A stretch of 37,348 nt of DNA, taken from contig CAYMJO010000001.1 in the NCBI GenBank assembly GCA_964391305.1, positions 24,194-61,541 on the forward strand. The letters are read 5' to 3'. The stretch comes from an uncultured Candidatus Saccharibacteria bacterium (lineage in GTDB: Bacteria > Patescibacteriota > CALEFQ01). Of this stretch, positions 1 to 37,348 are shown piece by piece (position 1 is the stretch's first letter; the number at the start of each line of letters is the position of its first letter). The position numbers were made by a program, and so were the translations under genes. Under the pieces are notes generated by a model. It saw only the letters and a list, made by a program, of their open reading frames with translations. It was not told the DNA's origin and did not search any database.

Positions 1-22
1 AAGCCTGTCTATTTTAATGCCT

Positions 23-40
23 AGCAGGCTTGCGCCTGCT
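23..40 (-). terminator. Candidate hairpin downstream of hypE
   Basis: AGCAGGC-(4 nt loop)-GCCTGCT 7-bp GC-rich stem about 30 nt after the hypE stop. There is no clear U-tract. Confidence 0.3.
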
Positions 41-70
41 CTCCGACTTGAAATATAAACTAGAACCTTA

Positions 71-1039
71 TCAACATATCCTCGGCACAAGCTTTCCTTC
101 CGGCCAATCCAAGAATCTTTCCCCAAATTCCGTCTTCAAAACAACGCCTAGTCCCTTTTCAACTTTGCCAATAATGCTCGCGTCTTTAGAATATTTTTTC
201 AAAGTTTTCAAAACTTTGTCAAAGTTTTTCAAACTTGTCCCGCACACAAATCGCCCCTCGCACGCGAGTGAATACACATCAAGCCCAAGAAGCTCTGAAA
301 CCGCTCGAGTTTCCTTTTTTACAGGAATGGCTTCTTCATCTATGACAATCTTAACTCGCGACTTTTCTGCGATTTCGTTCAAGACAGAAGCAATCCCTCC
401 GCGCGTCGGATCCTTGCACGCGTGAAGATATTTTTTCACGGAATTCACCTCTTTGAAAATCGGCGCGCAATCGCTCTTCAAATTAGAATCGTAATCAAAA
501 CGCTTCGAAAGCAAAGCCACCGCATGGTCGCCGATGCTTCCAGAGAGCACAACAACGTCTCCAATCGAAAGTCCTGAATTTCTTATTAATTTTTTCGCGA
601 GACCAATACCAGAAGTGTTTATAATAATCTTATCAACGCTTCCCTTCTCCATCACTTTTGTATCGCCAGTAACAATCGGTACTTTTTCTTTTTTTGAAAT
701 TTTTGAAATAGAATCCAAAATTTTATCAAAATCTTTTTTAGAGAAACCATCTTCAATAACAAAGCTCAACGAAAGTCCAAGTGGCTCCGCTCCCTTGACT
801 GAAAGATCGTTTATAGTCCCGCATACCGCGAGTTTGCCGATATCTCCGCCAGCGAAAAATATCGGATCAACGATATATGAGTCCGTCGTGAAAACGATAT
901 ATTCGCCCCTAAACTTCAGCGCCGCCGCGTCATCGTCTTTGTCGATCCACTTTTTATCAAATTTTAAACGCCTCAAAATTTCCCCAACAAGTTCCAAAGA
1001 ATCCTTGCCTCCTGAACCATGGGACAGATTGATGTCCAT
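71..1039 (-). CDS. hypE: [NiFe]-hydrogenase maturation protein HypE
   Basis: 322-aa ORF with ATG start. PurM/AIR-synthase-like sequence with N-terminal HGSGG and the diagnostic C-terminal PRIC tetrapeptide. Follows hypC-hypD. Confidence 0.9.
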   Translation of the reverse strand: MDINLSHGSGGKDSLELVGEILRRLKFDKKWIDKDDDAAALKFRGEYIVFTTDSYIVDPIFFAGGDIGKLAVCGTINDLSVKGAEPLGLSLSFVIEDGFSKKDFDKILDSISKISKKEKVPIVTGDTKVMEKGSVDKIIINTSGIGLAKKLIRNSGLSIGDVVVLSGSIGDHAVALLSKRFDYDSNLKSDCAPIFKEVNSVKKYLHACKDPTRGGIASVLNEIAEKSRVKIVIDEEAIPVKKETRAVSELLGLDVYSLACEGRFVCGTSLKNFDKVLKTLKKYSKDASIIGKVEKGLGVVLKTEFGERFLDWPEGKLVPRIC

Positions 1040-1111
1040 AAAAATAAAAAGAAATATTTAAAAAAATTCTCTAATCATACTGGCATAAACACTTCTCATA
1101 ATCAGAAACTT

Positions 1112-2152
1112 TCAAACATTTGAACTAAACCTATATTCCACGTTGCATGCGCCTTCTCTTGAAACCATGCAAGCGCCCCGGGGATTTTCTGGCGTGCAAA
1201 TCTTCCCAAATAATTTGCACTCGGACGGTTTTTTGCAGCTGACTATAACCTGATCGCAAACACAGCCCTTATTGGAAGTTTTTGATTTAACTTTTTCTAA
1301 AATACTTCTAAAAATAACTTTTGCGTCTTGAGTTTTGTATTTTGGTTTCAATTCCAGACCTGAATCAGGAATCTTGCCAAAACCTCTCCACTCCCCGTCT
1401 TTTTTCAAAAAAACTTCATCGAGCAGATTTTGCGCGATCACATTTCCGGAAGGTCTGACCAATCGAGAATATTCATTCTCAATTTTGCTTTCACCATTTT
1501 TAATCTGTAAAAGCAGCATGTAAACTGCCGCCAAAACGTCTTCCGGCATAAAACCCGTTATAACCTGCGGTTTTCTTATTTTTTTGTAAGGCGAAAGTCC
1601 GATTATCGTGGAAACATGGCCCGGATTTATAAAGCCGTCAATTCTAATACGGGGATTCTGTGTAAGCGCAATCATCGCCGGCGGAAAAAGCTTGTGAGCG
1701 GAATAAATCTTCAAACCGCGCTTCACGGCAGACGCGGTCATCGGCGCAGTGGTCTCAAAGCCGATTCCAAAGAAAACCAAATTTGTATTTTTTTTACAAA
1801 TCTTCAAAGCGTCTTCAACGGAATAAACGGTAAAAACTTGAGCGCCTTTTGATTTCGCGCCTGCCAAACTCATCACTGTCCCCGGAACAGAAAGAACATC
1901 GCCGTAACACGCGATTGGAACGCCATTCAAAGCGAGCGCGACAATGGCATCGATGTCTTTCTGCGAAGTTACGCAAACTGGACATCCAGGCCCGGACACA
2001 AGCTCGACATTCGCGGGCATTGCTTGACGCAAACCGCTCTTTGCGATCGCTTCCGTGTGTGTGCCGCAAACCTCCATAATTCTGATACTGCGTTCCAATT
2101 CATTGGCAAGGCTTCTAATTTTATCGACAATTTTTCTAAAATCTCTTCGCAT
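1112..2152 (-). CDS. hypD: [NiFe]-hydrogenase maturation Fe-S protein HypD
   Basis: 346-aa ORF with HypD signatures CGTHT, GPGCPVC and GFETT, plus C-terminal Cys residues. Stop lies 3 nt before... its start lies 3 nt after the hypC stop. Confidence 0.9.
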   Translation of the reverse strand: MRRDFRKIVDKIRSLANELERSIRIMEVCGTHTEAIAKSGLRQAMPANVELVSGPGCPVCVTSQKDIDAIVALALNGVPIACYGDVLSVPGTVMSLAGAKSKGAQVFTVYSVEDALKICKKNTNLVFFGIGFETTAPMTASAVKRGLKIYSAHKLFPPAMIALTQNPRIRIDGFINPGHVSTIIGLSPYKKIRKPQVITGFMPEDVLAAVYMLLLQIKNGESKIENEYSRLVRPSGNVIAQNLLDEVFLKKDGEWRGFGKIPDSGLELKPKYKTQDAKVIFRSILEKVKSKTSNKGCVCDQVIVSCKKPSECKLFGKICTPENPRGACMVSREGACNVEYRFSSNV

Positions 2153-2155
2153 ATC

Positions 2156-2368
2156 TTAAATAATGCCAATCAACTTCAAAATCCCTCGCGCCTCTTTCTC
2201 ATTCAACTTGCCGATCGCAAACCCCGTATGCACTGTAACCCAATTCCCCTTTTTCAAGTTTTTCACCAATTCAATATTTACGGATTTTTTTACTCCATTA
2301 AAAGAAACAACCGCTTTCTTCTCCTTGCGGTCAATCCTGACTATTTTGCCTGGGACTGCAAGACACAT
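2156..2368 (-). CDS. hypC: [NiFe]-hydrogenase assembly chaperone HypC/HupF
   Basis: 70-aa ORF starting MCLAVPGKIV, the conserved N-terminal Cys2 motif of HypC. Immediately upstream of hypD. Confidence 0.85.
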   Translation of the reverse strand: MCLAVPGKIVRIDRKEKKAVVSFNGVKKSVNIELVKNLKKGNWVTVHTGFAIGKLNEKEARGILKLIGII

Positions 2369-2449
2369 AAAATATAGGATAGTCTGAAAAATTGATGTTT
2401 GTAGCTTAACTATAATTATACCAATTTTTACTCATTCCTCAAAGAGTTT

Positions 2450-3385
2450 TTAAATACGATTGTATTTTCTAAAGACTTCTTCTATTTTATCTTTATTTTT
2501 GAGAATTTCTTTATATCTTAAATAATTCCATTCATAAATTTTGTTAGAACCTTCCTGATAAATATATCTGATAGCTTGAAAAATCACATAAGACCATAGT
2601 TCTTCAAACTTGACTGTCTCCATAGAATCATCAAAATAACCTTCAAAAAATGCATCCAACCAAGTCTCATAAAAAATAACTTCATCTCTTTCTTTCCCGA
2701 ACCCTAGTTTTGGAAAATCAAATTTAACCAAAAATGTCATGTAAACGATCACAAATGAAAGATCAAGCAAAGAAGGTCCAATGATAATATTGTCGAAATC
2801 GATTAGAAATATTTTGCCATTACTGACTATCGTATTATAAAAACTAGGGTCACTGTGAACTAAACTCATCCGATTTAAAGATAACCTGGTTTCTTTTAAA
2901 CAATTGAGAAGTTCGGATTTAATTTTTGAATCCTTTGACTTCTTCGTAATGATTTCGACAACTTTGTCTTTTGCATTTTTCGGTTCAAATTTTGAAAAAT
3001 CCAAAATGATTCTTTTCTTATGTAATAGAAATAGCGTTTGCCCCAATTTGAAGAAATTTTTTTTTGAGGGACGCCCTTCTTGGCCTTCAATAAAATCATA
3101 TACAAAGTACATAAATCTTTTATCTTTAATATACTCTTGGCCACCGACAGTTCTGATTATATGGATAGTTGGAAAATCATTTTTTTCCAGTTCCACAAGT
3201 ACAGAAAGTCTTTTTTTATTTTCTGCGCTAAATTCAATTTTTTTTAAAATAAATTTCTGAAGACCAGCATTGAATTTATAAGCTAACCTATCACCACGCG
3301 TCTCAAGCTCCCCAAGAATTTCCACCGCAGGAAAACCATACTTTTTTTTTAAGAGCTTTTTAATGAATTGTTTTGTAATTTTCAT
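2450..3385 (-). CDS. Aminoglycoside/choline-kinase-like phosphotransferase (APH family)
   Basis: 311-aa ORF with the catalytic loop HSDPSFYN (HxDxxxxN) followed by IDFD (DFD metal-binding motif), as in the APH/homoserine-kinase-II fold. Confidence 0.65.
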   Translation of the reverse strand: MKITKQFIKKLLKKKYGFPAVEILGELETRGDRLAYKFNAGLQKFILKKIEFSAENKKRLSVLVELEKNDFPTIHIIRTVGGQEYIKDKRFMYFVYDFIEGQEGRPSKKNFFKLGQTLFLLHKKRIILDFSKFEPKNAKDKVVEIITKKSKDSKIKSELLNCLKETRLSLNRMSLVHSDPSFYNTIVSNGKIFLIDFDNIIIGPSLLDLSFVIVYMTFLVKFDFPKLGFGKERDEVIFYETWLDAFFEGYFDDSMETVKFEELWSYVIFQAIRYIYQEGSNKIYEWNYLRYKEILKNKDKIEEVFRKYNRI

Positions 3386-3476
3386 ATTTAGTTAGAAGGA
3401 TATCACATAATTAAAATTAGACGGCTACTCCCCCTAAGTTTATGTCTCAGAGAAACAGTCGTGGCTACATAGATAA

Positions 3477-3505
3477 GGGGAAGGTTCGATTTTCGAACCC
3501 TACCC
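3477..3505 (-). terminator. Hairpin after the small ORF / radical-SAM cassette
   Basis: Core stem GGTTCGA-TTT-TCGAACC (3483-3499). It extends on the minus-strand RNA with G-C and G-U pairs (GGGUAGGGUUCGA...UCGAACCUUCCCC). Lies 9 nt after the TGA of the 30-aa ORF. Tail is only weakly U-rich. Confidence 0.45.
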
Positions 3506-3513
3506 TGGATAAC

Positions 3514-3606
3514 TCAGTAGGTCTGGCTGCGAGAACTACATTTTCTGCAGTTAGCACCAGCGGACCTTGCTGTGCTGGCATTCCTGATGGGTATGAACTT
3601 CTTCAT
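3514..3606 (-). CDS. Unannotated 30-aa ORF MKKFIPIRNASTARSAGANCRKCSSRSQTY, candidate precursor peptide
   Basis: ATG at 3606 preceded by AGGAGGTG (3614-3621) with 7-nt spacing, TGA at 3514-3516. Overlaps the last 56 nt of the radical-SAM ORF in another frame. Followed by a hairpin. Too short for the supplied ORF track. Confidence 0.35.
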   Translation of the reverse strand: MKKFIPIRNASTARSAGANCRKCSSRSQTY

Positions 3607-4813
3607 GGCCGTTCACCTCCTTTCTCCGTTCAAAAGCTGAGATTGCCTCTCTCACAAAACTGGGTTGTGTAAAAAGATCTCCAGTTTCAGAATAGTTATT
3701 GCCTGGGCAGAAACAGTAAACGTAGTCACGTTCAACATTGCTACATCGCATTTCGCGGTAAAACTCCATCTCTCTGGACCTATAGATATCATCAATAGTC
3801 GAGATTAGGATGTTACCTACTGACACAGGGAGCTGGCTACAAGGTTGGACTATACCTTCCGCATTAATGGAAAATAATGCTTTTCCTGCTTCACAGATTG
3901 GTTCATTTGAATCAACGAATTCGATTCTGATTAGAAATTGTGGGTTTTCAATACAAAAGTTCCGAAACTGTTCTGGGCTGATGTTGAGACTGGATTTATC
4001 AGTCTTCACGGAATAGTACTCATTTACAATGGGCCATGAAAAATCTTGACGTATGTTCAGCCGTTCAAAGTAGTCCCGAGTTTGTCCGTGAGAATCAAAG
4101 TTTAGTGTCATAAGCGGCGTAGCTACTTCAACATAGAAACCGTGCTTCTTCAACCACAAGAGATTCCCCATAGTTTTACTCCATGACCCTTCTTTAGTCG
4201 TCACTTGATCATGTACCTTGGAATCGGATGAGTAAACCGAAGTTTGGATTCTTCCAATCCTCGTGTCAGTCGGATCAATTGTCCTAAACCATTCAGGGAT
4301 CATTTGCAGATTCGAGAATATTTCGAAAACAAATCCCATTCTCGAGATTGTTTCCACGAGAAACTCCATCTTGGTGTTAAGGAACGGCTCACCACCCGTA
4401 AGAACGATTAAGAAGACTCCCATTCTCTTGAGACGTTCAAAGAAAGCAACAATTTCCTTTTTCGACATTTGCTCTATAAAGCTAGGAGCTCTAGACTCGA
4501 CGCTTTCTTTCCCAAGATAACAGTGGAGGCAACAGAGCAGACAACGCCGATTCAGTTCTAGATTCACCATGGTCGGAAATGAGAACTCCATACCAAGATT
4601 AGCTAGATGAGTACGGCACAAACGCGTGTTGGCCTGTCCCTGTTCATTGAAGAATTCAACAGTATCCTCGGTTAAATCAGCTTCTTGGTTTCCCTTATAG
4701 GTCATCAGAAATTCGGCATCTTTCTCATTGATTTCAAAAGTCAATATCTCGCCAGAGGCGGTGTTCAGAAAATGTGCGAACTCTCCAACAACTCGATAAA
4801 TCACTCTGTTCAT
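3551..4813 (-). CDS. Radical SAM / SPASM-type peptide-modifying enzyme with N-terminal RRE (PqqD-like) region
   Basis: CLLCCLHC = CX3CX2C radical-SAM cluster motif, followed by a GGEP SAM-binding motif. C-terminal CEAGKALFSINAEGIVQPC (CX12GX4C) plus CX10CXC auxiliary-cluster Cys residues. About 85 aa before the core resemble PqqD-like RREs (HFLNTASGEILTFEINEKDAEFL). Start placed at ATG 4813, which has GGAGG 7 nt upstream; the ORF track extends to 4915. Confidence 0.85.
   Translation of the reverse strand: MNRVIYRVVGEFAHFLNTASGEILTFEINEKDAEFLMTYKGNQEADLTEDTVEFFNEQGQANTRLCRTHLANLGMEFSFPTMVNLELNRRCLLCCLHCYLGKESVESRAPSFIEQMSKKEIVAFFERLKRMGVFLIVLTGGEPFLNTKMEFLVETISRMGFVFEIFSNLQMIPEWFRTIDPTDTRIGRIQTSVYSSDSKVHDQVTTKEGSWSKTMGNLLWLKKHGFYVEVATPLMTLNFDSHGQTRDYFERLNIRQDFSWPIVNEYYSVKTDKSSLNISPEQFRNFCIENPQFLIRIEFVDSNEPICEAGKALFSINAEGIVQPCSQLPVSVGNILISTIDDIYRSREMEFYREMRCSNVERDYVYCFCPGNNYSETGDLFTQPSFVREAISAFERRKEVNGHEEVHTHQECQHSKVRWC
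3614..3621 (-). promoter_or_regulatory. Shine-Dalgarno site (AGGAGGTG) for the 30-aa ORF
   Basis: Perfect anti-SD complement 7 nt upstream of the ATG, embedded in the 3' end of the radical-SAM gene. Confidence 0.5.
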
Positions 4814-4820
4814 AATGTCC

Positions 4821-4825
4821 CCTCC
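4821..4825 (-). promoter_or_regulatory. Shine-Dalgarno site (GGAAGGAGGGG) for the radical-SAM gene
   Basis: GGAGG core 7 nt upstream of ATG 4813. Confidence 0.55.
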
Positions 4826-4998
4826 TTCCAAAGTTCGTGGTTTTGGATATGGCGACAAAGTCCGCACACAGAGTTTCCCCTGCTTAAGAACTTCAAGTTC
4901 TACAATATCCAACATCCGACCGAATCGTAAACAACGACTTACTTACATTTAAATATCTCATCTCTATCGTCCAAAACTTAGACATCTGGACTTCAAAT

Positions 4999-5355
4999 TT
5001 AACAAGTGGTATGTATCAACGCGTTAACTTTTCTTCCTCCTTCAAAAAGCTTATTGTACTTCTCAATGGCCTTTGGCGTCTCAAGCTCAATAAGTTCTAC
5101 TTCCGAAAGTTTTTTTCGAACATCATCGGTAACTTCCAAAACTCCGTTTTGCCCGGTGCCGACAACAACAATTTCTGGTTTATTGCCCAAAAGTTTTTCA
5201 ACTTCCCAATCACCAATCCTGTGCGTAGTTCCAAAAAGCTCGTCCAAGCGCGCTTCATTTCGCTCTTCAACGAAATCTCCGATAACAAGAACTTGCTTGT
5301 AAATTTTGCCGTCAATGGTGACAGAACCAAATTTTGTAGAATCTATATGCGGCAT
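4999..5355 (-). CDS. Mth938-like domain protein (DUF498 family)
   Basis: 118-aa ORF with FGSVTIDGKIY, VVVGTG and a C-terminal ALIHTTC tail, typical of the Mth938/NDUFAF3-like fold. Confidence 0.65.
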   Translation of the reverse strand: MPHIDSTKFGSVTIDGKIYKQVLVIGDFVEERNEARLDELFGTTHRIGDWEVEKLLGNKPEIVVVGTGQNGVLEVTDDVRKKLSEVELIELETPKAIEKYNKLFEGGRKVNALIHTTC

Positions 5356-5366
5356 AGATTTGCAAA

Positions 5367-6194
5367 TTATATTATGCCTCTGATCTTTTCGATCTCCGAA
5401 AATTTAAAAACTGGACCATCTTTACAAACAAGCTTTCCGCCAATACCGCAATGCTGACACTGCCCAACTCCGCATTCCATGTGCCGCTCAAACGAAATGT
5501 ATATGCTGTCATTTTTAATCCCTTTTTTATTAAGCTCGGCTATGACGAATTTGCACATCACCGGAGGACCAATCACAAAAGCCAAAGGGTCTTTTATGAT
5601 TTTTTTTGTTTCAAAAAGTTTCGTGATCAAGCCTTCGTCACATTTCAACCCGCAATTGTTTTTTTCACGTTTATCGACCGTGAGATGAACGTTAAATTCA
5701 TCTTTCCACGTCTCGAGCTCTTTTTTATACAAAAAATCCCTCTCGCATTTTGCTCCGTACAACAGCTGAATATCTTTGTAATTGTCCGGATTTTCTAAAT
5801 AATCCAAAATCACGGCTCGCAGCGGAATAATTCCAATTCCGCCAGCAACCAAGAGAACATTTTTGCTTTTGAGCTCTTTCATCGGAAAGCCCCTACCAAG
5901 CGGTCCCCGAACGCCAACAATATCGTTAATCTCGCTCTCGTGCAATCTGCCAGTAAGCTTTCCGGCTTTTCGAACGCAAATTTCAAATGTTTCAGGCCTG
6001 CAAGAGCACGACCCATATCCAAGAGGAGCTTCCCCAAATCCTGGAATCGAGAACATCAAAAATTGCCCGGGAATAAAAAAGAAATTTTTTTGATCATCGG
6101 GATCCGTATATCGCAAAACAAAAGACTTCACGTCCAAAGCTTCGTCTCTGATTGCAATAATTTTCGCTGGTCTGGGTTTATAAATATTTTTCAT
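5367..6194 (-). CDS. FAD/NAD(P)-binding oxidoreductase with C-terminal [2Fe-2S] site (sulfhydrogenase gamma HydG / AsrB / PyrK-like)
   Basis: 275-aa ORF with a ferredoxin-reductase-type N-terminus (RPAKI..., GQFLMF), GGIGIIP nucleotide-binding loop and C-terminal CGVGQCQHCG...C cluster motif. Confidence 0.75.
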   Translation of the reverse strand: MKNIYKPRPAKIIAIRDEALDVKSFVLRYTDPDDQKNFFFIPGQFLMFSIPGFGEAPLGYGSCSCRPETFEICVRKAGKLTGRLHESEINDIVGVRGPLGRGFPMKELKSKNVLLVAGGIGIIPLRAVILDYLENPDNYKDIQLLYGAKCERDFLYKKELETWKDEFNVHLTVDKREKNNCGLKCDEGLITKLFETKKIIKDPLAFVIGPPVMCKFVIAELNKKGIKNDSIYISFERHMECGVGQCQHCGIGGKLVCKDGPVFKFSEIEKIRGII

Positions 6195-6236
6195 GACTTT
6201 TATTAAATCCGATCCCGCCGCGGCGGGATCGCGCTT

Positions 6237-7208
6237 TTATTCTTTTATACACTCAATATTCTCCTTGATATTAATCCCCACTGGACATGCCGCGGTGCAT
6301 CTTCCACATCCAACGCATCCCCGCATATTGTACATAGCAGGATCTCTGACAAATTTGTGTTCATACCAGAAATAAATCCGCTTTTCGGTTGAATTCAAAA
6401 ATTTGTAGCCGCCGGCAATCCTTGAGAATTCAGGAAAAAAGCATGTATCCCATTCTCTTTTGCGACGAGCCTCGCCCGATTGCACCTTTTCTTCGTCAAT
6501 CATCCGAAAGCAATAGCATGTGGGACAAACCAAAGTGCACTTGCCGCAATCGATGCAACGCGCGCCGAGATCTTTCCAAAGAGCTGTATTGTAAGACTTC
6601 TCCATCTTTTCTTTTATCGCAAGCATTTCTTCATCAATTTTTCCTTCCTGCAAGGGTCCCGCGTACGCCACGTTTTCATAGTCTCTGTATCCAAATTTTT
6701 CAAGCAATTTCTGCCCGTCTTCCGATCCTGTTATAATTTTGACTTTTCCGTTTCTTTTTTCCAAAAAAATATCAAACTGTACATGTTCTAAAATATTTTC
6801 TTCGAATCTGCCCTGAAATTCCACAAGCTCTCTTTCGTCTTTAGGCGCCAAAGCTTGGCCGATTATAATCGTGTTTCTTTTTCTCTCCTGATAATACGCA
6901 TCGTCTTTAAAAACTTGGTTGTACAAATCCAGCGCCTTCAAATCCAAAATAGTCGGTCCAATAAGAACTTGTCTCTTTGAAAATTTTATTTTTTTCAAAA
7001 CATCTCCATGTATGTTAAAAAGAGTTTCACTCGCCGCCAAAAAATATTTACGCCAAGAATAATACGTTACTTGTCCATCAAGCACAACTCGCTTCGGATC
7101 AAAAATTCTTCGAGAAACCCGAAGACCACCTTGCATCACGGGAGCAAAAATTCTATAACCCTCTTTTAATAAAAAAGAGATAAATTGCCTGAAATTTTCA
7201 GCGGTCAT
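6237..7208 (-). CDS. 4Fe-4S dicluster subunit (sulfhydrogenase beta HydB / AsrA-like)
   Basis: 323-aa ORF with CIDCGKCTLVCPTCYC and CVGCGRCTAACP ferredoxin-type motifs. Immediately upstream of the HydG-like gene. Confidence 0.75.
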   Translation of the reverse strand: MTAENFRQFISFLLKEGYRIFAPVMQGGLRVSRRIFDPKRVVLDGQVTYYSWRKYFLAASETLFNIHGDVLKKIKFSKRQVLIGPTILDLKALDLYNQVFKDDAYYQERKRNTIIIGQALAPKDERELVEFQGRFEENILEHVQFDIFLEKRNGKVKIITGSEDGQKLLEKFGYRDYENVAYAGPLQEGKIDEEMLAIKEKMEKSYNTALWKDLGARCIDCGKCTLVCPTCYCFRMIDEEKVQSGEARRKREWDTCFFPEFSRIAGGYKFLNSTEKRIYFWYEHKFVRDPAMYNMRGCVGCGRCTAACPVGINIKENIECIKE

Positions 7209-7768
7209 TAAAATGTTGTAATTGTTCTACTTGTTCTAATTGTTCTAAATTTTGGAAATTTTCTGAAATATTCTCGCTGACGCTTTCCCTCGACCACTTT
7301 AGCTCCACCTATTTCTCCTAATCTTGAATCCGAATAGATAAATATATAGACAACATTCTTATTATGAGAAAATAACAATCTTGCTGCGTCTTCTACACGA
7401 CCGGACATCAAAAGTTGCCGATTTTTATCAAAAAGACAACTTGTTACGCACCTTACTTGTCTATCATTTAAATATACAATCCCTTCTAAAACATCTAAAA
7501 TCGGTTTTATAATATTATCAACATCAGCTCTAATCCCCATCGATAATTTCGTCGACCAGTATATCTCAACCTCAATATCGCTTTCTTTTACAGGAGTATA
7601 AATTTTATACTTCTGCATTTCGACACAAGCAGATTCTTGAATATTCCGTTTGTACCTTAGCTTGATTTTTCTCTTATATTTACATTTCGAATTCACAGTA
7701 AGAGGCTTAGTAACCACACTAAATTTATAGACTGGAACTTCTTGTTTTTTATGTTTAAATGAATGCAT
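7208..7768 (-). CDS. RusA-family Holliday-junction resolvase-like protein
   Basis: ADVDNIIKPILDVLEGIVYLNDRQV fits the RusA pattern DxDNxxKxxxDxL...DxQV. Its TAA overlaps the hydB-like ATG (TAATG). The true start may be internal (MQKYKIY). Confidence 0.5.
   Translation of the reverse strand: MHSFKHKKQEVPVYKFSVVTKPLTVNSKCKYKRKIKLRYKRNIQESACVEMQKYKIYTPVKESDIEVEIYWSTKLSMGIRADVDNIIKPILDVLEGIVYLNDRQVRCVTSCLFDKNRQLLMSGRVEDAARLLFSHNKNVVYIFIYSDSRLGEIGGAKVVEGKRQREYFRKFPKFRTIRTSRTITTF
7224..7240. repeat. Left copy of a 17-bp inverted repeat (GTTCTACTTGTTCTAAT) inside three tandem TTGTTCTA units
   Basis: Exact reverse complement of 9277-9293. 7222-7248 reads TTGTTCTAc TTGTTCTAa TTGTTCTAa. Confidence 0.6.
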
Positions 7769-7990
7769 AGAGAAAAAATGTAATTTTTTCTGCTTTTCAA
7801 CGTTATAATTATAAAGGATTCATGCAAAAAATCCACTGTTTTTAGATTAACAACGTTTTTTTATGGAGATAGTTTGAGACCTGTTTCTGCAAAAAATATC
7901 TCTTATCAAACATACTTCCTATTTCTCAACTTAGACGGCAAATGCTCTTGATCAATTTTAGCATTTTTATAATCATGCCATACTTAATAA

Positions 7991-8623
7991 TTATTTTTTA
8001 AACTTTATTAAAAGCTTTGTTGCTCTGCTTTTAATATTAGACTTACTATTACTAGAATATTTTTCTGCAAATTTAAGAACTTTATTTTTAGTTTGACTAT
8101 CTAAAACAGAGGCCATTCTTTCAACAGCTTCAAAAATTGCATTTTCTTGTCTAGGTACCGTGGTAAAAGCTTTTTCTAAAATGGGAAAAACCCTTTGAGC
8201 ATATTTTTCAGAAACTGCACCAAGATAACCTAGATAAATTATTGTTCTGTTCCAGAGGCAGGCGCCGCTATCCTCTTTAATAAAAGACCGTGCTTTATTA
8301 AGCGCTTCTTCGGCAATTTTAGGGTTTAATTTAGCACAAAGTCCGTACGTGCGAATAATCATCCAACGAGTTTGAGCTTCAGGCGTGTCGAAGGCTGGCT
8401 CTAAATTTTTTAGTAATCCTGCGACAAGCTCTGGTTTCTTTTCGGCAACCATTTCTATTATTTTAGCGGCGCCGGTCCTGACATTTTTATCATCGTAGTT
8501 TATTAATTCGATTGCCTCTTTTAATATCTCCCTTTTGCCCTTAAGAACTTGATTTGCTAAAGATTTTCCTAAAGCTGAGGAAAGGGTTCCTTTATTGTTT
8601 TGGAGTTGTTCTAAAATTGACAC
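7991..8623 (-). CDS. All-helical HEAT/ARM-repeat-like protein, function unknown
   Basis: 210-aa ORF with an apparent GTG start. Repetitive helical pattern (NVRTGAAKIIEMVAEKKPELV...) resembles HEAT repeats or DNA-alkylation-repair-like proteins. Confidence 0.4.
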   Translation of the reverse strand: MSILEQLQNNKGTLSSALGKSLANQVLKGKREILKEAIELINYDDKNVRTGAAKIIEMVAEKKPELVAGLLKNLEPAFDTPEAQTRWMIIRTYGLCAKLNPKIAEEALNKARSFIKEDSGACLWNRTIIYLGYLGAVSEKYAQRVFPILEKAFTTVPRQENAIFEAVERMASVLDSQTKNKVLKFAEKYSSNSKSNIKSRATKLLIKFKK

Positions 8624-8759
8624 AGTGGTTAAAGGTTAAAAAATAATTTTATTTAGCTGTGAACCAGATATACGCTGTTATATAACGTATTTTGGTAGCG
8701 TAATAAACTTAAAGAATTAGAGGGCGAAAAAATTTTACGTTGCAATTTAAAAAATTTTC

Positions 8760-9092
8760 TTAATTTAAATCTTGAGGTCTGTGCTTTTTCATTAACTCTT
8801 TAACTTGAGCGCTTTTTGCTTCTTGTAAAGCAAGATTGGGATCGAAAAGTTTATCTATATCCACTTTTTTTTCAGTGCCGTCAGGAAGATGTATCATAGC
8901 AATTTTACCACCGCTAAATATCTCTTTTATTTTCCACGCAAAATCATTTGGCGGAGTATCATCAATATTTGCTACTATATCACCGACTTCGAAACCTCTT
9001 TTTTGCGAAAGCTCAAGTGATCGCCTTTTACCTAGTTCGATATAATATTCATACTCTTCAGATATTCCAAAATCTGGTTGTTCGGGCCTCAT
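8760..9092 (-). CDS. Hypothetical protein
   Basis: 110-aa ORF from ATG 9092 (the track uses TTG at 9104). No recognisable motif. Confidence 0.45.
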   Translation of the reverse strand: MRPEQPDFGISEEYEYYIELGKRRSLELSQKRGFEVGDIVANIDDTPPNDFAWKIKEIFSGGKIAMIHLPDGTEKKVDIDKLFDPNLALQEAKSAQVKELMKKHRPQDLN

Positions 9093-9276
9093 ATTTTTGA
9101 TCAAATTTTTTAATTATTTCCGATAACTCATTATACAAACTTTTTATTTTAACAGCCCGAATTTGTATATTATGCAAACTGATGCTATTTTTTAATTCAG
9201 TGTATTTAACGGTCATACATAGAGATTATACCATTAATCTCCTATGCAAGACCCTAGTTTTTAAAAAAAAGCAACG

Positions 9277-9293
9277 ATTAGAACAAGTAGAAC
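9277..9293. repeat. Right copy of the 17-bp inverted repeat (ATTAGAACAAGTAGAAC)
   Basis: Exact reverse complement of 7224-7240. Ends 2 nt before the ccdA-like stop codon. Confidence 0.6.
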
Positions 9294-9294
9294 C

Positions 9295-10017
9295 TTAAGT
9301 GAGCAACATCCAAATCCCAAACCCAATTAAAATTACTCCCATCGAAAGCTTCATCCATTTTTTGCTGCGATGCTCCCATTCTTTCAGATCGACCATTTTC
9401 TTGCCAGACCAAACTAAAATAAGAATCACGATGAGAGGCAATACGAACAAAAAATTATAAAGCCCAAGATAGCCAACTATCCCGACCTTGCTTACATCTG
9501 AACGCGAAAGCACGTCAAGCACGCCGGCATAAAGCGGAAGAGAACACGGCACTTCAAAGATCGTGACAAGGACAGCGAGAACAACAGTTGAAAGCAAAGT
9601 TGTTTTGGAAACCCATCTCTGCAAGAACGGACGCACTTTTTTTGATATCTCAAGGCTTGGACCGACACCGTAAAACGCAAAATCCTTGACATTGATAGCG
9701 CCAGCGATTATTAGTATGCCGCCGAGAACCAAATGAATAAGATTTGAAATTGCCGCGTACCGCGATGTATGGCTGAACTCGACCAGAACACGATAAAACA
9801 AAAGCCCGACTATAAAATACGTGGCAAAAACAACCGCGATGTAAACGACTCCCGTGCGCGGAACATCTTTTCTCCTGCCCGCAAACACTATCAAATATCC
9901 GAGAAGAAAAACAAGCATACCAATTGCGCACGGGTTTACACCGTCTGCCAATCCCAATAACAGTGCCAAGCGCAATTGACTCTGACGTAAGTCCACCCTT
10001 TGCGAAAGTCCTATCAT
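9295..10017 (-). CDS. CcdA/DsbD-family transmembrane thiol-disulfide electron transporter
   Basis: 240-aa polytopic membrane ORF with GVNPCA in the first helix and EVPCSLPLY in a later helix, the two conserved Cys motifs of the DsbD_2/CcdA family. Confidence 0.75.
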   Translation of the reverse strand: MIGLSQRVDLRQSQLRLALLLGLADGVNPCAIGMLVFLLGYLIVFAGRRKDVPRTGVVYIAVVFATYFIVGLLFYRVLVEFSHTSRYAAISNLIHLVLGGILIIAGAINVKDFAFYGVGPSLEISKKVRPFLQRWVSKTTLLSTVVLAVLVTIFEVPCSLPLYAGVLDVLSRSDVSKVGIVGYLGLYNFLFVLPLIVILILVWSGKKMVDLKEWEHRSKKWMKLSMGVILIGFGIWMLLT

Positions 10018-10474
10018 CTTCCCAACCGGAATTTACCTTATACCCTTCGTTTTCCCAAGCTGGAAATCCGCCCTCGAGAATCTTTATGTTGCGATAACCC
10101 AAATCATGAAGCTTCTTCGCCGCAGAAAGGCTCGCTTGGCATTCCGTCGCGCTGCAATACGTGACGATCTCTTTATCTTTCGCAACCTTTGCCTCGGCAT
10201 TCTTTTTGACATCGCTCAAGGGAAGACTCAACGCTCCCTGAATGTGCGCATCAACATATTCAACCCCTTGACGAACATCGAGAATGGCCAAATTCTTTTC
10301 ACCCGCGTCTATCTTCGTTTTAAGATCTGAAACAGAAATATAAACTGCTTCATACTCACAATCTTCCGAAGCATCGACATCGCAGGGCTTAACCGCGTCG
10401 GCATTTTTATAAAATAAAAAAACGCTAAAAATTATAAGAAGACAAACTGTTACTTTTTTAAAGGTAAAATTCAT
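9650..10474 (-). CDS. Secreted rhodanese-domain sulfurtransferase; ORF runs on out of frame into ccdA
   Basis: Signal peptide, then a rhodanese fold (ILDVRQGVEY..., active-site loop YCSATECQAS, GGFPAWENEGY). Only about the first 150 aa (roughly 10020-10474) look genuine. The remaining 120 aa are an R/C-rich read-through overlapping ccdA. Confidence 0.65.
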   Translation of the reverse strand: MNFTFKKVTVCLLIIFSVFLFYKNADAVKPCDVDASEDCEYEAVYISVSDLKTKIDAGEKNLAILDVRQGVEYVDAHIQGALSLPLSDVKKNAEAKVAKDKEIVTYCSATECQASLSAAKKLHDLGYRNIKILEGGFPAWENEGYKVNSGWEDDRTFAKGGLTSESIALGTVIGIGRRCKPVRNWYACFSSRIFDSVCGQEKRCSAHGSRLHRGCFCHVFYSRAFVLSCSGRVQPYIAVRGNFKSYSFGSRRHTNNRWRYQCQGFCVLRCRSKP

Positions 10475-10575
10475 ATTTAGTTTTTTTACAAAAGACGGAA
10501 AAATCAGACGCGATTCAAATTAAATGTGATCGCAACAAAAAAATTAAAAATCCAAACTCCAAACACAGAGACCGT

Positions 10576-11328
10576 TCAGCCTCGAGCCGGCATTTTAGAC
10601 TTTTTCAAATAAAACACGAGCCAAATTCCGAGAACAAAAATCGCGATCGATATAATTTGAGAAATAGTAAGCCCTCCAAAATTTCCAAAGACAAAAAACC
10701 TCGGATCGGAATAAGGGAGATCATACGCCCTGAAAAAATCGGTGATGAATCTCGCGACCGCGTACCAAATCAGAAATATAGCGAACAGAGTTCCTTTGGG
10801 AAAGTTTTTTTTGCGAAGCCAAAACCAGAGAATCAAAAAGATCGTAAGATTCGCGAGAATAGAATACATAGCGGTCTCATGGCGAAGCTCCCCGTTAAAT
10901 CCGACAGCCCAAGGAACATTTGTAACAACACCCAAGTGATCCCGTATAAAATGGCATCCGACACGGCCAATCGCAAGCTTCCAAAAATCAAGATGTTTGG
11001 CACGCGCGTATAAAATCCACGCGGCAATCGCAAAAATGAATCCGCCGTAATACACCATCCCGCCATGCCAGATTCTGAATATCTCAAGCCAATCAACAGA
11101 AAATTCTTTCCAAAACAAGAATACATAAAAAACACGCGCTCCTGCCATCGAAGCGATAAAAATAAGAAAAACCAGATTTAAAATGCTGTCAACATCGGCA
11201 TTCTCTTTTTTCGCCTGATATAAAATCAAAATCATCCCCGCGATAAATCCTAGCGCAACCATAAGACCCCATGACTGAATAGTCAGAGCACCAATATGAA
11301 ATTCAATTATTGGACCGTATGGCAACAT
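10576..11328 (-). CDS. lgt: Prolipoprotein diacylglyceryl transferase
   Basis: Polytopic membrane ORF with an Lgt-like N-terminus (IGALTIQSWGLMVALGF), GARVFYV, HGGMVYYGG and GRVGCHF motifs. ATG at 11328 preferred over TTG at 11343. Confidence 0.8.
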   Translation of the reverse strand: MLPYGPIIEFHIGALTIQSWGLMVALGFIAGMILILYQAKKENADVDSILNLVFLIFIASMAGARVFYVFLFWKEFSVDWLEIFRIWHGGMVYYGGFIFAIAAWILYARAKHLDFWKLAIGRVGCHFIRDHLGVVTNVPWAVGFNGELRHETAMYSILANLTIFLILWFWLRKKNFPKGTLFAIFLIWYAVARFITDFFRAYDLPYSDPRFFVFGNFGGLTISQIISIAIFVLGIWLVFYLKKSKMPARG

Positions 11329-11381
11329 AAATTCAAAAGTCAAAATTTAGCGATATCGATCAAGTTTTGACTTTTAAATTT

Positions 11382-12047
11382 TTAAGGAAATACAGCATTG
11401 CACTCATCCACAGAAACAATAATGTCTGCCTTCGTGATCGCTCCCGCCTTTTTACCGCAAATGAGACCACCTTTTACAAAAAAATTAGACGGAGTTCCAC
11501 GAACCCTATAAAGATTTCCCACAGAACCATCCATGTCCAACAGCATATCAAAAGGCACGCTTTCCCTCTCTTTGTAAAGCTTCACCTCTTCTCGCCCTTC
11601 TCGCAGGTTTATTAGAATGACCTTTGCCTTATCTCCCATCTCCTGCGCAAAATTTTTCAAATCGGGCAGCTGCTCTGCGCAGAACTTGCACCATGTGTTC
11701 CAAAAAGACAAGAGCAATAATCCTTGGCTGAAATCGCTGGATTTTACCATGACACCGTCTGTATTCTCAAGCGCAAAGGGAGGAGCCTCTGTGCCAAGCT
11801 CAAGCGAATAGACTTTTTTTTCCTCTTTGAGCTCATTCGCGGTTTCCCTTTTGGAAAAATCATTTGTCAAAACATAAACAACAACAATCATAACAACAAC
11901 CGCCATAATTGCAACGGCGGCAATAACATTTTTACTGTTCCTGTAACCCTTGTTTTTGAACCAAGCGTTGATTTTTTTTCTAAAGGGCAAATAGATCACG
12001 ACAGCAATAACAAGGGCAAATATTATTATCGCGAAGATTATAATCAT
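11382..12047 (-). CDS. Membrane-anchored TlpA/ResA-like thioredoxin-fold thiol-disulfide oxidoreductase
   Basis: N-terminal TM anchor, then a thioredoxin fold with FWNTWCKFCAEQLP (WCxxC active site) and RVRGTPSNFFV (cis-Pro loop). Confidence 0.75.
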   Translation of the reverse strand: MIIIFAIIIFALVIAVVIYLPFRKKINAWFKNKGYRNSKNVIAAVAIMAVVVMIVVVYVLTNDFSKRETANELKEEKKVYSLELGTEAPPFALENTDGVMVKSSDFSQGLLLLSFWNTWCKFCAEQLPDLKNFAQEMGDKAKVILINLREGREEVKLYKERESVPFDMLLDMDGSVGNLYRVRGTPSNFFVKGGLICGKKAGAITKADIIVSVDECNAVFP

Positions 12048-12191
12048 CAAATTTCAAATTATAAAACCTCTGTGTTAAAAATTTAGGTAATTGATTAGTA
12101 TATCGGACTAAATTTGATTAATTTTATTAATTTTGATATTTGCCATCTGCAATTTATGTATATTATATCCTTTTTATAAAAAACAACAAAA

Positions 12192-12950
12192 TCATCGCCC
12201 AACGCCTCTCCTGAAAAAGTACGCGCCGACAATCAGCATAGCAACGGCAAAAACAACGAGAAAACCAATATCCAGTAAAATAGGAAGCTCTGTCATCCCA
12301 ATTAGCGCCCCGCGAATGCCGTCAACGCCATAAGTCAAAGGATTTAAAAAAGTAAGCCATCTTGCAGACTCAGGCAAAACATCTATGGGGAAAAAAGATC
12401 CTGAAAGAAAAGCAATCGGAATGAGAATTATCACCATGATCTGATTGTAACTTTTTGCTTTTTTAAAAACGGAACTCAAAACAATACCAAAGCCGGAAAA
12501 TCCAAAAACGATAAGAAACATGAAGAAAACGCAGAATAAAACTCCTTCCACCCCTCTATTTGTTTTCATAAAAAAGAAAACTATAATTGAAAGGGAAACA
12601 AGAAGGGTCAAAACCTGCGTTGTGATCTCGCTCAAAATTTTTCCAACAAGTATTGAGTAGTGAGAAATGGGAACGACAAGAAGCTCCTTGATGTAGCCTT
12701 GCTTGTCGCGAATAATGGAAAATCCGACAAACATAGCGGCACCGATCGACATGACCGCAATGGCTCCCGGACCGAAAAAATCAAGATATTCGATATCAAG
12801 TCCAGGCATTTTTACAAATCTGTTCAAGCCAAATCCAATTATCAAAATACCCATCAATGGAACGATGATCGATGTCACAATAAGTCCAGGATCCGCCCAA
12901 AATTTTTTGAGCTCTCTGGTCCAGATTGTCGCTATTTCATGCCAACGCAT
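12192..12950 (-). CDS. ABC-2 type exporter permease
   Basis: 252-aa ORF with six predicted helices, N-terminal RELKKFWADP and ABC-2 topology. Downstream of the ATPase gene. Confidence 0.7.
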   Translation of the reverse strand: MRWHEIATIWTRELKKFWADPGLIVTSIIVPLMGILIIGFGLNRFVKMPGLDIEYLDFFGPGAIAVMSIGAAMFVGFSIIRDKQGYIKELLVVPISHYSILVGKILSEITTQVLTLLVSLSIIVFFFMKTNRGVEGVLFCVFFMFLIVFGFSGFGIVLSSVFKKAKSYNQIMVIILIPIAFLSGSFFPIDVLPESARWLTFLNPLTYGVDGIRGALIGMTELPILLDIGFLVVFAVAMLIVGAYFFRRGVGR

Positions 12951-13044
12951 ACGCTTACAAATTTCGCAATAATTTCAACGAATTTGCACTAATTACAAAT
13001 TATCAAATTTATAATCCGATAAGATTCGTCAAAAGAATCATAAG

Positions 13045-13989
13045 TTAGTTTTGTTGATTGTTAAATTTTTCTCCCGTATGATACAGAAAAACATCATCCA
13101 AAGTAGGCTCTCTTAAATTCAAAGATTTTATAACTGAAGGAAACTTGTCGATGAGCATTATAATCTCCACCACATGTTCTTCTCCGCACTGCACGGTAAT
13201 ACTGATCGTATTCTCTCTGATATTCATCTTTTCGACAAAGGAAAGCTTTTTCAACTCTTTCTCCAATTTGGGATCTCTCCTATCAAGTTGAACTTTAATC
13301 AAATCGCCCCCCAAAGAATGTTTGAGATTTTCCGGCGTATCCATCGCGACGATCTCCGCTTCATTTATAATTGCGACGCGATCGCAGAGAAAATCCGCTT
13401 CCTCAAGATAGTGCGTCGTCAAAAGAATTGTAACATCTGTTTTTTCGTTAAGCTTCCGTATATAATCCCAAATCAAATGCCTCGTCTTTGGATCAAGTCC
13501 GATTGTCGGCTCATCCAAAAACAAAACTTTTGGATGATGTATGAGTCCGCGCGCAATCTCAAGCCTCCTTTTCATGCCTCCAGAAAACTTGCCGACTCTC
13601 GTCTTGATTTCCGCGCCCAAACCAACAAGATTGAGAAGCTCATTTATTCTCTCCTTTATCTCTTCACGCGGCACATTGTACAAGCTCGCATGTGTAAGCA
13701 AATTATCGTAAGCCTTCAGATCCTCATCGAGAATAGTCTCTTGAAAAACGAGTCCGATGGACTTCCGCACCTTGAAAGACTCCTTCAAAACATCGTATCC
13801 GTCAACCAAAGCTCTGCCGGACGTCGGCCTAAGCAGAGTTGTAAGCATAGAAATAATCGTGGTTTTGCCAGCGCCGTTTGGTCCAAGCAATCCAAAAACT
13901 TCCCCCTTTTTTATATTAAAAGTCACGTTGTCAACGGCAACTCTGTCCCCAAATTTCTTCGTTAAATTTTCCACCACAATAGAATTCAT
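13045..13989 (-). CDS. ABC transporter ATP-binding protein (DrrA/ABC-2 subfamily)
   Basis: Walker A GPNGAGKTT, signature FSGGMKRRL, Walker B LFLDEPTIGLD and H-loop TTHY. Confidence 0.9.
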   Translation of the reverse strand: MNSIVVENLTKKFGDRVAVDNVTFNIKKGEVFGLLGPNGAGKTTIISMLTTLLRPTSGRALVDGYDVLKESFKVRKSIGLVFQETILDEDLKAYDNLLTHASLYNVPREEIKERINELLNLVGLGAEIKTRVGKFSGGMKRRLEIARGLIHHPKVLFLDEPTIGLDPKTRHLIWDYIRKLNEKTDVTILLTTHYLEEADFLCDRVAIINEAEIVAMDTPENLKHSLGGDLIKVQLDRRDPKLEKELKKLSFVEKMNIRENTISITVQCGEEHVVEIIMLIDKFPSVIKSLNLREPTLDDVFLYHTGEKFNNQQN

Positions 13990-14164
13990 ATTAAGATGTC
14001 AAGTAAACGTCCATGAATAGTCCGCAAACAATACCCAAATAACAAAAGGGCGAGGATAGCCGAGCAATGCTTTGCTATAAATATCTATGTCCACTTGCGA
14101 TTAGCGGGCAATCCGCAATCCATGTGCGCCTATTAGTTTGAAGTTTCGCATTAACAATCAAGAA

Positions 14165-14180
14165 AGCCCTTACTCGGGCT
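14165..14180 (-). terminator. Intrinsic terminator candidate after the DUF1858 gene
   Basis: Minus strand reads AGCCC-GAGTAA-GGGCT followed by TTCTTGATTG, about 30 nt after the stop at 14210. Confidence 0.45.
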
Positions 14181-14209
14181 CTATATTATAAAAAATTATT
14201 TAAACATTT

Positions 14210-14506
14210 TTATTTTGTTTCTTTACTTTTTTTCTTTCCTGAAACTTTATTCAGTTCGTTTACAACTTTTGGTATATCTTTTTCAGAAAGACCATGGGAC
14301 AGACAAGCCATTTCAATAGTTTCAAATGCCGCGGCGCCGCAGGCCATGCATCCCGGACCAAAAAATTTTGCCAAAACTTCGAAAGCCTCATCCCCATATG
14401 TCAATGCTTCCTGAATGGTTGTGTCCTTTGTAATTTTTGAAACTTCTTTGTTGGCATTATCCATAATAAAAACTTGAAAAATATTTGAAACTGATCCACT
14501 AATCAC
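14210..14506 (-). CDS. DUF1858 / hybrid-cluster-associated redox-disulfide-like small protein
   Basis: ITKDTTIQEAL...FGPGCMACGAAAFETIEMAC fits the DUF1858 CxxC domain. The GTG start overlaps the Rrf2 stop (GTGA). An alternative ATG at 14464 gives 84 aa. Confidence 0.55.
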   Translation of the reverse strand: MISGSVSNIFQVFIMDNANKEVSKITKDTTIQEALTYGDEAFEVLAKFFGPGCMACGAAAFETIEMACLSHGLSEKDIPKVVNELNKVSGKKKSKETK

Positions 14507-14931
14507 GCCTGTTTCCTCTTCTCTACTTTTCTCACCCTTTTCAAAAGATCCGAAACAGTAGTTCTTTCCAAAATCTTATTAAGCCTCTTCTGAACTTTTT
14601 CCCAAACACTCGTTAAAGCAAGACTTGAATCGCTTTCTACTTCAACCTCGGGCTCTCTCCTCTTTAGCTTGATAGGACCCTCAAGAACCTCTATAATTCT
14701 ACGTAAGGTTATCTCCGAAGGTCTTTTCGCGAGCGAAAATCCTCCGCCATATCCTCTATAGGAACGCAAAATTCCGGCTTTTGCAAGCTTTTGAAAAATC
14801 TTATTTAAGAAGCTCTGGGGTATATTTTGCGCTTCTGAAACTTCAGAAGTCAAAACCGTCTTTTTTTCCGGCTTTCTCGCAAGATAAATCAATCCCCGAA
14901 CTCCATAGTCACTTTTCTTCGTAAGCTTCAT
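14503..14931 (-). CDS. Rrf2-family transcriptional regulator, cysteine-free
   Basis: MKLTKKSDYGVRGLIYLA wHTH N-terminus typical of Rrf2/IscR/NsrR. The 142-aa sequence contains no Cys. Confidence 0.85.
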   Translation of the reverse strand: MKLTKKSDYGVRGLIYLARKPEKKTVLTSEVSEAQNIPQSFLNKIFQKLAKAGILRSYRGYGGGFSLAKRPSEITLRRIIEVLEGPIKLKRREPEVEVESDSSLALTSVWEKVQKRLNKILERTTVSDLLKRVRKVEKRKQA

Positions 14932-15021
14932 AAAAAGGTAAATTGGACCAAATTAGTCTACTATTAATTATATTCAATTTAGATAAAAAGTCAATAAATA
15001 TAATCCACAGTCACTATAATT

Positions 15022-16512
15022 ATGCAAAATATTAATTTTTACAAAATAACGGCATTCATCGGCGGTATGACAATAATGGCGGTTGAAATGGCGTCGTTTC
15101 GACTCATGGCACCATTTTTTGGGAACTCCATTATCGTATGGACAAACATTTTGGGAATAATAATGATTGCGCTCGCCCTCGGATATTATATCGGAGGAAA
15201 AATCGCAGATAAATACCCTAACCCCAAAATATTTTTCAAGATAGTAATAACGGGATCACTGCTAGTACTCGCCATTCCATTTTTTGGGAAACCACCGCTC
15301 GAGGTACTTAGCCTGTTCATCAACCATTCTTTAATTGGTTCTTCATTCGCGGCAAGCCTTGTGCTTTTTCTGATTCCATTTATTCTGTTTGGCACCATCA
15401 GTCCTTATCTGATAAGACTTTCCAACAAACTAGTCAAAAAAACAGGAAGCGTCGCGGGTACAATCTTTGCTTACTCAACCATCGGAAGCATAATCGGAAC
15501 TTTCCTGCCAACCCTTGTGACCGTGCCAATTTTTGGTGTAAAAAGGACTATCATTCTTTTCGGAGCAATACTCTGCATAAATGCCGCCATAGGCCTCGGA
15601 AAAAAAACCTTCTATCTGTTATTGGTGCCGTTTCTGTTGACGGGGCTTTGGGGAAGTAAATTTACATCGCCAAGCACAAGGGATACAATCGCACAAGCAG
15701 AAAGCCCTTACAACTATCTCGAAATTTTCAAAGACAAATATGAAAATATGTATCTGATACAAAACAATGCCATGGGCATACAGTCCATGTACAGCAAAAA
15801 TACCGTGTTGACACATGGAAAATATTGGGATTTTTTCAACATAATTCCAATCATTTCAGAAACTCAAAAACAGGACATCGCAATAATAGGTCTGGCCGGT
15901 GGAATCATCCCAAGACAATTTGATTATTTTTTTAAAAAAGAATACGACCTGCAGATAGACGGTGTGGAAATAGATCCTCAAATATCAAAGCTCGCGAAAG
16001 AATATTTCAAAATGGATTATCAAAATTTGAATATTATAAACCAAGATGGGAGAAATTTTTTGAGGCAAACTGAAAAAAAATACGATGCCATAATAGTAGA
16101 CGCATATCACGAATTCTATATACCGCAACATCTAAGCAGTGACGAATTTTTCAAAATAACAAAATCCAAGTTAAAAGAGAACGGCGTAATAGCCATGAAC
16201 TTCAACGCGGCGGACACGGAATCAGAAGTTTTTCAAAGATACATCGCAACAATAAAAAACAGCTACGAACATGTCGGTTATATGCATATTCCCGAAAGCT
16301 ACAATTACCTGATTTTAGGAACCAACGCAGATGATGATATCTTAAGTCAGATTAAAAATATTGAAACAAAAGACCCAGAACTAAGAAAAATCGTAAATGA
16401 CATAAAAAGAAACATGATTCCATCAAAAAAATCATCCGAAAAACTTATCACGGATGACTTGCCTCTATCAGAGATACTTATCGATAAAATGTATTTGGAA
16501 AATACTCCTTAG
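15022..16512 (+). CDS. Membrane-fused spermidine-synthase-like aminopropyl/methyl-transferase
   Basis: About 200-aa multi-helix N-terminal domain followed by a SAM-fold (IIGLAGGIIPRQ, VEIDPQI, IIVDAY, SDEFF), as in fused SpeE-like proteins. Confidence 0.7.
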   Translation: MQNINFYKITAFIGGMTIMAVEMASFRLMAPFFGNSIIVWTNILGIIMIALALGYYIGGKIADKYPNPKIFFKIVITGSLLVLAIPFFGKPPLEVLSLFINHSLIGSSFAASLVLFLIPFILFGTISPYLIRLSNKLVKKTGSVAGTIFAYSTIGSIIGTFLPTLVTVPIFGVKRTIILFGAILCINAAIGLGKKTFYLLLVPFLLTGLWGSKFTSPSTRDTIAQAESPYNYLEIFKDKYENMYLIQNNAMGIQSMYSKNTVLTHGKYWDFFNIIPIISETQKQDIAIIGLAGGIIPRQFDYFFKKEYDLQIDGVEIDPQISKLAKEYFKMDYQNLNIINQDGRNFLRQTEKKYDAIIVDAYHEFYIPQHLSSDEFFKITKSKLKENGVIAMNFNAADTESEVFQRYIATIKNSYEHVGYMHIPESYNYLILGTNADDDILSQIKNIETKDPELRKIVNDIKRNMIPSKKSSEKLITDDLPLSEILIDKMYLENTP

Positions 16513-16925
16513 CTGTCGCCGCCTTTTATATTTTTGGCAATGTATTTTTTTGATTTCTGCCGCCATGCCGCAAAAAACGTCAGGACGCCAATGCACATAA
16601 ATGCCGCAAGCGAAAAGCTAAGGAAAAAAACCTCATTAAGTTTGTTGAAAACTAAAACCGAAGCGACCAAAATCACCAGAAACACTATACATTTAAGAAA
16701 AGCCCTCGGGCGCTTTTCTTTTTTTTCAAAACCCTCGTTATACACGCTCAAATATCTTTTTTTAAAAACTGAAACCAGTATGGTCGGCAAAACAAAACCC
16801 AGTGCCGTTCCAATGACCAAAAACAAATCTATATTTTGAAACCAAAGATAAATTAAACCATAGCCGAAGATGGCAATGACAACAATGCTTAAGATAATAA
16901 ATACAATCTTCTTTGTCTTTAACAT
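16509..16925 (-). CDS. Hypothetical 4-helix membrane protein
   Basis: Hydrophobic ORF, ATG at 16925. Its stop overlaps the convergent spermidine-synthase-like stop (TTAG). Confidence 0.45.
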   Translation of the reverse strand: MLKTKKIVFIILSIVVIAIFGYGLIYLWFQNIDLFLVIGTALGFVLPTILVSVFKKRYLSVYNEGFEKKEKRPRAFLKCIVFLVILVASVLVFNKLNEVFFLSFSLAAFMCIGVLTFFAAWRQKSKKYIAKNIKGGDS

Positions 16926-17071
16926 AAAAGCAACAAACCCCAAAAACTAAACGCGAAGCTTTTCCTTCGATAAAACTTCAAAATAAGATATCACTGTTTA
17001 TTTTAAATTTCGGATTTGTATCTACTGTTTTTCCTAAAAATCAAGCCTAGCGACCAACCCTTGGTTCTGAC

Positions 17072-17725
17072 CTAATTAAGACGTTTCAGAACTTCCACCT
17101 TGACATCATCGTAACTAATTTTGCCCGCATATTTTTCTCCGTTTAAATAGAAAGTTGGCGTTCCCGTTACACCTGACTTTTTTCCGCTGTTTAAATCTTC
17201 TTCAACCTTGTCAGTATACGTTCCATCTTTCAACTCTTTTTCAAATTTCTCCATGTTAAGTCCTATCTCTTTTGCGATCTCTTTAACTTTTTCTATGTCT
17301 TTCAATTCGGAGGTACTCTCAAAAAGCTTTTCATGCATTTCCCAAAACTTTCCCTGCGCGCCCGCAGCCTCGGAGGCTTCTGCAACTTTTTGGGCCGTTG
17401 GATGCAGGTTCTTTATGGGATATTGGCGCATCACAACACGCAAATCTTTCGGATATTCCTCGAGTAACTTTTTAAAAATGTTTTTCTCCGCATAGACACA
17501 CGCGGGACACTGATAATCACTGTAAACTACTATCGTAAGTTTGGGATTGTCCGCGCCACGTTTCCAATCTTGGTCATTAACTGGAATAGTCAAAGCACTG
17601 ATGCCTGAATAATCTGTCTTATCTTTATCCTCTTCACCTATAGAAAAATAAACAGCAGCGGCAACCGCGGAAACTATAACCGCGACAACAATTATTGGAA
17701 TAACAATTGATTGAGACTTTGCCAT
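17072..17725 (-). CDS. DsbA/BdbD-like thiol-disulfide oxidoreductase, membrane anchored
   Basis: N-terminal anchor, SDYQCPACVY (CPxC active site) and VTGTPTFYLNG cis-Pro loop. Confidence 0.8.
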   Translation of the reverse strand: MAKSQSIVIPIIVVAVIVSAVAAAVYFSIGEEDKDKTDYSGISALTIPVNDQDWKRGADNPKLTIVVYSDYQCPACVYAEKNIFKKLLEEYPKDLRVVMRQYPIKNLHPTAQKVAEASEAAGAQGKFWEMHEKLFESTSELKDIEKVKEIAKEIGLNMEKFEKELKDGTYTDKVEEDLNSGKKSGVTGTPTFYLNGEKYAGKISYDDVKVEVLKRLN

Positions 17726-17824
17726 CAAATTTATTTTTAAAAAAAATTAATTATTTCCCCGCGGCACTTAAGAATAAAGCTTCTGCTCAAAACCATGAGT
17801 ATTAGATCTTGGATCTGAATAAAC

Positions 17825-18070
17825 TTATTTAAGTTTGAGCGCCACATCCAACTCATCTTTATTAAATCCCGACAAAACTTTTTTGTTATTTCCCTCGCCA
17901 ATGACAATAATCGGGACTCCCATTTGCCCGCTGACATTGACAGCTTCTTCGGCAACCTTAGGATCGGTAACGTCTTTTTCCTCGCATGCAATATTATTCT
18001 GGTTAAAATACTGTTTTGCTACTTTGCAATATCCGCATGTTGGCGATGTGTACATTAAAACTTTTTTCAT
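17825..18070 (-). CDS. Glutaredoxin/NrdH-like small redoxin
   Basis: 81 aa, MYTSPTCGYCKVAK (CGYC active site) and GVPIIVIG motif. Confidence 0.8.
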   Translation of the reverse strand: MKKVLMYTSPTCGYCKVAKQYFNQNNIACEEKDVTDPKVAEEAVNVSGQMGVPIIVIGEGNNKKVLSGFNKDELDVALKLK

Positions 18071-18273
18071 AAAATTGATTTTTTAATCAAAATACAAAAT
18101 GTCTTTCGTTAAACAATAACATAAAAAAAAACATAAAGCAAAAATGCATGGAGGTGCCAAAAACGATTGAAACACTTAGAACGCTCAACTTGCTTTAATT
18201 GCTGGACCGCTTCGCGCGTTCAATATAAAACAAACATTTTCTGCCTTCAATTCAAGCAATTTGAGCATTTCGA

Positions 18274-20016
18274 TTAAGCATTTCGAACATTTTCCAGCCA
18301 TTTAAACAAATCCTCCAATGAAAAAGTATTAATAACATCAGAAGCCTCCGCCCATCCGCGCCTCGCCGTCGCAACGCCGTACTTCATCAGGTGCAGGCCG
18401 TCAACGCTGTGCGCGTCGGTGTTTACCGCAAACTTGACTCCGAATTTCAGCGCGGACTTGATGAGATCATCCCGCAAGTCCAAGCGCTCGGGATGCGCAT
18501 TTATCTCAAGCGCAACTTTATTTTTCGAAGCCTCTTTGAAAATTTTTAGCCAGTCTACTTCATATGGATCTCTTTGTAAAAGAAGCCTTCCCGAAGGATG
18601 GCCGATGACATCGACGTTTGGATTTCGGATTGCGGTGATCAAACGCTTGGTCATCTTTGCCTCGCTTTGGCGAAATGAAGAATGGACTGATACGGTAACA
18701 ATATCAAGTTTTGACAGAACATCATCCGAAATATCAAGTTTTCCGTCCGCCATTATATTCGCCTCAACGGAAGAAAGCACTCTAAAACTCTTGGATTTTT
18801 TATTTAAACTTTGAATTTTTTCATGCTGTTTCAAAAGACCTCTTCCAGAAAGCCCTTGGGTTATGCCAAGCCCTTCGGCATGTTCGGAAATCGCGATATA
18901 CTCGTATCCAAGCTTTCTTGCTTCTGCAATCAATTCCTCCAGAGAAGAACGCGCATCAGAGCTTTCCGAGTGCATGTGCAAATCGCCTTTTATGTCTTTG
19001 AAATCAACAAACTTTGGAAGCTTATCCTCAAGCGCCGCCTCGATCTCTCCTCGGTCTTCTCGAAGCTCGGGCGGGATATTTTGCATGCCAAAATATTTGT
19101 AAAAATCTTGTTCATCACTGAACAACTTATGTGTTCTTGCTTTGCCTTTTATAACTCCATACTCCGAAATGGAATAGCCCTCTTTTTTAGCCCAAGTACG
19201 AAGATGAACGTTGTGTTCTTTTGAACCCGTAAAATGCTGTAAAAGAGAGCCATAGTTTTTCATCGGAAGAACTTCCAGATCAATTTGAACGATCTCTTTG
19301 TGTAAAATTGCTCCCTTTGTGTCCCCTTTTAAAATTACTTTCTTTTTATTTGGATATTTTACAAAGTGCTCAATAACTTTCTCGGGATTAGAAGAGCCAA
19401 CGATCAGATCGATATCGCCGACTGTTTCTTTCATGCGCCGCAAGCTTCCAACAACATCGCACTTTTTGACATCTTTGCATTTTTTCAAATATTTGAGAAC
19501 ATCTTGTGCAATGGGCTCTGCGAAAGTCAGCAAATAACGAGTGATCTTCTTCCGCTCCCGGAGGCTTTTCAAGGATTGTAAAATATTCTCCTCTGTCCTT
19601 GCCCGAAAGCCCTCAAGCTCTCTCACCTTGCCGGCTTTTGCCTTTTCTTCGAGGTCTGACAAGCTTCGTAAATTTAATTCCTTGTAAAGTTTGCGCGCGG
19701 TCTTTGCGCCAATACCTGGAACATTCAACATTTCAAGCTCAACTTTGGGAATTTTCTTTTTCAGATTTTCGTAATATTTACATTTTCCCGTTTTAATCAG
19801 CTCTTCGATCTTCTCCGCGATGGACTCTCCGATTCCAGTAAGGTTCACAAGCCCATTGACTCCTTTTTCTTTATAAATATCTTCCAAATCTTCAGCCATG
19901 TGTTCAATCTCTCTGCCCGCATTTCTGTAAGCTGAAACTTTGAAGTTGTTTGTGCCTCTAAGCTCTAAAATTCGTGAAATCTCGCTGAAAATTTTTGAAA
20001 AATCGGAATTGCTCAT
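18274..20016 (-). CDS. polX: Family X DNA polymerase with C-terminal PHP phosphoesterase domain
   Basis: 580 aa with HhH motifs (GIGESIAEKI, GIGAKTARKL), Pol-beta nucleotidyltransferase motif GSLRR...GDIDL, and a PHP domain (DLHMHSESSD, SEH, VHS, NTDAH). Confidence 0.9.
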   Translation of the reverse strand: MSNSDFSKIFSEISRILELRGTNNFKVSAYRNAGREIEHMAEDLEDIYKEKGVNGLVNLTGIGESIAEKIEELIKTGKCKYYENLKKKIPKVELEMLNVPGIGAKTARKLYKELNLRSLSDLEEKAKAGKVRELEGFRARTEENILQSLKSLRERKKITRYLLTFAEPIAQDVLKYLKKCKDVKKCDVVGSLRRMKETVGDIDLIVGSSNPEKVIEHFVKYPNKKKVILKGDTKGAILHKEIVQIDLEVLPMKNYGSLLQHFTGSKEHNVHLRTWAKKEGYSISEYGVIKGKARTHKLFSDEQDFYKYFGMQNIPPELREDRGEIEAALEDKLPKFVDFKDIKGDLHMHSESSDARSSLEELIAEARKLGYEYIAISEHAEGLGITQGLSGRGLLKQHEKIQSLNKKSKSFRVLSSVEANIMADGKLDISDDVLSKLDIVTVSVHSSFRQSEAKMTKRLITAIRNPNVDVIGHPSGRLLLQRDPYEVDWLKIFKEASKNKVALEINAHPERLDLRDDLIKSALKFGVKFAVNTDAHSVDGLHLMKYGVATARRGWAEASDVINTFSLEDLFKWLENVRNA

Positions 20017-20017
20017 T

Positions 20018-20599
20018 TTATTTTATAATTTTTAAAAAAAACCAAAGGACAAAAGTAAGAGCAACCACGGTAATAACAAGCAATAAAACGAAAGAAATCT
20101 TGGTCGATCTCGTGATTACAAAATCAGATTTTTTATGATCGAGCGCGCATCTAATCATCGCCTCTCCCGTTTTACCCCATTTCAAATACTTGGAAAAATC
20201 CTTAGGGTTGATGAATCTCCGGACGACAATGTCGCCATCCGGATCAGCAGTTAATTTTGACATCATTTTAACAACGGCAAAATAACGAACCTGATAAAAA
20301 ATCTCGCCTTTCCCCGCAACCTCCTGATAGCCCATAAATTGAATATCCTCAAGCCTCACATTTGCCTCTTCCCATGCTTCGCGCTTAAGCGCATCAATGG
20401 AAGATTCACCTTTTTCGATCATGCCGCCGGGCAGTGTCCAATGAAGACCGCCGCGCTTGCTTTGGACGATCAATAATTTCCCCACACTGTTAAAACAAAA
20501 AGGATAAGCTTGGGTTATCGGCCAAACTTTGGGAAACTTGTCTGTTTCATACCAAGTATATGTAATACTGCCAGATTTTTGTACAATAGGAGCCTTCAT
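20018..20599 (-). CDS. NUDIX hydrolase with C-terminal membrane anchor
   Basis: Nudix box GGMIEKGESSIDALKREAWEEANV. The last 25 aa or so are hydrophobic. ATG at 20599 preferred over TTG at 20608. Confidence 0.8.
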   Translation of the reverse strand: MKAPIVQKSGSITYTWYETDKFPKVWPITQAYPFCFNSVGKLLIVQSKRGGLHWTLPGGMIEKGESSIDALKREAWEEANVRLEDIQFMGYQEVAGKGEIFYQVRYFAVVKMMSKLTADPDGDIVVRRFINPKDFSKYLKWGKTGEAMIRCALDHKKSDFVITRSTKISFVLLLVITVVALTFVLWFFLKIIK

Positions 20600-20600
20600 A

Positions 20601-20978
20601 TTAAACAAGCTGTTCCTTCACCCTCTTCACCAAATCATCCATCCTGCAATCCGCCTTCAGCAAATATCCCTGCGCATTATTATACATCGCCTTTGCAACC
20701 CTTTCGGTATCCTGAACATTTGTAAGCAAAATGACCTTGATCGTTTTCCCATTTTCATGCTTTCGAAGCTTTTCAAGAACCTCCATGCCATCCATCTTCG
20801 GAAGCATAACGTCGAGCAATACCAAACTAGGTAACTCCTTCAAAGCAACTTTCAACCCTTCCTCTCCGTCTCTCGCTTTTAAGACATCGTATCCAGCTTC
20901 CCCCAACTTATCCGCCATAACCTCCAACATAGGAACCTCATCCTCGATCACAAGAATTTTTTGTTTTCTTTTTTTCAT
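20601..20978 (-). CDS. Single-domain response regulator (CheY-like receiver)
   Basis: 125 aa, ILVIEDE acidic pocket, LLDVMLPKMDG phospho-acceptor Asp and a conserved Lys region. No output domain. Confidence 0.85.
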   Translation of the reverse strand: MKKRKQKILVIEDEVPMLEVMADKLGEAGYDVLKARDGEEGLKVALKELPSLVLLDVMLPKMDGMEVLEKLRKHENGKTIKVILLTNVQDTERVAKAMYNNAQGYLLKADCRMDDLVKRVKEQLV

Positions 20979-21019
20979 AAATTTAAAAATAATTTAAAAA
21001 AATCATAAGAAAATAAAAA

Positions 21020-23341
21020 TCAATTCAACATGGTGGATCCTTTTCTTTTTACCATGCCGCAAAGCGGAATGGTCACATAAAAAGTCGTGCCTTTGTTGAC
21101 CGTTGACTTAAACCAAATCTTTCCATTAGAATAACCAATTATAGACTTTACAATATAAAGCCCAAGTCCAGTGCCGCTTTGATTTTTATTCTGAAGCATT
21201 TGAGCACTAAATAATTTTGTAAAAACTTTCGAATAATCTTTTGCGGGAATACCATAACCAGTATCAGAAACTGTTATTAAAATATCACTTCCTCTTTTTT
21301 TTATGCTCAAATTTATTTTCCCCCTAGGGGGAGTGTATTTGATAGCATTATAAATCAAATTATGAAAAACTATTTGTAAAAGTTTGGGATCCGCTTTAAC
21401 CTTCGGCAAATTTTTGCCGTAAGACTTGGTTAAATTTAATTTGTATCTCTCTATATACAAAGCCAAATCTTTTAAAACATCATCGGCAACTTTGCCAAAA
21501 TTCAACAGTTTAGTCTCTACCATGAACTTGCCAAGCTCAATCCGAGAAACATTCAAGAAATCCCCAACAAGCTCCGTCATTTTTCTGCTTCCATCATAAA
21601 TCTCTCTAATATATTTTTCTTGCTTCTTGGTAAGATATCCCCGTTCTTTAGATAAAAGCATCTCGGCATACCAGTTGATAGTAGAAAGAGGGGTACGAAG
21701 CTCATGAGAAGCAAACGATACAAATTCCGTCTTGGCTCGATCAATCTTTTGACGCTCGGTCACATCTCTCACGGTAATCAGAATACCTTTGATCTTATTA
21801 TTAGTCTTAATCATTCTGCTGCTTGTCTCAACAAAGATAGTACTGCCATCTTTGTGTTTGGCCTTTAATTGCTTCACCGAAGGATTTCTCTTGCCGCTCA
21901 TGGCATCTTTGAAAAACTTGATAATTTTGGAAAGCTCACGAGGCTCAAAAAAACCAACCTTCGCAAAATTCTTCCCCAAAATTTCTTCCCGACTGAATCC
22001 AAAAATGTCTTTCACTCTTTTATTCAGCTCAACTATTGTTCCCCCTTCATCCAAATAAATAATCATATCGTTAACATTTTCGAAAATAGCCCTGAATCTA
22101 TCTCGAGCTTCTTTTATTTTGTCTTTTGCCTCCTTCTCCTCAGTTATATTACGCACCAGCGCCACGAAACTATCTATTTCGCCGCCCTTTTTTATAATAT
22201 TAATTTTTGATTCTACAATTATCCTTTTCCCTTTTTTATCCTTTACTTCAAACTCCATCCTCGACATGGGTCTTTTTCCCCTGACACAGTCTCTGAAAAT
22301 TTTCTTGACTTTAGGAACGTCTTTCAAGCTAAAAGATCCAAGTTCCAAAAAATTTTTACCTATCACTTCTTTTGGTTCATACCCCGATACATCCTTGCTT
22401 CTTGGATTTATATCAAGAATCTTCCCACGTTTGTCAAGATAAACAATTTCATCGCTTACATTTTTGAAGATGGTTCTAAACTTTTCTTCACTTGCGCGCA
22501 ATGCGCGCTCGTTACGCTTGCGCTCGGTAATGTCGGTGATAATGGCTATCGTCCCTTTCACTCCGCCGCTAGCCGATCGAAGAGGAGAGGCAGAAACCAA
22601 AATATTTCTTATTGATCCATTTTTGCAAACAAAGCTTGTTTCATACTGTTCCTTAACTCCATTTTTGCGACGTTTTGTATGATCTTTAAAATTTTTGAAC
22701 TCATCTTTAGTGCTTATTTTCTTAAGATTCATCCCCAAAAGTTCTTTTCGTGTGTATCCGACAATTTTTGCAAAAGCGGGATTCACATATATGAGATTTT
22801 CATCAATATCAGAAATTCCAATTCCATCAAACGCAGTTTCCGAAACAATCCTATATTTTTCCTCGCTTCGTTTGAGCGTCTCTTCGATCTGCTTACTCTT
22901 GGTTACATCGGATATCATTACAATCTCATAAAGCAGTTTGTCTTTCTTATCTTTGACAGGAGAAACTATCACTTTTCCCATAACTGTTCCTCCGTTCTTA
23001 GTTGCGAGACGAATCTCGTGCGGCATTATTTTTTTATGACGGTTTCTTTGTGAGAAAAACTTTCTAACAACAGACTTGCTCGTTTTTTTAAAATGCGGCA
23101 AATTTATAAACTTTTTTCCCACTATTTCTCCCCGTCTATATCCAAGCCATTCATAAAATCTCTTGTTCCCATCTAAAACCTTTCCCCATTTATCCACGAT
23201 TAAAACAGCTTCCGGAGAAGCATCGAACATCCCCTTGTAAATTTCCATAATATTAAACGCATATCCCTTCGTCTTTCCATGTTTTTCCACCATATCCAAA
23301 ACTTTTATGGTTTTTTTGCCGGATTTTTGAGTCTTTTCCAC
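21020..23341 (-). CDS. Multi-PAS sensor histidine kinase
   Basis: At least four PAS/PAC repeats (recurrent DITERK, NITEEK, DVTERQ PAC ends), HisKA H-box SHELRTPL, and HATPase N, G1 and G2 boxes (NAIKYT, DTGYGI, GTGLGL). Apparent GTG start. Confidence 0.9.
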   Translation of the reverse strand: MEKTQKSGKKTIKVLDMVEKHGKTKGYAFNIMEIYKGMFDASPEAVLIVDKWGKVLDGNKRFYEWLGYRRGEIVGKKFINLPHFKKTSKSVVRKFFSQRNRHKKIMPHEIRLATKNGGTVMGKVIVSPVKDKKDKLLYEIVMISDVTKSKQIEETLKRSEEKYRIVSETAFDGIGISDIDENLIYVNPAFAKIVGYTRKELLGMNLKKISTKDEFKNFKDHTKRRKNGVKEQYETSFVCKNGSIRNILVSASPLRSASGGVKGTIAIITDITERKRNERALRASEEKFRTIFKNVSDEIVYLDKRGKILDINPRSKDVSGYEPKEVIGKNFLELGSFSLKDVPKVKKIFRDCVRGKRPMSRMEFEVKDKKGKRIIVESKINIIKKGGEIDSFVALVRNITEEKEAKDKIKEARDRFRAIFENVNDMIIYLDEGGTIVELNKRVKDIFGFSREEILGKNFAKVGFFEPRELSKIIKFFKDAMSGKRNPSVKQLKAKHKDGSTIFVETSSRMIKTNNKIKGILITVRDVTERQKIDRAKTEFVSFASHELRTPLSTINWYAEMLLSKERGYLTKKQEKYIREIYDGSRKMTELVGDFLNVSRIELGKFMVETKLLNFGKVADDVLKDLALYIERYKLNLTKSYGKNLPKVKADPKLLQIVFHNLIYNAIKYTPPRGKINLSIKKRGSDILITVSDTGYGIPAKDYSKVFTKLFSAQMLQNKNQSGTGLGLYIVKSIIGYSNGKIWFKSTVNKGTTFYVTIPLCGMVKRKGSTMLN

Positions 23342-23777
23342 AAAATTTTAATCTAGAATACAAACAAATTCACAAGCCTAATTTTCACCATCAAACATGC
23401 ATTAAACATTCTTCAAATCAAATAAAAAAGCTACGACAACGCGAAGCTATAACTGCAAAAGGACAAAAAATGCCAAAAAACGATTTTGAGATTTTTTCAT
23501 TTTTTTCATATCGTTTCTTCTTTCAAAAAATCAAAAAAGTTCTCCATATTCAACCCATACTTATTATAACAAACCCTTCAATTTTACCAAGCTAAAAACG
23601 CGTTTTCTAAAATTTAAAAAAACTTATCCACATATTTAAAAATCAACCAAGATATTCGCAATACGTTAAAATCCGACAAGATTAGTCCTATTGCTAAAAT
23701 GGCGCTAATTTTAGCAAAAACCTTGAAATCTAATCGTTCAAATTTTTTTTAAAAAAAACTCTCAAAAATCAACTCTT

Positions 23778-23945
23778 CTACTTCCGCTTCCAGTCTCGAA
23801 CTATCAATTCATGCTTCCGCCCGCCAAAAACAAGCTCAAGTTTCTGCCCTTTCCTCCAGCCGAAGTTTCTCACCACTTTCCGAGGCAAAACAACGGACAG
23901 GCTATGAGATGAAACTTTTCTAATTTTTCTAGTAAATTTTTCCAT
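23778..23945 (-). CDS. AbrB/MazE/SpoVT-type small DNA-binding protein
   Basis: 55 aa from ATG 23945. SVVLPRKVVRNFGWRKGQKLEL matches the swapped-hairpin AbrB-like motif. Confidence 0.5.
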   Translation of the reverse strand: MEKFTRKIRKVSSHSLSVVLPRKVVRNFGWRKGQKLELVFGGRKHELIVRDWKRK

Positions 23946-24134
23946 AAAATTTTCGTGTATACGCAAGTGTACACGTTCATAGACACGTAAAAGCACCAAG
24001 CGTTAAACGCCAAGCTCTAAACTTTTTTTAAAACGATTTAAGAATAAATTTTCGTCATCCAATACCTGCATTATCTAAACTTCTAAATTCGCGAAAGAAA
24101 AAACATAACAATCAATTGACAAAATCAATCATCA

Positions 24135-25748
24135 TTAATTGCTAATCTCTTTGACTCTCAACAACGGCGCGCCATCAACCAGCAAAGTATAAATAACTTT
24201 TCCTCCTTTAAAAGGATCATAAGCCGCTTTAGTCACATAAATAACATAATTTGGATCATTCTCATTTTCTCTAATAAGCTTGATATCCGGCCTTAAATAA
24301 TTTTCAGCCATTTTTGGCGTCGGCATGACGGCTATCTTAGCACCTTCTTCAATATGCCCATTCACCCATTCGGCACCCTGCTTAAATTCCTGTCCCCAGT
24401 ATCCAACCTCTACATAACGATACGCGCCACGCATCCCGCCGATAAGATCGTTAAAGTAATAAAGCTCATAAGGATGAATTACAGCCATTTGGTAAAAAAC
24501 CCTGCCTGTAAAAAAGACAATCACAATAGTCAGTACAACATACAGCCAACGACGCCAAGTTTTTATCAAAGTTTTTTCTCCGATAAACCGGTAAAGCCAA
24601 TCGGCTCCCATTCCCGCCAACAAAGCTAAAGCAGGCACAATAAAAACAAAATGCCTGATGCCGTCATAAACATTAATATGAAGAATCACTATCAAAACCA
24701 ACGGAAGCCAGAACCAAACAAGATATAGGATACTGCCATCATTGGCTAGAGTTTTCACGTTTCGGCAAGCAACGAAAGTTCCCATACCGCCAAATACTAT
24801 AATAATAACAGGGGTAACCACGAACAGCATGAACGGCGCATAGTGCCAAGGCAGATCAACAGATTTATAAACAACGCCTTGGTACCACACATTTCCCAGC
24901 CATTCATAGCCGCCAACTTCACGAATCGCCTCAAGCATACGAAATATTGGATTCGACCAAACCCATGGCCAGAAAGCGGCAGCCGTCCCAAAAGCCACAA
25001 AAGGCAACGACAGTAATCCCCACCCCCATTGCTTGAAACCTGACCAGACTTTGCGTTTATTTTCACCAAACGATTTGAAAAAACCCCAAATTCTTTCGCG
25101 AAAAGCCAGCAAAAACCAAACAGCGAGTATAGGCAAGACGAACAAGACGCTGATACCAACGGCAAAAGCCAGCCCAAACGTAATCCCGCTTAACAAAAAA
25201 AGCCATGCCCGTCTTCTTTTTACAGCCAAATAAAACAGAAAAATCGTTAAAGTGAACAAAGCCACAAGCGGAGTGGCTTTCATATTCACCTGCATATCTC
25301 CAATAAAACGCGGAAAAGCCATTAAAAAAACTGCACTAAAAACGGCTGCTCTTAGCCCAAGCGTCACCCTCGCCAAAAAAAACACAGTCATCAAAGTGAC
25401 CGCTCCAAAGAGAATTAAATGAATATGGTGAGCCGGAACAAAGAAAAGCACTCCCAGACGTTTCGTAAACAGCTCCCAAAAAATATCGCCTATCATATCT
25501 CCCAAGGGACCATAGAAGCGCATATTGCCAAAAAGCTCTATTTCTTCAATATGGCTTTCCCCTTGAAAAATATTGCGATTCTGTTCTCCTGACCGATAAT
25601 GCAAATCCTCGTCCCATGTTTGACCATAATCATTAATATTGAGAAAATTCACCAAACAAAAGACAGCCACAATAACTACAATCAAGATAACTGAAAATGA
25701 CTTGCTCCCGAACCAATTATTCTTTTTCGAATTGTTTAAGAAACTCAT
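24135..25748 (-). CDS. GT39/GT83-like (ArnT/PMT-type) polyprenyl-phosphate-sugar dependent glycosyltransferase
   Basis: 537-aa protein with more than ten predicted TM helices. First extracytoplasmic loop has a DE motif (GQTWDEDLHY). Overall architecture resembles ArnT/PMT_2 proteins. Confidence 0.65.
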   Translation of the reverse strand: MSFLNNSKKNNWFGSKSFSVILIVVIVAVFCLVNFLNINDYGQTWDEDLHYRSGEQNRNIFQGESHIEEIELFGNMRFYGPLGDMIGDIFWELFTKRLGVLFFVPAHHIHLILFGAVTLMTVFFLARVTLGLRAAVFSAVFLMAFPRFIGDMQVNMKATPLVALFTLTIFLFYLAVKRRRAWLFLLSGITFGLAFAVGISVLFVLPILAVWFLLAFRERIWGFFKSFGENKRKVWSGFKQWGWGLLSLPFVAFGTAAAFWPWVWSNPIFRMLEAIREVGGYEWLGNVWYQGVVYKSVDLPWHYAPFMLFVVTPVIIIVFGGMGTFVACRNVKTLANDGSILYLVWFWLPLVLIVILHINVYDGIRHFVFIVPALALLAGMGADWLYRFIGEKTLIKTWRRWLYVVLTIVIVFFTGRVFYQMAVIHPYELYYFNDLIGGMRGAYRYVEVGYWGQEFKQGAEWVNGHIEEGAKIAVMPTPKMAENYLRPDIKLIRENENDPNYVIYVTKAAYDPFKGGKVIYTLLVDGAPLLRVKEISN

Positions 25749-26505
25749 ATTGTTTATAGCGCTCGGTTAAGATTTCGTACTCCTTAGCAGAAGCTATAAA
25801 GCAAGCGGGATGAAAAATTATTTCCGTATGCTCTGAAGCCATAATCCGGATGGCCTCAAGTACTTCGGCTTTCTCCCGTTGCGGAAAAATCCAATCAATG
25901 CTAAAAAACGAGTCTGTGGTTTTATCCATGAACAAAGCCACGCGGGCGCGACGACTCCGACGATCTAAGCTAAGCATAAAATTTATCACCCAAGCTCTCG
26001 GTGAACGGCACCAAAACCGGAAAGGCGAGTTATGCCTTCCAATTCTGACCGACTTGATTCCAAGTTCCTCCGCCAACTGACAAACGTAACCAAAAAGAAA
26101 AGGATGAAAATTTAGATGCTGATGAGCTTCCAGCTGATCCGGCAAAAAGCCGAATTTGCGCTCAAATTCACTGACCTGTTCCCGCCAGACGACTTGAACC
26201 CGCTTGCGTAAAGACTGGCTTAAAGCCAAGCGCATCCCGCTAATAAGAATAAATGATAATTTTTCTTCTTTCTCAATACTACGTTCTCTGCTTAAAATAC
26301 TACGGGCATCAAGATGCAGACCAATACGTATGTTTTTTGTCTCTTTGAGATTTTTCAAAGCGGAAATCTTGGCATCATCCAAACCCGCCAGCAAAACCGA
26401 AGTTCCATCAAGCTTACCATTCTTTAGCAATTCTAAAATTGCCGCATCACCCTGCGCACAAAGTCCAAAGTCGTCAGCATAAAAAAACATTTTTATCGAG
26501 CTCAT
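25717..26505 (-). CDS. YdjC/ChbG-family carbohydrate deacetylase
   Basis: N-terminal FFYADDFGL motif (YdjC metal/catalytic Asp pair) and HLD, HQH His motifs. 32-nt overlap with the GT39-like gene. Confidence 0.6.
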   Translation of the reverse strand: MSSIKMFFYADDFGLCAQGDAAILELLKNGKLDGTSVLLAGLDDAKISALKNLKETKNIRIGLHLDARSILSRERSIEKEEKLSFILISGMRLALSQSLRKRVQVVWREQVSEFERKFGFLPDQLEAHQHLNFHPFLFGYVCQLAEELGIKSVRIGRHNSPFRFWCRSPRAWVINFMLSLDRRSRRARVALFMDKTTDSFFSIDWIFPQREKAEVLEAIRIMASEHTEIIFHPACFIASAKEYEILTERYKQYEFLKQFEKE

Positions 26506-26651
26506 TTTTTATAAAAAAATATTATCCGTAAAACAACAAACGCTCCATAAATTAATTTGTATCTTTAAAAAACTTAACCAGCATTCATTCAGTTAAATAA
26601 AAAAACTAAAACTCCAAGTTCTTTACTAATAATGGAATATGATTTAATTTT

Positions 26652-28967
26652 CTAAAACGCCCCGAATGCCACATCTCCGCCAATTCTCGCATTTTTGCCA
26701 TAAGCGTAAAAATTCAACGATTTCTTAAATACACCGTTCTTTTCATATCCCCTCACATACGGTGCGCCGCCTTCTGCCGCAATCGTAACAACTTCAGCCT
26801 TTCCATCGCTATCAATATCTCCCATCGCCACATAAGATCCAACTGCCGCAGCGCCATAACTCGTCCATTCACCTAAAACTTTATTTGCCTTGTTGTACCG
26901 GAAAACCTTTACAAGAGACTGTTTCCCAAGCTTGCTCACCGCAATCTCCGCCTTTCCATCACCATCAGTATCACCTGCCGCAACATCTATGCCATCCCGA
27001 TAACCCTTTGCATACGCATAAAATTCTATCTTTTTGGCTTTTCCGTTCGATTCGAACACCCGAACTATAGCATCTCCGCCTTTTCCCGCGCCAACGATTA
27101 CCTCCGCTTTTCCGTCATTGTCAACATCGCCCGCGGCAACTCGAACCCCAACATTAATACTTCCAAGCGCGTCGAATTCTTTCACAAGCGTCTTCTTGGC
27201 GTCATATTTAAAAATCTTCACTGTAGATTTGCCTTCCGATTTAGAAACGATTATCTCGTCTTTTCCATCTCCATTTACGTCACCAGCCGCAACGTCAAAA
27301 CTGCCACGCGCATTTCTCGGAAAAGCCCAGATACCAGCTCCATAAGCTTTCCCATCTTTTTTAAAAACACGAACATACGGACCACCGTCCCTCGGTGCTG
27401 TAATAATTTCATCGACTCCGTCTCCATTCACATCTCCTGCCGCAACATTCGTGCCAACGCGTGCCGCCAAGCCATACGGAAAAAGCTTGTTCGGCTCCTT
27501 TTCCACCTTGCCATTTGTAGTAAATGCGCGAATGTGCGACGCGGCGCTGTCACCCGTACCTGTGATGATATAATTTGACGTGCTGACACCTCCGACAACC
27601 CTTAATGATAAAGTTTTCTCCACAACTTGTGCGGGCATTCCATCATCAGTAACCTTTACTGTAAACTCTTGTGTTTCCGCTTTTGTAGGAGTGCCCGAAA
27701 TCCTGCTTGTCCTTGAATTAAGCGAGAGCCCTTCCGGCAGTTGTCCATCTGAAATTTCAAGAGAGAAGGGAGACGTTCCCCTTTTTTTGTCCAATGTCTT
27801 GCCATATGATTTTCCGACACTCGCATTTGGAAGAGAGGTCGTGGTAATTTTCAGCGGATCGATTTTCTCCGACCGCCAAACCTTGACGCCGGTTCCGCCG
27901 ACTGCGGTATTACTGCTACCAATAGCATACATCCGATCGCCCCAAACTGCCATGCCGTAAACAGCGTAATCTCGAATGTCTCCATTTCCGCTGGTCAGCT
28001 CGGATGTCCAATTCGTGCCATTTGTAGTACTCCAAATTTGAGCCCCCGAAACATCATTTCTCACTCCAATATACATAGTATCATTTACAACCATCGGATG
28101 AAAAGACGGCCAATAATTGTTTGCATTCCCAAAACCATTGGCATTTACCTGATTCCAAGTCTGACCGTCCGTTGAGCGCCACATTTCTACGCCGGTCACA
28201 ACATTATAAGTTGCCGCATAAAGATAATCTCCCAATTTTCCTAAAGACCAAATGCCAATATTGTTTCCATCGTTGAAGCCATTATCTACCGTTCGGGTCC
28301 AATCGGTGCCATTCGCAGTCCTCCAGATTTCTCCCCCTCCCGAAAGCGCATTCCAAGTTCCAGCATAAAGATAGCCGTTATAAACGTACATTGACCTAGA
28401 ATCGAGGTTGTTGGCATCACCAAAACCGTCTTTACTCACCTGTGACCAGTCCGTACCGTTTGAAGTACGCCATATCTCCACACCTGTCGAAATATTCGAC
28501 AGTGAAACATAAAAATGACCTTCAAACTCCGCAAAAGCATATGACCAATAATTATTTCTCGTATCGCCAAGTCCGCCGCTTCCCACTTGTTCCCAGTCTG
28601 TGCCGTTGTGCGTACGTATAATTTTAGTATCGAGAGTTTGCCCTGACAAAAGCCCGTAAAGCGCCCCATTATAAATCCCAAATCCGCCGACCATCGAATT
28701 GCCAGTGTTGTTCAATCCATTTGTCAGCACTTTCTCCCAAACAGTGCCGTTTTTACTCCTCCAAACCTGCGCTCCCGTCGAAAGGTTTTGCAACCCGACA
28801 TACATATAGTCCCCCCAGATAATAGGCTCTAGACCAACTCTCTGGCTTCCTTCGCCAAAGCCATTATTGTTAATTTGAGTCCATGTTAGCGCTTTTGCAT
28901 CGCCGTGCATTGCAAAAACCAACACTGCGATAGCAACTACGCCGAGTAAGATCAGAATTTTTCTCAT
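26652..28967 (-). CDS. Secreted beta-propeller / Ig-like / FG-GAP repeat surface protein
   Basis: Signal peptide, then seven repeats of about 48 aa with an Asp-box-like W(R)-[ST]-x-NGT-x-W motif. Next comes a cadherin-like Ig segment (LPEGLSLNSRTSRISGTPT), then about six FG-GAP/VCBS repeats (AAGDVNGDGKDEI). ATG at 28967 preferred over TTG at 28985. Confidence 0.75.
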   Translation of the reverse strand: MRKILILLGVVAIAVLVFAMHGDAKALTWTQINNNGFGEGSQRVGLEPIIWGDYMYVGLQNLSTGAQVWRSKNGTVWEKVLTNGLNNTGNSMVGGFGIYNGALYGLLSGQTLDTKIIRTHNGTDWEQVGSGGLGDTRNNYWSYAFAEFEGHFYVSLSNISTGVEIWRTSNGTDWSQVSKDGFGDANNLDSRSMYVYNGYLYAGTWNALSGGGEIWRTANGTDWTRTVDNGFNDGNNIGIWSLGKLGDYLYAATYNVVTGVEMWRSTDGQTWNQVNANGFGNANNYWPSFHPMVVNDTMYIGVRNDVSGAQIWSTTNGTNWTSELTSGNGDIRDYAVYGMAVWGDRMYAIGSSNTAVGGTGVKVWRSEKIDPLKITTTSLPNASVGKSYGKTLDKKRGTSPFSLEISDGQLPEGLSLNSRTSRISGTPTKAETQEFTVKVTDDGMPAQVVEKTLSLRVVGGVSTSNYIITGTGDSAASHIRAFTTNGKVEKEPNKLFPYGLAARVGTNVAAGDVNGDGVDEIITAPRDGGPYVRVFKKDGKAYGAGIWAFPRNARGSFDVAAGDVNGDGKDEIIVSKSEGKSTVKIFKYDAKKTLVKEFDALGSINVGVRVAAGDVDNDGKAEVIVGAGKGGDAIVRVFESNGKAKKIEFYAYAKGYRDGIDVAAGDTDGDGKAEIAVSKLGKQSLVKVFRYNKANKVLGEWTSYGAAAVGSYVAMGDIDSDGKAEVVTIAAEGGAPYVRGYEKNGVFKKSLNFYAYGKNARIGGDVAFGAF

Positions 28968-29103
28968 TTTTTTATTTTTTTTCAAACAAACGTGGAATTG
29001 AGATACGTCCGTTTAAAATTAATTTTTATAAAAAAAACAAAAATGTATTTTATACACCTGCTTTTATTATACAATATTTTCAAAAAACTTTAAATCGTTT
29101 ATC

Positions 29104-29124
29104 GCACAGAATAATATCCTGTCC
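29104..29124. repeat. Degenerate copy of the ACAGAATAATATTCTGT palindrome
   Basis: GCACAGAATAATATCCTGTCC matches the perfect copies at 19 of 20 core positions. Confidence 0.55.
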
Positions 29125-29225
29125 ATACAAAATGAAACAAAAGCAATCTACATTTTAAAAACAAAATACAGCTTCACTAAAACAAAGCTGTTTAAAACAA
29201 AAATCAATTATGGGTTTATCAAAGA

Positions 29226-29256
29226 AGTAGGGACAGAATAATATTCTGTCCCTACT
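29226..29256. repeat. 31-bp perfect palindrome AGTAGGGACAGAATA-A-TATTCTGTCCCTACT (terminator-like)
   Basis: 15-bp arms. Lies 35 nt after the stop of the 29291-30028 gene. On the minus strand it is followed by TTCTTTGAT. Confidence 0.8.
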
Positions 29257-29290
29257 TGCATTTTCCCCAAATTTTATCTAACTTTTAATT

Positions 29291-30028
29291 TTATTTCACT
29301 TCCAATGAGCTCAAGATATGTTCCGAAGTAATCTGAATATCCATTGGAATGTTCCCATTCTTGACACCTGACAAAAATATATACATCTCCAAATTCTTCA
29401 CCATCACAGGATCATAAGAGTAGAACACTTCGCGCACTTTGCCATCTAAAACCAACTTCATGGGGGTTGAAACCTTGACGGGTCCAATATAAATGTTTCT
29501 TCCAAGAGACTCCATATTTCCCGCCCCAACACTTGTTCTCATTATGACATTGTCATTGGGATACTTTTCCTTATCGGTGAAAAAGATGTTCAAAACATAC
29601 GAATCATCTGAAGGTTTGAACCTCACGCTTTTTACACCCTCGACTCCCTCTTCGCCTTCGCCGAACAATTCTGAAACACTGGAATAATCATTTTTCTCTT
29701 CATATCCCCAACTCGCAGGATACCTGAAAGACAGCGAGGGATCTGTTCTTTCGTACGTCTTCCATAAAGACCGCAAGGGATCTGTTCTTTTGTACGTCTT
29801 CCCGGCATATTCGTCAACGGGAGTTGTCGAAGGAGTCGCAGTTGCCGTCGGAGTTGGCTCTTCCACAACCGTCTCAACGGGAGTCGGAGTGTTTTGCACA
29901 ACTTCTTCGGAAGATTTTTCTTCTTTTTGAGCAATTTTGCCACAACCGCTCGCGGCAATTGCTACAACGATAATTATAGCCGCAAACGCTATAAGTTCCA
30001 TCTTGATCCTTCTTGATAACTTTTTCAT
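29291..30028 (-). CDS. Putative lipoprotein, function unknown
   Basis: Signal peptide with lipobox-like AASGC, a Pro/Thr/Glu-rich linker, and an internal 39-nt (13-aa) tandem duplication (KTYKRTDPLRSLW / KTYERTDPSLSFR). Confidence 0.55.
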   Translation of the reverse strand: MKKLSRRIKMELIAFAAIIIVVAIAASGCGKIAQKEEKSSEEVVQNTPTPVETVVEEPTPTATATPSTTPVDEYAGKTYKRTDPLRSLWKTYERTDPSLSFRYPASWGYEEKNDYSSVSELFGEGEEGVEGVKSVRFKPSDDSYVLNIFFTDKEKYPNDNVIMRTSVGAGNMESLGRNIYIGPVKVSTPMKLVLDGKVREVFYSYDPVMVKNLEMYIFLSGVKNGNIPMDIQITSEHILSSLEVK

Positions 30029-30209
30029 AGTTTTTATCTAATTAAAAATTAAAAAAATATAGCCATAAAATGGCCAATTCTAGCCACTTTCTTGCTAAAA
30101 AGGACTGAATCAGTCTTGTATATATAATGAATTAAGAACCAAAATGTTACAACTTTTCACAAGGACGAACCACTGCAAGGTTTACACCCTGCAAAAAATT
30201 GCCGGGACG

Positions 30210-30233
30210 GAGACAGAATAAAATTCTATTTCC
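30210..30233. repeat. Degenerate copy of the palindrome
   Basis: GAGACAGAATAAAATTCTATTTCC lies immediately beside the perfect copy at 30242. Confidence 0.45.
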
Positions 30234-30241
30234 AAAATAAG

Positions 30242-30268
30242 TAGGGACAGAATAATATTCTGTCCCTA
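30242..30268. repeat. 27-bp perfect palindrome TAGGGACAGAATA-A-TATTCTGTCCCTA (terminator-like)
   Basis: Identical core to 29228-29254. Lies about 58 nt after the displaced copA stop at 30326. On the minus strand it is followed by TTATTTTGG. Confidence 0.8.
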
Positions 30269-30375
30269 TAAAATATATTAAAAAACAGCCTAAGCACTGA
30301 CGCTTAAGCTTTTTTTAAAATAAACTTATTTTCGCTCGTTATACCATTTCATCAAAAGCGAATTCGTAACAACGC

Positions 30376-32592
30376 TTACGGAAGAAAACGCCATGGCGGC
30401 CGCGCCATGGCAAGCGATGCGATGATCGGGCTCAAGAGCCAGCCTGTAAAAGGATACAAGATGCCCGCGGCAATCGGTATGCCGACAATATTGTAGAAAA
30501 ACGCCCAAAAGAGATTCTGCTTGATTTTTCTCAAAGTGTAATCGCTTATATCCATCAACCTCGCCACATCACGGACATCATCCTTGATCAAAATTACTTC
30601 GCCCGTTTCCATCGCGATGTCAGTCCCTGATCCCAAAGCTATTCCAAGATCGGACCCCGCGAGTGCCGGCGCATCATTGATCCCATCTCCGACCATCGCG
30701 ACTTTGTAACCTTTTTGCTGGAGCTTCTTGACTTCGCTTGCTTTGTCCTGCGGAAGAACCTCGGACAGAACATCATCAGCTCCTGCCTCATGGGCAATCG
30801 CCTCGCCGACTCTCTTGTTGTCGCCGGTGATAACAATGACTTTCTTTCCCATACTCTTAAGCAATTTCACGGCATCTTTAGATCCTTTTTTCAAAACATC
30901 AAGAAGCGCGATCAAGCCCACAATTTTGCCGCCGACAGCGAGAATCATCGTTGTCTTGCCGGCATGCTCCATCTCAAGAAGCTTTTTCTCCACGAAACTT
31001 ATATCCAGATTATTGTCTAAAAATAATTTCCTGTTTCCTAAAAGCACCCGTTTGGGAGATGCTTCGCCACTCAATACAGACGTCGCCACAACGCCCTTTC
31101 CGGGCAAAACTTGGAATTTCTCCGTCACCAAAATATTCAAAGACTTGGATTTTGCCCGCTTAACGATTGACTGCGCGAGAGGATGCTCGGACTTGCTTTC
31201 AACTCCCGCCGCGATCTGCAAAATATCGTTTTCGCTAAAATCCGACTTTGCGAGCGACAAAACATCTGTAACTTCAGGCTTTCCCCTCGTAAGCGTCCCC
31301 GTTTTGTCAAAAACTACAACGTTCACCTTGCGAGCAATTTCCAGCGCTTTGCTACTTTTGAATAAAATTCCCCGCTTCGCGCCCAAGCCCGTTCCCATCA
31401 TAACAGCTGTCGGAGTCGCCAACCCCAAAGAGCAGGGACAAGCAATGATCAGCACCGCCACAAAAACGGTGAGAGCAAAAATAAACGATTGTCCAGCGAG
31501 CATCCAAATAACAAAAGCAAAAATCGCGATACCAAATACCGTCGGCACGAAATAAAACGATACTTTATCCGCCAGAAGCTGAATCGGAGCCTTTGTGCCG
31601 ATGGCTTCTTCCACGATTTTAATGATCTGCGCCAAAACGGTGCTACTTCCGACTTTGGTCGCCTTGATTTTGAGCATACCCGTCTGATTGACGGTAGCCC
31701 CGATAACCTTGTCACCTTTTTTCTTCTCAACTGGAATACTCTCTCCAGTAATGGCCTTTTCATCTACTCCCGAATATCCATCAAAAACCTTTCCGTCAAC
31801 GGGAATTTTTTCACCAGGCTTTACCAAAACGATATCGCCCACAGCAACCTTGGAAATAGGAACTTTGATTTCTTTTCCATCTCGAATAATTGTTGCCTCC
31901 TTCGGCCGAAGTCCTATAAGCTTCTTGACCGCCTGACTGGTTCTGCCTTTTGTCAAAGCTTCGAGATATTTTCCAAGGGAAATAAAAACGATAATAAAAG
32001 CAGCGCTCTCAAAATAAAAATGAAATCTTTCAATCGCGTCCGGTATAACCCAAATATAAATAGCCACAACCACACTGTAAAAATAAGCCGCAAGAGTCCC
32101 CGTTTCCACCAGCGAATCCATGTTGGGATTGCGCTGTAACAGTTTTTTCATGCCTGAAATATAGATATTTGAATTCAGAACCATAATCGCAGTTGTAATT
32201 GTAAACTGAATAATTATGTTCACCTTTAATGGAAGTTCCAGCATAGGCAGACCAATCATATCTCCCATAACCAAATAAAACATAGGAATACCAAGAATCA
32301 AAGAAGCAATAAAGCTGTTTCTTAATTTTTTCACTTCCTTTGCCTGCGCGGCAAATTGATCTTTCTCGGAGCCTGCTTTTTCCTCCGAAGCTTTAAATCC
32401 TTCTTTTTGAATAACTTCAATAATTTTTTCAACATCAATAATTTTGGAATCGAATTCGACACTCGCTTTTTCCGTGGCAAAATTCACATTGCCTGAAATA
32501 ATCCCTTTGGTTTTTTTCAAAGAGTTTTCAATATTAGCTACGCAAGAAGCGCAATGCATACCAGAAATATTGAGTATTATTTTTTTATTCAT
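30376..32592 (-). CDS. copA: Copper-translocating P1B-type ATPase CopA, 3' end frameshifted
   Basis: HMA domain GMHCASC, TGES, CPC motif in [26 protein letters not shown]. The last 10 residues of the ORF are aberrant (RPPWRFLP...). The authentic tail [23 protein letters not shown] is encoded in another frame down to 30326. Confidence 0.9.
30391..30410. other. GC-rich 20-mer CCATGGCGGCCGCGCCATGG (NcoI-NotI-NcoI) containing a 14-nt insertion
   Basis: CCATGG is duplicated 14 nt apart around GCGGCCGC. Removing 14 nt restores the copA reading frame exactly. Confidence 0.85.
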
Positions 32593-32623
32593 AAAGTTAA
32601 AATTTACATTAATTTACATAAAC

Positions 32624-34150
32624 TTATCGTCTTCCTCCACAGCCGCAAGAGCCACTCCCTCCGCAGGAAGATGCTCCGGACGGTTTGATCTCATCTTCAC
32701 TCTCATTACTTGAAAGCGTAGCTCCCCCAACGGCCTTGCCGCTCTCATCCACAACTTCAATCACCCCCGATATCATTCCCATCCAGCAGCTAAACTTGTA
32801 CTTGCCGGGCTTTTTGGGCGTGAATTCTTTGACGCTTACCTCTCCGGGCGTTAGATTGATTTCATCATCAAACAATCCCTTGGAAATAACAGCATTCGTA
32901 CAGCCGCTCGTTCCCTTGTCCTCAATCTCCCATCTAACGGGAATTCCCGCTCTCACCTTCAAATAATTTGGCTCATATCCGCGCGCCGTGGCGATAGTCC
33001 TCACGACTTGAACTCCATCTACGATCTGCGGCAGTCCTTTCGCAGCCGCGGATTTTTTTGATTCGACAGAATCTCTAGACTTAGAAGTTGAAGCCCCCAC
33101 ATTGCTTAAACTTGGAAATCCCAAAACGTTAAGCTGTGAATTTATATTAAAAATCACAAAAAACAAAATCAAAATCCCCGCGACTTTTTGGAAAACGGCC
33201 GACCAGTGATGGCTTTGCAAAAATTTAACAGAGGAAAGCCCGATGACAAGCAAGGTTGGAAGAGTCCCGAGCGCGAATAAAAGCATTATCGCGCCGCCAT
33301 AAATAGGGCTTCCAGATATGAGCGCGAGCCCTTGAGCAGTCACGGTAAATCCGCACGGCAGAAAAAATGTCAGCGCCCCCAAGATAATCGGAGCCCATTT
33401 TCCGCGAAAGCTAGACTTGTCAGAAATACGCTTGGTGATAAATTTCGGAAGAGCTAATCTGAATCTGTTGAAAAATTTGATGCCGAACATCTGCAGAGCC
33501 AGAAAAAGCATCACAACGGAAACAACAAGCACCAAAATAGATGAAAATGTCAAAGAAAGCTTCAGTCTTTCACCGATAAACCCAAGCAGAGCTCCAAGCA
33601 GAGCGTATGACGCCAAACGGCCGACATTGAACAAAATATGCGGTTTTGATCTCTGCCAGAAAGAGTCTTTGCTAGAGTAAAGCTCCGCCCATTGCTTGGA
33701 CACCGAAAGAACGAGTCCGCCAACCAAAGCGGCACAACTTGAAACGCCGGCCAAAAGTCCAAAGACAAAAAAAGCCGGCAGAGCGGATTCCGAGTCGACG
33801 CTAATCGCAGACGCAAAGCCGGATTTACTAAGCAGAATAAAAGCAAGTATCAAAACCAAAACTGTTCCAATTATCAAAATGAGATTTTTGCCGCGTTTGC
33901 CATTTTTTTCTTCCGAAGACTTTTCAAAGAAAGTGTAGTCGCCATTTTTCAAAAATCTATTTATCTCCCCCACTGTCGGTTTTTTCCCATCATAACCAAC
34001 TAAAACGCTGTCTCTGGATACCGAAGCATCCGCAAACTCGATATTCGGCATTTCAAGAAGCTTGCGCTCAATCAAAATCTCGCATGACGGGCAATGCATT
34101 CCTTTGACAAAGTAAGTATGTTTTTTTAAAGCTCTTGGATTTTTGCTCAT
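32624..34150 (-). CDS. HMA domain / DsbD_2-TauE-like membrane domain / cupredoxin-like domain fusion protein
   Basis: N-terminal GMHCPSCE metal-binding domain. Six or more helices with GVSSCAALVGG and FFLPCGFT motifs. C-terminal cupredoxin_1-like domain (VRAGIPVRWEI...SGCTNA...YKFSCWMGMISGVIEV) and a Cys/Gly tail CGGSGSCGCGG. Confidence 0.75.
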   Translation of the reverse strand: MSKNPRALKKHTYFVKGMHCPSCEILIERKLLEMPNIEFADASVSRDSVLVGYDGKKPTVGEINRFLKNGDYTFFEKSSEEKNGKRGKNLILIIGTVLVLILAFILLSKSGFASAISVDSESALPAFFVFGLLAGVSSCAALVGGLVLSVSKQWAELYSSKDSFWQRSKPHILFNVGRLASYALLGALLGFIGERLKLSLTFSSILVLVVSVVMLFLALQMFGIKFFNRFRLALPKFITKRISDKSSFRGKWAPIILGALTFFLPCGFTVTAQGLALISGSPIYGGAIMLLFALGTLPTLLVIGLSSVKFLQSHHWSAVFQKVAGILILFFVIFNINSQLNVLGFPSLSNVGASTSKSRDSVESKKSAAAKGLPQIVDGVQVVRTIATARGYEPNYLKVRAGIPVRWEIEDKGTSGCTNAVISKGLFDDEINLTPGEVSVKEFTPKKPGKYKFSCWMGMISGVIEVVDESGKAVGGATLSSNESEDEIKPSGASSCGGSGSCGCGGRR

Positions 34151-34260
34151 AATAAGGATATTTAAATATTTAACGCGAAACTTGAAATTTTAATTATATA
34201 ATTTTTACCACTCATCAAAACTTCCTTTTTCCCTGAAAATCCACTTAGAATAAAATCTGA

Positions 34261-34626
34261 TCAAGTCCGCTTACAGGGTTTGTTTGGATCATTACACCCC
34301 TTTTCCCTGCATTGAGGACAAGCTTCTTTTCCTTGAGCAAGCAGAGTATCACACGCGCACGTGCCGGCTTTGTAATTATTCCAAGGATTGGCTTCCATAT
34401 AGCACATAGTGCATGGGGGATCAATACAGCATTTGTAAACGCCAGCCTCAATGGCTTTCTTAATCGCCATGTCTCTTTCCGCGATCACGCGCGCGTGCAT
34501 TTCATCCATGGTCAGTTTCGCAAAATCCTTTTGGAAGCGAAAACCCCCGAAAGTTAAGAGGGAAACAAAACCGCCGCTTGTCCCAATAATCAACAAAACT
34601 AAAATAAATATAATCCATTTTTTCAT
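34261..34626 (-). CDS. Membrane-anchored Cys-rich protein (PCYCGC-domain-like)
   Basis: TM anchor, then YKCCIDPPCTMCYMEANPW...GTCACD...CPQCREKGC, which resembles the PCYCGC motif family often found near copper genes. ATG at 34626 avoids overlap with the upstream gene. Confidence 0.55.
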   Translation of the reverse strand: MKKWIIFILVLLIIGTSGGFVSLLTFGGFRFQKDFAKLTMDEMHARVIAERDMAIKKAIEAGVYKCCIDPPCTMCYMEANPWNNYKAGTCACDTLLAQGKEACPQCREKGCNDPNKPCKRT

Positions 34627-34633
34627 AATCATA

Positions 34634-35158
34634 TTAAAATAAATCGGCAACCTGTTCCAACTCCGCTTGTGTAATTTCGATTTTTCCGCCCTTAACTTTT
34701 ATGTCTGGATTTATAGGTCCGGGATTACAGCCGCCCTTTTCAGTCGCGATCTTTTCAAGCGGATACTTGTTGCCGCAGGTATTGCAAACTATCAAATTGC
34801 CCTCTTGGTGAAAGCCTGTTTTAGACGCAAAGCAAACCTGACAGGCATTCGCGGCGGCGCGATAAATGCCATTATTATCCTCCAAAACAAAGAAATAAAT
34901 TTTCTTTCCGTTTGGCAATACCGTGTTGTAATAGCGCACCTTATGATCATCAAAGCCAGCTATTTGTAATGCCAATTTCCCATTTGTCAAAGCCGCGCTC
35001 TCTCCTGCTTCCATCTCTTTTGAAAAATCTTGATCAGATTGGTCGCTATCTTTGGAATCAGCCTCATTTTTATTCTTGCTTTTGTCACAACCAGCTCCAA
35101 CAAAAGTCAAACCTAATATCAAAAAAACAACGATCAAAAGAAAAATTTTTTTATTCAT
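34634..35158 (-). CDS. DUF2318-like Cys-motif lipoprotein
   Basis: Lipobox VGAGC. AANACQVCFASKTGFHQEGNLIVCNTCGNKY gives two CxxC pairs in the DUF2318 arrangement. Confidence 0.55.
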   Translation of the reverse strand: MNKKIFLLIVVFLILGLTFVGAGCDKSKNKNEADSKDSDQSDQDFSKEMEAGESAALTNGKLALQIAGFDDHKVRYYNTVLPNGKKIYFFVLEDNNGIYRAAANACQVCFASKTGFHQEGNLIVCNTCGNKYPLEKIATEKGGCNPGPINPDIKVKGGKIEITQAELEQVADLF

Positions 35159-35162
35159 AACG

Positions 35163-35435
35163 CTATTTATTATAAAGGCTTGTAACCTGCAAAATTTCCT
35201 TCGTCATTTCCCGTTTTCTTGCTTCATTTTTAGACGCTATTGCCTTCTTGAAACAGCTGTTGAGATGCCCCTCCATCAGCATCCGATGGGCTGATTTAAG
35301 AAGACCTATCGCAGCCAAATTCTGCTGCATGATATTAATACAATACTCGTCTTTATTTGCCATGTCGATAATTTTGGCAAGCAAGCTTTGCGCTTTCTTG
35401 AAATTTACGAGTGTTTTCCTCTTTTCTACGGTCAT
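35163..35435 (-). CDS. csoR: CsoR/RcnR/FrmR-family metal-sensing transcriptional repressor
   Basis: 90 aa. KRKTLVNFKKAQSLLAKI helix, then Cys (YCINIMQQ) and a His...Cys pair (GHLNSC), the Cu(I) ligand pattern of CsoR. Confidence 0.85.
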   Translation of the reverse strand: MTVEKRKTLVNFKKAQSLLAKIIDMANKDEYCINIMQQNLAAIGLLKSAHRMLMEGHLNSCFKKAIASKNEARKREMTKEILQVTSLYNK

Positions 35436-35460
35436 ATTGTGTAAAAATTAATGTTTTATA

Positions 35461-35500
35461 GCACCTATACCATAGGTGCAGGTACATTACCACAGGGTAA
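35461..35500. promoter_or_regulatory. Candidate CsoR operator cluster upstream of csoR
   Basis: Nested palindromes GCACCTAT-ACC-ATAGGTGC (35461-35479), GGTA-CAT-TACC (35481-35491) and TTACC-ACAG-GGTAA (35487-35500), 26-65 nt upstream of the csoR ATG. Confidence 0.5.
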
Positions 35501-35537
35501 AAATTTTGTCATGTGGATAACTTTTGAAAAATAACGC

Positions 35538-35568
35538 GCAGGCAGAATACTGTATTATCCGTCCCTGC
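35538..35568. repeat. Weak, degenerate relative of the GGGACAGAATA palindrome
   Basis: GCAGGCAGAATA-CTG-TATTATCCGTCCCTGC shares the CAGAATA / TATT..GTCCCT arms with an indel. Confidence 0.3.
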
Positions 35569-35611
35569 GGCAAAACTTTAAAAAAAACAAAAAATAGTTT
35601 ATAATGGACAC

Positions 35612-36169
35612 ATGGAAAGCATAGAAAATAAAAAATCAATTCTCAAATGGGAAATCTTCGGAATATTTGTTATAGTCTTCGCGGGAAGCGCACTGCATTT
35701 TGTCTTTGAATGGCTTGGAGAATGGCAACCGATCGCAATCATTGCCGCGGTGAACGAAAGTACATGGGAACATTTGAAGCTCGCGTTCTGGCCCGCGTTT
35801 ATCTTCGCGCTGGTATCTCATCCTTTCCTGAAAAACAAAACAAAGAATTTTTGCGAAGCAAAATTAGGAAGCTTTTATCTAATGCCTGCGGCAATCGTGG
35901 CATTTTTTTATTCGTATCTCATTATTCTCAAAGAAGACAATTTATTTTTTGATATCGGAATTTTCACGGCAGCCGTCATTATTGGACAAATTGCAAGCTA
36001 CAGAATAATGATCGCGGCGACATTCACAAAAATGACAAGGGCAATCTCAATATTTTTAATCATCGTGATACTCGCGGCATTTTCCCTGCTCACCTTTTTC
36101 CCTCCAAAATTTTTTCTATTCAAAGATCCCGTTACCGGCGGATATGGGATTGTCGAACATAAGAATTGA
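35612..36169 (+). CDS. Hypothetical 5-6 helix membrane protein (DUF6512-like)
   Basis: 185-aa hydrophobic ORF with ATG start. The AVNESTWEHLKLAFWP motif resembles DUF6512 proteins as I recall them. Confidence 0.5.
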   Translation: MESIENKKSILKWEIFGIFVIVFAGSALHFVFEWLGEWQPIAIIAAVNESTWEHLKLAFWPAFIFALVSHPFLKNKTKNFCEAKLGSFYLMPAAIVAFFYSYLIILKEDNLFFDIGIFTAAVIIGQIASYRIMIAATFTKMTRAISIFLIIVILAAFSLLTFFPPKFFLFKDPVTGGYGIVEHKN

Positions 36170-36194
36170 TTTTAAAAAAATAAAATCTTGCAAT

Positions 36195-36225
36195 CTAAAA
36201 AAATCCCAAATCGGGAATTTTTTAG
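36195..36225. terminator. Bidirectional terminator hairpin between convergent genes
   Basis: CTAAAAAAATCCC-AAATC-GGGAATTTTTTAG. 13-bp stem with one mismatch and A/T tracts on both sides. Confidence 0.5.
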
Positions 36226-36248
36226 ATTTTCATCAGAAAAAAGCCAAA

Positions 36249-37238
36249 TTATTCAAACATAGCTCTTATAAGATGCTTGGCAACGGGAAACGGTTTGCCT
36301 CTGTATGGGACTTCATGAATATCAAACGCCGGCACATTGTTGATCTCAATAACAGCAAAATCTTTGAATTCGCCGATATTTTGAGAAATCAAATCAACGG
36401 CACAGAGTCTAAGCTTTAAAATTTTGGCAACTTTCAAAGCAAGTTTTTTGTAGCTACCATGAACCTCATCAGTACATTCAAAAGAACGCCCGCCCGTGCT
36501 AATATTCGCATTTTTGCGCAACACTATTTTTTCACCATCAGGGATGACACTTGATTCAGAAAGTCCCTGCAAACGCAGATTCTCCGAAACCTCAAAATCT
36601 CTCAAAATGGGACAAAGGGGATAGTTATTACCGACACCCGGTCTAGAATTATAATCGCCAATAAGCCCGTCTATATTTTTAACACCGTCGCCGACAACAT
36701 ACGCCGGCTTGCGTAAAAGCACCGTCAAAACTTTGCCATCCAGAACCAAAAAACGATAATCGCCTCCGGAAATATAATTTTCAACGAGGAAAGAACCGGG
36801 CTTGCCTTTAGTTTTTCTATTAAATTCAAAAACTTCCTCTACAGCTTTCATGAATCTTTTTTTTTCTTTGATGTCGGCAGTCACGGCATTGCCCTGTGAA
36901 CCATCTTTCGGCTTCACAACCAACGGAAATTTCAGAACGCCTTTGTCAATCATTTCCAAAACAGGCGGCAAATCCAAAGCTTCAATACCATTCGGAACGG
37001 GAATTCCAAATTGGCTAAGAATCCTTTTAACTAAAGCTTTATCATTGACAACTTTTGAAGCAAGGTAACTATTGATATCGGGAACATGGTCTTGCACAAA
37101 AAAGCTTTTCCCGCCTTTTTGAAAAATATAAAGACTACATTTTTCATCAAAAGTTATAACCTTTACACCGGCTTTTTTGGCTTCTTTTAAAAGAAAATAA
37201 GTAGATGCCTTATCCCCAAAAAGTTTTTTATTTTTCAT
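36249..37238 (-). CDS. ATP-grasp ligase (RimK / cyanophycin-synthetase ATP-grasp-like)
   Basis: 329 aa. PLVVKPKDGSQGNAV (ATP-grasp B-loop region), VENYISGGDYRFLVLDGKV, NISTGG, and CAVDLI...VIEINNVP Mg-binding end. Confidence 0.7.
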   Translation of the reverse strand: MKNKKLFGDKASTYFLLKEAKKAGVKVITFDEKCSLYIFQKGGKSFFVQDHVPDINSYLASKVVNDKALVKRILSQFGIPVPNGIEALDLPPVLEMIDKGVLKFPLVVKPKDGSQGNAVTADIKEKKRFMKAVEEVFEFNRKTKGKPGSFLVENYISGGDYRFLVLDGKVLTVLLRKPAYVVGDGVKNIDGLIGDYNSRPGVGNNYPLCPILRDFEVSENLRLQGLSESSVIPDGEKIVLRKNANISTGGRSFECTDEVHGSYKKLALKVAKILKLRLCAVDLISQNIGEFKDFAVIEINNVPAFDIHEVPYRGKPFPVAKHLIRAMFE

Positions 37239-37348
37239 AAAAATTGACCTGTATTTAAAAAAAACACTTCAAAACAACCTTTTCTGAAAAAGCCGTTAAT
37301 TTACCTTTGAAGTGCAACACCCATGTATGATATTATTGGCAAAGCCAA

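What the first reader, a model, noticed from the sequence alone, without database searches (positions are those of the whole stretch)
3477..4829. Orphan radical-SAM/SPASM maturase with RRE-like N-terminus plus an overlapping SD-driven 30-aa Cys/Ser-rich ORF ending in Tyr: candidate undescribed RiPP cassette
Seen in the sequence:
- The 420-aa enzyme has CX3CX2C (CLLCCLHC), a GGEP motif, a CX12GX4C auxiliary-cluster motif and further C-terminal Cys residues.
- It has an N-terminal stretch of about 85 aa whose pattern (HFLNTASGEILTFEINEKDAEFL) resembles PqqD-type RiPP recognition elements.
- An AGGAGGTG motif sits inside the last codons of the enzyme, 7 nt before an ATG. That ATG opens MKKFIPIRNASTARSAGANCRKCSSRSQTY-stop (3514-3606), which overlaps the enzyme's last 56 nt in another frame.
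- A G-C/G-U hairpin follows 9 nt after its stop.

Established knowledge: SPASM/twitch radical-SAM enzymes with an RRE modify small peptides encoded next to them, as in sactipeptides, ranthipeptides, PQQ and mycofactocin.

Inference: the small ORF is the substrate. Its CxxC pair and many Ser/Thr are plausible thioether acceptor and donor sites. Its C-terminal Tyr recalls MftA (...GVY), whose terminal Tyr is the MftC target. I do not recognise the peptide as any named family.
Basis: partly seen in the sequence, partly recalled or inferred. Interest (0 to 1): 0.8.

Follow-up and report, generated by a model that had tools for sequence, protein, structure and literature searches.

The report
Unannotated radical-SAM peptide cassette in CPR bacteria
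A tiny 30-residue gene hidden at the end of a radical-SAM enzyme gene is real and is kept next to that enzyme in about 40 ultra-small (CPR/Patescibacteria) bacterial lineages, so the pair is very probably an undescribed enzyme-plus-precursor peptide system of a known general type.

Summary
The enzyme (window 3551-4813, minus strand) is a radical-SAM protein. Its nearest solved relative is SkfB, the sporulation-killing-factor thioether synthase.

It has a predicted three-strand, three-helix N-terminal domain, which is the topology of a RiPP recognition element (RRE). It has only three conserved C-terminal cysteines, so it is Twitch-like rather than full SPASM.

The 30-aa ORF (3514-3606) is a real gene:
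- An equivalent ORF follows the enzyme in all 39 non-redundant homologous loci.
- Consensus: MKK..IW.S...CTxCASRSSTH, with an invariant Cys and Arg.
- It has a Shine-Dalgarno site, saturated synonymous change, and usually a hairpin after its stop.
- Gene callers miss it: 19 of 20 exact sequences are absent from a 15-billion-protein collection, and no NCBIfam model or paper was found.

All identifiable hosts are Patescibacteria. Partner genes differ by lineage: an APH-type kinase (as in the window), a nucleotidyltransferase-like protein, or a UPF0020 methyltransferase.

The 56-nt overlap is incidental. The MftA-like terminal Tyr idea fails, because Tyr ends only 3 of 37 peptides.

Most likely this is a leader-dependent Cys crosslinking (thioether) system, but the chemistry is untested. 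It is a new variant of a known kind, of moderate interest.

The parts
3551..4813 (-). Radical-SAM peptide maturase gene (420 aa): N-terminal RRE-like domain, radical-SAM core, Twitch-like auxiliary-cluster domain
   Evidence: Pfam Radical_SAM 3.4e-16 and SPASM 2.8e-5. There are 92 homologues at 39-54% identity. AF2 model pLDDT 89. Top Foldseek hits are SkfB, SuiB and CteB. The PDB profile search gives SkfB at 3e-16.
4821..4829 (-). Shine-Dalgarno-like GGAAGGAGG upstream of the enzyme start codon
   Evidence: Read directly from the sequence. The start at 4813 agrees with the N-termini of homologues.
4583..4813 (-). N-terminal domain (aa 1-77), three strands then three helices: probable leader-binding RRE
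   Evidence: AF2 secondary structure is E4-9, E12-17, E23-26, H30-38, H49-56, H63-77, both in the whole protein and in the isolated domain. There is no PqqD HMM hit. Foldseek on the isolated domain is not significant, but TbiB1 and CteB RREs rank 3-5. The strands align in register with the true PqqD domain of outgroup L067.
3914..4576 (-). Radical-SAM core (aa 80-300) with CX3CX2C (C91, C95, C98) and GGE motif
   Evidence: These residues are invariant in 82 of 82 full-length family members.
3614..3913 (-). Twitch-like C-terminal domain (aa 301-400) with conserved C307, C325 and C369
   Evidence: Only these three C-terminal Cys are 100% conserved. CX2CX5C is absent in 76 of 82 members. The C307...G...C325 hairpin aligns with the same motif of SkfB, whose auxiliary cluster has three Cys ligands and an open site (PMC6231123).
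3551..3613 (-). Non-conserved enzyme tail (aa 401-420 plus stop) that runs over the peptide gene
   Evidence: pLDDT is below 50 for residues 402-420. Homologues end at or near this point, and tails have variable length and sequence.
3614..3621 (-). Shine-Dalgarno AGGAGGTG for the small ORF, embedded in the enzyme's last conserved codons
   Evidence: An SD-like motif is present in 35 of 39 loci. The same nucleotides are read as KGG, KEV or ERR in different enzymes, so the constraint is on the nucleotides.
3514..3606 (-). Precursor-peptide gene, 30 aa: MKKFIPIRNASTARSAGANCRKCSSRSQTY
   Evidence: An equivalent ORF occurs in 39 of 39 non-redundant loci. The alignment is A3. Core codons give pS 0.81 and pN 0.26. 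TGA is a true stop in this genome.
3550..3606 (-). Presumed leader part of the peptide (aa 1-19), Lys/Arg/Ser-rich with the (P/T/A)-(I/V)-(W/R/K)-x-(S/A) motif
   Evidence: Moderately conserved N-terminal block followed by a variable-length linker in alignment A3. The leader/core split is an inference.
3517..3549 (-). Presumed core (aa 20-30) CRKCSSRSQTY; family consensus CTxCASRSSTH
   Evidence: The second Cys and the Arg three residues later are invariant (37 of 37). The first Cys is present in 36 of 37, and the Ser at +5 in 34 of 37.
3476..3506 (-). Stem-loop 8 nt after the peptide stop
   Evidence: -18 kcal/mol, z -3.8. 28 of 37 homologous loci have a strong hairpin at the same place, many of those inspected followed by a T-run. 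The window copy lacks the T-run and is not scored as a terminator.
2450..3385 (-). APH-type kinase gene (311 aa), lineage-specific partner of the cassette
   Evidence: Pfam APH 1.5e-6 and RIO1 5e-6. The catalytic HxDxxxxN and DxD motifs are conserved. It lies directly downstream of enzyme plus peptide in 12 loci with otherwise different neighbours. Only one kinase locus (L086) lacks the enzyme.

Best explanation
This is a RiPP-type cassette specific to CPR/Patescibacteria.

Shown here:
- The enzyme and a 22-34-aa peptide are co-transcribed and translationally coupled. The peptide's ribosome-binding site sits in the enzyme's last codons.

Inferred:
- A stem-loop after the peptide gene probably ends or attenuates the transcript.
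- The peptide has a basic, Ser-rich leader with a short hydrophobic motif, and an 11-residue C-terminal core, CxxC-(A/S)-(S/T)-R-S-S-x-(H/K/Y).
- The enzyme is built like the sactisynthase SkfB: an N-terminal leader-binding (RRE-like) domain, a radical-SAM barrel, and a Twitch-type domain holding one auxiliary Fe-S cluster with three protein Cys ligands.

Proposed mechanism (inferred):
1. The N-terminal domain captures the leader as an added beta-strand.
2. The invariant second Cys of the core approaches or ligates the open site of the auxiliary cluster.
3. The 5'-deoxyadenosyl radical abstracts a hydrogen from a nearby core residue. The invariant Arg at +3 or the conserved Ser at +4/+5 are the obvious candidates.
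4. A Cys-to-carbon thioether ring forms, with a mass change of -2 Da.
5. In the window's lineage the adjacent APH-type kinase then probably phosphorylates a Ser or Thr of the core. Other lineages carry a nucleotidyltransferase-like protein or a methyltransferase in its place.

The biological role of the product is unknown.
For: Gene reality and linkage:
- The ORF is present after the enzyme in 39 of 39 non-redundant loci from Paceibacteria, Parcubacteria, Wolfebacteria, Jorgensenbacteria, Saccharibacteria and Dojkabacteria.
- An SD-like motif occurs in 35 of 39 loci. The commonest arrangement is ATGA stop/start overlap.
- Core codons show pS 0.81 and pN 0.26. The invariant Arg is encoded by 6 different codons.
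- All three stop codons are used at the same aligned end.
- A hairpin follows in 28 of 37 loci.

Enzyme class:
- Pfam Radical_SAM plus SPASM.
- The AF2 model has pLDDT 89 and a beta3-alpha3 N-terminal domain.
- Foldseek top hits are SkfB, SuiB and CteB, all RRE-bearing RiPP maturases, aligned over almost their full length.
- The PDB profile search puts SkfB first at 3e-16, seven orders of magnitude better than the next hit.
- Exactly six Cys are 100% conserved in 82 members. The C307/C325 hairpin aligns with SkfB's.
- SkfB has three Cys ligands and an apparent open site on its auxiliary cluster (PMC6231123).

Outgroup L067 (29% identity, E 4e-48):
- It has a bona fide PqqD domain, a full SPASM and a related downstream ORF ending CKRCGCASGSSSGG.

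Peptide logic:
- In SkfA the thioether donor is the second Cys of a CxxC at the start of the core (PMC8172795; SkfA sequence verified).
- Here the second Cys is the invariant one.

Kinase linkage.
Against: - No experiment or expression data exists. Substrate status and chemistry are inferred.
- The N-terminal domain gives no PqqD HMM hit. On its own it has no significant structural match (best E 0.27).
- The enzyme reaches no NCBIfam equivalog: SkfB model 39 bits against a cutoff of 300, AlbA model 55 bits against 850.
- The peptide's resemblance to SkfA is not statistically significant (hhalign E 0.055).
- The core ends 7 residues after the donor Cys, so an SkfA-like +8 acceptor is impossible.
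- No protease or exporter is conserved near the cassette, which is unusual for a secreted bacteriocin.
- One locus (L005) has lost the first Cys.
- The kinase gene lies beyond the hairpin and is absent from most lineages.
Confidence: 0.72

Rival explanations
1. Same maturase-precursor pair, but the chemistry is not a thioether. The enzyme could make a carbon-carbon or ether crosslink, epimerise residues, or oxidise the Cys. Alternatively the product could be a peptide-derived redox cofactor used inside the cell, in the manner of mycofactocin or PQQ, rather than a released peptide.
For: - RRE-rSAM-SPASM/Twitch enzymes perform many different reactions. SuiB, the second-best structural hit, makes a Lys-Trp C-C bond.
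- No exporter or leader protease is conserved nearby.
- CPR genomes are small, and retention across several classes could fit a housekeeping-like role.
- The window copy sits among redox genes: Hyp maturases and Fe-S/FAD subunits.
Against: - The invariant residue is a Cys, and the closest relative by sequence is a thioether synthase.
- The terminal residue is variable (H, K or Y), so MftC-type chemistry on a terminal Tyr is excluded for the family.
- No aromatic residue is conserved in the core for a cyclophane or C-C crosslink.
- The genomic neighbourhood varies from locus to locus, so the hydrogenase context is not conserved.
- The cassette is sporadic: 11 of the 185,579 GTDB species representatives scanned, all 11 in CPR. 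That argues against an essential cofactor.
Confidence: 0.2
2. The small protein is real but is not a substrate. It would be a conserved accessory partner of the enzyme. Examples are a metal- or cluster-binding mini-subunit using CxxC plus His, or an electron-transfer or regulatory peptide.
For: - CxxC followed seven residues later by His (28 of 37) could bind a metal.
- The enzyme's auxiliary cluster has only three conserved protein ligands.
- One peptide gives a weak hit to the FmdB zinc-ribbon model (E 0.008, 1 of 36).
Against: - A single CxxC cannot form a zinc ribbon. The first Cys is lost in L005, and His is replaced by Lys or Tyr in 9 of 37 peptides.
- The layout of a conserved short N-terminal motif, a variable linker and a conserved C-terminal block is that of leader plus core.
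- The enzyme carries a predicted peptide-binding domain, and its relatives all modify peptides.
Confidence: 0.07
3. The 30-codon ORF is a chance open frame. Its apparent features would be by-products of the enzyme's C-terminal coding sequence or of an RNA element.
For: - In the window it overlaps the enzyme by 56 nt.
- It is not called by gene finders.
- No Rfam or tRNA feature explains the region either.
Against: - In 32 of 39 loci the ORF overlaps the enzyme by at most 4 nt or lies wholly downstream of it, and it is still conserved.
- Amino acids are conserved through saturated synonymous change.
- The start codon, SD and aligned stop are all conserved.
- The enzyme tail that overlaps it is unconserved and predicted disordered.
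Confidence: 0.01

Closest known systems
SkfB / SkfA (sporulation killing factor, Bacillus subtilis; sactipeptide)
   Same: - SkfB is the best hit in both the sequence-profile and structure searches.
- Same three-part build: RRE-type N-domain, radical-SAM barrel and Twitch domain with one auxiliary cluster on three Cys (PMC6231123).
- The precursor core begins with CxxC followed by A-S-(K/R)-S: SkfA CMGCWASKS against family CTKCASRS (SkfA sequence verified).
- In SkfA the second Cys is the thioether donor (PMC8172795). Here the second Cys is the invariant one.
   Different: - Only about 19% identity. The NCBIfam SkfB model scores 39 bits against a cutoff of 300.
- Peptide similarity is not significant.
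- The precursor is 22-34 aa rather than 55, and the core ends 7 residues after the donor Cys, so no +8 acceptor is possible.
- There is no second disulfide Cys, no head-to-tail cyclisation partner, and no skfC/E/F-like protease or exporter nearby.
- The gene order is enzyme then peptide.
- Hosts are CPR bacteria, not Firmicutes.
CteB / SCIFF and other ranthipeptide or sactipeptide maturases (AlbA, PapB)
   Same: - RRE-bearing radical-SAM enzymes that crosslink Cys of small Cys-rich precursors. CteB is among the top structural hits.
- The substrate Cys ligates an open site of the auxiliary cluster in CteB (PMC6231123).
- Leaders are Lys-rich.
   Different: - Those enzymes have full SPASM domains with two auxiliary clusters. 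This family keeps only three C-terminal Cys.
- The peptides match no NCBIfam model, SCIFF included.
- The core has two Cys and no Asp, Glu or Thr pattern like CX3D.
PqqD-rSAM-SPASM maturase with a Cys/Ser/Gly-rich peptide in locus L067 (uncharacterised metagenomic outgroup)
   Same: - Nearest relative outside the family (29% identity, E 4e-48).
- Also followed by a small ORF with a basic leader and a CxxC-x-C-A-S-x-S-S-S tail.
- Followed by a UPF0020 methyltransferase, the same partner family as in the Saccharibacteria and Dojkabacteria members.
   Different: - It has a recognisable PqqD domain (4e-12) and a complete CX2CX5CX2C SPASM segment.
- Its peptide lacks the invariant Arg.
- It is itself unnamed and uncharacterised.
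   Same: A radical-SAM enzyme with auxiliary clusters acts on the C-terminal residues of a small adjacent peptide.
   Different: - MftA has an invariant C-terminal Val-Tyr. Here Tyr ends only 3 of 37 peptides.
- MftC uses a separate RRE protein, MftB.
- The MftC model is not among the best 25 NCBIfam hits.
RiPP kinases (class III-V lanthipeptide kinases of the APH fold; lasso-peptide C-terminal Ser kinases)
   Same: A stand-alone APH-fold kinase with intact catalytic motifs is encoded beside a Ser/Thr-rich precursor. This comparison rests on general knowledge of those systems.
   Different: - No lyase or cyclase partner is present.
- The kinase matches only general APH, CotS and RIO models.
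- It occurs in only one sub-lineage of the family, and its target is unknown.

Membership tests
Radical SAM superfamily (PF04055) | CX3CX2C motif for the SAM-binding [4Fe-4S] cluster | tested here: met
   C91, C95 and C98 are conserved in 82 of 82 full-length members.
Radical SAM superfamily (PF04055) | Pfam model above its gathering score, and a GGE SAM-binding motif | tested here: met
   60.3 bits against a cutoff of 29.5. G140, G141 and E142 are invariant.
SPASM domain (PF13186 / TIGR04085) | Pfam SPASM model above its gathering score | tested here: met
   24.7 bits against a cutoff of 21.5, covering only profile positions 1-53 of 67.
SPASM domain (PF13186 / TIGR04085) | Seven-Cys pattern including CX2CX5CX3C, which binds a second auxiliary cluster | tested here: not met
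   Only C307, C325 and C369 are conserved. CX2CX5C is absent in 76 of 82 members. The outgroup L067 still has it.
Twitch subclass (SkfB, BtrN, MoaA type) | Beta-hairpin CX9-15GX4C plus Cys after the following helix, giving one auxiliary cluster site | tested here: met
   C307-X12-G320-X4-C325 aligns with the same SkfB segment. C369 (and C367 in the window) corresponds in position to SkfB C385/C387 (PMC6231123). Actual cluster content is not testable here.
RiPP recognition element (PqqD-like, PF05402) | Sequence match to the PqqD/RRE profile | tested here: not met
   No PF05402 hit for the whole protein at E <= 0.1, nor for 17 isolated N-terminal domains at E <= 10.
RiPP recognition element (PqqD-like, PF05402) | Winged helix-turn-helix: a three-stranded antiparallel sheet followed by three helices | tested here: met
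   AF2 gives E4-9, E12-17, E23-26, H30-38, H49-56 and H63-77 at pLDDT 86-89.
RiPP recognition element (PqqD-like, PF05402) | Structural or profile similarity to proven RREs | tested here: inconclusive
   Isolated-domain Foldseek: best E 0.27, with TbiB1 RRE at ranks 3-4 and CteB at rank 5. hhalign against the PqqD domain of L067 aligns strands 1-3 in register, pairwise E 0.0097, probability 4%. Whole-protein hits to SkfB, SuiB and CteB span nearly full length.
Sactipeptide systems (SkfB, AlbA type) | Membership of the curated enzyme families | tested here: not met
   NCBIfam rSAM_skfB gives 39 bits against 300, and AlbA gives 55.4 against 850.
Sactipeptide systems (SkfB, AlbA type) | Cys sulfur to alpha-carbon thioether in the product | not testable with these tools
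   Needs MS/MS and NMR of the modified peptide.
Sactipeptide systems (SkfB, AlbA type) | Adjacent small precursor with a leader and a Cys-containing core | tested here: met
   Present in 39 of 39 loci. Alignment A3 shows an N-terminal motif, a variable linker and a conserved CxxC core.
SCIFF / ranthipeptide precursors | Match to the curated SCIFF peptide model; six-Cys core | tested here: not met
   None of 36 peptides hits any NCBIfam peptide model except one weak FmdB hit. Almost all peptides have only two Cys.
Mycofactocin (MftA/MftC) | Invariant C-terminal Val-Tyr on the peptide; MftC equivalog; separate MftB | tested here: not met
   The terminal residue is His in 28, Lys in 6 and Tyr in 3 of 37 peptides, with no Val before it. 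The MftC model is not among the best 25 hits. No MftB-like gene is nearby.
Anaerobic sulfatase-maturating enzymes | Full SPASM with two auxiliary clusters, no RRE, and the substrate motif (C/S)-x-(P/A)-x-R | tested here: not met
   The domain is Twitch-like and an N-terminal extra domain is present. Arg lies at +3 from the invariant Cys and +6 from the first Cys, not +4. anSME ranks below SkfB, SuiB and CteB.

The most novel reading that the evidence does not exclude
The cassette makes a new class of very short, strongly cationic peptide that is specific to CPR/Patescibacteria. Its defining feature would be a new crosslink made by a one-auxiliary-cluster (Twitch) enzyme: a small ring between the invariant Cys and the invariant Arg three residues later. 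The peptide would then be decorated on its Ser/Thr-rich tail by interchangeable partner enzymes (phosphorylation, nucleotidylation or methylation, depending on lineage). It would serve the episymbiotic lifestyle, for example as a signal or weapon towards the host cell, rather than as a classical bacteriocin.
Probability: 0.15. Interest if true: 0.8.

Novelty: new variant of a known kind. Interest (0 to 1): 0.55.

Why it matters
CPR/Patescibacteria have tiny genomes and are usually described as poor in specialised metabolism. A peptide-modification cassette kept across Paceibacteria, Parcubacteria, Wolfebacteria, Jorgensenbacteria, Saccharibacteria and Dojkabacteria would give a concrete, clonable handle on a natural product or signal from this uncultured radiation.

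- **Annotation gap:** the precursor gene is invisible to current annotation. Of 20 exact sequences, 19 are absent from 15 billion predicted proteins. Surveys of biosynthetic clusters in CPR genomes may therefore be missing or mis-scoring this family.
- **Enzymology:** the enzyme is a naturally minimised relative of SkfB, with a very short substrate of 22-34 aa and an 11-residue core. That would make it a convenient system for studying how Twitch-type maturases work.
- **Tailoring enzymes:** the kinase, nucleotidyltransferase-like protein and methyltransferase swap at the same position. This is a small natural experiment in tailoring-enzyme exchange.

None of this changes the general picture of radical-SAM RiPP biosynthesis.

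Tried and rejected
- **tRNA or structured RNA behind the GGTTCGAAAATCGAACC hairpin.** ARAGORN and Rfam found nothing in the window.
- **The other overlapping ORF (3465-3581, 38 aa).** It has no SD and no counterpart in homologous loci. Rejected.
- **PqqD HMM detection.** Negative for the whole protein and for 17 isolated N-terminal domains. The profile search of that domain against PDB sequences gave only spurious hits.
- **Foldseek on the isolated N-terminal domain.** Not significant.
- **Database searches with the peptide.**
  - The alignment was too short for the search for homologous proteins.
  - I used exact look-ups instead.
- **Kinase searches.** The single-sequence search found only the window protein itself. 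A profile of seven kinases was needed.
- **Context look-up of the window's own enzyme.** Not on record.
- **Checking my recalled SkfA sequence.** tblastn in plasmids and phages gave no match. An exact look-up then confirmed it as SKFA_BACSU.
- **Profile comparison of the peptide family with SkfA.** CxxC aligned in register, but E was 0.055, so this is a lead and not evidence.
- **Literature searches.** Four searches, on CPR plus RiPP/radical-SAM terms and on the motif strings themselves, found no description. The library lacks most subscription journals.
- **Terminator scan of the window.** It found none, because the hairpin lacks a T-run.
- **Hydrogenase link.** This was suggested by the window's neighbours. 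I rejected it because no other locus shares that context.
- **Alternative genetic code reading TGA as sense.** Rejected because HypD and HypE end correctly on TGA.


Full report
**1. What is in the window**

On the minus strand an ORF runs from 4915 to 3551.
- The start that agrees with all homologues is the ATG at 4813, preceded by GGAAGGAGG. This gives 420 aa.
- AGGAGGTG at 3614-3621 lies 7 nt before the ATG at 3604-3606.
- That ATG opens MKKFIPIRNASTARSAGANCRKCSSRSQTY-stop (3514-3606). It overlaps the enzyme's last 56 nt.
- A stem-loop at 3476-3506 begins 8 nt after the stop. It folds at -18 kcal/mol, z = -3.8.
- No tRNA or Rfam family lies anywhere in the window.

**2. The enzyme**

*Family scans.*
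- Pfam gives Radical_SAM (3.4e-16) and SPASM (2.8e-5, just over its cutoff, covering only the first 53 of 67 profile positions).
- No NCBIfam equivalog is approached. The best is ScmE at 69 bits against a cutoff of 400. AlbA scores 55 against 850 and SkfB 39 against 300.

*Homologues and hosts.*
- A protein search found 92 clusters at 39-54% identity, about 400 aa each, mostly unnamed.
- In a scan of one genome per GTDB species, the 11 true family members are all Patescibacteria: Paceibacterota, Parcubacteria, Jorgensenbacteria, Wolfebacteria, Saccharibacteria and Dojkabacteria.
- A metagenome scan added about 40 more loci.

*Structure.*
- An AlphaFold model built on 26 homologues is confident (pLDDT 89).
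- Its N-terminal 77 residues form three strands followed by three helices.
- Residues 402-420 are below pLDDT 50.
- Foldseek against the PDB ranks SkfB, SuiB and CteB first, aligned over nearly their whole length. These are the three RRE-bearing radical-SAM RiPP maturases discussed in PMC6231123.
- A sequence profile of the family against PDB chains puts SkfB first at 3e-16. The next hit is at 2e-9.

*Cysteines.*
- Across 82 full-length members exactly six Cys are 100% conserved: C91, C95 and C98, plus C307, C325 and C369.
- The CX2CX5C segment that binds the second SPASM cluster is missing in 76 of 82.
- The C307...C325 hairpin aligns with the same SkfB segment.
- SkfB's Twitch domain holds one auxiliary cluster on Cys351, Cys385 and Cys387, with an apparent open site (PMC6231123).
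- The family is therefore Twitch-like, not a complete SPASM.

*The RRE question is only partly settled.*
- No PqqD HMM hit was found for the protein or for 17 isolated N-domains.
- The isolated domain folds confidently (pLDDT 86, same topology).
- Its structure search is not significant. The best E is 0.27, although the RREs of TbiB1 and CteB rank 3-5.
- The nearest outgroup, L067 (29% identity, E 4e-48), has a clear PqqD domain (4e-12) and a full SPASM.
- The family's strands 1-3 align with that PqqD domain in register, but weakly.

**3. The small ORF is a real, conserved gene**

*Presence.*
- In the first three homologous loci inspected, an ORF of 28-34 aa starts a few nucleotides after the enzyme stop. 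It reads MKKFTPIRKASDKKDTLCPGCASRSSSH, MKKSVKKPIKIVWSSTEKSKASSCAGCASRSSTH or MKKSVKKSVKTVWSSTKASSHGGCRSRNISK.
- A scripted census of all family loci found the ORF in every one. This includes loci that at first seemed to lack it, because it starts with GTG or TTG there.
- That makes 39 non-redundant loci.

*Translation signals.*
- Start codons are ATG 33, GTG 5 and TTG 1.
- An SD-like motif is present in 35 of 39.

*Conservation (alignment A3).*
- Consensus xKKIxxIWxS...CTxCASRSSTH.
- The second Cys and the Arg three residues later are invariant.
- The first Cys is present in 36 of 37 peptides.
- Ser at +5 is present in 34 of 37.

*Selection.*
- Over the 11 core codons, pairwise synonymous difference is saturated (pS 0.81) while non-synonymous difference is 0.26.
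- The invariant Arg is written CGC, CGT, AGA, CGA, CGG and AGG.
- All three stop codons are used at the same aligned end.
- TGA, used only in the window, is a genuine stop there, because HypD and HypE end on it.

*Downstream hairpin.*
- A strong hairpin follows the peptide stop in 28 of 37 loci, and many of those inspected carry a T-run.
- The window's copy lacks the T-run and is not scored as a terminator.

*Annotation.*
- The peptides are essentially unannotated. 19 of 20 exact sequences are absent from a 15-billion-protein collection, and the one present has no name.
- No NCBIfam model matches them.
- The motif strings and CPR/RiPP term combinations found no paper.

**4. The overlap is incidental**

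- The distance from enzyme stop to peptide start ranges from -56 to +95 nt.
- The mode is -4 (ATGA, 10 loci), and 14 loci fall between 0 and +7.
- Only 7 loci overlap by 14 nt or more, and the window is the extreme.
- Enzymes end in KKGG, RKEV or KERR. These are the same AAAGGAGG nucleotides read in three frames, so the constraint is on the ribosome-binding site and not on the enzyme's residues.
- Longer tails share only the frame-shadow of the peptide's MKK (for example ...EKV...). They differ otherwise, and the window's tail is predicted disordered.

**5. Neighbours**

An all-against-all clustering of flanking ORFs shows no conserved protease or transporter. It does show three lineage-specific partners.

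*(a) An APH-type kinase directly downstream, as in the window (2450-3385).*
- Pfam APH and RIO1.
- HxDxxxxN and DxD motifs are intact.
- It is about 30% identical to the others, yet in the same position.
- A profile search found 26 kinase clusters.
- Of four new contexts, three have the enzyme and/or the peptide immediately upstream. One (L086) has the kinase between dnaK and dnaJ, with no enzyme on the 4.8-kb contig.

*(b) A 150-168-aa protein with a GS...DxD signature.*
- It gives weak hits to nucleotidyltransferase families: NTP_transf_5, DUF2204 and aminoglycoside 2''-adenylyltransferase.
- It is present in 11 loci.

*(c) A UPF0020/RMKL-type methyltransferase.*
- It is present in 8 loci of the Saccharibacteria/Dojkabacteria branch.
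- The same family appears, fused to HEAT repeats, next to the outgroup cassette L067.

Some well-covered loci (L049, L052, L042) have none of the three. The minimal conserved unit is therefore enzyme plus peptide. The wider context differs from locus to locus. The window's position between hypCDE and Fe-S/FAD subunit genes is not a family feature.

**6. Mechanism**

Shown:
- Gene pair, coupling signals and selection on the peptide.
- Enzyme class and nearest relatives.
- Three conserved auxiliary Cys.

Inferred from established knowledge of SkfB, AlbA and CteB (PMC6231123, PMC8172795):
1. The N-domain binds the leader.
2. The invariant Cys is the donor.
3. A hydrogen is abstracted from a nearby core residue.
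4. A thioether forms, with the auxiliary cluster's open site engaging the thiolate.

In SkfA the donor is the second Cys of a CxxC that opens the core (CMGCWASKSIAM...; Cys4-Met12, PMC8172795; sequence verified). The CPR core (CTKCASRSSTH) looks similar, and its second Cys is the invariant one. The similarity is not statistically significant, however. The CPR core is also too short for a +8 acceptor, so the ring would have to be smaller. Arg +3 and Ser +4/+5 are the conserved candidates. The roles of the kinase, nucleotidyltransferase-like protein and methyltransferase as tailoring enzymes acting on the Ser/Thr-rich tail are inference from gene linkage only.

**7. Comparison and novelty**

- It works like a sactipeptide or ranthipeptide system and is closest to SkfB/SkfA.
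- It is not a member of any curated family tested: SkfB, AlbA, SCIFF, MftC/MftA or anSME.
- The MftA analogy is rejected because Tyr ends only 3 of 37 peptides.
- I rate it a new variant of a known kind. The variant features are a new, CPR-restricted precursor family; a reduced one-auxiliary-cluster maturase derived from PqqD-rSAM-SPASM ancestors; and interchangeable partner enzymes.
- Interest is moderate. Radical-SAM RiPP cassettes are numerous and the logic is familiar. A conserved, unannotated one spread across the CPR radiation is a useful and directly testable lead.

Noticed in passing
window 71-2368 (-) and 5367-7208 (-): The cassette sits between hypE, hypD and hypC (71-2368) and two genes resembling the Fe-S and FAD/NAD subunits of a soluble hydrogenase or sulfhydrogenase (5367-6194 and 6237-7208). 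No other family locus shares this context, so I treat it as coincidental.
   Followed up: partly
window 4999-5355 (-): A DUF498/Mth938-domain protein (118 aa, Pfam 5.5e-16) lies directly upstream of the enzyme. It is not among the neighbours conserved in other loci.
   Followed up: partly
window 7208-7768 (-): A RusA-like Holliday-junction resolvase (Pfam 8.7e-9). This gene is typical of prophages and lies close to the hydrogenase subunit genes.
   Followed up: no
window 9295-10474 (-): Two long ORFs on the same strand overlap by about 370 nt. One is a rhodanese-domain protein with an N-terminal hydrophobic segment (9650-10474). The other is an SfLAP-type membrane protein (9295-10017). This could be a frameshift or a fused gene.
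   Followed up: no
L003 3494-4930, 8621-9730, 9782-11393, 11469-12563: In this 585-kb CPR contig the enzyme-peptide-kinase unit is surrounded by three further radical-SAM genes (one of them SPASM-type) and several called small genes of 51-68 aa. This is possibly a larger peptide-modification island.
   Followed up: no
L067 3671-7271: An outgroup cassette of unknown host. It has a PqqD-rSAM-SPASM enzyme, then a 39-aa ORF MKNNYKKPKLKRIVSVRKQENERGMCKRCGCASGSSSGG, then a 667-aa HEAT-repeat protein fused to a UPF0020 methyltransferase. It is also unnamed in NCBIfam.
   Followed up: partly
L086 3048-3953: One member of the partner-kinase family sits between dnaK and dnaJ, with no radical-SAM gene or peptide on the 4.8-kb contig. 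The kinase is therefore not always adjacent to the cassette.
   Followed up: partly
L005 7202-7297 (same as L006): This peptide, MKKSVKKSVKTVWSSTKASSHGGCRSRNISK, has His in place of the first Cys and a divergent tail. The enzyme and kinase beside it look intact. It may be a decaying copy or a tolerated variant.
   Followed up: no
L008 3623-4936 (-) and L037 1685-2674 (+): Second, distantly related radical-SAM genes lie within a few kb of the cassette in some loci.
   Followed up: no
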